Notes under the pieces: generated by a model | Databases searched by the model: none | Seen by the model: only the letters and a program-made list of their open reading frames with translations | What the model was told of the DNA's origin: nothing | Translations under genes and position numbers: made by a program | In this document: piece after piece, positions 1 to 64,000 of the stretch | Numbering within the stretch: the stretch's first letter is position 1 | How the letters are laid out: every line of letters begins with the position of its first letter | Origin: an uncultured bacterium | GTDB lineage: Bacteria > Planctomycetota > UBA1135 > GCA-002686595 | Length of the DNA: 64,000 nucleotides | NCBI GenBank assembly: GCA_943787795.1 | Contig: CALSNU010000001.1 | Span: 992,001 to 1,056,000 of the forward strand | Reading direction: 5' to 3'

Positions 1-1
1 C

Positions 2-1030
2 CAGGCCGTCATCCGGCCCGAGTCGGGCGCGGGTGGGCTCGAGGGCCTGCAGCGGGTGCAGTCGCTGCTGAAGAACGATGAGGGGGACGCGGAGCCGTTC
101 TCGGTGCGGACCATCGAGCGGATGATCGCGGGCAAGGTGCGCAACTTCGGCGCCTCCAGCCGCTTCGTCCCCGACGAGGAGAACCCCGCGCTGCGCACGG
201 TGCTGTGCGAGTTCTTCACCAACGGGCACCTGGGCTCCGAGGAGCGCGGCGGCGCCATCGGCGGGGCGCTGGCCTTCGAGGGCCTCGAGGGCCGCTTCGA
301 CCCCGAGCACGTGGTGCTGCTGCAGTACCACCTCCCCGCGCCCCAGCCGGACGCCCTGTGCTCCAGCGTGGCCCGGACAAGGGCCTCCGTCCTGGGCGTA
401 GGGGACCCGACGGTGATGGTGCTCGACGGCAAGACGGGCTCGCCCGGAGCAGGACGCTGGCGCCAGGCCGAGGCGATCTACGACCGCGCGCGCAAGATCG
501 CCGTGAAGCGCATGGCGAAGCTCACCGACTACGACGTCGACATCTCCGCGCGGATCGAGGGCGACCGGGTGGTGGGCTCCGCGATCGTGACCGGCGCAGA
601 GGAGACTGGGCTGCGCGTCCAGGTGCTCCTCGCGGAGGCCGCGGTGCTCTATCCCGGCTCCAGCGGAGTGGTGGTTCACCGCCACGTGGCCCGCGCGTCG
701 CTGCTCGGCGACGACATGGGCGCCTGGTTTGAGCCGGAGGAATTCGAGCAGGAGTTCAGCTTTGACCGCAGCCTCACGGAGATCGAGTCCGAGCAGGTCG
801 CCTTCCTCGGCGAACTGGAGGCCGAGGGCCTCGGGACCGCGCCGTTGATCTCCACCCGGGTGGATCCGGCGGAGGCGCGGGTCGTGGCGTTCCTCTACGA
901 CGGGAGCACCGGCGAGGTGTTGGCGGCCTATTCGGTCAAGCCGACCGCGGCCGACGGCGCCGCGGGTGTCACCGAGCCGAGCGAGGAGGCCCCGCAGGAC
1001 GCTGATGGCGCCGGGAGCGGCGGGCGGTGA
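2..1030 (+). CDS. 5'-truncated hypothetical protein; C-terminal thioredoxin-like (DUF1223/Omp28-like) domain plus beta-rich domain, no CxxC
   Basis: Frame is open from base 2. 'TVLCEFFT...AFEGL...VVLLQYHLPAPQPD...PTVMVLDGK' resembles DUF1223/Omp28-type Trx folds. Stop overlaps the next start (GTGA). Confidence 0.6.
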   Translation, partial: QAVIRPESGAGGLEGLQRVQSLLKNDEGDAEPFSVRTIERMIAGKVRNFGASSRFVPDEENPALRTVLCEFFTNGHLGSEERGGAIGGALAFEGLEGRFDPEHVVLLQYHLPAPQPDALCSSVARTRASVLGVGDPTVMVLDGKTGSPGAGRWRQAEAIYDRARKIAVKRMAKLTDYDVDISARIEGDRVVGSAIVTGAEETGLRVQVLLAEAAVLYPGSSGVVVHRHVARASLLGDDMGAWFEPEEFEQEFSFDRSLTEIESEQVAFLGELEAEGLGTAPLISTRVDPAEARVVAFLYDGSTGEVLAAYSVKPTAADGAAGVTEPSEEAPQDADGAGSGGR

Positions 1031-2553
1031 GCGCCGACCAGGACCTCACCCGCGACCTCGATCAGATCGAGGGGCGCGCAGGCTCCATGCTCCAGGGCGT
1101 CGAGTCCCGGGCGGCGTTCATGGCGGCGGGCTTCCGGGCGCTGCCGCTGCTGGCCGCGGTGCCGGCGGCCTTCGTCCTCATCCAGCTCATGCGCTGGGCA
1201 GGGGGCGGTGAGCCCGCCATTCTCCCGCTGCCCTTCGTGCTGCTGCTCAGCCTCCTCGCGCCGGGGATCCCCGCCGCGAGAGCGGCGGCCGCCGCCCGGG
1301 CGAGCCGGATCTCTCGAGCCCGCGCCCTCGCGGAGGCCGACCGGCAGCTGGACCTCTCGGACCGGCTGGTGACCGCTGACGAATTCCTGCGCCACGGCGC
1401 CCGGACCGGCTTCCAGCAGGCCGCGGTGGAGGACGCCGCGCGGCGCAGCGAGGCGGCCGCGAGCTCCGCGCTCGAGGCCCCGGAAGCGGCGATCGCCGGG
1501 TCACGAGGGCTGCCGGCGTGGGGCGCGCTCTCGGTCGTCCTGCTGGCGCTCTCCGCATGGGTCAGCACGTTCGAGCCGCGGCCCGTGGGCGGCGGAGGGT
1601 TGACCGAGACCGCGGCCGCCGAGGCCGGAGAACCGCTCGACGAGGAGGCCGCCGAGGACGCGGTGACGGCCGAGGATCGCGCGGCCCCCGCGCCGCCCGA
1701 GGCCGTGCCCACGGAGCGCCGCGCCCAGGACCCCGCCGAGGCCAAGCGGTCGGAGAGCGGCGAGGACGTGGACGACTCCGTGAAGGAGTCCTCCGGCCGC
1801 ACCGGCGCGGGCCGCTCCTCCGGCGCGCTCTCTTCCTCCGCGGCCAGCGAGTCGCGCAGCGCGCCCTCCACCCAGGGCCAGTCGTCGAAGCCGGCCGAGC
1901 GCGATAAGAAGAAGCGCGAGTCCAAGAAGAAGAAGGAGCGCAAGACCGGCGAGCAGCCGACCCCTGAGCGCCGCCCCGAGGACGAGCAGTCCGGCGCGAC
2001 GGCGGGGAAGGGCTCCTCCAAGGGCTCGAACCGCAACCCCACGGCGTCCGAGTGGCAGAGCAAGGATCAGGTGACCGAGGTCGACGACCAAGAGGTCGAG
2101 GACGACGAGGACACCGACGAGGACGAGGAGGAGCAGGAGAACCGCGGCGGCGTCCAGCCGAGCCTCAGGGACCGCCGCCCGCCGGTGAGCCGCGACCTCC
2201 AGATCGGCTTCGGCAACCGCGCCAACCCCGACGCCAACGGGCGGGGCGGCCCCTCCGAGCAGAAGAAGTCACGGGGCGTCGCGTCCCTGGTCCTCGGCGT
2301 CCCCGTGCCCGACCGGGTCAAGGGCCGCCCCGGCCCCGGCCCGACGAAGATCACCCAGGAGCGCATCGAGCCCCAGGCCGAGGAGGCCGGCGCCCTCGTC
2401 GCCTCTGCCCGGGCCGCGCGCTCACGCCCCGTCCCCGCCCTCTCCAGCGTCGAACTCGGCCCCCAGCTCCGCGAGCTGGTGCGCGCCTACTTCCTCGCGC
2501 GCCGCGCCGCGGCGCCCCCGGCTGCAGCGCCCCCTGCACGCAAGCCGCAATAG
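1027..2553 (+). CDS. Membrane protein with long low-complexity acidic/Gly-Ser C-terminal region (MoxR-cluster associated)
   Basis: Three hydrophobic segments followed by D/E/S/G/K-rich tail. Coupled to the upstream gene, high GC3. Confidence 0.75.
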   Translation: MSADQDLTRDLDQIEGRAGSMLQGVESRAAFMAAGFRALPLLAAVPAAFVLIQLMRWAGGGEPAILPLPFVLLLSLLAPGIPAARAAAAARASRISRARALAEADRQLDLSDRLVTADEFLRHGARTGFQQAAVEDAARRSEAAASSALEAPEAAIAGSRGLPAWGALSVVLLALSAWVSTFEPRPVGGGGLTETAAAEAGEPLDEEAAEDAVTAEDRAAPAPPEAVPTERRAQDPAEAKRSESGEDVDDSVKESSGRTGAGRSSGALSSSAASESRSAPSTQGQSSKPAERDKKKRESKKKKERKTGEQPTPERRPEDEQSGATAGKGSSKGSNRNPTASEWQSKDQVTEVDDQEVEDDEDTDEDEEEQENRGGVQPSLRDRRPPVSRDLQIGFGNRANPDANGRGGPSEQKKSRGVASLVLGVPVPDRVKGRPGPGPTKITQERIEPQAEEAGALVASARAARSRPVPALSSVELGPQLRELVRAYFLARRAAAPPAAAPPARKPQ

Positions 2554-2596
2554 CCCCCTCACCGTCTCCACCGAGCCACGGAAAGCCCCTGTTCCC

Positions 2597-3613
2597 ATGA
2601 CTGATCCCAACGCCGACGCCGCGCGCGCCGATGCCCAGCGTTTCCGCGAGACCTACGAGTCCATCCGAGCCGAGGTCTCCCGACGCATGGTCGGCCAGGC
2701 CGACGTCATCGAGGGGGTGCTGACGGCGCTCCTCGCGGGCGGCCACGTGCTGCTCGAGGGCGTGCCTGGGCTCGGCAAGACCATGCTGGTCTCTTCCCTG
2801 GGTGAGGCGCTGAAGCTCAGCTTCAGCCGGATCCAGTTCACCCCCGACATGATGCCGGCGGACGTGCGCGGCACGTCGGTGCTGGTGGAGAGCGAGGGCG
2901 GCGGCCACGAGCTGCAGTTCGAGCAGGGACCCATCGTGGCCAACCTGGTGCTCGCGGACGAGATCAACCGGGCGACGCCCAAGACCCAATCGGCGCTCCT
3001 CGAGGCCATGCAGGAGCGGCAGCTCACCATCGGGCGCCGCACCATCAAGCTCGAGGAGCCGTTCTGCGTCATGGCGACCCAGAACCCGGTGGAGCAGGAG
3101 GGCACGTACCCGCTGCCCGAGGCCCAGCTGGACCGCTTCCTCTTCAAGCTCGTGGTGGGCTACCCCGAGGAGGGCGACTACCGGGAGATCCTCCGCCGGA
3201 CCACCGGCGAGCAGGAGGTCGAGCTCAGCTCCGTCTCCAACGCCGACACCATCAACGCCATGCGCAGCACCGTGCGCCAGGTCCCCGTCCCCGAGCACGC
3301 CGAGGACTACGCCATCCGCCTCGTCATGGGGACCCAGCCCGGCAGCGCCTACGCGCCTGAGCTCGTGAACCGCTATGTCTCCCTGGGGTCGAGCCCCCGC
3401 GGGGCCCAGGCGCTCCTGCTCGGCGCCAAGGTGAAGGCGCTCCTCGCGGGCCGCTTCGCCGTGGCCACCGAGGACATCGCCGCCGTCGCGCGTCCGGTGC
3501 TCCGCCACCGCGTGCTCCTCGGCTTCGAGGGGCTCTCCGAGGGCGTCACCACCGACCAGGTGGTGGACGAGGTGCTGGCCAAGCTCCCGGTCCCCCAGGA
3601 GGCGGCCGGTTGA
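2597..3613 (+). CDS. moxR: MoxR-family AAA+ ATPase
   Basis: GHVLLEGVPGLGKT (Walker A), RIQFTPDMMPAD, LADEINRATPKTQSALLEAM, ATQNPVEQEGTYPLPEAQLDRF. Confidence 0.97.
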   Translation: MTDPNADAARADAQRFRETYESIRAEVSRRMVGQADVIEGVLTALLAGGHVLLEGVPGLGKTMLVSSLGEALKLSFSRIQFTPDMMPADVRGTSVLVESEGGGHELQFEQGPIVANLVLADEINRATPKTQSALLEAMQERQLTIGRRTIKLEEPFCVMATQNPVEQEGTYPLPEAQLDRFLFKLVVGYPEEGDYREILRRTTGEQEVELSSVSNADTINAMRSTVRQVPVPEHAEDYAIRLVMGTQPGSAYAPELVNRYVSLGSSPRGAQALLLGAKVKALLAGRFAVATEDIAAVARPVLRHRVLLGFEGLSEGVTTDQVVDEVLAKLPVPQEAAG

Positions 3614-4527
3614 TCGAGGAGGGCCGCGACCCCGCCGGCCTCGAGTCGGGCCAGCTGTTCGACGCCGCGTTCCTCGCGGCGGCGCAGCGGCTCCGTCTCG
3701 TGGCTCGACGCGTGGCGCCACGCGGCCGCTTCGCCGACCAGCGCTCCAAGGACCGCGGCTCCGGCCTCGAGTTCCAGGACTACCGCCCCTACGTGGCGGG
3801 CGATGACCTGCGGGCCATCGACTGGACCGTGTACCGGCGTCTCGGCCGCGTCTTCCTGCGCCTCTTCGAGGAGCACGAGGACCTCCCGCTCTACCTGCTC
3901 CCCGACGTCTCGCGGAGCGCCTGGGTGGAGAGCGAGCCGCGCGCGGTGCCCGGCCTCCAGGCGTGCCTCGCCCTCGCGGCCGTCGCACTGGGCCAGCACG
4001 ACAGCGTGGGGGTCTTCCCCTTCGCCGATGACCTGACCGTCCTCCAGCGACCCACCTCCGGCAAGAACCGGGTCATGGAGCTCGCGCACCGGCTGGAGAG
4101 CGTCACGCCGGGCGGGGAGACCGACCTCGGCACGGCGCTGCGCCGCTTCCGCGGCCTCGGCCTGCGCGAGGGCCTCGTGGTCATCGTCTCGGACTTCTTC
4201 GACCCCGGCGGGATCGAGGCGGTCACCGAGGCCCTCTCGGGGCTCCGGCACCGGCTCCTCCTGGTTCAGCTCGTGCGGAGCTCTGACCGTGAGCCCTCCT
4301 GGGCGCGCGGAGACCTGCGGCTCGTGGACTGCGAGAGCGGGGACGCCCAGGACGTGTCGGTCACGCCCCAGGTGCTCGATCGCTACCGCGCGGCCTATGA
4401 CCGCTTCGCCGAGGGGCTCGCGGACCTCGCGCGCCGCCGCGGCGCGGGGCTGCTCGCTCTGGATGTGGAGTCCGACGTGATCCCCCAGGTGGCGGACCTC
4501 TTCGAGAACGGGAGGCGCGAAGTTTGA
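3610..4527 (+). CDS. DUF58 domain protein (VWA-like)
   Basis: GSGLEFQDYRPYVAGDDLRAIDW, DVSRS, VVIVSDFFD. Directly follows moxR. Confidence 0.93.
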   Translation: MIEEGRDPAGLESGQLFDAAFLAAAQRLRLVARRVAPRGRFADQRSKDRGSGLEFQDYRPYVAGDDLRAIDWTVYRRLGRVFLRLFEEHEDLPLYLLPDVSRSAWVESEPRAVPGLQACLALAAVALGQHDSVGVFPFADDLTVLQRPTSGKNRVMELAHRLESVTPGGETDLGTALRRFRGLGLREGLVVIVSDFFDPGGIEAVTEALSGLRHRLLLVQLVRSSDREPSWARGDLRLVDCESGDAQDVSVTPQVLDRYRAAYDRFAEGLADLARRRGAGLLALDVESDVIPQVADLFENGRREV

Positions 4528-6206
4528 CCTTCACCGCGCTCTCCGGCTCCGCGCTCCTCGGCGGGCTCGTCGCCACGGCCGCCGTGCTCTACGCGCTGCA
4601 GCGCCTGCGCGTGCGCCACGAGTCGCGCACGGTGGTGACCTCGCTCTTCTGGCGCGAGGCCACCGAGGAGACCCGCGCGCGCTCGCTCTTCGAGCGCTTC
4701 CGGCACCCGCTGGCGTACGCCATGGCGCTCCTGTGCGCGGGGCTGATGCTCCTCGGCGCGGGGCGCCTCGACGCGGACCGTGATGAGGGCCTGCGCCACG
4801 TCCTCCTCCTGGACGCATCCGCTGGCATGGCCCGCACCGTGGGCGAGACCACTCGCTTCGCACAAGCCCAGGCCGCGCTCGCCGCGGAGCTGGAGCAGAG
4901 CCCCCGCGACCGCACGGAGGTGCTGTGGTGCGGCGAGCACGTGCGGACGATCCTCGCGCCTGGGGAAGACCGCGCCCTCCTAGGGCCGCGGCTCGCCGGC
5001 CGGAACCCCGACCTCGCCCCGGGGACCCTGGACCGGGCGCTTCGCTCGAGGGCCAGCATGGGGGACGGGGAAGGCGCCGGTCGCCGCTTCGTCCTCTTCG
5101 GCGACACGCCCGTGGCGCCCTCCACCCTGGCCGCGCTCGGCGCGGACGAGCGGGTGGAGCGAGCGGCCCTCGCACCCGTCATCGACGGCGGCGTGGGCAT
5201 CACCGCCATGGGGGTCTCGGAGCCGGCCTCGGGCCGCTGGGGCATGGTGGACCTCTTCATCGAGACCCGAGGCGGCTCGACCAGCCTCTTCGACCTCATC
5301 TTGACCCTCGACGGCGAGCGCTTCGAGCGTGGCGTTGTGATCGGCACGGACGGGGATCGTCGCGGCTTCCTGATCTCCGATGTTCCCGCCGCGGGGGCGC
5401 TGCTCGAAGCGCGCCTCGACACGGCTGGAGAGGCAGCGGACGGTGACCTTGTGGCCGACGACGTGGCGTCGATCCGGCTCCCCAGTCGCCCGCCGATCCG
5501 AGTCGCCGTGGACGGTCTGGCCCCGGCGTTCGGAGCTGCGGTCCGCGCCGTCCTTGCGGCGGACACCGCCGTGGAGCTGGTGGAGGGAGCGGGTGAGGCC
5601 GACGTGGTCGTCGGCGGTGCCTCAGCGGGCCGTCCGTCCCTGCGCTTTCCCTCCTCTACCGACCAGGAGGAGGCGATCCTCATCGGGCACGACCGCGAGG
5701 AGGACTCCAACTCGGCGCTCGCGAGCGCGGTGGGGGAGCTCGGCCTGGACCGCGTGGACGCCTCCGCCCTCGCGGAGTCCCTCGGCCGGCCCCTCGCCGT
5801 CGGTGCGCTCCCCTCCGACGTCCGGAGCGTGGCCATCTGGTCCGACCTCATGGACCCGAGCCGCACGAGCTTCCTCGAGAGCCGTGCGTTCCCTGTGCTG
5901 GTGGGCCGGTCCATCCGGTGGCTCGCGGCGGTCCCTGACCTGACGCCTTATCGCGCCATCGGCCGGCTCGAACCGACCGCCCTCGACGGGGCGCGATCGT
6001 CGCTCGCGGCGATGGTGACCGTGGACCTCGACGCGGCGTCGCTCCTGGACCCGGCGACGACCGCGCCGGTGACGGCGGGCGTCTCCCTCGCCGAGCCCAG
6101 CCCCGAAGGCGCGGGCCCGTGGCGCCTGTACACCTGGGTCCTCCTCCTTGCCCTCGCCGCCCTCTCGGCGGAGTGGGCCCTCTTCCAGCGCGGACGCATG
6201 CCCTGA
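4524..6206 (+). CDS. BatA-like N-terminal domain / VWA membrane protein
   Basis: N-terminal double TM with 'VVTSLFW', degenerate MIDAS 'LLDASAGM', C-terminal TM ending 'AEWALFQRG'. Confidence 0.8.
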   Translation: MTFTALSGSALLGGLVATAAVLYALQRLRVRHESRTVVTSLFWREATEETRARSLFERFRHPLAYAMALLCAGLMLLGAGRLDADRDEGLRHVLLLDASAGMARTVGETTRFAQAQAALAAELEQSPRDRTEVLWCGEHVRTILAPGEDRALLGPRLAGRNPDLAPGTLDRALRSRASMGDGEGAGRRFVLFGDTPVAPSTLAALGADERVERAALAPVIDGGVGITAMGVSEPASGRWGMVDLFIETRGGSTSLFDLILTLDGERFERGVVIGTDGDRRGFLISDVPAAGALLEARLDTAGEAADGDLVADDVASIRLPSRPPIRVAVDGLAPAFGAAVRAVLAADTAVELVEGAGEADVVVGGASAGRPSLRFPSSTDQEEAILIGHDREEDSNSALASAVGELGLDRVDASALAESLGRPLAVGALPSDVRSVAIWSDLMDPSRTSFLESRAFPVLVGRSIRWLAAVPDLTPYRAIGRLEPTALDGARSSLAAMVTVDLDAASLLDPATTAPVTAGVSLAEPSPEGAGPWRLYTWVLLLALAALSAEWALFQRGRMP

Positions 6207-6211
6207 ACGTC

Positions 6212-8698
6212 ATGCAGTTCCTCCAGCCCACACTTCTCCTCCTCTGCGTGGTGGCGCTCCTCCCCTGGGTCGGGCCGCTCCGCACCCGCGACCGGGCCCA
6301 CGCGCTGCTGCGGTCCCTCGCGCTCCTGCTGATCGTCTTCGCCGCGGCTCGTCCGGTTTCGCGGGCGGTCGATGGCGGCGTTCACCGTGTGGTGGTCATC
6401 GATCGAACGTACAGCGTCACCGAGCAGGCCGACGGGACGGCGCGCGAGCTCTTGACCGCGGCGATCGCCGGGCGGCTCCCGGAGGAGTCCTTCACGGTGG
6501 TGGAGCTCGGCGGCGACGGCCGACCGGCCCTCGAGGCATTCGAGGGCGTCGAGCGCCGCACGGTGATGGACGCCGGCGGGTCTTCGCTTGGGCGCGCCCT
6601 CGAGGCGGCCCTGCGCGGGATCCCCGACGGGGCGCGCGATGCCTCCGTGACCGTCCTCTCGGACGGTCTCGCCACCGACGACCGAGGCGGCGCTCACTGG
6701 GCCGCGGCCCTCGCGGACGCGGCGGCTCGCGGTGTCAGCGTGGAATGGACGGTCCTTGACGGGGCGGCGGGCGACCTGAGGCCCGTTGGGCTGGACGTCG
6801 TCGGCGCCCTGGGCCAGGTCGGCCAGCAGGTGAACCTGGACGTGACCCTCGTGGGCGGTGGGCAGGTGGTGAGCTGCACCCTGATCGGACCGGAGGGCGA
6901 GCTCGACCGGGCAGAGGGCGTCGCGGTGGACGGACGCATCCGGCTGCGCCTGGGGTTCGAGCCGGAGGTTGCCGGGTTCATGGATCTGGCCGTCGAGGTC
7001 GAGGTCACGGACGGCGCCGACCCCGTGGGCGGAGACCTGCGGATCGAGCGCACCCTCTGCGTGCAGGACCCCACCCGCGTCCTCTACCTCGGCGACCGCG
7101 TGGCGGGCGGCGGCGAAGCGTTGGCTGACCTCGTAGGGGGAGGCTTCGAGGTGGAGGTGGCCGACGGGATGCCGTCACCGGAGTCACTCGATCGCGCGGA
7201 GCTGGTGGTCCTCGATGACCGCCCCGCGACCGCCGTGCCCGAGGCGTGGCAGGAGGAGCTCGTCCAGCGCGTTTCTGCCGGCAGCGTTGGCCTGCTGGCC
7301 GCGGGCGGCGACGCCGCCTTCGGCCCCGGCGGCTTCCACGATCAGCCCCTGGAGGAGATCCTCCCGGTGGAGTTCGTCCAGAAGGAGGAGAAGCGCGACC
7401 CCAGCACGACGCTCGTGGTGATCATCGACACCTCGGGCTCCATGGGCGGCAACCGGGTGCAGCTCGCCAAGGAGGTGGCGCGGCTCTCCATCCGCCGTCT
7501 CTTGCCCCACGACAAGGTGGGCCTGGTGGAGTTCTACGGCGCCAAGCGCTGGGCGGTTCCGATCCAGCCCGCGTCGAACTCCATCGAGATCGAGCGCGCC
7601 CTCAACCGCCTCGACGCGGGCGGCGGCACGGTGATCCTGCCCGCCATCGAGGAGGCCTACTACGGGCTCAAGAACGTCCGCACGCGCTTCAAGCACGTGA
7701 TGATCCTGACCGACGGCGGGGTGGAAACAGGCGCCTTCGAGCCGCTCCTGCGCCGCATGGCCCAGGAGGGCATGAACGTCTCTACGGTCCTGATCGGATC
7801 GGACGCCCACTCCGAGTTCCTTGTGGGGCTCGCGAACTGGGGGCAGGGGCGCTTCTACTCCGTGCCCAACCGGTTCAACCTCCCGGAGATCCTCCTCAAG
7901 CAGCCGGCGAGCGCCAAGCTGCCCGCCTATCGGCCGGGGGTGGTTCAGGTGCGCGCCCGCGGCGGCGCCGCGTGGTGGGGGGAGGTGGACCCCGAGTCGA
8001 CGCCGCCGCTGGGAGGCTACGTGGAGACGCGGGCTCGTCCGGGGGCCGAGCGGGTCCTCGAGACTGCTGACGAGGGGCATCCCGTCCTCGCCTCCTGGCG
8101 CTACGGGCTCGGCCGCGTGAGCGCCCTGACCACCGAACCCACGGGTCCGGGGACCGAGCCCTGGCAGGGCTGGGACGGCTACGGCGAACTGATGGCCCGC
8201 GCCCTCGCGCGGACCGCTTCCGACACCGCCTCGCCCTTCGCGTTCCGCCTCGACCGGGACCCCGATGGTGCCCTCCTCGTGGCGGAACGCCGCGCAGCGG
8301 CCGCCGGCGCGCGACCCGCCGCCGAGCGCGTCGTGGAAGGCGCAGATGAGCCCGACCGTCTCGCGTTCGAGCAGGTCTCACCGGACCGCTTCGAGGTTCG
8401 GCTGCCCGCCCGTCAGGACGAGGGGCTCCGGGTGCTCGCGGGCGCCGCGGATCGACCGGCCCGGGAGCGCCTCGCCCTCGATGCCCTGGGCGGCGGCGTT
8501 CGCGAGCTGCAGGTCGACCCCGCTGTGGCCGGACGGTTCGGCGCGGCGCTGGCCGCCTCGCCTGCCGCGGAGCGAGAGGGGGGCGTGATCGCCCTGAGGG
8601 AGCTCTCCCCCTGGTTCGCCTTCCTCGGGCTCCTCGCCTACCTCCTCGACATCGCGTATCGACGCTGGCCCCGGGGCGAGACCCGACGCACCTCATGA
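6212..8698 (+). CDS. VWA-domain membrane protein with glutamine-amidotransferase-like (DUF1355-type) region
   Basis: ATG 6212 'MQFLQP'. Intact MIDAS 'IIDTSGSM', 'GGGT', 'ILTDG'; 'AFGPGGF..PLEEILPV'; 'PVLASWRYGLGRV'; terminal TMs. Confidence 0.88.
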   Translation: MQFLQPTLLLLCVVALLPWVGPLRTRDRAHALLRSLALLLIVFAAARPVSRAVDGGVHRVVVIDRTYSVTEQADGTARELLTAAIAGRLPEESFTVVELGGDGRPALEAFEGVERRTVMDAGGSSLGRALEAALRGIPDGARDASVTVLSDGLATDDRGGAHWAAALADAAARGVSVEWTVLDGAAGDLRPVGLDVVGALGQVGQQVNLDVTLVGGGQVVSCTLIGPEGELDRAEGVAVDGRIRLRLGFEPEVAGFMDLAVEVEVTDGADPVGGDLRIERTLCVQDPTRVLYLGDRVAGGGEALADLVGGGFEVEVADGMPSPESLDRAELVVLDDRPATAVPEAWQEELVQRVSAGSVGLLAAGGDAAFGPGGFHDQPLEEILPVEFVQKEEKRDPSTTLVVIIDTSGSMGGNRVQLAKEVARLSIRRLLPHDKVGLVEFYGAKRWAVPIQPASNSIEIERALNRLDAGGGTVILPAIEEAYYGLKNVRTRFKHVMILTDGGVETGAFEPLLRRMAQEGMNVSTVLIGSDAHSEFLVGLANWGQGRFYSVPNRFNLPEILLKQPASAKLPAYRPGVVQVRARGGAAWWGEVDPESTPPLGGYVETRARPGAERVLETADEGHPVLASWRYGLGRVSALTTEPTGPGTEPWQGWDGYGELMARALARTASDTASPFAFRLDRDPDGALLVAERRAAAAGARPAAERVVEGADEPDRLAFEQVSPDRFEVRLPARQDEGLRVLAGAADRPARERLALDALGGGVRELQVDPAVAGRFGAALAASPAAEREGGVIALRELSPWFAFLGLLAYLLDIAYRRWPRGETRRTS

Positions 8699-11600
8699 CC
8701 GACGCCCCCCGCGCCATGAACCGCCTCGCCCTCGCGCTGGCGCTTGCCTTCACGGGCTCCGTATCCACGGAACCCCTGGCGGCCCAGTCCATCCAGGGCG
8801 TCCGAATCCCGGCGCAGGGCTTCGCCGCGCTCAAGGGCGCCTCCGCCATGAAGCAGGGCGGCGCCGTCACCGTGATCAACAACGCTGCGGGCCAGGAGGG
8901 GCCCGCGCCGCCCGCTCCGGAGCTGGAGCCGGTGGTCAAGGAGCTCCCCCCTGAGCTCCTGGCGCGGCTCGCCGGGCTGGAGGGGCAGGGGCTCGACGCG
9001 GCCGCGGCCCGTTCCGAGGCCGGGGCGCTCTTCAGCGCCGCGGCGGCCTACCCGGGGGGCGTTGACCTCCTCAAGGACGAGCTCCGCAAGCTCTCCCGTG
9101 GCAAGAGCGACGCCGTCACCACGCGCCGGATCCTGGGCTGGGTGGCCTGGCGTCACGGCGACCTCAAGGACGCCGCTCGCGAGTTCAAGCGCCTCGCCAA
9201 GGACGAGGGCGACCTCGACAGTCGGCTCGCGCACGCGCAGCTCCTCGACGCCCGTGGGGAGGCAGAGGACGCCCTCGAGGCCTACGGTGCCCTGCTTCCT
9301 GATATCGAGGATCCCGAGCAGCGCACCCGCCTGCGGCTGCGCATGGCTTTGATGTCCATGGAGACCGGCGGGGAGGACCAGAAGGACGCCCTCGCGAGCT
9401 TCGCTAGCGAGCCTGGCGTCACGCCCGCGCTCCGGAACCGCTGCGCCACCGTGCTCGCGCTCCTCGGCCGGCCAGGTGAGGCGGCGGCGCTGTACGTGGT
9501 GCCGAGCGTGGCGCCGGACGGCGCGCCCACCGACGAGGTCAAGCGGCGCCGCAAGGCGGCGGCCAACGGGGAGCTGCGGGTCGCCGAGTGGTCGATCGGC
9601 GCCCAGGACTGGACGCGCGCCCAGGACGCCGCCTGGCGCGGCGTGCACCTTTCCACGGTGGCGAGGGAGCGGCGCTACGGGCTGACGCTCCTCGCCGAAG
9701 CGCACCGGGGCGACGGCTCTCTACCCGCCCTCCTCGAGCGCTTCGACGCCGAGCGCGCCGGGCTCCCGGCCGAGGCGCGCCGCATGTGGATCGAGCTACT
9801 CCGGGAGACCGGAGAGACCGACGAGGCCATCGCTATGACCCAGGGGGACTCGGCCGCGACCTTCAGCCGCGAGGACCGGGTTCGGCTGCTCGAGATGTAC
9901 CGCGAGGCCGACCGCGTCGAGGAGATGCTCGCCGTCTATGGGGAGTGGATCGCGGGCGAACCAGGTGAGCTGCTCTGGCGGCAGGGCCTCTGCCGCTACC
10001 ACCTCGAGAACGGGGACCGCGCGGCGGCCATCGAGGTCTGGGAGTCGTGGTTCTCCGAGATCGGCCCCGGCGCTGCTGAGCCCTCCTCGGTCCTCGAGGC
10101 GGCCGAGATGCTCCGGAGCCTCGGGCTCGATGACCTCGCGATCCGCGCCGCGGAGCGGGTCGTGGACGGGGCAGAGCTGCGGGAGACCGCGCTGCTGTTC
10201 CTCTTCGAGCTGAGCCTCGAGCGCGGTCGGATCGACGCCGCCCGGATGAGCCTGGACCGCTTGGATGAGCTGGCGCCCGCCGGATCGGCGGCGCGCATGC
10301 CGCTCTCCGATGGGTATGAGCGCATCGGCGAGCTCGAGGGCGCGGTCCGCACCCTCGAGGGGGTGCGCGCGGCGCGCGGCGAGGGGCGCGCGGGCGAAGA
10401 CCTTGAGATGCGGCTGGCGTGGCTGTACTCGGAGGTCGGCCGCGAGGAGCAGGCGCTGGAGCTCTGGCGGGAGCTGTGGCTGCGCGTGAAGTCGCTCTCG
10501 CGACGTCGCTTCGTGGAGGATCGCATGATGACCGTGGCCGCCCGGCTTGGCGTGCTCGCGGACATCGCCATCGACATCGAGCGCAAGCTGGTGCGCGGTG
10601 AGGCTACCGATCGAGACAGTGGCCTCCTCGTGCGCCTCTACACCAAGGTGGGCGACGCCGTGTCCGCGGCGGAGATCATCGATGAGTTCCTCAAGCTGAA
10701 GGGCGGTTCCGAGCTAGAGGCCCTCTCGGAGAAGGCGCGGGTCTACCTCGCCTGCAACGACTTCTTCAACTACGAGGAGGCCGTTGGTCGCCTCATCGAC
10801 ATCGACCCGGACGGTCGGCCCGACTACTACCGCCAGCTCGCCATGAGCCAGCTGGAGCGCGGCCGGCCCGACGAGGCGCGGACCACGCTCATGCGGCTGC
10901 AAGAGCTCCCCGGCGGGGACGACACGTCGGCGGAGTTCGAGGCCGGGGTGCTCTCGCTCTCCGGGATGCGGGAGGAGGCCATCGACGCGTACCGTCGCGG
11001 GCTGGTGGCGCACCCCGAGCGCATCGACTCGTACCTGCTGATGGCGGGCCTGATGAAGCAGGTCAAGCAGTCGGACCGCGCGGTGGGGATGTTCCAGTTC
11101 CTGGCGGAGACGGCGCCCAAGGACGACGTCTTCACCATCGCCATCGACGGGCTGCTGAACATGCTCGTGGAGGCGCCGCCCCGACCGGAGATGGTGCAGT
11201 GGGCGCGCCGGATCACCCTGGAGCGCCTCGCCGGCCGTGAGGACGCCGCGTACCTCTACCAGCTCCTCGCGGACCTCGCAGAGGAGACCGGCGACGATGA
11301 GGCGCAGGTCACGGCCCTCCAGAGCCTGCTCGCGTCCGCCGGCCCACGCCGGGCCTCGGTGCTGCGGGAGCTGATGGAGCTCTCGAAGCCCGCCCGCGCG
11401 AGCTTCAACGTCAAGGGTCGCAAGGGGGACGAGGCGCAGCTCCTGGCCTTCGGTCGGCGCCTGGTGGGGCTGGGCGAGATGGTCCCGCCGGAGGTCTTCC
11501 TCGACCTCGGAGACGCCTTCCTCGAGGCGGGGGACGAGCGCTCCGCGGCGCGGACCTTCGACCTCACGCGGGAGTTCCCCGACGGGGAGATGTACCAGAA

Positions 11601-14600
11601 GAACGCGGCGGAACGCTTTGAGAAGGCGGGCTACATCGAGCGCTCGCTGGAGCGCTACCAGGCGGTGCTCGCGGCGAGCCCATCGGACATCGCGCTCCTC
11701 ACCAAGGTGGGGGAGCTGCGAGAGGCGCTCGGGGACGACGCCGCTGCCCTCGAGCTCTACCGCCGGGCCCATGGGATCCTGCTGGGTCGACGCCTGCTGC
11801 TGGAGAACAAGCGCGAGGAGGAGGAGGACAAGCTCCAGCGCTTCATGCCACGCAACGTGGACGAGCTGGACCAGTATGGAGAGCGCGTCCTGCAGGGGAT
11901 GCTCGCGACCATGACGGAGGCCGAGCTGGATGGCTTCCTCGGGGAGCAGGTCGGCGCCGTGGAGCTGGAGCTCCCGCGCGCCTTCGCGGCGGCGGATGCG
12001 GACCGCGGCGGCGAAGGGGTCGCGGCTGCGGCAAGGCGCATGGCCCAGCACCCGCGCCTGGCGAGCCGGGCCGAGATCGTCCGGCGCGTCAGCTTCGCGA
12101 CGGGCCGGGTGGACGCCGCCCAGGCGCTGGATCGCGTGCTGCTCGAGGCCTTCCCCGGGGATGAGCGGCTGCTCGAGGACGCCATGGTGTCCCGCGTTCG
12201 ATGGGGCCTGATCCCGCAGGCCACCGAGCTCCTCGCCAGGTTGAGCGAGGACGGCGGCGGCGCGGACCGCTGGCGCGCGCGGCTCGGGGGCGGTGGCGCG
12301 GAGGCGGATGGCGCTGCCGGGGCCGTTCCCTTTGATGAGGCGGTCGCCGCGGCGCTCCCCGCGGTCGCGGCGGGTGACCTCGATCGAGTCCGCGCCATCG
12401 TGCAGCGGGCCAACGTGGGCCGACTCGAGGACGACGAGCTGCAGGGCATGGCGGTGCTCTTCGCGGCCGCGAGGAGCGCGGACGACGAGGAGTTGGCGCT
12501 CCGCGTCGCCCGCGACTGGCTGCGGCTCTCCCTCGCGAGCTCGCCGAACCCCTATCAGGTCGAGGAGCTGATCGATGCCCTGGTGCCTGGCCTCGGGGAG
12601 GAGACCGGCCTCGCGCTCGCGCGCTACGTGGTCGGCCTGATCGTCGTCGACCCGGAGAAGAACTCCCGGCTCGTGCGGGTCCTGCCGAAGCTGGCGGACC
12701 GCTTCGGCGAGGCCGCGGTGTCGCCTGAGCAGGTGCAGGCGCTCGTGGACGGCTTCGGTGAGGCCTACGCCTTCGGGCTGGTCCCGGTCCTGCTCCTGCT
12801 CCCCGAGGAGGACCGCTCCTCGTCGCTGCGCTCGATCTGGTCGAAGCTCGAGGCCCAGGGTCGGGCCCGGTTCCTGCTCGGGATGATCGCCGAGGCCCCC
12901 GGGGAGCTCCCCGAGGAGATGGCGGACTTCATCCGTGACTCCCTGCCGGGGGCGCTGGAGGACGGCGCGGACCTGCTGGAGTTCTACGTGTCCAGGCTCC
13001 TGGACGTGCCCCACAGCCACCAGCTGGTGATCGACGTCTGCCAGGACATCCGTCCGTCGCTCGGCTCCAAGCTCGATGTGCTGGACGCCGCGATCGTGGT
13101 CCACCGTTGCGCGCTGGAGGGGCCCGAGGCGCTCGCGGACGAGGGCGCTGCGGTCTTCGCGACGCTCGCCGCGGACACCGAGGACGACTATCAGCGGCGT
13201 CAGGCCAGCGAGCAGCTCGCGGCGGCCTTTGAGGGCCCCGCGCGGGATGCATTCATGGCCGCGCTCGTGGAGCAGGCTCCCGCGTCGCCGACGGCGACGC
13301 CCCTGGACTTCGCCCGGGCGCAGCTCTATTCCAGCTGGGAGCGGCCCGCGGATGCGCTGGCGCTGCTCGAGGGGTTCGAGGTCGACGAGGAGACGGAGGG
13401 GCGGCGGCTCGACCTGATCCGTAGCGCCCAATCGAAGCTCGGTCGGGAGCTCGCCGCCGCGCAGACGCTGGTCCGTCGCGTCGCTGTGGCGGAGGACGAC
13501 GACGAGAAGAGGCGGCTGCTCAAGCAGGCGGTGCGCCTCTGGGAGCGGCTCGAGGCCCCCGAGATCGCGCTGGAGGCGCAGCGCATGCTCGACACCCTGG
13601 GCGACGAGGTTGAGCCGGGCGAGGCGGGCTTTATCCTCCCGCCGGGCACCCTGTCCCTCACGGTCGGGGGCGTCACCTACGACGCCGAGGACAAGCCCGA
13701 GAAGAAGGGGCTGCCGAAGACGTTCCGCGAGGTCCGCGAGGCGCTGAGCGCTGGCGACACCGAGGATGCGGCCCGCATCTTCCGTCGGGTCTGGCGGGAG
13801 TTTCCGGTGGGCCAGCCCGCGGCGCGCATGTCGTCCTTCTTCTTCTTCCGCCGTTCTCCTCTGGGAAACCTGCGCTGGCCGGGGGCGCCCGCTCCCGCGG
13901 GCGATGACCCCGGAGCCGAGGCTCGGAGGCAGGGAGGGCTCTTGGCGTTCCGTGCGCCGGACGCCCCCGAGCGGCCGCCGGCGCCCGACGCCTACGAGAA
14001 GCTCGCGGCCTATCCCGAGATCGTGGCGGAGCAGGAGCGCTACCTGCGCGGCGTGCAGCCGGCGGAGCTGGACCGCATCCAGAAGCTCACCCGGGGCATG
14101 CTCCAGGCCGAGGTACGCGAACGCGGCGCCGAGGTGGTGCTCGCGGAGCTCCTTGGCGAGGTGAAGCGGACCGGCGGGCGGCTCGCGCAGATTCAGCTCC
14201 TGACGCTGCTGGACCTCAACCCCGAGCTGATCACCGGCGAGGCGGCGGCCGCGCTCGAGGGGCTGGTGAGCACCATGCCGCCCATGGACGCGGCGCAGGT
14301 CATGCGCCTTGCACGGACGCTCCTCCGCAGCGGCGACCGCGGCATGGCGCTGCGGTTGTACGAGTGGTGCGCCCTGATCGGTATCGCCAGTGATAGCCCC
14401 TTCAACGACGATGGCGCCTACGTGATCTCGAGCGTGCCGCTGCCCGAGCTCATCGACGACGTGAAGAAAAACCTCGTGGGGGAGGAGCGCGTCGCGCCGA
14501 TCGCTGCGCTGCTGCAGAGCGTGTCGGGGGGCCGCCCCTGGGAGATGGAGCGCACCCAGACCCTGGCGGTGAAGACCTGGGCTGAGCTCGTCGAACCCGA

Positions 14601-15408
14601 GGAGGCGCTCCAGCGACTGGGCCCGATCGCCGTGGATGCTCTGGACCTCGCCAAGGGTCTGCAGCGCTCGGTCGCCGTGCAGCTCGCTCCCCTCTACCTC
14701 GCCACCGGGGACGAGGAGCGGGCGCTCCGCGCCTTGGAGGTCGGGACCGCGCGGTTCAGCGCGTCCGAGGTCGGCAATCCCGACATGTTCTGGATGGCCG
14801 AACCAGGAGCGCCCGAGCGGATCCCCCGGGACGTCCTCGAGGCCGTCCTGCCCGAGGCCGGGGAGGGGCTCGAGGACCCCGGCCGGTGGTTCGCGCGCCT
14901 CGCGGAGAGTCACCTGGCCTGGCTCGAGGATGGGCGGCTGCTGGACTCCTCCGCCGTGGAGGCGCTCGCGCTCTGCGCCGTGCGCATGGGGGAGGTCGGG
15001 CTTGGCGCCGAGGGCATGGCGCTGGCCCTCGAGCTCGCTGACCTCGAGAACATCCACGCGCGGTCGAGGCTCTGGGTGGTGGACGCCCTTCGTGAGCTGG
15101 GCGGCGACGAGGCGGCGAGCCGCATCGAGGTGGGGATGCTCACCGACGGCGAGCTGGTGACCTCGCGGCTGGCGAGCGTCGTCGAGGGCGTGCTCGAGCG
15201 GGAGGGCCCCGAGGCCGCGTTTGCCATCGCGGCGACGACGGCCGCCTTCTCGCACCCCGAAGCCCTCATGACGGTGCTGATCCGGGCGGCCTCCCAGACC
15301 GGAGACGAGGACGCCGTGGCAAGGTGGACCGAGGTCGCAGAGAAGGCGGCGCGCGCCGCCGCGGACCTGAAGGCCAAGAAGGAGGAGAACGCCTCCAAGA
15401 ACCGATGA
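8695..15408 (+). CDS. Giant secreted TPR-repeat protein (2237 aa)
   Basis: Signal-peptide-like N-terminus, many helical TPR-like repeats (e.g. 'EAIDAYRRGLVAHPERIDSYLLMA'), ATGA overlaps at both ends. Confidence 0.85.
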   Translation: MTDAPRAMNRLALALALAFTGSVSTEPLAAQSIQGVRIPAQGFAALKGASAMKQGGAVTVINNAAGQEGPAPPAPELEPVVKELPPELLARLAGLEGQGLDAAAARSEAGALFSAAAAYPGGVDLLKDELRKLSRGKSDAVTTRRILGWVAWRHGDLKDAAREFKRLAKDEGDLDSRLAHAQLLDARGEAEDALEAYGALLPDIEDPEQRTRLRLRMALMSMETGGEDQKDALASFASEPGVTPALRNRCATVLALLGRPGEAAALYVVPSVAPDGAPTDEVKRRRKAAANGELRVAEWSIGAQDWTRAQDAAWRGVHLSTVARERRYGLTLLAEAHRGDGSLPALLERFDAERAGLPAEARRMWIELLRETGETDEAIAMTQGDSAATFSREDRVRLLEMYREADRVEEMLAVYGEWIAGEPGELLWRQGLCRYHLENGDRAAAIEVWESWFSEIGPGAAEPSSVLEAAEMLRSLGLDDLAIRAAERVVDGAELRETALLFLFELSLERGRIDAARMSLDRLDELAPAGSAARMPLSDGYERIGELEGAVRTLEGVRAARGEGRAGEDLEMRLAWLYSEVGREEQALELWRELWLRVKSLSRRRFVEDRMMTVAARLGVLADIAIDIERKLVRGEATDRDSGLLVRLYTKVGDAVSAAEIIDEFLKLKGGSELEALSEKARVYLACNDFFNYEEAVGRLIDIDPDGRPDYYRQLAMSQLERGRPDEARTTLMRLQELPGGDDTSAEFEAGVLSLSGMREEAIDAYRRGLVAHPERIDSYLLMAGLMKQVKQSDRAVGMFQFLAETAPKDDVFTIAIDGLLNMLVEAPPRPEMVQWARRITLERLAGREDAAYLYQLLADLAEETGDDEAQVTALQSLLASAGPRRASVLRELMELSKPARASFNVKGRKGDEAQLLAFGRRLVGLGEMVPPEVFLDLGDAFLEAGDERSAARTFDLTREFPDGEMYQKNAAERFEKAGYIERSLERYQAVLAASPSDIALLTKVGELREALGDDAAALELYRRAHGILLGRRLLLENKREEEEDKLQRFMPRNVDELDQYGERVLQGMLATMTEAELDGFLGEQVGAVELELPRAFAAADADRGGEGVAAAARRMAQHPRLASRAEIVRRVSFATGRVDAAQALDRVLLEAFPGDERLLEDAMVSRVRWGLIPQATELLARLSEDGGGADRWRARLGGGGAEADGAAGAVPFDEAVAAALPAVAAGDLDRVRAIVQRANVGRLEDDELQGMAVLFAAARSADDEELALRVARDWLRLSLASSPNPYQVEELIDALVPGLGEETGLALARYVVGLIVVDPEKNSRLVRVLPKLADRFGEAAVSPEQVQALVDGFGEAYAFGLVPVLLLLPEEDRSSSLRSIWSKLEAQGRARFLLGMIAEAPGELPEEMADFIRDSLPGALEDGADLLEFYVSRLLDVPHSHQLVIDVCQDIRPSLGSKLDVLDAAIVVHRCALEGPEALADEGAAVFATLAADTEDDYQRRQASEQLAAAFEGPARDAFMAALVEQAPASPTATPLDFARAQLYSSWERPADALALLEGFEVDEETEGRRLDLIRSAQSKLGRELAAAQTLVRRVAVAEDDDEKRRLLKQAVRLWERLEAPEIALEAQRMLDTLGDEVEPGEAGFILPPGTLSLTVGGVTYDAEDKPEKKGLPKTFREVREALSAGDTEDAARIFRRVWREFPVGQPAARMSSFFFFRRSPLGNLRWPGAPAPAGDDPGAEARRQGGLLAFRAPDAPERPPAPDAYEKLAAYPEIVAEQERYLRGVQPAELDRIQKLTRGMLQAEVRERGAEVVLAELLGEVKRTGGRLAQIQLLTLLDLNPELITGEAAAALEGLVSTMPPMDAAQVMRLARTLLRSGDRGMALRLYEWCALIGIASDSPFNDDGAYVISSVPLPELIDDVKKNLVGEERVAPIAALLQSVSGGRPWEMERTQTLAVKTWAELVEPEEALQRLGPIAVDALDLAKGLQRSVAVQLAPLYLATGDEERALRALEVGTARFSASEVGNPDMFWMAEPGAPERIPRDVLEAVLPEAGEGLEDPGRWFARLAESHLAWLEDGRLLDSSAVEALALCAVRMGEVGLGAEGMALALELADLENIHARSRLWVVDALRELGGDEAASRIEVGMLTDGELVTSRLASVVEGVLEREGPEAAFAIAATTAAFSHPEALMTVLIRAASQTGDEDAVARWTEVAEKAARAAADLKAKKEENASKNR

Positions 15409-16448
15409 TGGACCTCCTCACGCTGATGATCGCCGGGGTCCTCACCCCATCCGATACTGACCTCTGGGTCAGCTACCCGGGCGCCGGGGACGACGCTCCC
15501 CACGTCGTGCTCATCGCAGGCGACGAGGAGTACCGCAGCGAGGAGGCGCTCCCGCAGCTGGGCAAGATCCTGTCCGTCCACCACGGGGTCCGCTGCACGG
15601 TCCTGTTTCCGATCGACCCGCAAAGCGGCGAGATTGTCCCCACCTGCCTCGACAACATCCCGGGGCTCGAGGCGCTCGAGACCGCGGACCTGATGGTCAT
15701 CGCGACGCGCTTCCGCGACCTGCCCGACGAGCAGATGCAGCACATCGACGCCTACCTGAAGGCGGGCAAGCCGGTGCTCGGGTTGCGCACGGCCACGCAC
15801 GGCTTCCGCAACGCGAAGGACGGGCCGTGGGCTCACTACGCGAACGGATACAACGGGCCCAGGTCGGAGTGGAAGGGCGGCTTTGGGCGCCTGGTGCTCG
15901 GGGAGAAGTGGGTGGCCCATCACGGCGCCCACGGGAGCCAGAGCTCACGCGGCATCCTCGCGCCCGATCAGGCGAAGCACCCTGCGCTGCGCGGGCTCTC
16001 CGATGGCGACGTATGGGGCCCCAGCGACGTGTACAGGGTCCGGATGCCCATGCTCGAGGGGACCGAGGTGGTCATGCTCGGCCAGGTCCTCGACCGTGCC
16101 GGCCCCGGCGAGGACGGGGACCCGCTCATGGGCATGCGTCCGGACGACCGCGTGGCCGAGGGGGCCCGAAACGACCCGCTGATGCCGCTCGCCTGGTTCC
16201 GAGCCTACGAGCTCCCCGGCGGCAAGCCGGGCAAGGCCTTCACCTCGACGCTCGGGGCCTCGACGGATCTCGTGGCGCCAGGATCTCGGCGGATGCTCAT
16301 CAACGCGGCGCTGCATCTGCTCGGCCGCGAGGTCCCAAAGGGCGGGGCGGAGGTGGCGCTCGTGGGGACCTACGAGCCCTCGCGTTTTGCCTTCGGTCGA
16401 TACCGGGCGGGCCTTCGCCCGGCGGACTACGCCCTCGAGAGCCGCTGA
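15405..16448 (+). CDS. ThuA-like domain protein
   Basis: 'HVVLIAGDEEYRSEEALPQLGKIL', 'IPGLEALETADL', 'GKPVLGLRTATHGF'. ATG overlaps the upstream TGA. Confidence 0.85.
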   Translation: MMDLLTLMIAGVLTPSDTDLWVSYPGAGDDAPHVVLIAGDEEYRSEEALPQLGKILSVHHGVRCTVLFPIDPQSGEIVPTCLDNIPGLEALETADLMVIATRFRDLPDEQMQHIDAYLKAGKPVLGLRTATHGFRNAKDGPWAHYANGYNGPRSEWKGGFGRLVLGEKWVAHHGAHGSQSSRGILAPDQAKHPALRGLSDGDVWGPSDVYRVRMPMLEGTEVVMLGQVLDRAGPGEDGDPLMGMRPDDRVAEGARNDPLMPLAWFRAYELPGGKPGKAFTSTLGASTDLVAPGSRRMLINAALHLLGREVPKGGAEVALVGTYEPSRFAFGRYRAGLRPADYALESR

Positions 16449-16472
16449 GGGTCCCCGCGCCCGGGCGGAGCG

Positions 16473-16584
16473 GCAGAGGACTCAGGCGGCAGAGGACTCA
16501 GGCAGCAGAGGACTCAGGCAGCAGAGGACTCAGGCAGCAGAGGACTCAGGCAGCAGAGGACTCAGGCAGCAGAGGACTCAGGCA
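16473..16584. repeat. Intergenic tandem repeat, 7 x 16 bp (GCAGAGGACTCAGGCA)
   Basis: Six exact copies and one with a single mismatch, no spacers. A degenerate copy lies at about 16601-16616. Confidence 0.97.
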
Positions 16585-16729
16585 GCTGGAAACCCGGCCG
16601 GCAGCGGACTCAGACTCCGGGGAATCCAGGCGGCAGGGAAGTGGTGCGGCCAGGGAATGGGGTTCTCGCGCGCCCCTGCCGCGTCAGCGATCCCACAATG
16701 TCGGGCCACCGATGACCCCGCCAGGATTC

Positions 16730-17776
16730 ATGCTCACGAGAACCACCCTCACCCTGTTGCTCCTCGCGGCGCCGCTCCACGCCGCCGCCCCCGCGCCCCA
16801 GCAGAAGTCGAGCTGGCCGCCGCCCCGCGCGAGCGTGTCCGACGCCCTCCGGGACTGCCAGGTGGAGAAGCCCGAGAAGCTCTTCACGGTCGAGCGGGTG
16901 GTGGATGGGGACACGATCTACATCCAGCGCAACGGCGCGCGCGAGAAGCTCCGGCTGCTCTCGGTGGACACCGAAGAGAAGTACATGGGGGGCAAGGACA
17001 TCTCCGCGTCCAAGCCTTCCACCCGCTTCGCCGAGCAGTCCACTGGCTGGGCCACCGGCTTCTTCCTGCCCCGGAGCCCGGACGAGGGCCCGGCGAAGGT
17101 CGGCCTTCGGTTCCCCGGTGGCGAGGAGGCCCGCGACATCTACGGCCGGCTCCTCTGCCACGTGGTGACCAAGGAGGGGATCGACTTCAATCTGCTCCTG
17201 GTCCGCATGGGGCACAGCCCGTACTTCAACAAGTACGGCAACAGCCGCCTCGACCACGAGCGCTTCCTCGCGGCGCAGCGGACGGCCATGGCCGAGAAGC
17301 TCGGGATCTGGGATTCGAAGACCAACGAGGGCGGAAAGCGCCGGGACTATTCCAGGCTGATGGCCTGGTGGACGGCACGGGCTACGGCCATCGACGACTT
17401 CCGGGCCCGCGCGACGGCCAGCCCGAAGCGGTTCGTGGCCTGCGATGATCCGGACCGGCTGGAGGCGGCGCTCGAGGCCGGCGGCGGAGAGGTCACGCTC
17501 CTGGCCTCGGTCGATCGATTCTTCGACGAGGACGACGGCTCCTGGACGATCTTGCTGCGCTCGGGAGACCGCAAGCGGGCGGTCCGCGTCGGCGTCCCGG
17601 CATCGGGGCGCGCTGCACTCGAGGCCCTCGACCTGCCCGGGACCAAGGACGAATTCAGACAGAACTACCTGCTGGTCACCGGCCAGCTGACCCGCGGCCC
17701 GCGGGGGTTCCGTCTGGAGGGAGTGGGGGCCTCCGACTGGCGGCGCGCGGGCCCGGAGCCCGCGACCGGGGGCTAG
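16730..17776 (+). CDS. Secreted thermonuclease (staphylococcal nuclease family) with C-terminal extension
   Basis: Signal peptide MLTRTTLTLLLLAAPLHA. 'VERVVDGDTI', 'KLRLLSVDTEE', 'RDIYGRLLCHV', 'NLLLVRMG', 'AQRTAMAEKLGIW'. The long 15827 start in the ORF track is spurious. Confidence 0.9.
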   Translation: MLTRTTLTLLLLAAPLHAAAPAPQQKSSWPPPRASVSDALRDCQVEKPEKLFTVERVVDGDTIYIQRNGAREKLRLLSVDTEEKYMGGKDISASKPSTRFAEQSTGWATGFFLPRSPDEGPAKVGLRFPGGEEARDIYGRLLCHVVTKEGIDFNLLLVRMGHSPYFNKYGNSRLDHERFLAAQRTAMAEKLGIWDSKTNEGGKRRDYSRLMAWWTARATAIDDFRARATASPKRFVACDDPDRLEAALEAGGGEVTLLASVDRFFDEDDGSWTILLRSGDRKRAVRVGVPASGRAALEALDLPGTKDEFRQNYLLVTGQLTRGPRGFRLEGVGASDWRRAGPEPATGG

Positions 17777-17959
17777 AGCCGCTGAATCGAGGTCGGCGGA
17801 CATCCCCTGGACGGTCCACACGCAGGGGACTTGGGGGTCTTCAGAGCGGTGAGTGCGTAAGTCCTTGGACTGTCGCCAGCGGGTGGAGTGAATTGTGGGC
17901 GCCGCTCCGTAAACTCCTGTTGGCCGCAATAGATCCTGCCCGGCGGCGTAGTGCACACC

Positions 17960-19513
17960 ATGCGAGCATCCCTCCGAATCGTCCTCCTCGCCATCTTCGT
18001 CCTGGTGGCGATCCCCTCGACCGGGCTCGCCCAGAAGGTGGCTCGCAAGCCGGTGGCGTGCCCCGAGCACGGCTTCCAGTTCAAGCCGCTCGACAATTTC
18101 GACGCGGTCCCCATCGACAGCGGACGTGGCGGCACCGAGGCCCTCAAGTTCGCCCAGGATCGCCGGGAGCTCACCGCTCACGCCTTTGAATCGGAGGGCC
18201 CCTCGGAGGAGGTCGAAGAGGGGAGCACCGTCGCCAAGAAGCGGCGTCGCAGCATCGTCGGGTACCTGAAGCGGTACAAGGGCTTCACGGACAAGGTGGG
18301 CAAGAATCCGCAGGTCGACGAGATGGTCGAGGTCGACGGAGTCGACGCGAAGCACCTGCGGTTCGAGCTGGACGGGTACATGCTGGACGTGTGGTCGTTC
18401 CCCCTGAAGCACGCGGACATCCACCTGATCTATCTCATCCCAGGGGAGGTCAATCGCAAGTGGGAGAAGGCCATCCGCCAGTCCGCTGAGTCCTTCGAGC
18501 TGATCGAGCGGGTCGAGGCGGAGGAGATCGATACGACCACGCGGAGCTTCGAGTCTCAGTTTGCCTGGGCCGAGGCCGAGGCCGCCAAGGTCGAGGGCTG
18601 GCGCGCCATCGGCACCCCCTCCAAGCGCTTCGTTGTGCTGACCAACGCGACCAAGAAAGCCTTCATCAAAGAGGTCCTCAAGCGGCTCGAGGTGTCCCGA
18701 GACATCTACGAGCAGGACTTCCCCCCGTCCGCGGAGTTCAAAGCGGTGTCGGTGATCCGCATCTGTAAGGACCGCGAGGAGTTCCAGCGCTTCAGTGGCG
18801 CCCCTCCCGGCGCGGCCGGGTACTTCAGCCCGCAGTCGGTCGAGCTGGTCCTCTACGACAACGTGGAGACCGATCGCAACTCGACCTACGCGGTGGTGAG
18901 CCACGAGGCCTTCCACCAGTACTGCCACTTCCTCTTCGGCCAGTCCGAGGCGCACCGCTGGTTCGACGAGGGGCACGGGGACTACTACGGCGGGATGAGG
19001 GTCGCGGGCAGCCGCGGAAAGATCACGCCCAAGATGCCCGCTGGCCTCGACCGCCTCTCGGTGATCAGGGACATGGTCCGTGAGGAGTCCTACAAGCCGC
19101 TCTCCGAGCACCTCTACTACAACCACCGCCAGTGGCAGTCGCAGGGGCCCTCGAACGTGAGCTGCTACGCCCAGTCGTGGTCGGTCATCTACATGCTCCG
19201 CCAGGGCGCCCTGCGCAAGGTGAGCCGCAAGGTGTGGAAGGACGAGTACGCGGACATCATCCCGAACTATGTCTCGACCCTGAACCAGGGCTTCCAGGAC
19301 GCCTACAAGGAGATCCGCGAGAAGCGGATCGAGCAGGCGAAGAAGAGGGACCGCGAGCTCGATCCCAGCGACCTGAAGATCAACCGCTTCGACCTCGACC
19401 CGCGCCAGAAGCAGAAGATCTGGGACGCCGCGATGGAGGCCTCATGGGGGCAGGTCGACCTCGACGAGTTCGAGAAGGACTGGGTGCTCTACATTCAGAA
19501 GTACCTCAAGTGA
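17960..19513 (+). CDS. Secreted DUF1570-like zinc metallopeptidase-domain protein
   Basis: Signal peptide; 'AGYFSP', 'SHEAFHQY' (HExxH), 'WFDEGHGDYY', 'YAQSWSVIYML'. Confidence 0.85.
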   Translation: MRASLRIVLLAIFVLVAIPSTGLAQKVARKPVACPEHGFQFKPLDNFDAVPIDSGRGGTEALKFAQDRRELTAHAFESEGPSEEVEEGSTVAKKRRRSIVGYLKRYKGFTDKVGKNPQVDEMVEVDGVDAKHLRFELDGYMLDVWSFPLKHADIHLIYLIPGEVNRKWEKAIRQSAESFELIERVEAEEIDTTTRSFESQFAWAEAEAAKVEGWRAIGTPSKRFVVLTNATKKAFIKEVLKRLEVSRDIYEQDFPPSAEFKAVSVIRICKDREEFQRFSGAPPGAAGYFSPQSVELVLYDNVETDRNSTYAVVSHEAFHQYCHFLFGQSEAHRWFDEGHGDYYGGMRVAGSRGKITPKMPAGLDRLSVIRDMVREESYKPLSEHLYYNHRQWQSQGPSNVSCYAQSWSVIYMLRQGALRKVSRKVWKDEYADIIPNYVSTLNQGFQDAYKEIREKRIEQAKKRDRELDPSDLKINRFDLDPRQKQKIWDAAMEASWGQVDLDEFEKDWVLYIQKYLK

Positions 19514-19590
19514 TGCCCTGCCTCGGTGTCCTCCACGTGGCGTCCTCCACGCACTGCAGCCCAGGCGAGGCCGGGTTCGAGGCGCTCCCG

Positions 19591-19758
19591 GCGCCGAGGT
19601 CGCCGCGCCGAGGTCGCCGCGCAGAGGTCGCCGCGCAGTGATCGCCGCGCAGAGGTCACCGCGCAGATGTCACCGTGCAGAGGTCACCGCGCAGAGGTCA
19701 CCGTGCAGTGATCTCAGCGCAGTGATCTCAGCGCAGTGCTGACGGCGCAGCGCTGACC
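19591..19758. repeat. Intergenic degenerate tandem repeat, about 12 x 14 bp (consensus GCGCAGAGGTCACC)
   Basis: Strict 14-bp periodicity with progressive drift: GCGCCGAGGTCGCC > GCGCAGAGGTCACC > GCGCAGTGATCTCA > GCGCAGCGCTGACC. Confidence 0.93.
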
Positions 19759-19867
19759 GTGCTGACGTGGCAGAGCTCACCGCGTAGAAGGGGCGGCGGC
19801 GGAGGCCCTTGTCCAAGTCCCTGGCCGGAGCTGAATCGGGCCGCCGCGCAGGTTCGAACAGCCCAGC

Positions 19868-20788
19868 ATGGAATTCGGCCGCCTACCCGATGTCCGCGGT
19901 GTGGACTTCACCCTGCCCGTCGACCCCGCTCGGAACCGCCCGCTCCTTGAGGGGGCGCGTGCTGCGTCTCCATTGGGCGACGGTGACCTCCGCCTGGGGC
20001 TCCCCAGCTGGTCGGACCCAGGGCTCGCGGGCCGGCTCGGCGGGAAGAGTCCGGCCGGGGTGCTGCGGGCCCACAGCGCTGCGGTCCCATCGAACGAGCT
20101 GAACTCCACGTTCTACGGCTACACCGTGGAGCGCTTCACCCGCTGGGCGGCGGCGGTCCCTGAGGGGTTCCTGTTCTGCCCCAAGCTCCCACGCGCGATC
20201 ACTCACGATGGGATGCTCGAGGGCGTGGAGGAGGAGATGGGGGCCTTCGTCCGCGCGACCGAATCCCTGGGTGCCCACCGCGGGCTCACCTGGTTCGCGC
20301 TCCCCCCCTTCTTCGGCGCGGAGCGCCTGGGAACCTTGGCCGCGTTCCTGGATGAGTGGGCCGGCGAGCTGCCTCTCGCGCTAGAGGTGCGCGACCCCAG
20401 CTGGTTCAGGGACCCCGGGGCGACCGAGGCGCTCTTCGGGCTGCTGGAGGCCCTGTCCGTGACGGCGATCATCACCGACACCGCGGGCCGCAGGGACTGC
20501 GCTCACATGGCCCTCTCGACCCCGAAGACGCTCATTCGCTTCGTGGGGAACGGGCTCCACCCCTCGGACTTCGAGCGACTCGATCGATGGGCGGAGCGGC
20601 TCCTGGGCTGGGTGAACAATGGGCTCCAGCAGGCGTTCGTCTTCTTCCACCAGCAGGATGAGGCGCAGACCGTCGACCTCGCCGAGCACCTGGAGCGCCG
20701 GTTCGCGGCCGCGGGCCGCCCCGTACTGGGGCCCTGGCGAAGCGCCTCCGGGTTCATCCCCCCCGGCGCTCAGCTCGGGCTCTTCTGA
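19868..20788 (+). CDS. DUF72 (YecE-like) protein
   Basis: 'ELNSTFY', 'VPEGFLFCPKLPRAITH', 'LALEVRDPSWF', 'ITDTAGRRD', 'IRFVGN'. Confidence 0.92.
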   Translation: MEFGRLPDVRGVDFTLPVDPARNRPLLEGARAASPLGDGDLRLGLPSWSDPGLAGRLGGKSPAGVLRAHSAAVPSNELNSTFYGYTVERFTRWAAAVPEGFLFCPKLPRAITHDGMLEGVEEEMGAFVRATESLGAHRGLTWFALPPFFGAERLGTLAAFLDEWAGELPLALEVRDPSWFRDPGATEALFGLLEALSVTAIITDTAGRRDCAHMALSTPKTLIRFVGNGLHPSDFERLDRWAERLLGWVNNGLQQAFVFFHQQDEAQTVDLAEHLERRFAAAGRPVLGPWRSASGFIPPGAQLGLF

Positions 20789-20941
20789 TGGGGCACCCCG
20801 CCCGCCCTTTCCCAACCGATACAACGCCGTTGGCGGGATCTCGCATGGTCGGCGTGACCTCCGGGATGCCGAGCGGTTCAGATCAGCTCTCTGGCTGGGC
20901 CTCCCTCTCCCGGCCGACCCGTTCCACTTGACCGTAGACCC

Positions 20942-22501
20942 ATGCTCCGATCCCTCTCCCTGCTCGTCGCGTCGTCGGCCGCCGCTCTCCTCCCCGCCAG
21001 CGTCGCGGACATTCAGTGGTCGCCCTCCTTCGGGGACGCGCTCGAGGCCGCTGCTAGCGACGAGCGGGTGATCTTCATCGCGGTCAACATGGACGGCGAG
21101 CGGGCCAACGATCAGATGGCCGGGAAGGTCTACAAGAACCGGGGCATCAAGGAGCTCGCGGCCGAGACGGTCAACCTGATCGCCTCCGCGGACCGGCACC
21201 GCAAGAGCGGCAAGTGCCCGCGCTTTGGATGCGAGTCCTGTGAGCAGCACCGATTCGTGGACATCGCCGTGCGCGAAGAGGTCCTGAAGCCGTCGGCGAC
21301 GGGCGCGGTGATCGCGCCACAGCACGTGTTCTGCGCGCCGGACGGGAGCGTGATCCTCTCGGTGCCCTACGGGATCTCGGTCTCGGAGCTGGAGTGGTGC
21401 TTCCACGAGGCCGCGGCGATCCAGGCGGGCGTCGAGCTCGCCGACCGGTCCCACCCGGGGCGCAGGCCTCGGCGCCTGATCGTGGGGGACGTGGCTCAGC
21501 TCGGTGGGGCGGATGGACCGGTCACCCGCGAGGAGGCGCTGGAGCTCATCGCTACCATCAAGAAGGGGGGCAACGGCGGGGAACAGCGGGAGATGATCCG
21601 GCGGCTCGCGACCTCCGACGAGCCCGAGGCGAGGGAGTACGTCCTCAGCGTCTTGCGCGCAGGCGGCAGCACCGGCCGAGGTGGGGGCGGCGGTCGTGGC
21701 GGGCGCGGCGGTGGCGGCGGCGGCCGCGGCGGCAACTCGGATCGCGAGCGGGGCCAGCTCCTGCGGTGGATCGGAGAGCAGTCGCCGGCCAGCTACTGGG
21801 AGGTCTGCATCGAGTTCGCAGACAGCGGGGCCGACGCCGTCAAGCAGGAGGCCGTCGTCGCCCTCGAGCAACTGGGGGCGGAGGACTCGCTCTCGGTCCT
21901 CATGAAGGCGCTGCGGCGGAGCGGGTCCGAGCCTGAGCGGCAGAAGAACGTGCTCCGCGCCATCGGCTCGGTGGCGAGGGATGACCGCAAGGCGCGCTCG
22001 GCGCTGCTCAAGGCCTCGGTGGATCGCAAGCAGCCCTTGATCCGCGCCAACGCGCTCCTCGCCCTCGGGTGGCTGGACGCGGACGAGGACGTGGCGGAGC
22101 GCCTGAAGGCGGCGGCCACGCCCGCGGTCCACGGGGGTCTCGCGAAGGTCGACGTGGAGGACGTGACCGAGGAGGAGCGCCTCGCCGCGGTCGTCGCCAT
22201 GGGGATCTCAAGGCAGCCCGAGTGGAAGCCATTCCTCGAGCAGCTGGCCGCCGCCGAGGCGGACGAGTCAGACCTGAAGGAGGCCGCTCAGGCCAGCCTC
22301 AGCGTCCTCGCTGGCAAGCCCTACGCCGGGCTCCGCTCGTTCCTGGAGACCGCTGGCTCCGACGAGATCCCGCGGGAGCGACTTTTCGGGCGTGGGGGCG
22401 GCCGGCGCGGAGAGAGGCAGCCTGAAGGGCGACGTGGTCGCGGCGAGGGCGAGAGCGAGGGCGAGGGCGAAAGGGAAGAGGGAGAGGGCGGCCGCGACTG
22501 A
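20942..22501 (+). CDS. Secreted protein with thioredoxin-like N-terminal domain and HEAT repeats
   Basis: Signal peptide; 'IQWSPSFGDALEAAASDERVIFIAV' and 'PQHVFCAPDG' Trx-like elements; HEAT-like 'IRANALLALGWL'; Gly/Arg-rich linker. Confidence 0.75.
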   Translation: MLRSLSLLVASSAAALLPASVADIQWSPSFGDALEAAASDERVIFIAVNMDGERANDQMAGKVYKNRGIKELAAETVNLIASADRHRKSGKCPRFGCESCEQHRFVDIAVREEVLKPSATGAVIAPQHVFCAPDGSVILSVPYGISVSELEWCFHEAAAIQAGVELADRSHPGRRPRRLIVGDVAQLGGADGPVTREEALELIATIKKGGNGGEQREMIRRLATSDEPEAREYVLSVLRAGGSTGRGGGGGRGGRGGGGGGRGGNSDRERGQLLRWIGEQSPASYWEVCIEFADSGADAVKQEAVVALEQLGAEDSLSVLMKALRRSGSEPERQKNVLRAIGSVARDDRKARSALLKASVDRKQPLIRANALLALGWLDADEDVAERLKAAATPAVHGGLAKVDVEDVTEEERLAAVVAMGISRQPEWKPFLEQLAAAEADESDLKEAAQASLSVLAGKPYAGLRSFLETAGSDEIPRERLFGRGGGRRGERQPEGRRGRGEGESEGEGEREEGEGGRD

Positions 22502-22620
22502 CCGTCGCGTCCCCGGCCGCCTCATGGGCGAACGCCGGGCGGTCCGCTGATACCCTGACTCTCCAGTCGGAGCGGTTCAGCCGCTCACCCCGCCCTGAAC
22601 GCGCCCACGCGCCCCGACCC

Positions 22621-23154
22621 ATGACACCCTTCACGCTGCCCGAGTCCATCCTCCAGAGTCCCATCTCGGCGACACCTGCACTCGCGGGCGCTTCGACCCT
22701 CGGCGTAGCCCTTGGCGACGAGCCCACCATCGTGGTGTTCGTCCGGCACCTGGGGTGAACGTTCTGCCGGCGTGACATCGAGAACCTGCGCGCCCGCGCT
22801 GCGGACCCGGCCTTCCCGCCGGCGCTCGTGGTGCACATGGGCACCCTCGAGGAGGGGGAGCGGTTCTTCGAGGAGCGCTGGCCGGAGGCGCGTGCCGTCT
22901 CCGACCCGGACAAGGTCCTTTTCGATGCCTTCGGGCTGGAGCGCGGGTCGCTCCTGCAGCTCGTGGGGCCCGGAACCTGGGCGGCCGGCTTTCGAGCCCG
23001 ACGGCACGGTGTGGGGCTCCCCAAGGGGGACCCTCGAGTGCTGGCTGGGTCCTTCCTCGTGAAGGGTGCCGAGGTGCTGGAGTCCGACCTGGCAACGACG
23101 TCCGCGTCGACGCCGGACCTGAGCCGGCTCGCGCGCGCGGCCGAGGCTCTCTGA
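22621..23154 (+). CDS. Peroxiredoxin-like (AhpC/TSA-2, SelU/SelL-related) selenoprotein, UxxC motif, in-frame TGA at 22756-22758
   Basis: ATG 22621 reads ...TIVVFVRHLG-TGA-TFCRRDIENL and continues in the same frame into the 22828 ORF (VHMGT..., VSDPDKVLFDAFGLERG). TGA sits at the first Cys of the family's RHxGCxxC motif. Confidence 0.85.
22759..22786 (+). promoter_or_regulatory. Candidate bacterial SECIS hairpin
   Basis: GUUCU (22761-65) pairs with AGAAC (22781-85); inner CGG/UCG stem and G-containing apical loop lie immediately 3' of the UGA. Confidence 0.5.
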
Positions 23155-23242
23155 CATGAACCGGCCCCGGACTCCTCGCGGGAGACCGGGGCCGGCGACA
23201 CCCAGGAGCAGCACCTGGGCCCTCATGGCCCCGTGGGCCCGG

Positions 23243-25210
23243 TCACTGGAGTCGGTAGTAGCGGACGACCTTGTCGGCCGAGTCGCCGTCACCGTTCAGG
23301 TCGCCCCCGGCCATGAACTCGTCGGTCAGGAAGCCTCCGAATCTGGCCTGCCCCACCTGGAAGTAGGTGGCGGGCGTCGGCGCGTTGTCCGCCGTGGCGA
23401 AGTACGTGCTGGCGAACGCGCCGACCAGGCTGAAGCGCTGGAGAACGAAGTCGGTCGCGTCCCCGTCGCCGTTGATGTCAGAGTTCCCCTGTGCAGCCTC
23501 GGAGATCCGGTGGATGCCGACGTTCTGCTTCACGCGGAGGCCTGGGCTGGTCGCGGCGACCGCGAAGGCGACGCCCGGAAACGTGAGCGTATTGCCGGAG
23601 ACGACGGTGGGGATCGTGGAGATCGAGTCCACGAAGTCGCCGTCGTTGTTCCCGGTGTAGCCCGGGCCGAGCCCCGCGAGGAGGCTGTCCTCGGTGATCG
23701 CCGCGAAGAAGCGGCTGGGGTCTTCGAGGTCCGGCTGGATCCAGGTCGTGCCAACGGGCGTCGTGAAGGTGGAGCCGTGATCGAAGTTCCAGGCTTGGCC
23801 GCTGGCTGAGGGCTGGTGGGCGGCCACGAGGTTCCGGTCGGTGCCCGGATCCCCGTCATGATCTCTGCCGTCGGCCGCCTCGTCCACGACGATGGCCCAG
23901 GTGTCTTCGAGCGCGATGACGCCGCCGGTTCCACCGGCGATGTTGCCCCGTACGGCGAGCAGGCGCCCGGAGCTGGTCACGGGCAGGGGGGGGGCGATGG
24001 GGTCTGCGGCGGCCACCCACCGGAAGATCCCGTCGATGGAGTCGCCGTCGCCGTTGAGGTCGCAGCCAGGGCCGCTGCCCTCCTCGACCTCCGGCGAGAC
24101 CGTACCGACGAACTGGTCGATCATCGCGTAGGCCTGGGTGTCCCCGACGAGCCCGGTGTTGACGGCGGGTGTCCCGGCGATCAGGTCACCGAGTTGAAAC
24201 CAGTGCAGAACCGCGTCGGTCTCGTCGGTATCCGGGACGGCCACACAGTTGCCGGGCTGCCAGGCGCCGGTGAAGTCCGCCGGGTCGTTGAGGTTGTCAT
24301 TCTGGCTGGCCTCATCCACGAGGAAGGCCGCGAGCCACTCGCCTCCGCCGACCACGGGCACCGCGTCAGCGCTGCTGCCAGTATCGAAGGCGAGTCCGAC
24401 GTTCACGATCTGCGGAGTCAGCGCGCCAGCGTCGACCACGGCGAGGATGTTGTCGTCGACCGCGTCCCCGTCGCCGTTGAGCTCGCCTTCGATGACCTCG
24501 TCTGCCACCAGGAAGACGAAGCCGGCGCTCTCGCTCTGCACCGAGTACGAGACCCCGTCGTTGTTGGGGTCGGTGCCCGTGAGGACCATCGCGGGCGCGG
24601 CGGGAGCAGCCCCCGCGGCGGCGACCGCCGCCAGGTAGAGGTTGGACTCCATTGAGGCCGTGGGGGCGGTCGCGGAGGGGTAGAGGAGCCGGTCGGCCGC
24701 GCTGACGAGGCCGCCGCTGAGGCTCGTGGGGACCTCGTCATAGAAGACCGGGTCCGGGGTGCCGACGGCGTGGAAGAGCAGGACCCGGTCGGTCAGGTCC
24801 GTATCAAGGTTCCAGTCACGACCGTCCTGGGCCTCGTCCACGAGGATGAACAGCGTCTCGTTCACGAAGGTGACCTCGATCGCGGCGACGTTGAGGACCT
24901 CGGAGATCCGGGTGCTCGTGTTGTGCCGTACGGCGATGGAGTCGAGCGTATCGCCGTCCCCGTTGAAGTCCGTACCGGCCCCGGCGCCTTGGCCCGCCTC
25001 TGAGAGGCGGTAGGCCAGCCAGTCGTTGTCCGCACGCAGCGGCTCCGTGTTGCTGGCGGCCGCGTGCTCCGTGCTACGGACAACGAAGGCCTGGGAGGGC
25101 TCTTCCTCACTCGAGCAACCCACCGCGAGAGTGCACGCAAGGGCGGCCCCGAGCAACGAGGAGCGGGACGTCGTGGGACGGGAGGGCGGGGGGCAGTTCA
25201 CGATGCTCAT
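23243..25210 (-). CDS. Lipoprotein with about 9 repeats carrying D-x-N-G-D-G-D-x-x-D loops (putative Ca-binding beta-propeller)
   Basis: Lipobox LAVG-C; repeated 'V.E..(Q)G.D(L/F/I)NGDGD..D' units; very acidic. Confidence 0.75.
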   Translation of the reverse strand: MSIVNCPPPSRPTTSRSSLLGAALACTLAVGCSSEEEPSQAFVVRSTEHAAASNTEPLRADNDWLAYRLSEAGQGAGAGTDFNGDGDTLDSIAVRHNTSTRISEVLNVAAIEVTFVNETLFILVDEAQDGRDWNLDTDLTDRVLLFHAVGTPDPVFYDEVPTSLSGGLVSAADRLLYPSATAPTASMESNLYLAAVAAAGAAPAAPAMVLTGTDPNNDGVSYSVQSESAGFVFLVADEVIEGELNGDGDAVDDNILAVVDAGALTPQIVNVGLAFDTGSSADAVPVVGGGEWLAAFLVDEASQNDNLNDPADFTGAWQPGNCVAVPDTDETDAVLHWFQLGDLIAGTPAVNTGLVGDTQAYAMIDQFVGTVSPEVEEGSGPGCDLNGDGDSIDGIFRWVAAADPIAPPLPVTSSGRLLAVRGNIAGGTGGVIALEDTWAIVVDEAADGRDHDGDPGTDRNLVAAHQPSASGQAWNFDHGSTFTTPVGTTWIQPDLEDPSRFFAAITEDSLLAGLGPGYTGNNDGDFVDSISTIPTVVSGNTLTFPGVAFAVAATSPGLRVKQNVGIHRISEAAQGNSDINGDGDATDFVLQRFSLVGAFASTYFATADNAPTPATYFQVGQARFGGFLTDEFMAGGDLNGDGDSADKVVRYYRLQ

Positions 25211-25286
25211 GGGATGGCGGTGGATCAACAGATGAAGCAGGGGCGACCTCGGCCGGTGCTCAGCGACGCATTGTGCATCAAGAGGA

Positions 25287-27238
25287 CTACCCGCGCAGGT
25301 CTTCTAGTTCCTCCCAACGGGCGAAGACTTCTTCGAGCCGCTTCTGGGCGGCCTCTCTCTCGGCGGTGAGGGCCTTGGGGCGCTGCGGGTCGGCGCCGGG
25401 CGCGTAGATGTCGGGGCTCCCGAGGGATCTGTCCAGCCCTGCGATCTGCTCCTCAAGCTGGCTCACTTCCGCCTCGACCTCGACGAGCTCCTTCTCCTGC
25501 CAGGGGGTGAGCCGCTTGGGAGCCGGGGTGTCCTGGCTGGGCCTCTCGGCGGCCTCTTGGGCTAGCTTCTTTGCCGGCTCCTGGCTCGCTCCCTTACGAG
25601 CCCGCTGCTCCGCGAGCCGATCGGCCTCACGCTCCGCCGTGATCTGGGGCAGGAGCTCCGCGAGGCCGCCGTGGTGGAGCCGCACGCCGCCCTTGCCGTC
25701 GAGGTACAAGAGGTGGGTCGCCACGCGGTCGAGGAACCAGCGGTCGTGGCTCACGATCACCGCCGCGCCGGGGAACAGGGCGAGGGACTCCTCCAGCGCG
25801 CGCAGGGTGGTCAGGTCGAGGTCGTTGGTGGGCTCATCGAGCACCAGGACGTTGCCGCCCTGGAGGAGGAGCTTGGCCAGCAGGACCCGCGCGCGCTCCC
25901 CGCCGGAGAGGGTCTTGACCAGCGAGTCCCGGCGGCGCGCGTCAAAGCCGAACTTGTCGAGAAAGCTCTCCACGCGCACCGTGCGGTCGCCGACAGCGAC
26001 CACGCCCTGCCGGCCCGCGACGTTCTCGGCCACGGAGGCGTCGGGGTCTAGCTCGGTGCGCTCCTGGTCGACGCCCATGAACGAGACCGTCTCGCCGACC
26101 TCGCGGCTGCCGGTGTCCGGTGGCTCCTGGCCCAGGAGCAGCCTCAGGAAGGTCGACTTCCCCGCGCCGTTGGGCCCGATCACGCCCAGGCGCATGCCGG
26201 GCCCGAGCTCCAGGTCAAAGGGGGAGAGGATGGTGCGCTCGCCGTAGCGCTTGGTGACGCCCTCGAGGTGGACCACCCGCGCACCCAGGCGCGGCCCGGG
26301 GGGGGAGGCTGAATTCGAGGTCCTCGGGGCGTAGCTCGGGCGCGGCCTCCACGAGGTCGTCGTAGCGCTGGATGCGGGCCTTGGACTTCGTGGTCCGTGC
26401 GGGGGGGGCCGCGGCGGATCCAGGCGGTCTCTCGCCTGAGGACCGCGAGCCGGCCAGCCTCCGCGCGCTGCTCCGCGATGAGGCGCGCGGCGCGCTGCTC
26501 GAGGTAGTCGCTGTAGCCGCCCTGATAGGACCAGAGCTTGGACGCGTCGAGCTCGACGATTCGATCGCAGACACGCTCGAGCAGGTAGCGGTCGTGGGTG
26601 ACGAGGACCAGCGGGATGCGGGTCTCCAGGAACCAGTCCTCGAGCCAGTCGGTGACGAAGGCGTCGAGGTGGTTGGTGGGCTCGTCCAGGAGGAGCACGT
26701 CGGGCCGTGACACCAGCAGGCGTGCGAGCGCGACCCGGCGCTTCTCACCGCCCGAAAACGGTCCGCACTTGGCGTCGGGGTCCGGGATGTCGAGTGAGGT
26801 CAGGGCCTCCTCGATGCGGTGCTCCACGTCGTGGCCGCCCGAGTCCTCGAGGCGTTGCTCCAGTCGCTCCAGGCGGGCCAAGAGCTTCTCCATGGCCTCG
26901 CCCTCAACCTCGCCCAGCTGCTCATGGACCGTGGCGAGCTCGGCCAGGATCTTCTCCCTGCCGGCCAGGCCCTTGCGCACGGCCTCACGGGCCGAGAGCT
27001 GTCCATCCAGCTCCGGCTCCTGCTCCAGGAAGCCCACGCGGCGTCCGGAGCGCAGGGTCACCACGCCCTCGTCGGGGGGGTCCACCCCGGCGAGGATCCG
27101 CAGGAGCGAGGACTTGCCAGACCCGTTCCGTCCCACGAGGCCCACGCGCTCACCCTCGCCCAGCTCGAAGCTGACCCCCTCGAAGAGGGTCCTGTCGTTG
27201 AACCCCTTGGTCCCGTTCTCGAGGGCGATGAGCGTCAT
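25287..27238 (-). pseudogene. ABC-F family ATPase (Uup-like), interrupted by two +1 frameshifts (real or assembly error)
   Basis: ABC1: GRNGSGKS, FSGGEKRR, LLLDEPTNHLD. ABC2: GPNGAGKS, LSGGERAR, LVLDEPTNDLD. The linker GPPARTTKSKARI...LPPGPRLG is spread over three frames, switching at G8 runs 26401-26408 and 26298-26305. Confidence 0.85.
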
Positions 27239-27399
27239 GGAGGGAACGGTCCTCGCTTCGCCGCTCCAGGTCAAGGCCGAGGGGGGTCGGCTCTGGCGAG
27301 GTTCTCGGGGGTCAGGGGGGCGATCCAGAAGGGAGACTCCACATCGCGGCCCTCCGCGCACCCATGCGCTGGGCCACGGCGAATAGGCTAAGCCTCGCA

Positions 27400-28137
27400 A
27401 TGACGTTCTCTCTCCGCCCCTCGATCCACATGACGTGGCGCGACCTGTGTTTCATGCACTGGCGAGCTGATGCAGCGGCGCTGCGGCCGTTGATCCCGGA
27501 CTCGCTGGAGATCGACCAGTTCGACGGGGCCGCCTGGGTGGGGGTGGTGCCCTTCGAGATGAGGGACACGCGCATCTCGCCGCTGCCCGCGGTGCCCGGG
27601 GTGCGGCACTTTCCCGAGCTGAACCTGCGGACTTATGTGAAGCACGGTGACCGGCCCGGGGTCTGGTTCTTCAGCCTGGACGCGGGCTCGAAGGTCGCGG
27701 TGCGCGCAGCGCGGCAGACGTTCGCGCTGCCCTACTTCGACGCAGAGATGTCCATCAAGCGAGAGCCTGGGGGCTCGATTCAGTTCGCAAGCCAGCGTCA
27801 GGACCGCTTCGGTGGGCCGCCAGCGGCGCTCGACGTGCGCTTTCGGCCCTGTGGACCGGAGGCTCCGGGTGAGCCGGGCTCCCTCGAGCACTTCCTGACC
27901 GAGCGCTACTCGCTGTTTGCGCAGCGCGGATACGGCGTCCCAAGGAGCCTGCGCGGCGGCCTCCTGCGAGGCGATATCGAACACTCGCCCTGGCCGCTGC
28001 AAGCGGCCGAGGTCGAGCTGGGGCGGAACGACATGTTCCAGATCGCCGGCCTGGAGATCCCCGAAGAGCCGCCCTTGCTGCACTTCGCGGGTGAGGTGAA
28101 CGTGCGTGCGTTCCCGCCCCGAAGGGTCGGCCCCTGA
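27400..28137 (+). CDS. DUF2071 / YqjF-family protein
   Basis: 'MTWRDLCFMHW', 'AWVGVVPFEM', 'FPELNLRTYV', 'PGVWFFSLDA', 'FLTERY', 'HSPWPLQ'. Confidence 0.93.
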   Translation: MTFSLRPSIHMTWRDLCFMHWRADAAALRPLIPDSLEIDQFDGAAWVGVVPFEMRDTRISPLPAVPGVRHFPELNLRTYVKHGDRPGVWFFSLDAGSKVAVRAARQTFALPYFDAEMSIKREPGGSIQFASQRQDRFGGPPAALDVRFRPCGPEAPGEPGSLEHFLTERYSLFAQRGYGVPRSLRGGLLRGDIEHSPWPLQAAEVELGRNDMFQIAGLEIPEEPPLLHFAGEVNVRAFPPRRVGP

Positions 28138-28196
28138 CGGCTGGTGGCCCCTGACGCCTGGTGGCCCCTGACGCCTGGTGGCATCTCACTCCTGGC
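28129..28196. repeat. Tandem repeat 3 x 17 bp (GGCCCCTGACGCCTGGT) plus one degenerate copy, overlapping the stop codon
   Basis: Direct inspection. Confidence 0.9.
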
Positions 28197-28330
28197 GGCA
28201 CCCGCTCTGCCGCCGCCTCGGCCCTGCAGTCCCACCTGATCTGCCGGCGCGGTGGCCCTGAGGGGCCCTTCGCTCCCTCCCCGCACAGGTCGCGGCCCTG
28301 TCGATCCGGGCTCCTCGCGATCTTCGCTCC

Positions 28331-30208
28331 TCAGCGGGTAATCTTGACGCCTTGCCCGTCCCCTTCAAGTCGGAGGGTGGTGGTCTCGCCGGCGCGGACC
28401 TCAACCGTGCCCAGGCTCGCGCCCTCCAGCCGGAGCTCGTAGTCCCCGGCGGGGGTGAGACCGAAGTTGAAGTCTCCGCTGGCGTCGGGAAAGCAGAGCG
28501 AGGTCGCGCGGGTGCCTGCAGCGCCTCGGCGCTTTCGCTCCTCGTCACCCGGAATCAGGGTCAGGATTCGCCCCTCTGCTGCCCGGCTCTTCCACGTGCC
28601 GCGGACCGTTCCGGTCGCGCCACTGAGGACGAGGACCGGACGAGGGACCGGACGAGTCGTGCCGTGGGCCTTCGGGGTCGAGGTGAGCCGGTCCCCCAGG
28701 TTCTCCAGGGCCATCACCTCGACGGCGGGGCCGAGCGCTCCCCGGATCTCAAGTCGCCCTGCCTCGTCGGTGAGGGCGCGGAAGGCCGGGAGCGGAGCGC
28801 CCACCACGAGGACCTCCCGGAAGCTCGCGGGCTCGCCGTCCTGGGTCGTGACCTCGAGCTGCCACGGGCTCTGTGGATCGCCGATCGGACCGGGAGCGCC
28901 GGCGTAGACCCGGTCGAGGCGCGCGACGCCTGGCTTGCTCCGGAGCGGCGCGCCGCCCGGTTGAACGGCGAAGGGCTGCGATGTGAGGAAGAGGTTCCCT
29001 TGCAGCGCCAGCCGAATCCAGCCCTGCTCGACCTCGGGGAAGCGGAGCTTGCCGCCGAGATCCACGGGAAAGACCACCAGAACGGGAGCTCGCTCGACGC
29101 CCGGGCGCGGGCTCGCGGCCGGGTCCGGCTTGGAGCCGAGTGAGGCGAGCGAGGTCGGCGCATCCACCGCCCGCATCAGGTGTTTGGGGAGGCGAGGCCG
29201 AGCGCCTGGGCGATCGTCACGGTCGCCGGTCACGCTGACCGGGATGACGGACGGGACGCGCAGGGGGGAGGACTCGAAGTCGAGGTCGGCCACCACCGTC
29301 TTCCCGTCGGGAGCCAGCGCCTGCAGTCGCTGGAACTGGATCGTGTCGAAGGGAGCGAGGAACAGCGTCTCGGGCCCCGCCTCAATGCGGACCCGTGCCG
29401 TCGACGTCTCACCGGCGGTGACGCTGACGAGGAGCGGCGAGCCGTTGCGGAGCGTGGCCGCGCCGAGGAATCCGTCGCGGGTGAGATAGAGGGTGCCCCG
29501 GCCCGCCGGCGCCCGCAGACGGCCCCGGCTTCCGACGAAGCTGACGGAGGCCTGTGCCTTGCGGTGACTCGCGGGCTCGGGCCGCGCGTCGGTCCAGGTG
29601 GCGTGGAAGAGCTCCTCGGGCTGCGCGCCAACGACCTCGATCTCCACGGTGCCGGTCTCGTGCAAGACACACACGGCCAGCTGTCGAAGGTCGATGGTGG
29701 CGAGGCGCTCGATGTCCTCCGGGCCGTCCTCGAGGCGGCGCTCCGCGTGGACATAGGCCACCGTCCAGTCCGGGTCGGGGCACGTGATATCGAGGGCCTC
29801 GGGGGCGGCCCCAGGCTCCCACGTGATCATGCCCCGCGGGTCGCTGCGCTCGCCGCCCGAGAGTCGCGCCGAGACCGAGGTCCCGGGGAGCCGTTCGATG
29901 AAGTGCAGCTCGACGCCTGGGACGGGGATCCCGGCGCCGTCGACCACGAGCAGGCTCGCCGGCTGCGGTTGGGCCTCGACCGGCTCCTGGGTGGCCTCCT
30001 GGCTAAACGGGCTCGCGCTGAGAGGGCTCACGAGGAGGACCGCGAGGGCGGCCAGGCCCCAGGCCGAAGGGGTCTGCTTCAGGGGCCACCGCAGGGGCCA
30101 CCGCAGGGGCCACTTCAGGACCCGCGTCAGGGGGGCAGGTGCCGCGAGCGGGTCCTGGGAGCGACGCGTCCTGGCGACGGCGGTGAGCAGCGTGCGGCGT
30201 GAGGTCAT
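28331..30208 (-). CDS. Secreted hypothetical protein with carboxypeptidase-regulatory-like beta-sandwich domains (start uncertain)
   Basis: Hydrophobic signal-like segment; 'VVDGAGIPVPGVEL', 'TDEAGRLEI', 'DASGDFNFGLTPAGDYELRL'. In-frame 12-bp repeat at 30080-30115 (WPLR). Confidence 0.7.
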   Translation of the reverse strand: MTSRRTLLTAVARTRRSQDPLAAPAPLTRVLKWPLRWPLRWPLKQTPSAWGLAALAVLLVSPLSASPFSQEATQEPVEAQPQPASLLVVDGAGIPVPGVELHFIERLPGTSVSARLSGGERSDPRGMITWEPGAAPEALDITCPDPDWTVAYVHAERRLEDGPEDIERLATIDLRQLAVCVLHETGTVEIEVVGAQPEELFHATWTDARPEPASHRKAQASVSFVGSRGRLRAPAGRGTLYLTRDGFLGAATLRNGSPLLVSVTAGETSTARVRIEAGPETLFLAPFDTIQFQRLQALAPDGKTVVADLDFESSPLRVPSVIPVSVTGDRDDRPGARPRLPKHLMRAVDAPTSLASLGSKPDPAASPRPGVERAPVLVVFPVDLGGKLRFPEVEQGWIRLALQGNLFLTSQPFAVQPGGAPLRSKPGVARLDRVYAGAPGPIGDPQSPWQLEVTTQDGEPASFREVLVVGAPLPAFRALTDEAGRLEIRGALGPAVEVMALENLGDRLTSTPKAHGTTRPVPRPVLVLSGATGTVRGTWKSRAAEGRILTLIPGDEERKRRGAAGTRATSLCFPDASGDFNFGLTPAGDYELRLEGASLGTVEVRAGETTTLRLEGDGQGVKITR

Positions 30209-30322
30209 GATCGCCTGAGATTATCCGAGTGACGGGGCGGTGTTTCGGGTCTGTCCGTGGCTTCTGGTCGGTTCCGCGGGCACCCTCATCGCCCGCGGCG
30301 CGCCATCACGGCCCCGCGCCCC

Positions 30323-31624
30323 ATGGAGAGTCACTGGAAGCGAACGTACTGGGTGGTGTGGACCGCCAACCTGATCACCTCGATCGGGATGATGAGCTTC
30401 CTGCCGTTCTTCCCGAGCCTGCTCGAGGAGATGGGGGTCGAGGGCGAGGCCTCCGTCAGCCGCTGGGCGGGCCTCTGTTTCGCCGCCGCGCCGCTCTCGG
30501 CCACGGTCTCGGCGCCGCTCTGGGGGGCCATCGGAGACCGCTTCGGCCGCAAGGTCATGGTGTGCCGAGCGATGCTCGCCATCGCGGTCTTCGTCGGCGG
30601 GATGGGCTTCGTCAACACGCCCGCGCAGCTGCTCGCCATGCGCTTCGGACAGGGGCTGTTCTCAGGCTTCATTCCGCCGAGCATCACCCTGGTGAGCGTC
30701 GTCGCGCCGGAGGACCGGCAGGGGCGCGTCGCGGGGAACCTCTCCACGGCGCTGGCGGTGGGGGGCCTGTTCGGACCGCTGCTCGGCGGGTTCCTCGTCG
30801 CTCTGCTCGGCTCCTACCAGTCCGTCTTCTTCGTCGTGGGCTCGATGGCCTTCACGGGGGCCATCATCGTCTGGTTGGGGGCGGTCGAGGACACCTCCAA
30901 GCGGCAGGTGCGCGGGGACAGCGACGGAGCACGAGCCGGGGGGCGGGGGGTCATGCGATCCACCGCCAGTGACATCGGCGACGTGCTCAAGATCCGAGCC
31001 CTGCGCTCCGCCGTGCTCGTGGTCTTCGCGCTTCAGTTTGGCCTCGGCGCGGTGAACCCGACCCTCGAGATCTATGTCGAGGAGCTCTTCGCTGGCCGCG
31101 TCCTCGAGGGGACCTACTGGGAGGCGCTGACCTCGGCGGCGGGGACCGAGGGGCTCGGGCTCCATGACCGCGCCGTCGCCCTCGCCACCAGCGTATCCTT
31201 CGCGGTGATGGCGGTCGCCAACCTGCTGAGCCTATCCATGTGGGGCCGGTACGGCGATTCGATCGGGCACCGGCGCGCCCTGATCCACTGCGCGGTCCTC
31301 TCGGTCCTGGCGATCTCCATCCAGGCTGCCGCGCCGGTCTTCTCGCTGCTGCTCGTCGGCCGCTTCGTGATGGGGATTGGCATGGCCGGAATCGGGCCGC
31401 TGGCCTTCGGTCTGGCCGCGGGCGAGGCCAGCGTGGGTCGCCGGGGCGGCGCGTTCGGGGTGGTCTTCTCGGCCCGGACGCTCGCGGTGGCGACAGGGGG
31501 GATGATCGGGGGGGCCCTCTACCCGGTCCTGGGCGCCAGGGGGGTCATGGTGATGTCGGCGCTGCTCCTGGTCGCTACGCTGGGGACGTTCCGGTTTGCG
31601 CGGCGCGCTCCGGACGGGAACTGA
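30323..31624 (+). CDS. MFS transporter (DHA1/MdtG-like)
   Basis: About 12 TMs; motif A 'WGAIGDRFGRK'; 'RFGQGLFSG'; second 'WGRYGDSIGHR'. Confidence 0.93.
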   Translation: MESHWKRTYWVVWTANLITSIGMMSFLPFFPSLLEEMGVEGEASVSRWAGLCFAAAPLSATVSAPLWGAIGDRFGRKVMVCRAMLAIAVFVGGMGFVNTPAQLLAMRFGQGLFSGFIPPSITLVSVVAPEDRQGRVAGNLSTALAVGGLFGPLLGGFLVALLGSYQSVFFVVGSMAFTGAIIVWLGAVEDTSKRQVRGDSDGARAGGRGVMRSTASDIGDVLKIRALRSAVLVVFALQFGLGAVNPTLEIYVEELFAGRVLEGTYWEALTSAAGTEGLGLHDRAVALATSVSFAVMAVANLLSLSMWGRYGDSIGHRRALIHCAVLSVLAISIQAAAPVFSLLLVGRFVMGIGMAGIGPLAFGLAAGEASVGRRGGAFGVVFSARTLAVATGGMIGGALYPVLGARGVMVMSALLLVATLGTFRFARRAPDGN

Positions 31625-32355
31625 TGCAGCACCTCGACGAAACCCCGCACCGACTTCAGCGCGCCGAGGCCGTTCTTCAGCGCCGCACCTCTCGGCTCGT
31701 GCTCATCCTCGAGCGTCCGTGGAACGACGAGAACGTGCAGGCCGTGCTGCGGACCGCCGAGTCCTTCGGGATCCAGCACGTTTGGACGATCAAGCACCCT
31801 CACATGCGAGGCCGCGCGCAGCGCAAGGTGACCAAGGGCAGCCACCAGTGGCTCACCCGGCGCTTCTTCAGCGAGATCAGTGAGTGCGTCGCGGCGGCCC
31901 GCGAGGAGGGGCTTGAGCTGTGGGCCACGGATCTGGACGACGGCGCCCTGGAGCTCACGGGGCCCGAGGTGTTGCGCCCCTTTCCCGATCGGGTCGGCTT
32001 GATCATGGGGCGTGAGATGGCGGGGATCAGCGATGAGCTGCGCGCGGCGACGGCGCGGCAGATCTACCTGCCCATGCACGGCTTCACCGAGTCCTTCAAC
32101 CTGTCGGTCGCAGCGGCCCTCGTCCTCCAGCGCTGCTTCGACGCCGAGCCGGGGCTCGTCGGCGCCATGGGAGAGGCGGAGCGGAGCGAACTTCGGCTCA
32201 AGTGGTTCGCGCGGTTGGCCGGCAAGAACGACGCGAAGCGCGAGGCGTTCGTGAGGATGGCGGAGTCCGGGGTCGCGCCGCTCGAGACCACGCGCCCCGC
32301 GAGCGAGAGCCGGACGCCGCGCATCAAGAAGTCGATGAACGGCTACTTCGACTGA
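31624..32355 (+). CDS. SpoU/TrmH-family RNA methyltransferase
   Basis: 'NVQAVLRTAESFG', 'IMGREMAGIS', 'LPMHGFTESFNLSVAAA'. Confidence 0.92.
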   Translation: MQHLDETPHRLQRAEAVLQRRTSRLVLILERPWNDENVQAVLRTAESFGIQHVWTIKHPHMRGRAQRKVTKGSHQWLTRRFFSEISECVAAAREEGLELWATDLDDGALELTGPEVLRPFPDRVGLIMGREMAGISDELRAATARQIYLPMHGFTESFNLSVAAALVLQRCFDAEPGLVGAMGEAERSELRLKWFARLAGKNDAKREAFVRMAESGVAPLETTRPASESRTPRIKKSMNGYFD

Positions 32356-33215
32356 GCGCCGCCGAGCTCGGCGAGGACGCGGCGCGCGTTGTCGCGGTCC
32401 TGTCGGGCGCGCGGCCCCAGGTCCACGCCGCGGCGCTCGGCCATGAAGGTCGCGGCGCCGCGCATGGCGCGGTCCGTCGAGTCGCCCTGGTCCAGTCGGC
32501 CGGCGAGGTCCTGCCTCAGCGCCTTGAAGTACGCGAGCTCCTCGTCGATAGCGTGCAGCGCCGCTGCTCGACCCGTGATGAGGTCGTTGTGTGCAGGAAT
32601 CACCTGCTCCACGCTGTGATCCGTGACCAGCTCGCGCAGGCGTCGATTGGCGGCCTCGAAGGGAGCAGCCTCCCAGCGGCAGTAGGGGAGCCCGGGGGAG
32701 ACGAGGTAGTCCGCGGTCAGGAGCGCCTTGAGCGCGGGGACGTGGACGACGCTCGTGCAGTTGGAGTGGCCGGGGAGGAACTCGAGCTCGAGGTCGAGGG
32801 CGCCGACCCGCACGGTCAGGTGGTCATCGAAGGCGCGGTCCACGGCGGGGTACTGGAAGCCCGCGTCCTCCACGCCGAGCCGCTCATCCACCTTGGCCTT
32901 GCCCGCGAGGATGCGCTCCCGGGGGCCGGCCTCCTTGTTCGCGACGGCGCTGGGCGCGATCACCTCCGCGCCCTCGAAGGCCTGCCAGCCTCGAATGTGG
33001 TCGTGGTGGCTGTGGGTGAGCACGACCTTGGTCACGCGGCGCCCGCCGGACTCCAGCGCGCGGCGGAACGCGAGGACCTCCTCGGGGGTGATGCCGGGGT
33101 CAACGGCGCACGCCTCGTCCCCCGAGACGACGCCGATGGAGTTGTAGCCCCAGAGCCCGCAGCGCTGGACCACGAGGCCCTCAGCGCCGGGGGGCGTGTC
33201 CACGAGGAGCGTCAT
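32343..33215 (-). CDS. MBL-fold metallo-hydrolase
   Basis: 'VDPG', 'THSHHDHIRG' (HxHxDH), 'PGHS', 'TADYL', 'IPAH'. Confidence 0.92.
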   Translation of the reverse strand: MTLLVDTPPGAEGLVVQRCGLWGYNSIGVVSGDEACAVDPGITPEEVLAFRRALESGGRRVTKVVLTHSHHDHIRGWQAFEGAEVIAPSAVANKEAGPRERILAGKAKVDERLGVEDAGFQYPAVDRAFDDHLTVRVGALDLELEFLPGHSNCTSVVHVPALKALLTADYLVSPGLPYCRWEAAPFEAANRRLRELVTDHSVEQVIPAHNDLITGRAAALHAIDEELAYFKALRQDLAGRLDQGDSTDRAMRGAATFMAERRGVDLGPRARQDRDNARRVLAELGGAQSK

Positions 33216-34261
33216 ACGTTGAAGATGTCCTCACCGTCGTCGGCCTCGTCGTCGTCATCGGGGAGCACCCAGGCCTCTCGCACGGCGTCGAGGACGTGCC
33301 GCTTGATCTCGAGGGGGTCGAGCCGGCTCCAGCCCAGGGCCTTGCCCGCGTGCTCCGCATAGAGGGGGAGGTGCTCGCTGCCGAACCAGAGCTCGGGGGT
33401 GGCTCCGGCCTGGGGTTGGTGCCGCCAGCGCTGCCCATCCCCTCGCGCGCCCTCCTGTTCGTTGAGCAGGCGGGTGAGCGCAGCGAGGTCCGGGCGCGCC
33501 GAGGCGGGCCTCGAGACCACATCAAAGAAGGAGCGGGTCCCCAGGACCAGCCGGGCCGAGGTCCCCTCGGAGCCCGTGCCCAACAGCAGGGCCCGATCGT
33601 GACGCCCCGAGCCGAGGAAGGCGTGACGGCCGGGGTCGAAGGGGGGGGCGCCGGCGCCGTTGAGGGTTGCGCTCCAGACGCCGAGGTCCATGTAGACCAG
33701 GTCGTCATGGAGGGCCGCGCCGAGCGCGGCGCGATCGAGGTGGAGCCGTTCAAGGGCGGAGCGCCAGCGTTTGGGCTCGGCCTCCTCGTCGGCCAGCATC
33801 GTCGCGAGCAGGTCGAGGGCGGCCTCAAGCAGGCCGTCACGGTCCCCGGTCCACCGTCGGCCGAGGTCCTGCAGCGCCATATCCACCGCGAAGGCCGGGT
33901 CCGAGCGCACCTCGAAGAAGTCTCCGCACGCCGCGATCTCGTGCAGCCGCTTGCGGTGGGGAGCGGCGATCTCCGGCCGGGCGAGGGCCAGCAAGGCGCA
34001 GACGCCGTCGGTGTCGTAGTGATTCAGGACCAGGGCCTCGCAGCCCCCAAGGAGCTCCGCGCGGCGAGGCTCGTCGAGGTCGAGGAAGGCGAACGCGATC
34101 TCGGTGGAGAGGTCGCGGCGCAGGTCACGGGGCGTTCGGTTCCCCGGCCAGTGGGCCAGGTGGAGGCCGCCGGCGGGCGCGGCTCCGAAGGAGCCGTCGA
34201 CCATGACCACGGGGCGGTCGCCGACCTTCGAGGGGCCGGCGACGTAGCGGATCGGGAGCAT
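33212..34261 (-). CDS. Conserved hypothetical protein (DUF6687-like, DHH-phosphoesterase-like motifs)
   Basis: 'MVDG', 'LAHWPGNRTP', 'DLSTE', 'NHYDTDG', 'GDF'. 4-bp overlap with the MBL gene. Confidence 0.65.
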   Translation of the reverse strand: MLPIRYVAGPSKVGDRPVVMVDGSFGAAPAGGLHLAHWPGNRTPRDLRRDLSTEIAFAFLDLDEPRRAELLGGCEALVLNHYDTDGVCALLALARPEIAAPHRKRLHEIAACGDFFEVRSDPAFAVDMALQDLGRRWTGDRDGLLEAALDLLATMLADEEAEPKRWRSALERLHLDRAALGAALHDDLVYMDLGVWSATLNGAGAPPFDPGRHAFLGSGRHDRALLLGTGSEGTSARLVLGTRSFFDVVSRPASARPDLAALTRLLNEQEGARGDGQRWRHQPQAGATPELWFGSEHLPLYAEHAGKALGWSRLDPLEIKRHVLDAVREAWVLPDDDDEADDGEDIFNV

Positions 34262-34272
34262 CGGGTTCTCGC

Positions 34273-35964
34273 TCAGGGGCGGCCGTCGCCGCCGTCCTCT
34301 CCGCCCTGCTTCTCCTTCTGGCGCTCCAGCGCGCGCTTGAGGAGCTTGCGGTTGTTCCGCGCATCGCGGAGGGCAATCTTCACGATCTCCTCTTCACCCT
34401 CGGCGAACTCGCCCTTCGCCTGCATCTCAAGGGCCAGCTCCTCGGCCTCGTCGTACATGGCGATGGCCAACTCGGGGCTGCGCTGGAGGCCGTAGTGAAG
34501 GATCACCGCGCCATCGTTGAGGTACTGCGGCTTACGGTCGAGTTCGAGGGCCTTCTGGTAGGCCTCCCATGCTCGCTCGTAGTACTCCATGGGGGTCGTC
34601 TTGGGGTCCTTCGCCTTGGAGCGCCGGACGAAGTCGCCGGCGTCGCGGCTCATGAGCCCGACGTCGTTCCAGAGCAGCGGGTCGCTCCGGTCGGCGACCA
34701 GCCGGACCTCGGCGAGATCGGCGGAGGCGACGAACTTCTGAGAGTCCCAGAGGCGGAAGAGCAGGCGGCCGGGGTAGGCCTTGTTCTGGGGGCTTGAGTT
34801 CACCATCTGAGCGAAGCTCACGGCGTCGGCGTCCGCGTAGCGACGGAACGCACGCCCGGCTTCGATGTCGAACTCCTTGCCGCGGAAGTACTGCGACAGC
34901 CCGATGTACCAGTGGGCATTGGAGTAGGCCGGGAACTTGGAGACGGCACGCTCGAACGAGGCGATGGCCGGCTCGTAGCGCCCCAGGGAATACTGTCCGT
35001 ACCCCAGCCACCAGAGGAGGCCCGCGTCCGAACTGAGGTTCTTACCCCAGCGCTTCTCGAACGCCGCGGCGCCCGCCTTGAGCGCGTCCACGAAGGGTGC
35101 CGCCGTCCCGTCCTTGTCCGCGAGGCTGCTGAAGAGCTGGCCGAAGTCCACCTGGGTGGGGTCCCAGCCCATGGCGGTCGAGTAGGCGGTCGCCGCTTCG
35201 TCCTTCTTCTCGAGGAACAGCAGGCCCACACCCCACTGCAGGTACACGTCGGCCTGCTGCTGAGCGGTCTCCTTCTTGTTCCCCAGGGCCTTCGCCGCCT
35301 CCTGTGCGTCGCGCACTCCCTGCTCGATCGCGCGGGCGCCTGCGGCGCGCGTGGTCTCGTCGCCCATCAGGGCGGCCCCGCGCGCGATGCGGATCTTCGC
35401 TGCGAGGGCTAGGGTGGCTCCGTCGCGGGAAACCTCGAGCGCACGGTCGATGGCCGAGGAGGCGGTCTCCGTGTCTCCCATCCACCGCGAGGAGGCGGCG
35501 AGGGGGAGCCACGCGTCGGGGTAGGCGTCGCCGCCCTTCTCCATGACCTCCTTCAGGTACGCGGCGGCTTCCTGATAGGCGCCGCCCGCCTGGGGGCTGC
35601 TCTGGAGCTCAAGGCGCCGACCGAACTCGTAGCGGGCGATGCCGATGAGGTACTGGACGTCGACCCCGCCGCGCCCCTCGGACTCCAGCTCGATGACCCG
35701 GTCGAACGCCGCGTCGAGCTCACCCTTCGCGATCCGCGCCCGCAGGACCCACACCTCGGTGTCCACATCACCGCCGTTCCTGTCGTTGGCCTCGCGGAAC
35801 GTGGCCAGGGCGGCCTCGACGTTGCCAGCAAGGAGCTCGGCCTTGCCGCGCCGGAGCAGGTCCGCCACGTCATCGACCACGAGGGCAGGTGCCGCCGCAA
35901 GCGGGGGCAGGGGGGCCGTCACGAGGGGGGCGCAGGTGGCCAGGAGGGTGAGTTGAAGCAGCAT
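34273..35964 (-). CDS. Secreted TPR protein
   Basis: Signal-like MLLQLTLLATCAPL; TPRs such as 'WWLGYGQYSLGRYEPAIASFERAV'. Confidence 0.85.
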   Translation of the reverse strand: MLLQLTLLATCAPLVTAPLPPLAAAPALVVDDVADLLRRGKAELLAGNVEAALATFREANDRNGGDVDTEVWVLRARIAKGELDAAFDRVIELESEGRGGVDVQYLIGIARYEFGRRLELQSSPQAGGAYQEAAAYLKEVMEKGGDAYPDAWLPLAASSRWMGDTETASSAIDRALEVSRDGATLALAAKIRIARGAALMGDETTRAAGARAIEQGVRDAQEAAKALGNKKETAQQQADVYLQWGVGLLFLEKKDEAATAYSTAMGWDPTQVDFGQLFSSLADKDGTAAPFVDALKAGAAAFEKRWGKNLSSDAGLLWWLGYGQYSLGRYEPAIASFERAVSKFPAYSNAHWYIGLSQYFRGKEFDIEAGRAFRRYADADAVSFAQMVNSSPQNKAYPGRLLFRLWDSQKFVASADLAEVRLVADRSDPLLWNDVGLMSRDAGDFVRRSKAKDPKTTPMEYYERAWEAYQKALELDRKPQYLNDGAVILHYGLQRSPELAIAMYDEAEELALEMQAKGEFAEGEEEIVKIALRDARNNRKLLKRALERQKEKQGGEDGGDGRP

Positions 35965-36047
35965 GTCGCCGAAGGCTTGGAAGAGGACGTGGACGGGGCG
36001 CCGTGGGGCGCCCCCGGAATGATGGCCAACTCGGCCCGAAAATGCTC

Positions 36048-38141
36048 TCAGGGTCTGTGGGCCCAAATGGTTCTGGCCTCGATTTCGTCGAGGGAGGCCG
36101 GGCGGACGCCGGTCTCGATCCACTCATCCAATCTTGGAAGGACCTCGGTCCGCAGCCACTCACGGGACGGGGGCCCGATCTCCAGGGCCTTCACGAACCA
36201 GTCGCGGGCCGGCGCCGGGTTGTCCCGGAGCGTCATCTCGAGGATGCCCATGTTCTGATGCGCGTCGCCCCAGGCCTCGTTGAGGTCGAAGCGCTCCCGA
36301 TCGCCCATCGCATCCTGGATCTGGACCGTGCCGTCGGCCACCGCGTCCAGCAGGTAGCGCTCCGCGGCTTCGGCGTCGGTCCGCAGGTAGTAGGTCATGA
36401 TCAGGCCCGTGTCGTTCACCACCCGGACGTCGTTGGGGGTCATGGCTGCCGCGATGCAGTACGCGGCCCAGCTGCGCTCGATGAGCTCCTGGGCGCGGGC
36501 CCTGCTGGCCGCGGCGGCGGCGCGCTCGTCGTCGGACTCTGCGCGGGCGAAGCGCGCGGTCGCGTCCATCTCGCGGAGCACCGCGGCGTCGCGGTTCACG
36601 AAGCCCACGTTGTTCGCGAGGTTGGGGTTCTCCGGTCGGGCGGAGAACATGCGGTCGGCGAGGCGCGCCCCGCGCTCGAGCCCCTCGAGGCTGGTCGGAT
36701 CGGACGTCGCCCGCCGAACGAGGAAGTCGAGACCCGCGAGCGCCGAGGGCAGGCGCTTCGAGCCGTCCGCGCCCGAGAGGAACAGGTCCAGGCCGGCTGC
36801 CTGCCCGCGGCGGGAGGCCTCTGAGCCCAGGGGGCGGAGGTCCTCGGCGGAGAAGAACAACGCCTCGGCGTCCTTGTCCTCCTCCAAACGGTAGAGGCAC
36901 CAGCCGAGCGCCGTTCGGCTGAGGATCTCGTAGTTGATGCAGGCGTCCGTGAAGCCGGGTTCGCGGTCTCGACAGGCCTCGAACAGGCGCTCTGCATCGC
37001 GGAACCCTGCGGCGCCAGCGCCTCTCTCGTCCGCCGAGGTTTCGAATTGGTTGAGCGCCAGATAGAAGGTCTCGAACCCGCTATACCAGAAGCCCAGCGC
37101 GTTCTCGGGGTGGCGCTCCCGGAACGTGGCGTAAGCCCCCAGGATCGCCTCGAAGCGGGCCTGGAGCGCCGCCTCGGCGTCCGCTCCAGCGGCCGTGGCC
37201 TGGGCCTGGGTGAGGTCGCCTAGCTGGCGCACGAAGGCCGTATGGATGCGCTCGTTCTCGGGCAGGATCGCGAGCGCGGTCCGCAGGGTCTGGAGGGCCT
37301 CGGGTCCGCGCTGCTCCCACAGGAACAGGTTCGAGAGCTGCTCGTAACCCCAGGGGTCGGTGGGGGACTCGCCGATGGAGCGCTCGATGGCCCGTCGGGT
37401 CTCGCCGAATAGGCTCGTTCGGAGCTGCAGTGAGCCGGGCGCACCGTCGGAGGCCTGGCGGTGCTCGACGTAGCGGCTGAAGGCGGCCTCGCCCCACGTG
37501 CGAGCGAACGGCTGATCCACGTCCAGCTGTGAGGAGCGTCCGGGGACGGCGTCGATCCAGTTGACCGCCGCCCGCGCGTCGTCGAGGGCCTGCTGGTTCA
37601 GGTTCAGCATCCGGGCAGCGCGACTGGCGCGGAGGGCTGCGCTGACGCCTGCTCCCTGTTCGGCGGCGAGCTCGAAGGTCTCGAGGGCCTCCTCGAAGAG
37701 CGAAGCGTAGCGGGGCGAGGCGCTCGCCGCGGCGAAGGCTGCCCGCCCACGGACCATGAGCATGGCAGCCTTGCGCTCCCGGCCGACGAGGTCGAGCTCG
37801 AGAGCCTCGTCGATGGCGTCCAGCGCGGCGAGGCCCTCACCAGCCTCCAGTCGCTGTCGTGCGGTCCGCTCCCTGTCATCGACGAAGAGCGCGTTGACGA
37901 GGCGACGGGCGGTGGACATGTCTCCGCGGCCGAGCGCCTCCATGGCCTCCTCAAGCCTGGGGTCCTGCTCGCCCCGGATCTCCTGGCCGGGGGAGGGGGT
38001 CGCCGGAGGGAGTGCCGGAGGGAGTACCGGAGGGAGCGCCGGAGGGAGCGCCGGGGCGGCGGTGGCCTCGTGCGCGGCGTGGAAGCCACACAGCGCGAGC
38101 AGCGCTGCAGCGAGGATGGGGGACGAATTGGGCGAGGTCAT
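36048..38141 (-). CDS. Secreted TPR protein
   Basis: Start MTSPNSSPILAAALLALCG; Pro-rich linker from a 4 x 12-bp repeat (38002-38049); TPR-like helices. Confidence 0.82.
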   Translation of the reverse strand: MTSPNSSPILAAALLALCGFHAAHEATAAPALPPALPPVLPPALPPATPSPGQEIRGEQDPRLEEAMEALGRGDMSTARRLVNALFVDDRERTARQRLEAGEGLAALDAIDEALELDLVGRERKAAMLMVRGRAAFAAASASPRYASLFEEALETFELAAEQGAGVSAALRASRAARMLNLNQQALDDARAAVNWIDAVPGRSSQLDVDQPFARTWGEAAFSRYVEHRQASDGAPGSLQLRTSLFGETRRAIERSIGESPTDPWGYEQLSNLFLWEQRGPEALQTLRTALAILPENERIHTAFVRQLGDLTQAQATAAGADAEAALQARFEAILGAYATFRERHPENALGFWYSGFETFYLALNQFETSADERGAGAAGFRDAERLFEACRDREPGFTDACINYEILSRTALGWCLYRLEEDKDAEALFFSAEDLRPLGSEASRRGQAAGLDLFLSGADGSKRLPSALAGLDFLVRRATSDPTSLEGLERGARLADRMFSARPENPNLANNVGFVNRDAAVLREMDATARFARAESDDERAAAAASRARAQELIERSWAAYCIAAAMTPNDVRVVNDTGLIMTYYLRTDAEAAERYLLDAVADGTVQIQDAMGDRERFDLNEAWGDAHQNMGILEMTLRDNPAPARDWFVKALEIGPPSREWLRTEVLPRLDEWIETGVRPASLDEIEARTIWAHRP

Positions 38142-38564
38142 GGGGGCTGGCGAGGTGGCGCGAGCGGGTCGGCGCGGCCGGGGGCGCGGTGAAGCGGGAG
38201 GGGCAGTGAAGCGTGAGGGACAGTGAAGCAGAAGGGGCGGGACGCGGGGAAGCTGGGCGGGGAGCCCCCCGGCAGGGGGCTCCCCGCGCGACCCTCGCCC
38301 ACGCGGCGCCCTGGGCTCCGGGGAGCCTGGCTCGTGGGAGAAGCCCTCGGTCGGTGTCTTGTAGCCCGGGGAGAGCTGAGAGTCACCTGGGTCCAGGGGC
38401 TCTGGCCCCGCTAGACTAAGAACCGCCAGCGGCAGGGGCGCCCCGCCCCGCTGGTTCAAGGTCCGCAATGCCCGGGAAGAACCCCCGGGCCCGGGCGTCC
38501 CACCAGGGCCGCGCGGAGCCCAACCCGCGGCGCCACGGCCCCCTCACCCCGCCCCTCGACCTCG

Positions 38565-41500
38565 ATGCTCGATCGCCGACCGCTCCCCGGAGCCCTCCTC
38601 CTCGCTGCCCTTGGCCTCGGCCTCGTCTCGAGCTGTGACAATCCCACCTGCGTGTTCGTCGACGGCTGCACGGGCTCGAACAGCGGGAACGGCCCTGGGG
38701 GCCTCGGGAACAGCGGAGCGACGTTCCCCGAGGACGGGGCCTTCATGTCGGCGGGAGCGCCGACTCTCGTGGCTGCGGCTCCCCAGATCCAGGACCTCCA
38801 TCCGCGGAGCCCGGTGTTCCTCGAGTTCTCCGAGAGCCTCAGTCCCGATGGCCTCAGCGAGGCCTTCCGGGTCCTCGATGTGGTCTTCCAGCAGGAGGTC
38901 CCGCTTGCACCCGCGGGCCTGGTCGGCAACGGGCGCGTGGTCGCCCTGACCCCCGCCGCTGGGTACCTGCCGGATCGCCAGTACCAGCTTCTCTACAACT
39001 CGGAGGCCAAGATCACTGACCTGAACGGCGAGCGGCTGGTCGTGAACGCCAACGAGGTGCTGCTCGACTTCGCGGTCGTGGACGCGGCGCTCATCCCGGA
39101 GCCGCGCCTGCTGTACTCCTTCCCGCCGGACCTCACGACGCTCCAGGGAGACGCCAGCGAGATCGTGATCGGCTTTGACCGGCGGATGGAGACCTCGACC
39201 TTCAGCGAGGACACCTTCGACGTGCTCATCGATGGGCTCCCCCCCGCCTTTGATCCCGCCCCGGAGGCGCTCCCCCTTGGGGCCTCGGGCCTCGGCTTCG
39301 GAGTGACTCAGGTCTGGCAGTGGATTTCGAAGGACGCGGACGGTCGCGTGGTTCCGCTGGGCGCGGATGTCCGCGTCCAGGTCAAGCTGGCCCAGGGGGC
39401 CGAGGAGCTCACCTCCGAGGAGGGGGATCCGCTCCCGCCCTCCGAGACCGAGTTTCAGACGCTCGGCCTGAGCCTCGCGGCCGACGTGCAGAAGGTGGCC
39501 GGTGCGGGGAGCCCGGATACCTTCAGCGCCGCGGACGTGTTCGGTGGCACGCCGATCGTTGAGGTGTCCCTGAGCCAGCCCGCGCCGAGCGGCGTGACGG
39601 CCGAGGCCTTCCTCTTCGGCACAAGCCCTGACAACGCGGAGCTGCTCAAGGCGACCGCGGTGTCGCTGGACTTCCCGGAGGGCACGTCGGCGCTGACCTT
39701 GACCGCGAGCCAGCTGGGCATGGTCGACAGCCTGGGCGACGCCGAGTTCGCGGACGGTGACTTCGAGTGCGCCGTTCAGCTGCGCCGCTTCGGCTCACCG
39801 ACCGGTGCGCGCTTGTTCGATGCGGACCCGAGCACCGACGTCGCGGACCGGCCCTACTTCGACACTGTGGCGCCCATCCTTCTGGGCCTCGGCGCCGCCG
39901 GTGCGGACGTCTCCAGCTTCCTCGGCGATCTGAGAGACCTCGCCATTGTGGGCAGAGCCAGCGAGCCGGTGGCGTTTGCCTTCGTGGACTCAGGGGGCAG
40001 CGGGACCAACGGCGGGAGCCTGGCGGACCCGCCCCAGACGGCCTTCTCGGGGCCTGTGGACGCCTCGGGAGAGGCGCTGTTCATCACCTCGGCGGTGCCG
40101 CTCGGCGCGGTCAACCCGAGCAGCGGAGGCGTGAACTACGACCTCTCCATCTTCGATCGCGCGGGCAACTCCACGACCGTCGCGGCCTCGGGGACGTTCT
40201 TCCAGCGAGGCGTCATCGGACCCGGCGCGGACCCCACCGGGGGCAGCGTCCAGGTGCGCGTCTACGATCGACGGTCCCTGCGGGGCGTGAACGACATCAC
40301 CGTCTACAGTCACGCCGAGAACGGCGGGGCGGTGAGCTTTGTGGACTCGGACACGACGAGCATCATCGGCCTCGCCGTGGTGAACGGGGCACCGGCGGGC
40401 AACACTGTCATCACAGTCGACGCGCCGGGCTATGACCTGTTCACCTTCCACGGGATCCCGCGCACCTCGCTCGAGGTCCTCCTCGACGTTTCCAGCGAGC
40501 CGGCGGCCGCGGTGCAAGGACAGGTGACCAGCGTCTTCCCGACCGGCAACTTCTCGGGGGCGACCACCAAGGTGGCGGACACCCGCGCGCCACGACTGCT
40601 CCGGCTCAGCGACGTCTCGCTCTGCTCGCCGAACTCCAACGCGACCCTCTTTGAGTGCAACTATGGGCCGGTGCTCATCGAGGGCTCGGAGCTGGGAGCG
40701 ATCTCGTTCCTCGCGACGCAGGACGATCTCCCGCAGCTCTCGTTCAACCCGATCACCTACCTCCGGGGCTACGGCCTGAACGCGCCGCAGCTGCCCGTCG
40801 TCGCCGGGGAGACCGCCCTCGACGTGAACATCGACGCGGGGGATCAGCTCGCCTTCTCTGCGCCGGGGCTGCAGCCCTTCGCGCTGGCTCCCCACGTGCT
40901 GGACGTCTCGGGCCTTGTCAACCTGGGCGCGCCTTCGGAAGCACCGAGCATCACCGCGGAGGCTGTGGCCACCGGGCTCGCCGGCCCGCTGGTCGTCGGC
41001 CGAGCCAACCCCTACCCCCTGGGCGGGGGAGGGACCACGTGGACAGCTCTGGGGGCGGCGACGGGGCTCGCCAACGCCGGAGGGGAGCTGGTTGCGCGAG
41101 GCTCCATTGAGGGGGACCTGCTGCTGCGTGCGGCGGTGAAGGACGTGGCCGGGAATGAGGTGTCGGCGCGCCCGCGGCTCTCTACCAGCGGCAACCAGCT
41201 GTCGCCCATTGACGTGCCGAGGCTGCTCTCACCGAGCCCCGGAGGCAACGCCGGGCCCGCCGCGTTCAACCTCATCATCGAGGACACCCTGCCCGACAGC
41301 GCCGGCGGGGACGGGATCGCCGAGGTCCAGCTCACCTCCAGTACCGGGCGCAAGTGGCGGCTCTGGACGCTCGACTCGTCGGACGCGAGCGGCGACCTGC
41401 TCCTTTCCGCCCCGGATATCGCCGCCGAGGGGGGGACGAGCCTCGCGCCCGGGATCCTGTCTGCGGAGGTCACTCTCTGGGGCTGGAACTTCAATCGGGA

Positions 41501-41579
41501 CGAGTTCCTCTGGAGCGACATCGAGCGGGAGCATGAGCTGGCCGGGTTTGCGGCTGCCGTGACCTTCACGCTCGACTGA
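38565..41579 (+). CDS. Large lipoprotein with bacterial Ig-like domains
   Basis: Lipobox LVSS-C; 'PVFLEFSESL', 'IVIGFDRRM', 'DRAGN', 'DVAGN' Ig-like signatures. Confidence 0.8.
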   Translation: MLDRRPLPGALLLAALGLGLVSSCDNPTCVFVDGCTGSNSGNGPGGLGNSGATFPEDGAFMSAGAPTLVAAAPQIQDLHPRSPVFLEFSESLSPDGLSEAFRVLDVVFQQEVPLAPAGLVGNGRVVALTPAAGYLPDRQYQLLYNSEAKITDLNGERLVVNANEVLLDFAVVDAALIPEPRLLYSFPPDLTTLQGDASEIVIGFDRRMETSTFSEDTFDVLIDGLPPAFDPAPEALPLGASGLGFGVTQVWQWISKDADGRVVPLGADVRVQVKLAQGAEELTSEEGDPLPPSETEFQTLGLSLAADVQKVAGAGSPDTFSAADVFGGTPIVEVSLSQPAPSGVTAEAFLFGTSPDNAELLKATAVSLDFPEGTSALTLTASQLGMVDSLGDAEFADGDFECAVQLRRFGSPTGARLFDADPSTDVADRPYFDTVAPILLGLGAAGADVSSFLGDLRDLAIVGRASEPVAFAFVDSGGSGTNGGSLADPPQTAFSGPVDASGEALFITSAVPLGAVNPSSGGVNYDLSIFDRAGNSTTVAASGTFFQRGVIGPGADPTGGSVQVRVYDRRSLRGVNDITVYSHAENGGAVSFVDSDTTSIIGLAVVNGAPAGNTVITVDAPGYDLFTFHGIPRTSLEVLLDVSSEPAAAVQGQVTSVFPTGNFSGATTKVADTRAPRLLRLSDVSLCSPNSNATLFECNYGPVLIEGSELGAISFLATQDDLPQLSFNPITYLRGYGLNAPQLPVVAGETALDVNIDAGDQLAFSAPGLQPFALAPHVLDVSGLVNLGAPSEAPSITAEAVATGLAGPLVVGRANPYPLGGGGTTWTALGAATGLANAGGELVARGSIEGDLLLRAAVKDVAGNEVSARPRLSTSGNQLSPIDVPRLLSPSPGGNAGPAAFNLIIEDTLPDSAGGDGIAEVQLTSSTGRKWRLWTLDSSDASGDLLLSAPDIAAEGGTSLAPGILSAEVTLWGWNFNRDEFLWSDIEREHELAGFAAAVTFTLD

Positions 41580-41858
41580 ATCGATCTTCCAGGCCGACTC
41601 GGCGGCGCGAGCGGTCCTCTCTGGCTGTCCCCAGTGGCGGCTCCCGCGGCCCAGCGGAGGCCGTTTGCTGGCCACCGACGGGCCGTCAGGCGGCCCGGGA
41701 GAGGGGGCAGGGAGTGGTCCAGGGGCCGGCCGAGAGCCTCCCCTGGCTGGCCGAGGGTCGGACTTGGCCCAGCCGCCCGGCCGCTCTTGGTCGAACGTGG
41801 CGCCGGAACGGGCACAGGACCCTCGAAATCCCGCGGTCGCTTCCCGTAGCATCTGCCC

Positions 41859-42503
41859 ATGCAGAGCGCGATTCGAACCCTCACCGTTGTTGCGGTCCTC
41901 GTCGGGGGCGGGGCCGCTTGCCAGACCACGCCGACCCTCAGGGGCTCGGGAGTGGAGACCACCTCGATCGGAGATCTGGCCTCGGTCAATCCGGTGGACA
42001 TCGCCGTGCTCCCCATCGAGGTGGCCCCGGGTGCTTCCGAGGCTCCTGTCTCGATGATCCGTGCGTCCTCGGCGAAGGCGCTGGTGCGTCGCAAGTATTC
42101 GCCGCTCGCCATGGACGTCGTGGATGAGACCATCGCCCAGGAGGCCCCGCAGGGGACCCAGGGTGGGGGAGTGCAGGAAGCGAGCTACTCTCCGGGGGCC
42201 CTCGGCGAAGACGCGCTTCTTGAGGTCATCGTGGAGCGCTGGGACATGCCCGATTGGACGGCGCTTCGGTCGATCGACGCGGCGCTCACGGCACGGCTGA
42301 TCGACCCCCGTGACCCGACGGGACCTGTCCTTTGGGAGGCGCGGCTGGACCGTCAGTTCCGCTTCTCGCTGGAGAGCGGGACGGCCAGTAGCACCGACCG
42401 TGACCTCCGCGCCGCCTGTGACGACATCCTGCGGATCTTGATCTCGACCCTCCCCGGGAGGACCCTCGAGCCCGGGTTCGTGGAAGAGCTCACGGGGAAC
42501 TAG
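41859..42503 (+). CDS. Lipoprotein (DUF799/GNA1162-like fold possible)
   Basis: Lipobox GAA-C; 'DIAVLP', 'DALLEVIVERWD', 'ARLIDP...GPVLWE'. Confidence 0.7.
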   Translation: MQSAIRTLTVVAVLVGGGAACQTTPTLRGSGVETTSIGDLASVNPVDIAVLPIEVAPGASEAPVSMIRASSAKALVRRKYSPLAMDVVDETIAQEAPQGTQGGGVQEASYSPGALGEDALLEVIVERWDMPDWTALRSIDAALTARLIDPRDPTGPVLWEARLDRQFRFSLESGTASSTDRDLRAACDDILRILISTLPGRTLEPGFVEELTGN

Positions 42504-42782
42504 GTCCCAAGATGCGCGCTGGGCTCGCCTCCGGGAGGGCCAAGAGCTTCTCTGGAGGGGACTCTGGGAGAGGCTCCATCCCCGAGGTCTGACCCCCGCC
42601 TCCCCGGAAGAGCATGGGCCCGGTGCTGCCCGTCGCCAGGGGAGCCGGGGCTCACACCGGGGTGGCCCGGCCTGGCTTCTGGCGGAAATGGCGCCTGCGG
42701 AGCCCTTCGGACGACCCAGGGGGCTAAGGTATTCGCCCAAAGAGGCGCGCCAATCCAACTCCGCACCCCGCGACCGCAGTTC

Positions 42783-42871
42783 TCACCCCCCCGATCGGCG
42801 GGTGAATCTTCGGACGGGGCAAGTCCGCTCTTCTGATCCTCCTCGCCGCCTCTTCGCCGGGATCAGAGAGC
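42783..42871 (+). promoter_or_regulatory. Structured rpsO leader (candidate S15 autoregulatory element)
   Basis: Three successive stems: TCACCC/GGGTGA, CGGAC/GTCCG, GCTC-TCTGATCC/GGATCAGA-GAGC, ending about 20 nt before the ATG. Confidence 0.4.
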
Positions 42872-42892
42872 ACAGCTACAAGCTCTGAACCC

Positions 42893-43162
42893 ATGGCAAT
42901 TGCCACCGATCGAAAGGCCGAGATCATCAAGGAGTTCGCGAATGCGGACGGTGACACCGGCTCCCCCGAGGTCCAGGTCGCGCTCCTCACCGAGGACATC
43001 CGCTGCCTCACCGAGCACCTGAAGGTGCACCGCAAGGACTTCACCTCCCGGCGCGGCCTGCTCGTCAAGGTCGGCCGCCGTACCAAGCTGCTGCGCTACC
43101 TGCGCGATCGCTCCCCTGAGAGCTACGCGCAGCTGATCGGCCGCCTCGGCCTGCGCCGCTGA
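42893..43162 (+). CDS. rpsO: 30S ribosomal protein S15
   Basis: '[13 protein letters not shown]', '[16 protein letters not shown]', 89 aa. Confidence 0.99.
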
Positions 43163-43438
43163 TCCTCCCCTCGGACGCCCACATCCTCGATCCAACGTCA
43201 TCCCCTCGAGCGCCCCGTAATCCTGGGCGGCCCAACATTGGTGGGCAGGGGCGGGCAGTGCACTTCGAGGCAGTGGGGATCCGAACCCGGAGGCGTTGCC
43301 GGCACCGGCCGACGCCGTGCGAGCCGCGTCACGTGCGCGGCCCGCTGGCGACCTGAAGATCCTGCTGCAGCCCTTGGGCTGCGCTCTGAATCGATCCGTA
43401 CAACCCACTGTTATTAGCAAGAAAGACACCGAGGCGAG

Positions 43439-45673
43439 ATGAGCCTCACCAACATCATGAGCACGAAACCGACACGAGTCGAAGCAACGATTGCTGGCCG
43501 GAAGCTGACGCTGGAGACGGGCCAGGTGGCCCGCCAGGCCGGCGGCGCAGTGATCGCCACCCTTGGCGACACCCGCTGCTTCGCAGCCGCGACGGCCGGC
43601 AACGCCCGGGACGACATCGACTTCTTCCCCCTGGTCTGCGACTACCGCGAGAAGACCGAGGCGGCGGGCAAGATCCCCGGCGGCTTCTTCAAGCGCGAGG
43701 GACGTCCGACCACCAAGGAGATCCTCACCATGCGTCTGATCGATCGCTCGATCCGGCCCATGTTCGCCGAGGGCTTCAAGGCCGAGGTGCAGGTCATGAC
43801 GAGCGTCATGCAGTACGACGGGGAGAACAACCCCGACGTCGTGGCCATGATCGCCGCCTTCACGGCCATCCGCATCGCCGGAATGCCCTTCGAGACGACC
43901 CTCGGGGCCGTCCGAATCGCCCACATCGACGGCAAGCTCGTCGCCTTCCCCTCCGACACCGACCGTCGTGAGAACAGCCGCCTCGACCTCGTGGTCTCCG
44001 GCCACGAGAACGGCCTCTGCATGGTGGAGTCCTCCGCCAAGGAGCTGACCGAGGAAGAGATGATCGACGCGTTGGCCGAGGCCGAGCGTGTCGTCCAGGA
44101 GATCATCGACCTCGCCAACGAGCTCGTGGATCGCTGCGCGAAGCCGGCCATGGAGTTCACCGCTCCGAGCGTGGACGAGGACCTCAAGGCCCGCGTCTTC
44201 GACTACGAGGGTGACCTCGCTGCGGCCATGAAGACCGACGGCAAGCACGAGCGCGGCTCCGCGATGAACAACGTGAAGAAGGCGGCCGTTGCCGCCCTCA
44301 CGTCCGACTACGACGGGGATGACCTCAAGGGCCACACCAAGACCGTCAAGGAGTTCTTCGGTGACCTGAAGAAGCACTGCGAGCGTTCAGCGATCATCTC
44401 CGGTCGCCGCGTGGACGGCCGTAGCTGGGACGAGATCCGCCAGATCACGGTGGTTCCGAACTTCAACGAGCGTCAGCACGGCTCCGTGCTCTTCACCCGT
44501 GGCGAGACCCAGGCGCTGGTGAGCGCCACCCTCGGCACGCCGGACGACGAGCAGATCATCGACGGCGTGGAGGAGGAGTTCAAAAAGCACTTCTACCTGC
44601 ACTACAACTTCCCGGCGTACTCCGTCGGTGAGACCCGCCGGATCATGGGTCCGGGCCGTCGCGAGATCGGTCACGGCATGCTCGCCGAGCGTTCCCTGAA
44701 CCCGGTCCTCCCGGAGAAGGAGTCGTTCCCCTACACGATCCGCGTTGTCTCTGACATCACCGAGTCCAACGGCTCGTCGTCGATGGCCAGCGTCTGCGGC
44801 GGCTGCCTCTCCATGATGCTCGCCGGCGTCCCGCTGACCCAGCCGGTCGCGGGCATCGCGATGGGCCTCGTGCAGGAAGGCGACAAGAACGCCATCCTGT
44901 CCGACATCCTCGGCTCCGAGGACCACAGCGGTGACATGGACTTCAAGGTGGCCGGTTCCGGCGTCGGGATCACCGCCCTGCAGATGGACATCAAGATCAA
45001 GGGCGTCTCCCGCGGTCTGCTGGAGTCCGCGCTGGAGCAGGCCAAGAAGGGCCGGATTCACATCCTGCGCAAGATGCTCGAGGCCGTCCCGGCCCCGTCG
45101 TCCGAGGTCAGCCGCTTCGCTCCGCGGATGGAGACCATCAAGATTCCGAGCGATCGGATCGGCTTCCTGATCGGCCCTGGCGGCAAGAACATCCGCCAGC
45201 TCCAGGCTGACTACGGCGTCCGGATCTCCATCGTTGACGATGAGGGCCACGTCCAGATCTACGGCACCGACGCCGACAAGACCCTGGCCTGCCGCGATGC
45301 GATCTCGGCGACCATGGAGACCCCGGAGATCGGCTCGAAGTACAAGGGCACGGTCAAGAGCGTGCGCGACTTCGGGGCGTTCATCGAGATCCTCCCGGGC
45401 GTCGAGGCGCTCTGCCATATCTCCGAGCTCGGCGAGGGCTTCATCGAGCAGGTCTCGGATGTGGTCAACGTCGGCGACGAGATCGAGGTCGTGATCATCA
45501 ACGTGGATGATCGCGGGAAGATCAAGGTCTCCCACAAGGCCCTCACCCAGCCCAAGGAAGAGGGCGGTGACGGAGAAGGAGAGAGCGGGGATCGCCCGCG
45601 TCGAGGTGATCGTGAGGATGGCGAGCGTGGTGGTGGAGCCCGCCGTCGTCGCCGCCGCGCCCCGAGCCGGTGA
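43439..45673 (+). CDS. pnp: Polyribonucleotide nucleotidyltransferase
   Basis: 'FFPLVCDY', '[12 protein letters not shown]', 'RREIGHG', '[10 protein letters not shown]', 'GDMDFKVAG', KH and S1 domains. Start could be 43457. Confidence 0.99.
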
Positions 45674-45778
45674 TCGCCCCGCCGCCCTCCTGGAGGGCTC
45701 GCGGCTCCCCTGAGCCCGAGCCCCTGGCGGGTTGAGTCCCTGGCCCCGCGACCTGCGGGGTCCATCGGGCCCAAGAAT

Positions 45779-45820
45779 GCGCCCCCATCTCCGGCCATCG
45801 GAGACGGGGGCGCTGCCTTT
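45779..45820 (+). terminator. Candidate terminator hairpin after pnp
   Basis: GCGCCCCC-ATCTCC...GGAGA-CGGGGGCGC stem with a weak U tail (TGCCTTT). Confidence 0.35.
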
Positions 45821-46019
45821 GGGGCGTGGCGATTCGGGCGGGCTCTGGAGGTTTGACAGGGCCTTATCTTCAGGCAGGCCGGAATCTGAGGGTTTTTGGC
45901 AAGGTAGGCGCGTCGCTGTCGAAGATGCACATGACGGATCCTTAATCTCGGGTCCGTGTCTCGTCCGCGAGCGGACGTTCTAGAATGTCCGCCCGCTGAT
46001 ACGCGCCACCAGTCTCCGG

Positions 46020-46466
46020 TTGTTCCTCCCTTTGAAGCTCCTCTCACTCCTCATCGTGATCCTCGCGGGAATCCCCGCGAGCGCCGAGCCTCTTCTCCAC
46101 GACGCCGAGAGTGAGGCTGCGCTGGCCGTTGGAGGCCGTGACGACGGCCGTGGTACTCCTTACCACGTGAGCAAGGCAGACAACATCTGCGGGCTCGATG
46201 AGCCCCGGCAGCTCACCAACCCGGCCTCGGTGAACTACTCCGCGCTGCTCTCCGCGACCCCGGAGATCAAGAAGATCGCAAAGGACAAGATCGATCCGAC
46301 CTCCTCCGAGGGGATCACTCTGACGGCCAAGGCCCGCTCAAGGGTCCTCAGCGCATGCGAGTCCGTTCGGCAGTCCGGCGGCTACTGCAGCGTCTGGAAG
46401 ACCATCCGGCGCAAGGACAAGAGGGCCGTTCCCGACGTCACGGACGCGGTGAAGCGCCTCCTTTGA
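46020..46466 (+). CDS. Small secreted protein, Skp/OmpH-like termini without the long coiled coil
   Basis: Signal peptide; 'ASVNYSALLSATPE' and 'RVLSACESVRQSGGYCSVW...DVTDAVKRLL'. TAGAAT -10-like hexamer at 45981. Confidence 0.7.
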   Translation: MFLPLKLLSLLIVILAGIPASAEPLLHDAESEAALAVGGRDDGRGTPYHVSKADNICGLDEPRQLTNPASVNYSALLSATPEIKKIAKDKIDPTSSEGITLTAKARSRVLSACESVRQSGGYCSVWKTIRRKDKRAVPDVTDAVKRLL

Positions 46467-46482
46467 CCGGCAGGGCTCGACC

Positions 46483-48168
46483 ATGACTCGCCCCGGGGAA
46501 GGCCCCGTGCGCCCCGATGGTTGCGGCCGTGAGGGAGGGGCTCCGCGGGGGACAGGAAGTGAATGTCCGCGGGCTACCGAGGGGCGCCATGTCCTCCGTC
46601 TTTCCCGACGCGTCGCGGTCGTACCACTCGTTCTCCTGCCGCTCGCGCTGACCTCGTCCTGCCTGGGCGGTGGCGGCGACTCCCTCGAGCGCGATCGAAA
46701 GGCGCAGTCCATGTTCGAGGACCTCCTGACCCGCGGTCAAGACTCACCCGCAGGTATCGAGTCCTTCGACGAGGAGGCCGCCTTCGAGGGCCCCGAGGCG
46801 GCCTATGCCGACGACCCCGTCTCCTCGAGCGCGGGGAACTCGCTGCGCGGATCCGGCGAGAGCGCGGGCGCTGCCGTGTTGCCGCCGCCTGAGGTCATCC
46901 CGCCGACGGATCCGTCCGATCCCGCTGCGGCTGGCGAGCCCGCCCTCACCGCGGCCGCCGAGGGGGAGGAGCTCGAGTTTCTGAGCGGGTTGGTCGACGA
47001 GGACGAGCTTTCCGATCCGCCGCTCAACCCCTACCTCGAGTTCGGGCAGAACATCATCTGGTACGAGCTCCGAGAGGGGGACACCGAGCGGCTGATCATG
47101 AAGCCGTACACCTTCCCAGGCGGGACGGGATCGAAGATCTTCAGCCTCCTCCAAAGCTACGGCGCCTTCCCGCTCTTCGCTGCGGTGAAGGACGGCGCGC
47201 TCCCAGATGGGACCGGGCCACAGCCGGAGGACTCGGTGCTGCTTGATCTGAGGGAGGGCTTCTCCGTGGAGGCCTATTCCGACCCGCGCGCGTCAGGGCT
47301 TCGGGCACCCCAGTCCATCGCGCTCAGCGACGTCCTGTTCGTGACGGCCGCGGCGGATCAGCTGGCCGAGGTCGAGCATTTCATTGACCTGTTCGCGGCC
47401 GAGGTTCGGCAGATCGAGATCGAGGCGAAGATCGTCGAGGTCACGACCCGAGAGTCCCTTGACCTGGGGGTCAAGCCGGTCAATTCCTCGACGCCGATCT
47501 TCGGGTTCCCTAACCCGGGGACCTTCGTCAATCAGATCGACTTCTCCTTCGCCAACAGCACCGACGCCAGCAAGGCGCTCTTTCAGCTGGGGGCCATCTT
47601 CGACGGCGTGACGTTCAACGCGGTGCTCGAGGCGGTGGCCTCGTTCGAGAACGTCTCGATCATCTCTCGACCGAAGGTGGCGGTCCGTGAGGGGGGCCGT
47701 GCGGACATCGTGAACGTGAAACGAATCCCGTTCTACAACGTGACCGCGATCAGCGCGTCGGGCATCCCGACCACCTCCCTGCAGTTCCAGGATGTCGGGG
47801 TGCAGATGTACGTGGTGCCGCGCGTGATCGGCCGAGACACTGTCATCCTCAACATCGACATCGAGGCCTCGCAATCCACCGGTACCGCGGTGAGCTTCAC
47901 GGTGGGGGACTCGGTGATCGCCGTGCCGGAGATCTCCCGCCGCAACGCGAGGACCGTGGTTCGGCTCGAACCCGGCCAGGCCGTGATCCTCGGGGGGCTC
48001 ATCTCCGAGCGGACGGTGACGCGGGAGAGCAAGGTCCCCCTGGTCGGTGACATCCCCGTCCTCGGTGCGCTCTTCCGAAGCAAGCTGACCAGCAAGGAGC
48101 AGACCAACGTCCTGTTCTTCATTCGCCCTCGGATTCTCGAGGGGTCTGATCTGAACAGCCCCTTCTGA
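46483..48168 (+). CDS. Secretin (type II/III secretion, GspD/PilQ-like), probable lipoprotein; start uncertain
   Basis: 'RQIEIEAKIVEV', 'IISRPKV', 'DVGVQMYVVPRV', 'VILGGLI', 'KVPLVGDIPVLGALFRS', 'LFFIRPRIL'; lipobox LTSS-C. Confidence 0.92.
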   Translation: MTRPGEGPVRPDGCGREGGAPRGTGSECPRATEGRHVLRLSRRVAVVPLVLLPLALTSSCLGGGGDSLERDRKAQSMFEDLLTRGQDSPAGIESFDEEAAFEGPEAAYADDPVSSSAGNSLRGSGESAGAAVLPPPEVIPPTDPSDPAAAGEPALTAAAEGEELEFLSGLVDEDELSDPPLNPYLEFGQNIIWYELREGDTERLIMKPYTFPGGTGSKIFSLLQSYGAFPLFAAVKDGALPDGTGPQPEDSVLLDLREGFSVEAYSDPRASGLRAPQSIALSDVLFVTAAADQLAEVEHFIDLFAAEVRQIEIEAKIVEVTTRESLDLGVKPVNSSTPIFGFPNPGTFVNQIDFSFANSTDASKALFQLGAIFDGVTFNAVLEAVASFENVSIISRPKVAVREGGRADIVNVKRIPFYNVTAISASGIPTTSLQFQDVGVQMYVVPRVIGRDTVILNIDIEASQSTGTAVSFTVGDSVIAVPEISRRNARTVVRLEPGQAVILGGLISERTVTRESKVPLVGDIPVLGALFRSKLTSKEQTNVLFFIRPRILEGSDLNSPF

Positions 48169-48210
48169 GCCCGCGGGGTCGCGGGCTGGCCCCTTGCTTC
48201 CGCTGGTGAC

Positions 48211-48308
48211 TCCGGCTGGGGGCTCCGGCGGGTACTTCGGCTGGGGCTTCGGCTGGGGCTTCGGCTGGGGCTTCGGCTGGGGCTTTCGGCTGGGGCTTCG
48301 GCTGGGGC
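48211..48308. repeat. Intergenic tandem repeat, 6 x 12 bp (TTCGGCTGGGGC) plus 2 degenerate copies
   Basis: Exact copies at 48236-48308, with one extra T at 48284. Confidence 0.95.
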
Positions 48309-48477
48309 TGATTCGCCGCCGGGAGTTCCGTTGGGCGCCCTCGCTGGGCTCGCCACCGGGCCCCTGGCCGGATCTGGAATCCGGGCCTCGGCGGAGGAGC
48401 GGAGTCGAAGTGTCGGGAAGAAGGTGTCCCCCGAGGCGTATGATCTCGTCTGCGCGGCGGCCGGCCCCGCAAGAGCG

Positions 48478-49863
48478 ATGAAGATCTTCAGCAAGAGCCT
48501 CTCCGGGGCACGGGACGCGTGCCAAGGCGCGGCGCTCCTGATGGCGTTCCTGGTGCTGATCGTGATCATCGCGATCGTCTACCAGATCAACACGGTCACG
48601 CTCACCGACGAGCGGATCACCTACAACGAGATCACCAGGGCGCAGATGGACCTGGCGATCGAGTCTGTCCTCCTCCAGACCTACGAGGACCTCGCCGAGG
48701 ACGCCCGCGCGGCCCAGGCCTCCGAGGGGGAGGATCCCGCCGCGGCGGGTGGTGACCCCGGGGCCGCCTCGGAGCCTGGCGAGCCGCCGAGGAACCCCGA
48801 CACGGTCGACTCGCGCATGGACCGCTGGTACACGCCGCAGTCCACGAGCTTCGGTGACATCCAGCTGCGCATCTTCGTCCGCGACGAGAACAGCAAGTAC
48901 AACGTCCTGAACCTGCTCCAGCCGGACGAGCTGATGGCCGAGCAGGCCGTCCAACGCGTGGCGAGGATTCTGGACTATGCCCGCGGTGGTACCTCCGAGG
49001 ACATCTCGAGCGGCGATGCCGAGGAGATGGCGCTCTCCATGCAGTCTTACATGGCGGAGCGTCTGGGATCGGACCAGGTGCCCCAGCCGCGGCTGCTGAC
49101 GACGGACCTCGAGAATGAGCAGCAGTCTGTTCCCTTCACATTCAGCGAGTTTCGAACGCTGCCAGGGTTCGAGGATGTGATGTTCGAGGACTTCTTCGGC
49201 GAAGACGATGAGCGGATCCACGGCATCACGTCTTACCTGACGGTCTTTACCTCCCCGGTGGTCGGCGAGGAGGAAGAGGCCAGCGGCCTGCCTGTGGGCA
49301 ACGGCGGGTGGGGCGTGAACGTCAACACCGCGCCGTTCGCGGTCCTCTCGGGTCTCTTCTCCGGCCGTGAGTTTCCGATCTCCCTCTGGGAGGCCGTGCG
49401 AGACTACAGGAACGAGGCCGAGGACCCCCTCGAAGACGAGGAGGGCGAGGACGGCGTCGAGGACGTTGAACCGGAGCCGATGCTGGACGAGTTCGGGGAG
49501 GAGATCTTCCCCAAGCAGATCTTCGACAGCCTCGATGAGCTGGAGGAGATCTACGACTACGAGGCGCTCAACGAAGCGGAGAAGTCCCTGATCACCGAGG
49601 CGCTCGAGGTCACGAGCGATGTCTTCGAGATCGTGATCGCTGCCCGGATCTCCACCGCCTCCGATGTCAACCAGCGCCTCGAGTTCGAGTCACGGCGCGA
49701 GCAGGAGGAGTACTTTCGATCTGGTGAGCACATCGTCCGCGTGGTGCGGTCGGTGGTCTGGCGTCGCCCGGTGGACGATGACGTGATGATCGTGCCTCTC
49801 GTGAGGTGGGAGGTCCTCGACAACGCCCCGCTCCAGGTGCTCGACTTCCCGGACGAGGAGTGA
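48478..49863 (+). CDS. gspK: Type II secretion minor pseudopilin K-like protein
   Basis: Prepilin-like 'QGAALLMAFLVLIVIIAIV', 'RDENSKYNVLNL', 'VNVNTAPFAVL', 'FDSLDEL', 'VTSDVFEI'. Confidence 0.85.
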   Translation: MKIFSKSLSGARDACQGAALLMAFLVLIVIIAIVYQINTVTLTDERITYNEITRAQMDLAIESVLLQTYEDLAEDARAAQASEGEDPAAAGGDPGAASEPGEPPRNPDTVDSRMDRWYTPQSTSFGDIQLRIFVRDENSKYNVLNLLQPDELMAEQAVQRVARILDYARGGTSEDISSGDAEEMALSMQSYMAERLGSDQVPQPRLLTTDLENEQQSVPFTFSEFRTLPGFEDVMFEDFFGEDDERIHGITSYLTVFTSPVVGEEEEASGLPVGNGGWGVNVNTAPFAVLSGLFSGREFPISLWEAVRDYRNEAEDPLEDEEGEDGVEDVEPEPMLDEFGEEIFPKQIFDSLDELEEIYDYEALNEAEKSLITEALEVTSDVFEIVIAARISTASDVNQRLEFESRREQEEYFRSGEHIVRVVRSVVWRRPVDDDVMIVPLVRWEVLDNAPLQVLDFPDEE

Positions 49864-49871
49864 GGGACGGC

Positions 49872-51488
49872 ATGGCGGCAACGAGGGAGCCGATCGATCC
49901 GCTGCGGGTCGAGGTCTTTCACCACCTGTTCGCGGCCGCGGCAGAGGAGATGGGGGTCGCGCTCCAGCGCTCCGCCTTCTCGGTCAACATCAAGGAGCGG
50001 CTCGACTTCTCCTGCGCGATCTTCGGGAGCGACGGGCGCGCTGTGGCTCAGGCCGCTCACCTCCCCGTCCACCTGGGGGCGACGCCGCTCTCCGTGGAGG
50101 CGGTGATCGCCACCCACGACCTCCGGCCAGGGGACATCGCCTTCCAGAACGACCCGTTCGGGGGCGGGACGCACCTCCCGGACATCACCTCGGTGGCCCC
50201 GATCTTCGCCCCCGAGGCGAACGGCCCCGAGGACCGGCCGGCGTTCTACTGCGTCTCCCGTGCCCACCATGCCGACGTTGGAGGAGCCTTCCCGGGATCC
50301 ATGGCGCCGGCGAGGGACGTCCACGGCGAGGGCCTGCGGCTGCCGCCTGTTCGCATGGTTCGGGGGGGGGTCATGGACGAGGACCTGCTCCGGGTCTTCC
50401 TCGCGAACATGCGAGTCCCCGGCGAGCGACGCGCGGACCTCTTCGCGCAGATCGCGGCGAGTCACGCGGGCCAGAACCGGTTGCTGGCGCTGATGGCTGA
50501 ACACGGCCCGGCGGAGCTCGCCGCGAGGGGGCGGGACCTGATCGGTTGGACGGCTGACCTCACCTCTCGGCGACTCGCCCGGCTTCCCGAGGGGAGCTGG
50601 TCCTTTGAGGACGTCCTCGAGGGGGGAGCGGACGGGACCGGAGCGTTCCTTCCTGTTCGGCTCACGGTCACCAGCAGCGGGGGGGGGCTGACCTTCGACT
50701 TCCAGGACAGCGCGCCCCAGGCTCTCGACGGCTCTCCGGTGAACACGACCCGCGCGGTGGCCGTCTCTGCGGTGGTCTATGGCATTCGCCTGCTCATGCC
50801 CGACGGCACCCCGACCAACGCAGGGCTGCTCGAGGGTGTGGAAGTGCTCACGCGGCCGGGGACGGTGGTCGACGCGACGTACCCGGCGCCGGTGGCCGCT
50901 GGGAACGTCGAGACGAGCCAGAGGCTGGTGGACGTCATCCTCGGCGCGTTCGGGGAGATGCTGCCCGGTGAGGTCCCGGCGGCGAGCGCTGGCACCATGA
51001 ACAACCTCTCCTTCGGGGGCGCGCGGCTCGGCGAAGCGGGCGGCTCGTTCACGCACTATGAGACCCACGGTGGAGGGGCGGGCGCGGGGCCGAGGTCGGG
51101 CGGTGCCCACGCGGTCCAGACCCACATGACCAACACCCGCAACACCCCGGTGGAGGCCCTCGAGAACGAGCTGCCTGTGCGGGTGTTGCGGCAGACCGTC
51201 CGTCGCGGAACCGGCGGGACGGGTGCCCGCCCGGGGGGAGACGGGCTGGTGCGACGGCTGGGCTTCCTGACCGATGTCCGGCTGTCCTGGCTGGCCGAGC
51301 GCCAGCGGCGGGCGCCTTTCGGAGTCGACGGCGGCGGCAGCGGCGCCCCTGGGGAGGCCTGGATACGGCGACCGGGCGCGGCGTCGGACACGCGGCTGAC
51401 GCCCAAGGCCGCGCTGGACCTCGAGGCCGGGTCCGAGGTGGAGATCCGGACCCCGGGTGGCGGCGGGCACGGCGAGGCGCATCCTTAG
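49872..51488 (+). CDS. Hydantoinase B / oxoprolinase family protein
   Basis: 'SVNIKERLDFSCA', 'HLPVHLG', 'NDPFGGGTHLPD', 'HHADVGG', 'GNVETSQ', 'HMTNTRNTPVE', 'TPGGGG'. Confidence 0.95.
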   Translation: MAATREPIDPLRVEVFHHLFAAAAEEMGVALQRSAFSVNIKERLDFSCAIFGSDGRAVAQAAHLPVHLGATPLSVEAVIATHDLRPGDIAFQNDPFGGGTHLPDITSVAPIFAPEANGPEDRPAFYCVSRAHHADVGGAFPGSMAPARDVHGEGLRLPPVRMVRGGVMDEDLLRVFLANMRVPGERRADLFAQIAASHAGQNRLLALMAEHGPAELAARGRDLIGWTADLTSRRLARLPEGSWSFEDVLEGGADGTGAFLPVRLTVTSSGGGLTFDFQDSAPQALDGSPVNTTRAVAVSAVVYGIRLLMPDGTPTNAGLLEGVEVLTRPGTVVDATYPAPVAAGNVETSQRLVDVILGAFGEMLPGEVPAASAGTMNNLSFGGARLGEAGGSFTHYETHGGGAGAGPRSGGAHAVQTHMTNTRNTPVEALENELPVRVLRQTVRRGTGGTGARPGGDGLVRRLGFLTDVRLSWLAERQRRAPFGVDGGGSGAPGEAWIRRPGAASDTRLTPKAALDLEAGSEVEIRTPGGGGHGEAHP

Positions 51489-51662
51489 GGCCCCTCCGGC
51501 TCTCCTGGGGGGGGGCGATCGGCCCGAGGCCGGTTCACCGGTTCGAGGGGGAGCGGGGAAGGCGGGCCCGCTATCATCTGCGCCGACGTCGCGCGGCATC
51601 CCGCTGCGCGTGTGGCAGCCATCCCTCATTCTCCTCCAGACCGGTCTCTGACCCGACGACCT

Positions 51663-53000
51663 ATGCCTTCTCTCAGTGTGTTCGGAGCCCAGTGGGGCGA
51701 CGAGGGTAAGGGAAAGATCATCGATCTCCTCAGCGACCGCGTTGACGTCGTGGTCCGTTACCAAGGGGGCGCGAACGCGGGCCACACGGTGGTCGTGGAC
51801 GGGGTGAAGTGGGTCCTGCACCTCATCCCCTCGGGCATCCTCCACGAGGGCAAGGTCAACGTGATCGCCACGGGCGTCGCGATTGATCCGATCAAGCTCC
51901 TGGAGGAGATCGACGGCCTCGAGGAGCGCGGCGTGACGGTCGGGCCGGAGCGGCTCAGGATCGCCGCCAACGCCCACGTCATCTTCGAGCAGCACAAGCG
52001 CATCGATGGTCTCTCGGAGCGCTGGAAGGGCGACGGTCGCATTGGCACGACCGGCCGCGGGATCGGACCGGCGTACTCGGACAAGGCCTCCAGGACGGGG
52101 CTTCGGATCTGCGACCTGCTGGACGCCGAGCGCTGTGCTGAACGGCTGAGGGCCAACCTCGCGGAGAAGAACGCGGTGATCAGCAAGGTGCATGGTGAGG
52201 AGTCGCTCGACGTGGAGGCCATCGTGAAGCGCTACGTCGAGGTCGGCGCTCGCCTGGCTCCGTTCGTCGCCGACACCGGGGCTGAGCTGCGACGGGCACA
52301 CCGTGAGGGGCGCCGGATCCTCTTCGAGGGGGCCCAGGGCGTGATGCTCGACATCGACCACGGCACCTACCCGTTCGTGACCTCGTCCAACACCGGCCCG
52401 GGCGGCATCCCCTCCGGGGCTGGCGTGCCGCCGCATGCGGTGGGCCGCTCCATCGGGATCGCGAAGGCCTACTGCACCCGCGTGGGTGAGGGGCCCTTCC
52501 CGAGCGAGATGTTCGGCGAGGCCGCGGACCGACTGCGCGCCGCAGGCCACGAATATGGCACCACGACCGGCCGGCCGCGCCGCGCGGGCTACTTCGACGC
52601 GGTGGCCGTGCGCTACTGCCTCGATCTCGCCGGGGCCGCTGGCTGGATCATGACCAAGCTCGACGTGCTCTCCGGCCTCGGAGACCTCGAGGTCGTCACG
52701 TCTTACCGTGTCGGTGACGAGGAGTTCAGCGAGTACCCCGCGCACCTGCCGACGCTGGACGGGGTCGAGCTCGTGACCGAGACCCTGCCTGGCTGGACCG
52801 AGGACGCAGCCGCGGCTCGGACCTTCGAGGAGCTCCCTGCGGCTGCTCGTAGCTACGTGGAGCGGGTCGAGGAGCTCGTCGCGACGCCCATCGTCATGAT
52901 CTCCGTGGGAGCGGAGCGCGAGGCCGTGATTGACCGTGAGCCGATCTTCGGCGCCGACTGGCCGACGCCGGACCCCACCCCGGAGGGTGCGCTGTCGTGA
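51663..53000 (+). CDS. purA: Adenylosuccinate synthetase
   Basis: 'GAQWGDEGKGK', 'GGANAGHT', 'IGTTGRGIGPAY', 'EGAQG', 'EYGTTTGRPRR'. Confidence 0.99.
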   Translation: MPSLSVFGAQWGDEGKGKIIDLLSDRVDVVVRYQGGANAGHTVVVDGVKWVLHLIPSGILHEGKVNVIATGVAIDPIKLLEEIDGLEERGVTVGPERLRIAANAHVIFEQHKRIDGLSERWKGDGRIGTTGRGIGPAYSDKASRTGLRICDLLDAERCAERLRANLAEKNAVISKVHGEESLDVEAIVKRYVEVGARLAPFVADTGAELRRAHREGRRILFEGAQGVMLDIDHGTYPFVTSSNTGPGGIPSGAGVPPHAVGRSIGIAKAYCTRVGEGPFPSEMFGEAADRLRAAGHEYGTTTGRPRRAGYFDAVAVRYCLDLAGAAGWIMTKLDVLSGLGDLEVVTSYRVGDEEFSEYPAHLPTLDGVELVTETLPGWTEDAAAARTFEELPAAARSYVERVEELVATPIVMISVGAEREAVIDREPIFGADWPTPDPTPEGALS

Positions 53001-53866
53001 GCCCGAGGAGCGGAGGGCAGGACGGGGCCACAGGGCCGCCGGCGCCGACGCCTGAGGCTCTCGCGTTCCGAGAGTCGCTGGGGGGGGTCTTTCCTGACCA
53101 CGTCGCCATCATCATGGATGGCAACGGTCGCTGGGCCCAGGAGCGCGGGTGGGTCCGGGTGCGCGGGCACAAGGAGGGCACCGAGTCCGTTCGCGCGATC
53201 ACGACCATCGCCGCAGAGCTGGGGTGCAAGAGCCTGACGCTCTACGCCTTCTCCCGTGAGAACTGGAAGCGCCCCGACTTCGAGGTGGCGACCTTGATGC
53301 GACTGCTTCGGCTCTATCTCCGCCGCGAGCTGCGCACCTTGATGGACAATGGCATCCGCCTGGTCGCCATCGGCCGCCTCTCGGATCTCCCTGAGTACGC
53401 CCAGCGCGCGCTGCGTGAGACGATGGAGCGGACGGCGGGCAACACGGGCATGGTCCTCCGGCTCGCGCTCTCCTACGGCGGGCGGACCGAGGTGGCTGAT
53501 GCCCTGCGGTCCTTCAGCGAGGACGTGGCCGCTGGCCGTCGCCGCCCTGAAGAGATCGATGAGGAGACCCTGCGCGAGTACCTCTACGACCCTGGTACGG
53601 GTGACCCGGACCTGATCATCCGCACCGCGGGTGAGATGCGACTCAGCAACTTCCTCCTCTGGCAGGCGTCCTACGCCGAGTTCTACGTCACCGAGGACTG
53701 CTGGCCCGACTTTCGTCGCCCCCAGTTCGAGGAGGCGCTGCGCGCGTTCGCGGCGCGCAAGCGAAAGTACGGCGGCTTGCTCCCTGGTGCTCTGGCGGAC
53801 AGTGAGTCCGCCGAGGAGATCCTGGAGCCTGAACGCTCCTCCGAGGCGGGCGAGAGGGGAGCATGA
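52997..53866 (+). CDS. uppS: Undecaprenyl diphosphate synthase (cis-isoprenyltransferase)
   Basis: 'HVAIIMDGNGRWA', 'YAFSRENWKRP', 'DPDLIIRTAGEMRLSNFLLWQ'. Confidence 0.98.
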   Translation: MSPRSGGQDGATGPPAPTPEALAFRESLGGVFPDHVAIIMDGNGRWAQERGWVRVRGHKEGTESVRAITTIAAELGCKSLTLYAFSRENWKRPDFEVATLMRLLRLYLRRELRTLMDNGIRLVAIGRLSDLPEYAQRALRETMERTAGNTGMVLRLALSYGGRTEVADALRSFSEDVAAGRRRPEEIDEETLREYLYDPGTGDPDLIIRTAGEMRLSNFLLWQASYAEFYVTEDCWPDFRRPQFEEALRAFAARKRKYGGLLPGALADSESAEEILEPERSSEAGERGA

Positions 53867-54777
53867 GCACGCCCGAAGCCAAGACGGCAGCGACCAAGAG
53901 AGCCAAGCTGATCCTCCGGACGAAGGTCGGGGGGACCCTCGCGGTCTCCGTCGCAGGGCTGCTGTGGGCCGCGTCGCTTCCCGCCGGTGTCGCGCTCACG
54001 CTGGGCATGGCGGTGGCCCTGTCCCTGTGGTCGATCGTGGAGGCCGACCGCATGAAGATCTTCGGCGGCCGGCCTGCCTCCGTTGGGGCTGGCGCGGCGC
54101 TGGCCTTCGGGGCCTTCCGCATCTGGGAGTCCTTCGTCGCCCGCGACGTCCTGTCGCTCCCTTCACCCGAACGCGTGTTCGCCGCCGACCTCGGCCTCAC
54201 CTTCGTCACGAGCGGACTCGTGGCGCTCGTCGTGGCAGGGCTCGCTGGCTTCCGATCCCTGGCGGCTCGGCCCAGCGGAGGCGTCGGGCTTCTGTCACTT
54301 GTGTTCCTCGTCGCCCTTCCGCTGCTCGCGCTCGTGCCCATTCGACTCGCGGGTGGTGCCGGTGGCCTGGCGGTCTTCCTCGTCCTGGCGAAGATCGGCG
54401 ATATCGCCGGGTACTACGTCGGGAGTACGATGGGGAAGCGGCACCCCTTCCCGAATCTCAGCCCCGGGAAGACCGTCGCAGGCTGCGTCGCGTCACTCCT
54501 GGTGGGCGTCGCCGCCGGGGCGGGCTTCGTGCTCGCCGGCGCGCTGGACGGCCCGCGCTACGGGATCATGTCGGGGGTCATCCTCGGACTCGTGGTCAAC
54601 GTCACGGCCCAGGCCGGAGATCTCATGGAGAGCGGCTTCAAGCGGCGCGCCCAGGTGAAGGACTCCGGCACCACCTTCGGTCCCTCCGGCGGCATGCTCG
54701 ACCTCGTGGACAGCCTCTTGCTCTCCGCTCCGCTCGTCGCCTTCCTTTGGCCGCTCCTCTTCGAGCTGCCCTCTTGA
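53863..54777 (+). CDS. cdsA: Phosphatidate cytidylyltransferase
   Basis: 'SPGKTVAG', '[18 protein letters not shown]...GGMLDLVDS'; multiple TMs. Confidence 0.95.
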
Positions 54778-54790
54778 CGCTCCCTGCATC

Positions 54791-55858
54791 TTGCCCGAAC
54801 TCACGATCCCCCTTCGCTCCCATGAGGAAGCGATCCTGGTCCTCGGTCCCTACGACCGTTACGCCCGCCTGCTCCGACAGGATCTCGACATCGAGATCTA
54901 CGCCCGCGCCGGCAACCTTCGCTTGAAGGGGGCCGACAGCGGCATCCGAGCCGCCTCTGAGCGGATCGAGCACCTGCTTGGCAAGGCCCGGAAGGGGCGG
55001 GACATGAGCGTCCGGGAGATCGAGGGCATCCTCTTGGATCGGACACCTGTGACCACGGAGACGGCGACCGTGGGGGGCGAGCGTCGAGGCGCAAGGGACG
55101 CCGGCAGCTCTGGCTCCTCGGCCTCGGGGTCTCGAATGGGAGGAGCGCACCGGCCCGCGGTCGTCCGCTTCCGCCCGCGCCCCGTGGAGCCGCGCAGCGA
55201 GAACCAGCGGCGCTACTTCGAGGCTATCGAGAAGAACGACCTGGTCTTCGGCCTGGGACCTGCGGGGACAGGGAAGACCTACCTCGCGGTTGCCGCGGCG
55301 GTCCAGCGCCTCCGGCGCGGCAAGGTCCGGCGGCTGATCATCACGCGCCCCGTCGTCGAGGCGGGGGAGCACCTTGGATTCCTGCCCGGCGATCTGCAGC
55401 AGAAGCTCAACCCCTACCTGCGGCCGATCTACGACGCCCTGCGCGACATGATCGAACCTGAGGACCTGGCTCGGATGGAGGAGGCGGGCATCATCGAGAT
55501 CGCGCCCCTCGCGTACATGCGCGGGCGAACCCTCTCGAACGCCTTTGTGATCCTCGATGAGGGGCAGAACACCACCGCCTCGCAGATGAAGATGTTCCTG
55601 ACCCGCCTGGGTGAGGGGTCGAGCATGGTGGTCACCGGCGACCCGACGCAGAACGACCTGCCGCGCAGTCAGCGCAGCGGGCTGGTCGATGGGTCACGGC
55701 GGCTCAGGGGATTTGAAGGGGTCGGCTTCATCGAGTTCGACGCCGCCGATGTGGTGCGACACCCGCTGGTGGCGCAGATCGTCCGCGCCTACGACCGTGA
55801 CGGGCGAGATCGGAACGGGGCGCCCGCAGACCTTCCTGCTGAAGGGGCCGAAGGGTGA
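54791..55858 (+). CDS. phoH: PhoH-family ATPase (YbeZ-like)
   Basis: '[11 protein letters not shown]', '[15 protein letters not shown]', '[11 protein letters not shown]', 'LDEGQN'. Confidence 0.96.
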
Positions 55859-56322
55859 CCGAAGGGTCCGTCGCCTGGACGGTCCCGGACGCGCCCGGAG
55901 ACCTCGGTGAGGTGGAGGCGCTCGCCGCGCTCGCGGCAGCGCTCGCGCACGGGGAGGCGCCGGAGCTCCGGGTGGACGTGATCTTCGTCGACGATGCCGC
56001 GCTTGCCCGGCTTCACGGGCAGTTCCTCGGCGACCCGACCCGGACGGACGTGATCACCTTCGATCTGCGGGAGGACGGAGCGCCGGATGAGCACGGGCCG
56101 GACGGGGAGATCTACGTGAGCGTCGAGCGAGCGCGGGAGGTGGCCGCTGGTCGCGGCGTTGAGCCGGCACGAGAGCAGGCTCTCTACGTGGTGCATGGCG
56201 CGCTGCACCTCGTCGGCTTCGACGACCATGACGCGCGTGATCGCGCCCTGATGCGCGCCGCCGAGGCCGCGGTCATGGGGCGCCTCGGCTACGCCGAGGA
56301 CCTCGGCGAGCACGAAGTCTGA
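55855..56322 (+). CDS. ybeY: rRNA maturation RNase YbeY
   Basis: 'TDVITF', 'GEIYVS', '[12 protein letters not shown]'; follows phoH. Confidence 0.93.
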
Positions 56323-56633
56323 GCCACATCTGCGCGCTATCGGAGGGACGCGGGACCCCCTCGCGACGGTTTTCGATCCAAAAAACTACCGGTCTTTCTG
56401 CGGGCTGTGCGCGCATGGATAAGTGCCTTCGAATGGCTTCAGAGGGCGATTCGACGCGCTTCTGGATGAGCACGAGTTGAGATCGAAAGGCGCCTAGCGT
56501 GGCGCTGGGGGAGGAACTGTTGAACGGGCTGGTCTCGTAGCGGTACCTACTACTGACAGAGGACACTTCGAGCCATCGCTCGGCGCCCCGGCGGACCGCC
56601 TGGTGACCTCCTTGAACCTGCACCTCACTCGAA

Positions 56634-57491
56634 TTGACGCCCCAACCCGACCCCACTCCCGAGCCCGAGACGCCCCCTCGGACGTCGAGCAGCAGCGCGA
56701 CTTCCGCGGAAGCCGAGGCTGACCCGCTTGTTGAGATGGTGGACGCACTGTGGGCGGCCTTCCGATCCGAGCCGGGCGACGAGACGCGGAATGCGCTCGT
56801 CGAACACTACCAGCCGCTGATCAAGCAGATCGTTCGGCGGTTCGGAGCCCGACTCCCGCGGACCGTGGATCGCGGAGACCTGCTCACCGCGGGCAACGTG
56901 GGCCTCATCAGCGCAGTGCGCGGGTTCGACCCCGAGCGCGGGGTCCGCTTCGAGTCGTACTGCGAGCTGCGCGTGAAGGGCGCGCTCCTGGATGAGCTCC
57001 GCTCCCAGGACTGGCTGCCGCGTCCGTGGCGCCAGAAGATCGAACAGCAGAAGCGCACGGTGGAGCAGCTGCGGCGTGAGTGGGGGAGGAACCCCAACGA
57101 CAACGAGGTCGCGTCGGCGATGGGGTTCGACCTCGACGTCTACCAGCAGACCTTCGGCGTCGGGCTCCCCGGCACGCCAAGCGGGTCCATGCCCGCTGAC
57201 GACGGCGGCGAAGACGGCGGCACGGCCAGCCCCCTCGACATCGTCCAGGATCCGGGTGTGGACGCGCCGGGCGAACGGCTCTCCCGGGACGAGCTCATGA
57301 AGCTGGTCTCCCAGCGGATGTCCGATCAGGAGCGTCGCATCGTCTACCTGAAGTACTGGGAGGAGCTGCCAATGCGTGAGATCGGCGACCTCACGGGGCT
57401 CTCCGAGTCACGGGTTTGCAAGATCCACACGCGGCTCATCGAGCGTCTGCAGGATCGCTTCCGCGCGCACGAAGCCGACTCGCTGGTCTAG
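56634..57491 (+). CDS. FliA/WhiG-family RNA polymerase sigma factor (sigma-28)
   Basis: 'RNALVEHYQPL', 'GLISAVRGFDPERGVRFESY', 'GALLDELRSQDWLPR', 'EIGDLTGLSESRVCKIH'. Start may be ATG 56736. Confidence 0.93.
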   Translation: MTPQPDPTPEPETPPRTSSSSATSAEAEADPLVEMVDALWAAFRSEPGDETRNALVEHYQPLIKQIVRRFGARLPRTVDRGDLLTAGNVGLISAVRGFDPERGVRFESYCELRVKGALLDELRSQDWLPRPWRQKIEQQKRTVEQLRREWGRNPNDNEVASAMGFDLDVYQQTFGVGLPGTPSGSMPADDGGEDGGTASPLDIVQDPGVDAPGERLSRDELMKLVSQRMSDQERRIVYLKYWEELPMREIGDLTGLSESRVCKIHTRLIERLQDRFRAHEADSLV

Positions 57492-57993
57492 GCGCGCGCG
57501 GGGTCCGGGGGAAAGAGAGAGGGCCCGGCACCTCTCGGCACCGAGCCCCCCCAGGACTCCCGATCTCGAGCCACGAAGGCTCTCCGGGAACGCAAATCGA
57601 GCACGATCAGATCGCGTTCGACCCCCTTGCGTCCCGAACGGCGGAAACCGCCGGACCGAGGTGCGTAGGCGACGGAAGGGTCCCTGACCTCCCGACGTCG
57701 CACGACTCCTTATCCTCGACACCCGAACACGCCGTCCCCACGACGGCTCGGGATCCGCTCCTCCTCTCAAGAGACGCCCGTGTCCCCACACGACCGTCTC
57801 CCACATCACATCTCCCCTGACCGAAGCCGTGGGGGGACGCGAGTTCTACGGACCCGTCAGCGCCCTCGCCGCCGTGCTCCAACGAAGAGTCGCCGCTCAG
57901 CCCTGAGGCGTGACGCGGGTGGACCGTCGTGGTGGTGAAGCAAAGCATGGGAGCCGGTGGATCAGGCGGAGCCACCTCGAATCCCACCCCGGC

Positions 57994-58033
57994 AAAAGGA
58001 AACCGTCCCGGAGCCGGCCGAAGCCGACCCCGG
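57994..58033 (-). terminator. Candidate intrinsic terminator / expression platform downstream of the riboswitch
   Basis: Minus strand CCGGGGUCGGC-UUCG-GCCGGCUCCGG (11 bp, cUUCGg loop), then GACGG and UUUCCUUUU. Confidence 0.5.
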
Positions 58034-58150
58034 TCCGGAGGGCAGATGAGGAACGGTTGTTCCTATCCGACCCACGGTCCTCAGTCCGAGGCGGGACCTT
58101 TGACGGTCCCGCGGCGCTCCTCGGACGACGATCCCTATGGGTCGGGCGGT

Positions 58151-58227
58151 CGACATTCGGAAACTCGGCTGCCCGCGAGGGGCCCGTGGCTTTGCGTCCC
58201 GGACTTGCGTCCGGTTTGCCTTTGTCG
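58151..58227 (-). ncRNA. c-di-GMP-I (GEMM) riboswitch aptamer
   Basis: Minus strand CGACA-AAGGCAAA-CCGGAC-GCAA-GUCCGG-GACGCAAAGCC-ACGGGCCCCUCGCGGGCAGCCGAGUUUCCGAA-UGUCG. It shows the GGCAAAC and GACGCAAAGC signatures, GNRA-capped P2, short P3 and P1 CGACA/UGUCG. Confidence 0.93.
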
Positions 58228-58247
58228 TGTCGCCGTTGGAGCGCCAC

Positions 58248-58275
58248 AGGATAGCCAGGAAATTGCAATTGGCAA
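58248..58275 (-). promoter_or_regulatory. Candidate sigma70-type promoter for the riboswitch transcript
   Basis: Minus strand TTGCCA-N16-TATCCT, about 20 nt upstream of the aptamer. Confidence 0.5.
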
Positions 58276-58461
58276 ATGGGGGCGCGGGTTTGGGGGCGGA
58301 AACGTTTTCCAGTCGTCCCCATGTGTCGCGCTAGCATGGGATTACAAACCGATCATGTACGCCGAGCGGCGCGGGGATTGGGGGTCATGCGCAGGCGCAG
58401 CACAATCTCGCGCGCGGCTCTTCTCCGAAGCCGCGCCTCCTCCCTGACGATCTTCCTCCAC

Positions 58462-60258
58462 GTGATCTCACTCTCCAGCCTGAGCCTCGCGGCGGCCGCC
58501 TCTGCGGGCCTCCTTGCCCTGCCGTCTCCCTCGGACATCTCCGCGGCCAGCTTCACGGGTGTCCAGCCGTCGCCGTCGACGCCTTCCTCTCCTTTGAGCC
58601 CTGGCGGCTCGGCTGGCCAGCCGACCCTGCCGGCCCCCGGCGCCCCGCTCGCAAGGGTAGAGCGGCCCCGGCTGGTGGTCCTGCTATCCGTGGATCAGAT
58701 GATCCCTGAGCAGTTCAGCCGGCTGCGTCCTGCCTTCACCGGGGGATTCGCGCGGCTCCTGCAGGAAGGGACGGTCTTCGACGCGGCGACCCTGGACTAC
58801 GTCCGAACGGAGACCGGGGCCGGCCACACGACGTTCTCGACCGGGTGCCTGCCCAGGAGCCACGGGATTGTCGGGAACGGGTTCTTCGACCAGGAGGCCG
58901 GCAGGTTCCGGTACTGCGTCGAGGACCTGGAGGCCGCCTCGATGACCTCCGCAGGTCGAATCGAGGCGCCTGCCACGGGACCCGGGGCGGGCCAGGGACA
59001 GCGCTCTCCTCGAAACCTGGCTCGCCCCACCCTCGGCGAGTACCTCCAGGCCCAGGTCCCGGGCGCCAAAGTGGCGTCGGTCTCGGCCAAGGACCGGGCG
59101 GCCATCGGCATGGGGGGGCGATCGGACGGCGCCGTGCTCTGGTGGGACAAGCTGGGAGCGGGCTTCGTCACCTCGACCTGGTACGCGGACCAGCTCCCCG
59201 ACTGGGTGAATGAGTGGAACGCGACCTGGCTCGAGCGAGCCGGTGGCTGGGAGTGGACTCCGGAGCTCCCCGCTGACGTGGAGCAGCTCGGCACTGCTCC
59301 TGACGAGCGGCCGGGTGAGCGTCCGTTCGGCGCTCGAGGGATCCAGTTGCCCTACACCCTGGGCGACGCCACGAGCGCGGCGCGCCTCGCGGGCGAGGTC
59401 TACCAGACCCCGCTGGTGGACCAGTTCACGGCGCAGATGGGTCGCATGGCCCTGCGTGAGATGGAGCTCGGGATGGACGATGCCACGGACCTGCTCGCCA
59501 TGAGCTTCTCCGGGTGCGACGTGGTCGGCCACGCGTTCGGACCGTACAGCCACGAGGTCACGGACCTGCTGCTGCGCCTGGACCGCGAGCTGGGTTCGTT
59601 CTTCGACGAGCTGGATGAGCGCGTGGGCAAGGGCCGCTGGGTCGCGGCCCTCAGCGCCGATCACGGCGTGCTCCCGCTGCCCGAGTACGTGGCGGATCGC
59701 GGCGAGCCCTCGCGCCGGGTCCCCCTGGCCGAGGCGGGGAGCTTCACGGCCAAGGTGAGCCTCGAGCTCTCCGAGGTGCTGGGGCATCGCGTGCGGATCT
59801 ACCGCCGAGACGGGGGGCTGGTCATGGACCGGCGCGACCTGGGGGCGGCAGGACTCGCGGTCGACGACGCGTGCGACCGCCTGATCGAGGTCGCCCGGGC
59901 GGCCGTGGCCTCCACGGACTGGGTCCAGAGCGCCCACGACTATCGCGCGGTCGCCGCCCTGACGGAGGAGGCCACGGGTGAGGAGATCCTCCTCCGCAAC
60001 ACCTACTTCCCTGGCCGCACCCCGGACGTGGTGCTGCTGAAGGCACCTGGCGTCCTGGTCCCCAGCGGTCTGGGGACGTCCCATGGCTCGCACCACATCT
60101 ACGACCGGCGCGTTCCGCTGGTCTTCATGGGCGCGGGCGTCTCACCCGGGACGCGCAGTGATCGGGTCGGGTCAGAGGACGTCGTGCCCACCCTGCTGAC
60201 CCTCCTGGGGTGCACCCCTGTGGAGGGCCTGGACGGGACGGACCTCGGCCTCCGCTGA
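58462..60258 (+). CDS. Alkaline phosphatase superfamily protein (PafA-like, nucleotide pyrophosphatase/phosphodiesterase fold), secreted
   Basis: 'VVLLSVDQM', 'TETGAGHTT', 'HGIVGN', 'SAKDRAAI', 'DVVGHAFGP', 'SADHG', 'HGSHHIYDRRVPL'. Confidence 0.93.
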   Translation: MISLSSLSLAAAASAGLLALPSPSDISAASFTGVQPSPSTPSSPLSPGGSAGQPTLPAPGAPLARVERPRLVVLLSVDQMIPEQFSRLRPAFTGGFARLLQEGTVFDAATLDYVRTETGAGHTTFSTGCLPRSHGIVGNGFFDQEAGRFRYCVEDLEAASMTSAGRIEAPATGPGAGQGQRSPRNLARPTLGEYLQAQVPGAKVASVSAKDRAAIGMGGRSDGAVLWWDKLGAGFVTSTWYADQLPDWVNEWNATWLERAGGWEWTPELPADVEQLGTAPDERPGERPFGARGIQLPYTLGDATSAARLAGEVYQTPLVDQFTAQMGRMALREMELGMDDATDLLAMSFSGCDVVGHAFGPYSHEVTDLLLRLDRELGSFFDELDERVGKGRWVAALSADHGVLPLPEYVADRGEPSRRVPLAEAGSFTAKVSLELSEVLGHRVRIYRRDGGLVMDRRDLGAAGLAVDDACDRLIEVARAAVASTDWVQSAHDYRAVAALTEEATGEEILLRNTYFPGRTPDVVLLKAPGVLVPSGLGTSHGSHHIYDRRVPLVFMGAGVSPGTRSDRVGSEDVVPTLLTLLGCTPVEGLDGTDLGLR

Positions 60259-60276
60259 GGCCTCAATCGCGGGCGC

Positions 60277-61104
60277 TCAGATGGCCGCGTGGACGGCCAT
60301 GAGCTCGTCAAGCACCGCGGGCATGTGATCGAGCAGCACCATGTTCGGCCCATCCGAAGGGGAGCTGTCAGGGTCGGGGTGCGTCTCCATGAAGAGCCCG
60401 TGGACCTCGCCCGTGGCGACGGCCGCGCGGGCGAGTAGCGGGACCAGGGTGCGGTCGCCGCCGGTTCGGTCGCCGAGGGCGCCGGGACGCTGGACGCTGT
60501 GGGTGGCGTCGAAGATGACGGGGTGACCGGTCTCGCCGAGGTCGCGCAGGCCGGCCATGTCGACCACCAGCCGCCCGTAGCCGAAGGAGGTGCCGCGCTC
60601 GGTCACCATGGCCGCCGGGCCGCCCGAGTCGGTGATCTTCTTGACGACGTTGGCCATATCCCACGGCGCGAGGAATTGCCCCTTCTTGACGTTGACCGGC
60701 TTGCCCGTGCGCGCAGCGGCCACGAGGAGGTCCGTCTGGCGGCAGAGGAAGGCGGGGATCTGGAGGAGGTCGACCACCTCCGCGACGGCCGCGCACTGCT
60801 CGGGGAGGTGGACATCGGTCACCACCGGCACGCCGATCTCGGCCTTGATTTCCGAGAGCCACTTGAGGCCCTCGTCCATCCCCGGCCCGCGGCCACCGCC
60901 GATGCTCGAGCGGTTCGCCTTGTCGAAGCTCGCCTTGAAGATGAAGGGCAGGCCTCGCTCGCTCATCAGGTCCCGGAGGGTCCCGGCGATGTCGAGGGCG
61001 AGCTGGCGTGACTGGAGCACGCAGGGGCCGGCGAGGAAGAAGAGGGGGCCGTTCCCGATGGGCTGGCCGCCGATCTCGAACGCGTGGGGTGCAGGGCGGG
61101 ACAT
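60277..61104 (-). CDS. kdsA: KDO 8-phosphate synthase
   Basis: 'AGPCVL', '[11 protein letters not shown]', '[12 protein letters not shown]', 'KKGQF', 'FDATHSVQ'. Confidence 0.98.
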
Positions 61105-61190
61105 GTGGGGAACCATAGCGACAGGCGGCGCGGGAGTGGGAGCGGATTCACGGCCCCGGTGGGATGCCTGGCTGGAGTACCCTTCCGGGC

Positions 61191-62138
61191 GTGGAACGTA
61201 CGACCTTGATCACCGGCGGCAGCGGATTCCTCGGGGCGCACGTGGTCGCCGCAGCGGTGGCGCGCAGCCAGGCCGAGGGCACCCTCGCCGAACCGCTCGG
61301 CCCGCTCGTCGTGGCCCAGTGCCGGAGCTCAGCGCTCCTCGCGCCGCGCTTCTGCTCGCCGCGCGAGGCGGCGCAGTGGATCGAGGCGGACCTCCTCGAG
61401 GGGCTCGCCGGTCTGCTGGAGCGGGTTCAGCCCACGGAGATCGTCCACTGCGCGGCGCTCAGCCGTGCCGCTGACTGCGAGTCGGATCCTGCGGGCGCCC
61501 GCGCATTGAACGCCGAGGTCCCCGGGCAGCTCGCGGCCTGGGCGTCCACCCACGGGGCGCGATTGGTCCATGTGAGCACCGACCTCGTGTTCGGGGCCGA
61601 GGATGCGCCCAGGGGAGGCTTCAGCGAGACCGCGGCCCCAGGTCCGGTCTCCGAGTACGGTCGGACGAAGCTCGAGGGCGAGCGCGCTGTTCTGGAGGCG
61701 CTGCCCACGGCCACCGTCGCGCGGCTCCCGCTGCTGTACGGGAACTCGGCGGGGCGTGGTCTCGGCGCGAGCGACTCGATCCTGGAGCAGGTTGAGCGAG
61801 CCGAGCGACCGCGCCTGTTCGTCGACGAGTGGAGGACGCCGCTCGAGGTCTCGTGCGCAGGGGCAGCCCTCGTGGAGCTGCTCGACTTCGAGGCTCCCGG
61901 TGTGGTCCACCTCGCCGGCCCGGAGCGGGTCTCCCGGTACGAGCTGGGCTTGGCTGTCCTCACGTCCATGGGACTTTCCCTGGAGGAGGCTGAGGCCGAG
62001 TTACAGCCGATCCGCCAGGAGGAGCTAGACGCGGGGGCGCCGCGGCCCAGGGACGTGTCGCTCAACGCCGCTCAGGCAGCCGAGGCCCTCTCCGTGGAGC
62101 TCCCGGGTGTGTCCTCTGGCCTCGCCAGGGCGCACTGA
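61191..62138 (+). CDS. dTDP-4-dehydrorhamnose reductase-like SDR oxidoreductase
   Basis: 'ITGGSGFLG', 'VHCAA', 'HVSTDLVF', 'YGRTKLEGE' (YxxxK), 'RPRDVSL'. Confidence 0.88.
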
Positions 62139-62251
62139 TCTCGTCCCGCCCAGGCGCCTCGAATCTGACGATCCGGCGGCGCGGGTTGACCGGCCCGCGC
62201 CCGTCGGATGCCATGTGCGCGCTCGACCGTCCCCGTCGGGCCCAAACTCCC

Positions 62252-64000
62252 ATGGATCTCTCGACGCGCTACACACCCAAGGACATCGAGGAGCCGCTCT
62301 ACACCAAGTGGAATGACTCCGGCTGCTTTCAACCGCCCGCCGAGGGCGAGGGGAGCGGCAAGCCGTTCACGGTGATGATCCCGCCGCCCAACGTCACCGG
62401 TGTCCTGCACATGGGGCACGCGCTGAACGGGACCGTGCAGGACATCGTGGTGCGCCACCGGCGCAAGTCTGGCTTCGACACCCTCTGGGTGCCGGGGACG
62501 GACCACGCGGGGATCGCGACCCAGGCCGTGGTCGAGAAGCGCATCTACGCCGAGGAGGGCAAGACCCGCGACGACCTCGGCAGGGAGGAGTTCCTGCGCC
62601 GGATCTGGGATTGGAAGGAGGAGCACGGGAACATGATCCTGCGCCAGTTCAAGAGCCTCGGCTGCTCGTGCGACTGGACCCGGACCAAGTTCACCATGGA
62701 CGAGGACATGTCCCTCGCCGTGCGCACGTCCTTCGTCGACCTCTGGGAGAAGGGCCTGATCTACCGCGGCGCCCGCCTCGTCAACTGGGACTGCGTGCTC
62801 CAGACCGCAGTCAGCGACGATGAGATCGAGTACGTCACGAAGAAGGGCAAGCTCTGGCACCTGCGCTACCCGATCACCGGGCGCGAAGGAGAGTTCCTCG
62901 TGGTGGCCACCACGCGGCCCGAGACCATGCTCGGCGATACCGGGGTGGCGGTGCACCCCGACGATGACCGCTACCGCGACCTCGTGGGCAAGACGGTCCA
63001 GCTGCCCTTCGTGGACCGCGAGATCCCCATCGTGGCGGACGACTCGGTGGACCCGGAGTTCGGCTCCGGCGCGGTGAAGATCACTCCCGGCCACGACCCT
63101 GCCGACTACGAGCGCGGCCAGCGGCACAACCTGCCGATCATCAACCTCCTGGAGAAGGACGGGTCCCTCAATGCCAACGGCGGGCCCTTCGCCGGCCAGA
63201 CGCGCGAGAAGGTCCGCAAGGACCTCGTGGCGCAGATGGACGAGATGGGCCTCCTCGGCGAGGTCGAGGACATCACGCACAACGTCTCCACGTCGGACCG
63301 CTCGAAGTCGCCGGTCGAGCCGCTCGTCAGCGAGCAGTGGTTCGTGAAGATGGAGCCGCTCGCGGAGCCGGCCATCGGCGCGCTCAAGAAGGGCGACCTG
63401 CAGTTCCGGCCCGAGCGTTGGGGCAAGGTCTACCTCCACTGGCTCGAGAACGTCCAGGACTGGTGCATCTCGCGCCAGCTCTGGTGGGGGCACCGGATCC
63501 CCGTGTGGTACGACGAGGACGACGTGGCGGTGGCGTCCGTCGACGGGCTCGAGATCGGGGACGCGCACCCCAAGACCGGCAAGCCCATCGTCCGCCAGGA
63601 CCCCGACGTCCTCGACACCTGGGCGTCGTCGTGGCTCTTCCCGATCGCCACCCTGGGCTGGCCGGACAAGGGCGCCTCGGACCTGGCGCGCTTCTACCCG
63701 ACGCAGTTCCTCTCGACCGCCCAGGAGATCATCTACCTGTGGGTCGCGCGCATGGTCATGGCGGGCTATGCCTTCATGCCGGAGCGCCCCGAGGGCGAGC
63801 GGAACCCCTTCTCGACCTGCTACATCCACGCGACCGTGCTCGACGCCAAGGGCAAGCGCATGAGCAAGTCGGCGGGCAACGGCATCGACCCGCTGGACAT
63901 GATCGAGCAGTACGGCGCCGACGCCGTGCGCTTCTCGCTCGTGCTCCTCACCAAGGAGGGGCAGGACGTGCGCCTGGCGCCCGACCGCTTCGAGCAGGGC
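62252..64000 (+). CDS. valS: Valine--tRNA ligase (3'-truncated by the window end; absent from the ORF track)
   Basis: Translated by hand: MDLSTRYTPKDIE..., PPPNVTGVLHMGHAL, GTDHAGIATQ, ATTRPETMLGD, DWCISRQLWWGHRIP, RMSKS. Confidence 0.98.
   Translation, partial: MDLSTRYTPKDIEEPLYTKWNDSGCFQPPAEGEGSGKPFTVMIPPPNVTGVLHMGHALNGTVQDIVVRHRRKSGFDTLWVPGTDHAGIATQAVVEKRIYAEEGKTRDDLGREEFLRRIWDWKEEHGNMILRQFKSLGCSCDWTRTKFTMDEDMSLAVRTSFVDLWEKGLIYRGARLVNWDCVLQTAVSDDEIEYVTKKGKLWHLRYPITGREGEFLVVATTRPETMLGDTGVAVHPDDDRYRDLVGKTVQLPFVDREIPIVADDSVDPEFGSGAVKITPGHDPADYERGQRHNLPIINLLEKDGSLNANGGPFAGQTREKVRKDLVAQMDEMGLLGEVEDITHNVSTSDRSKSPVEPLVSEQWFVKMEPLAEPAIGALKKGDLQFRPERWGKVYLHWLENVQDWCISRQLWWGHRIPVWYDEDDVAVASVDGLEIGDAHPKTGKPIVRQDPDVLDTWASSWLFPIATLGWPDKGASDLARFYPTQFLSTAQEIIYLWVARMVMAGYAFMPERPEGERNPFSTCYIHATVLDAKGKRMSKSAGNGIDPLDMIEQYGADAVRFSLVLLTKEGQDVRLAPDRFEQG

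Follow-up and report, generated by a model that had tools for sequence, protein, structure and literature searches.

EutX/Rli55 is a small RNA that carries a B12 riboswitch at its 5′ end and sequesters the ANTAR protein EutV. In the part of its description used here (PMC5821096), the RNA acts in trans, its hairpin motifs lie in the 3′ part, and its orientation relative to the neighbor gene need not be fixed. RNAs of the CsrB/CsrC/RsmZ group repeat GGA motifs in loops and single-stranded linkers and end with a 3′ terminator (PMC7652899, in part). In dual-function RNAs such as SgrS/SgrT and RNAIII, a structured RNA overlaps a translated frame (PMC12612679, in part). Finally, antisense-acting riboswitches, exemplified by the S-box of C. 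acetobutylicum ubiG and the B12 riboswitch of L. monocytogenes pocR, are convergent with the 3′ end of a gene.

The locus described here lies in a 64,000-nt stretch of planctomycete DNA (hereafter the window), where a c-di-GMP-I riboswitch leads a predicted RNA of about 730 nt on the minus strand (about 58245 to 57511). It resembles EutX/Rli55 in its 5′ riboswitch, in the hairpin motifs of its 3′ part and in its loose tie to the orientation of a neighbor gene. However, the ligand is c-di-GMP instead of B12, 2–5 GGGGA-loop hairpins take the place of the ANTAR dual hairpin, a conserved open frame runs over the array and no conserved terminator directly follows the aptamer. With CsrB/CsrC/RsmZ it shares the repeated GGA motifs in loops and linkers, the terminator and a similar size. 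In contrast to these RNAs, its loop reads (G)UGGGGA(C), as compared to the CsrA-type CARGGAUG or RUACARGGAUGU, its stems are long, and CsrA was not found in its host order (0/151 genomes). To our knowledge, CsrB has neither a riboswitch head nor an open frame. The unit belongs to neither the CsrB nor the EutX/Rli55 class. Like the antisense-acting riboswitches, it is convergent with the 3′ end of a gene, but a terminator stops it before that gene and the unit is independent of its neighbor. We found no description of an RNA with a GGGGA array in Rfam or in papers, a search that stopped short of subscription papers and of the supplements of the motif catalogue 10.64898/2026.10.21.760802.

The riboswitch and the limits of the transcript

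The aptamer is a canonical c-di-GMP-I aptamer on the minus strand, as the original prediction had it. It matches the covariance model RF01051 (c-di-GMP-I/GEMM-I) over its full length with 65.7 bits (cut-off 35) and is the sole RF01051 match in the 85%-complete host genome. The ligand contacts G20 (58220), A47 (58193) and C92 (58160), numbered after PMC11218506 (in part), are all intact in the window and are kept in 39/39, 39/39 and 38/39 aligned homologs, respectively. The model of the c-di-GMP-I-GGC variant, RF03167, gives a higher score (68.6 bits), which we regard as a model effect because the three contacts are intact; in addition, all 39 homologs carry A at the A47 position, where the consensus of the variant model is G.

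Two traits set the riboswitch apart from RF01051: extra covarying helices enclose the aptamer, and the output downstream is probably not a protein. Three closing helices, formed between the extreme 5′ end and the segment that follows the aptamer, show compensatory changes. Over their 15 pairs, 93.5% of the alignment cells are paired and 27 cells are changed on both sides; none of 500 shuffles scored as high, and slid controls reached 24–42%. Since the closing helices use the extreme 5′ end, the transcript start is likely fixed just behind the promoter. The promoter-like site, already judged plausible in the original prediction, is kept in the 20 aligned loci as well as in four loci devoid of the aptamer. 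Equilibrium folding of 26 homologs revealed no coupling between the aptamer and the accessibility of the downstream AUG, the mean being 0.45 in all three states, and no expression platform was assigned. A tandem SAH riboswitch considered at 58128-58044 was rejected (19.1 bits, cut-off 37), its signal being explained by a closing helix. Rfam matches to symR and Ms_IGR-2 are far below cut-off, and a tRNA/tmRNA search returned none.

Table 1 Features of the riboswitch-led unit and of the convergent sigma gene in the window, in the order of minus-strand transcription
Feature	Position	Strand	Basis or remark
Sigma-70-type promoter TTGCCA-16-TATCCT with conserved spacer motif	58248..58275	minus	1 found vs 0.1 expected
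5′ end and closing helices enclosing the aptamer	58113..58247	minus	covariation
c-di-GMP-I aptamer, canonical	58155..58229 (58229>58155)	minus	RF01051 and RF03167 scores, ligand contacts
Leader hairpin with pyrimidine tail	57994..58038	minus	hairpin conserved, U-tract not conserved
AUG-led open frame, 113 codons	57607..57948	minus	open in homologs; protein sequence neutral
Array loop 1 (GUGGGGAC)	57782..57789	minus	alignment, module counts
Purine linker GGAGGAG	57758..57764	minus	alignment, module counts
Array loop 2 (GUGGGGAC)	57734..57741	minus	best module-model match in the host genome
Purine linker AAGGAG	57706..57711	minus	alignment
Array loop 3, degenerate here, one G short	57680..57686	minus	alignment
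Last G-run element, directly before the stop-codon hairpin	57622..57630	minus	alignment
Unit terminator, intrinsic (covarying GC-rich hairpin, then U-rich tail)	57511..57552	minus	alignment and rule
FliA/WhiG-like sigma factor, convergent	56634..57491	plus	TIGR02479

Alignment of 20 loci shows a conserved promoter followed by structured leader, variable middle, repeated 3′ region, terminal hairpin and U-rich tail, and the predicted RNA has a folding z of −3.4. The terminator was overlooked by the original prediction, as were the AUG-led frame and the hairpin array. Its stem varies in sequence but keeps its pairing in the 20-locus alignment; the distance from its end to the sigma stop codon is about 20 nt, and it was recovered by rule in 51/65 loci. 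In the window its tail is imperfect, with 5 U in 9. The hairpin that had been proposed as the terminator is the leader hairpin, which is followed by 7 U in 9 nt in the window. Among homologs, however, at least 5 U follow the strongest leader hairpin, the rule by which this element was picked there, in 2/52 cases as compared to 45/52 for the distal hairpin. The assignment is thus not borne out, and the leader hairpin is possibly a pause or a weak attenuator. At one locus (L022), about five tandem copies of a repeat of about 30 nt lie between the unit terminator and the sigma stop codon.

The hairpin array and the open frame that covers it

The array spans 57789-57622. Its hairpins covary among homologs and are joined by GGAGGAG linkers, and the loop consensus across modules is GUGGGGAC. 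Between AUG and terminator, 118 GGGGA-loop hairpins were counted in 51/54 loci, most of them with a GGAG 24–28 nt upstream. GGGGA is invariant in 37 aligned modules, one per locus, and all seven stem pairs show two-sided changes. The covariation score of the module stem (0.98, versus 0.25 for shuffled and 0.11–0.34 for slid controls) leans high because modules were picked for pairing. The spacing from loop to loop is often not a multiple of 3, which points to a constraint on the RNA. An Rfam scan of the array part gave no match above cut-off. As to possible target sites elsewhere in the host genome, which a decoy acting in trans might share with its partner's other RNAs, the module model found no second significant copy (other matches E >2.7), and UGGGGA hairpin loops are not enriched (35/2,903, like control loops).

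These motifs raise the question of whether the array acts by base pairing: Shine-Dalgarno-like linkers would pause or hold ribosomes through the 16S tail, or the G-rich loops would pair with C-rich RNAs, c-di-GMP setting the dose. Indeed, GGAGGAG occurs 52 times on the sense strand versus twice on the antisense strand, and 99/120 loops begin with GUG, UUG or AUG. Moreover, the host has a canonical anti-Shine-Dalgarno tail on its 16S rRNA, despite which its own starts lack Shine-Dalgarno enrichment (120/584 in a rough start set, background 20%). On the other hand, linker and loop codon are 24–28 nt apart, with a stem in between; loop codons, tried as internal starts, open frames that are not conserved; and hairpin loops with the complementary UCCCCA are not enriched in the host genome. 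We therefore consider an action by base pairing quite unlikely.

Wobble pairs bear on the strand on which the array is read. At stem positions 2–7, 39 G-U against 10 A-C favor the minus strand, whereas the two loop-closing positions go the other way (30 A-C, 23 G-U). Folding-energy asymmetry was discarded as a strand test, shuffles giving an equal value. RNA libraries were also searched: 20 runs were listed, 14 of them recorded as RNA, and four runs from four studies were compared. Contigs cover the array in all four, which attests presence only, since they give no information on strand, ends or level and the libraries may contain DNA. In two studies, contigs also span the leader hairpin. The 56706-57375 portion of the sigma gene has no contig in any of the four runs, although contigs cannot show absence.

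Two contigs bear on the possibility of a plus-strand function, in which the array would form the 3′ UTR of the sigma mRNA, with C-rich loops, anti-Shine-Dalgarno linkers and interference between overlapping transcripts. Contig X4 (57410-57633) runs across the terminator and joins its hairpin to the sigma gene. For contig X15, the adapters are oriented as expected of plus-strand RNA if the library, whose protocol is unspecified, was dUTP-stranded. The shared hairpin also lacks a U-tract on the plus strand (at most 3 A in the preceding 9 nt, 52 loci). Yet stem wobbles favor the minus strand, promoter, open frame and terminator are all on the minus strand, and the unit travels with the riboswitch and not with the sigma gene, all of which makes a plus-strand function very unlikely.

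An AUG-led frame covers the array. It was defined as starting from the first AUG after the leader and could be scored in 54 of 65 loci, 11 having no terminator by rule. It is open to the last array element in 52/54 loci, as compared to 4, 21, 20, 24 and 19 in the other five frames. Its stop codon lies 12–71 nt before the terminator in 51/54 loci (54 nt in the window). Since the rule was set after viewing the first loci, it was re-run on new ones, obtained by profile search after removal of 32 duplicates and 8 loci without terminator by rule. In this held-out set, the frame is open in 15/18 loci, versus 4, 8, 3, 9 and 7 in the other five frames; it is also open in 4/4 loci devoid of the aptamer. 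Two mis-anchored loci (L068, L086) were excluded from the stop, U-tract/wobble, start-context, C-richness, length and contact counts. Stop codons acting as a catch-all at the 3′ end were considered and rejected, only the AUG frame being enriched (54 versus 21 and 19). The context of the AUG resembles that of the host's own starts (C at −1/−2). At many loci of the family (e.g., L054, L069, L085), a 9-nt segment immediately upstream of the AUG shows complementarity to a conserved stretch about 33 codons downstream within the frame. If paired, the two would place the start codon inside a long-range helix; the genus of the window lacks this feature.

In contrast to its openness, the encoded sequence drifts. 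Across six close genomes, pN/pS is 0.93–1.30 for codons 1–40 and 0.66–1.57 for codons 41–113, whereas the sigma gene of the same genomes gives 0.02–0.07. Codons 1–40 change at the pace of synonymous sites. Codons 41–113 change far less than neutral sites, the constraint being at the nucleotide level. Among homologs, the array is read in each of the three frames (59/26/35 modules), the products range from 80 to 164 aa, and a recurring GVRP stretch is fixed as nucleotides and falls out of frame in 3 loci. No protein homolog was found among 6 candidates, and no Pfam family was matched. A weak coding signature is nonetheless seen, with a GC3 of 0.75 in codons 2–45 and less Arg than in shifted frames, so that a role of the peptide is possible.

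Taken as a whole, the frame could belong to an ordinary mRNA under riboswitch control whose product is a small, disordered and fast-evolving protein, for instance an anti-sigma partner, with hairpins that only stabilize or autoregulate the message. The fixed start and stop, the start context, the mild GC3 and composition bias and the promoter-leader-ORF-terminator layout would all fit such an mRNA. However, pN/pS values of about 1 indicate no purifying selection on amino acids, and the three reading frames, the variable length, the missing homologs and the out-of-frame GVRP stretch argue in the same direction. A small protein as the purpose of the unit thus appears unlikely. These patterns suggest selection on translation over the whole frame, with little selection on the product. 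In SgrS/SgrT and RNAIII the peptide has its own function; here, where translation is predicted, just the openness, the start and the stop of the frame are conserved. The original prediction had held that a conserved translated ORF directly downstream of the aptamer would speak against it. A frame conserved as open does stand there, but its protein sequence is not conserved.

Distribution of the unit and its relation to the sigma gene

Named relatives are Planctomycetota and include Saltatorellus ferox (79% sigma identity). The module model matched 24/41 genomes of the family and 0/109 in other families of the order; in a wider sample of the family, 76/151 genomes were positive. In a sample of 151 genomes across the phylum, one borderline match fell outside the family (L217 in G273, E 0.048). 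The unit thus appears confined to one planctomycete family. The riboswitch is single-copy in 87/90 positive genomes of the order sample and in 109/111 of the family sample. Because the homologs are kin, all these counts overstate independence. Outside the family, one locus (L048:835-1000, G027) lacks the array and has a c-di-GMP-I aptamer with a strong terminator within about 80 nt; a convergent sigma gene and ybeY lie about 3 kb away. In other genomes, extra c-di-GMP-I riboswitches (L208, L210, L212, L213) lead ORFs, whose starts, by eye, we take to resemble prepilin-type proteins.

The aptamer itself can be dispensed with. Fifteen genomes have a module match without an RF01051 match, and the four aptamer-less loci that were inspected keep promoter, AUG frame, array and terminator. 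In L197 (G091) the aptamer is cleanly gone and the flanking helix arms are kept, whereas L194, L195 and L196 (G088, G073 and G102) have just 65–90 nt between the promoter motif and the AUG. The aptamer has thus been lost and the unit kept in at least two genera, which argues for the array as the core element, usually controlled by a riboswitch head.

Downstream of the unit lies, as originally noted, a convergent FliA/WhiG-like sigma gene, whose best family, TIGR02479, scores 181.7 bits, just under the cut-off of 189.6. The gene has no AUG near its 5′ end (positions 56520-56750 of the window) and likely starts with UUG at 56634, with a variable N-terminal extension. A conserved two-part motif upstream of it, GTTGA(A/T)C and CGGTAC, may be an alternative-sigma promoter. 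Beyond it, no convincing minus-strand gene appears for about 19.7 kb, the next one having its end at 38468, in agreement with the distance first given (about 20 kb). The riboswitch thus lacks an ordinary protein target, as proposed, and a structured RNA, which the original prediction had offered as an alternative product, is what stands downstream of the aptamer.

The convergent layout recurs in relatives. The aptamer lies beside the sigma gene in 17/20 sigma loci, and riboswitch and sigma gene are at most 1.5 kb apart in 47/80 loci, on opposite strands in all. Of 20 loci of the family, 13 have unit and sigma gene directly side by side, 2 have an insert between them, and in 5 the fetched stretch, which in one case ended early at a contig end, holds no sigma gene. 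Where the sigma gene has moved away (7/20 family loci, and also L200), the architecture of the unit is intact.

These data bear on the circuit first proposed for this locus, in which ligand-dependent read-through produces an antisense RNA that silences the sigma gene. The frequent convergence and the imperfect terminator tail of the host are compatible with it, and c-di-GMP riboswitches are the class most often found antisense (152, versus 2,554 sense, in the portion of PMC9943018 considered). Nevertheless, a conserved, covarying terminator lies ahead of the sigma stop codon, loci without an adjacent sigma gene keep the unit, and 400–600 nt of conserved structure together with the open frame would be left unexplained. 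Antisense silencing of the sigma gene is therefore highly improbable.

The host genome carries three sigma-28-type paralogs, and the one in the window is the usual, but not obligate, neighbor of the unit. The sigma tree comprised 30 rows, 27 chosen loci and the three host paralogs. The flagellar-cluster sigma is the third paralog, located at the cluster end (G000:C7:78104-78781, L184; G000 denotes the host genome), and is not the gene of the window. At 18/20 loci from sister families, the riboswitch simply precedes a sigma gene as its cis leader, and the array is missing. This riboswitch-led sigma is another paralog, whose ortholog in the host (65% identity; G000:C2:30874-31563, L185) lies directly after apt without a riboswitch, the latter having been lost here with respect to the sister families. 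An inversion that would have flipped the sigma gene of the window away from its own riboswitch was discarded, since the riboswitch-led gene of the sister families is a different paralog.

A putative decoy under c-di-GMP control

The anatomy of the unit is read directly from the aligned loci; protein binding, translation and the direction of control are what we infer from it. Invariant loops repeated on stems of variable sequence form the layout of a multi-site protein decoy such as CsrB. We propose, with moderate confidence, that the riboswitch controls, from the 5′ end, a discrete RNA whose working part, the array, would act in trans as a multi-site decoy for an RNA-binding protein, following the logic of CsrB and EutX. 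The frame would send ribosomes across the C-rich spacer 3′ of the AUG and across every hairpin. Their transit may shield the transcript from Rho, strip or unfold the binding sites, or both, and c-di-GMP binding at the 5′ end would set the amount of free array in the cell. The host encodes Rho, with two Rho-like genes, as well as six GGDEF matches and a flagellar cluster.

Several known partners were searched for. CsrA was found in none of the 151 genomes of the order, in a search whose positive control gave a match; the host genome had no match even at E 10, and Hfq was not found in that genome. The ANTAR model PF03861 gave no match there, its positive control being likewise silent. Two RRM proteins are encoded in the host genome, with no tie to the array seen. 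The array would imply an RNA-binding regulator that belongs to none of the CsrA, Hfq and ANTAR systems.

More tentatively, translation of the sequence-free frame could itself be the switch: ribosomes sent by the riboswitch would turn on or off a decoy for a non-CsrA RNA-binding protein. Such an arrangement would have replaced the direct cis control under which sister families keep a sigma-28 paralog, and the motility or shape-shifting lifestyle of the family may be governed by it. If translation is indeed the switch, this would be a new kind of regulatory RNA. A fixed start and stop around an open frame with a neutrally drifting protein is an unusual and directly testable signature. More broadly, a known riboswitch here heads a previously undescribed, family-wide structured RNA, predicted to be under second-messenger control, and some of the riboswitches counted as antisense-acting (the 152 of PMC9943018, in part) may likewise head unannotated RNAs. 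The unit is also present in a cultured relative (L109), which brings experiments within reach. Elsewhere in the host genome (G000:C7:64079-66818), three tandem flagellin genes begin with (A/U)UGGGAC, which is the array loop minus one G and probably just reflects the protein N-terminus.
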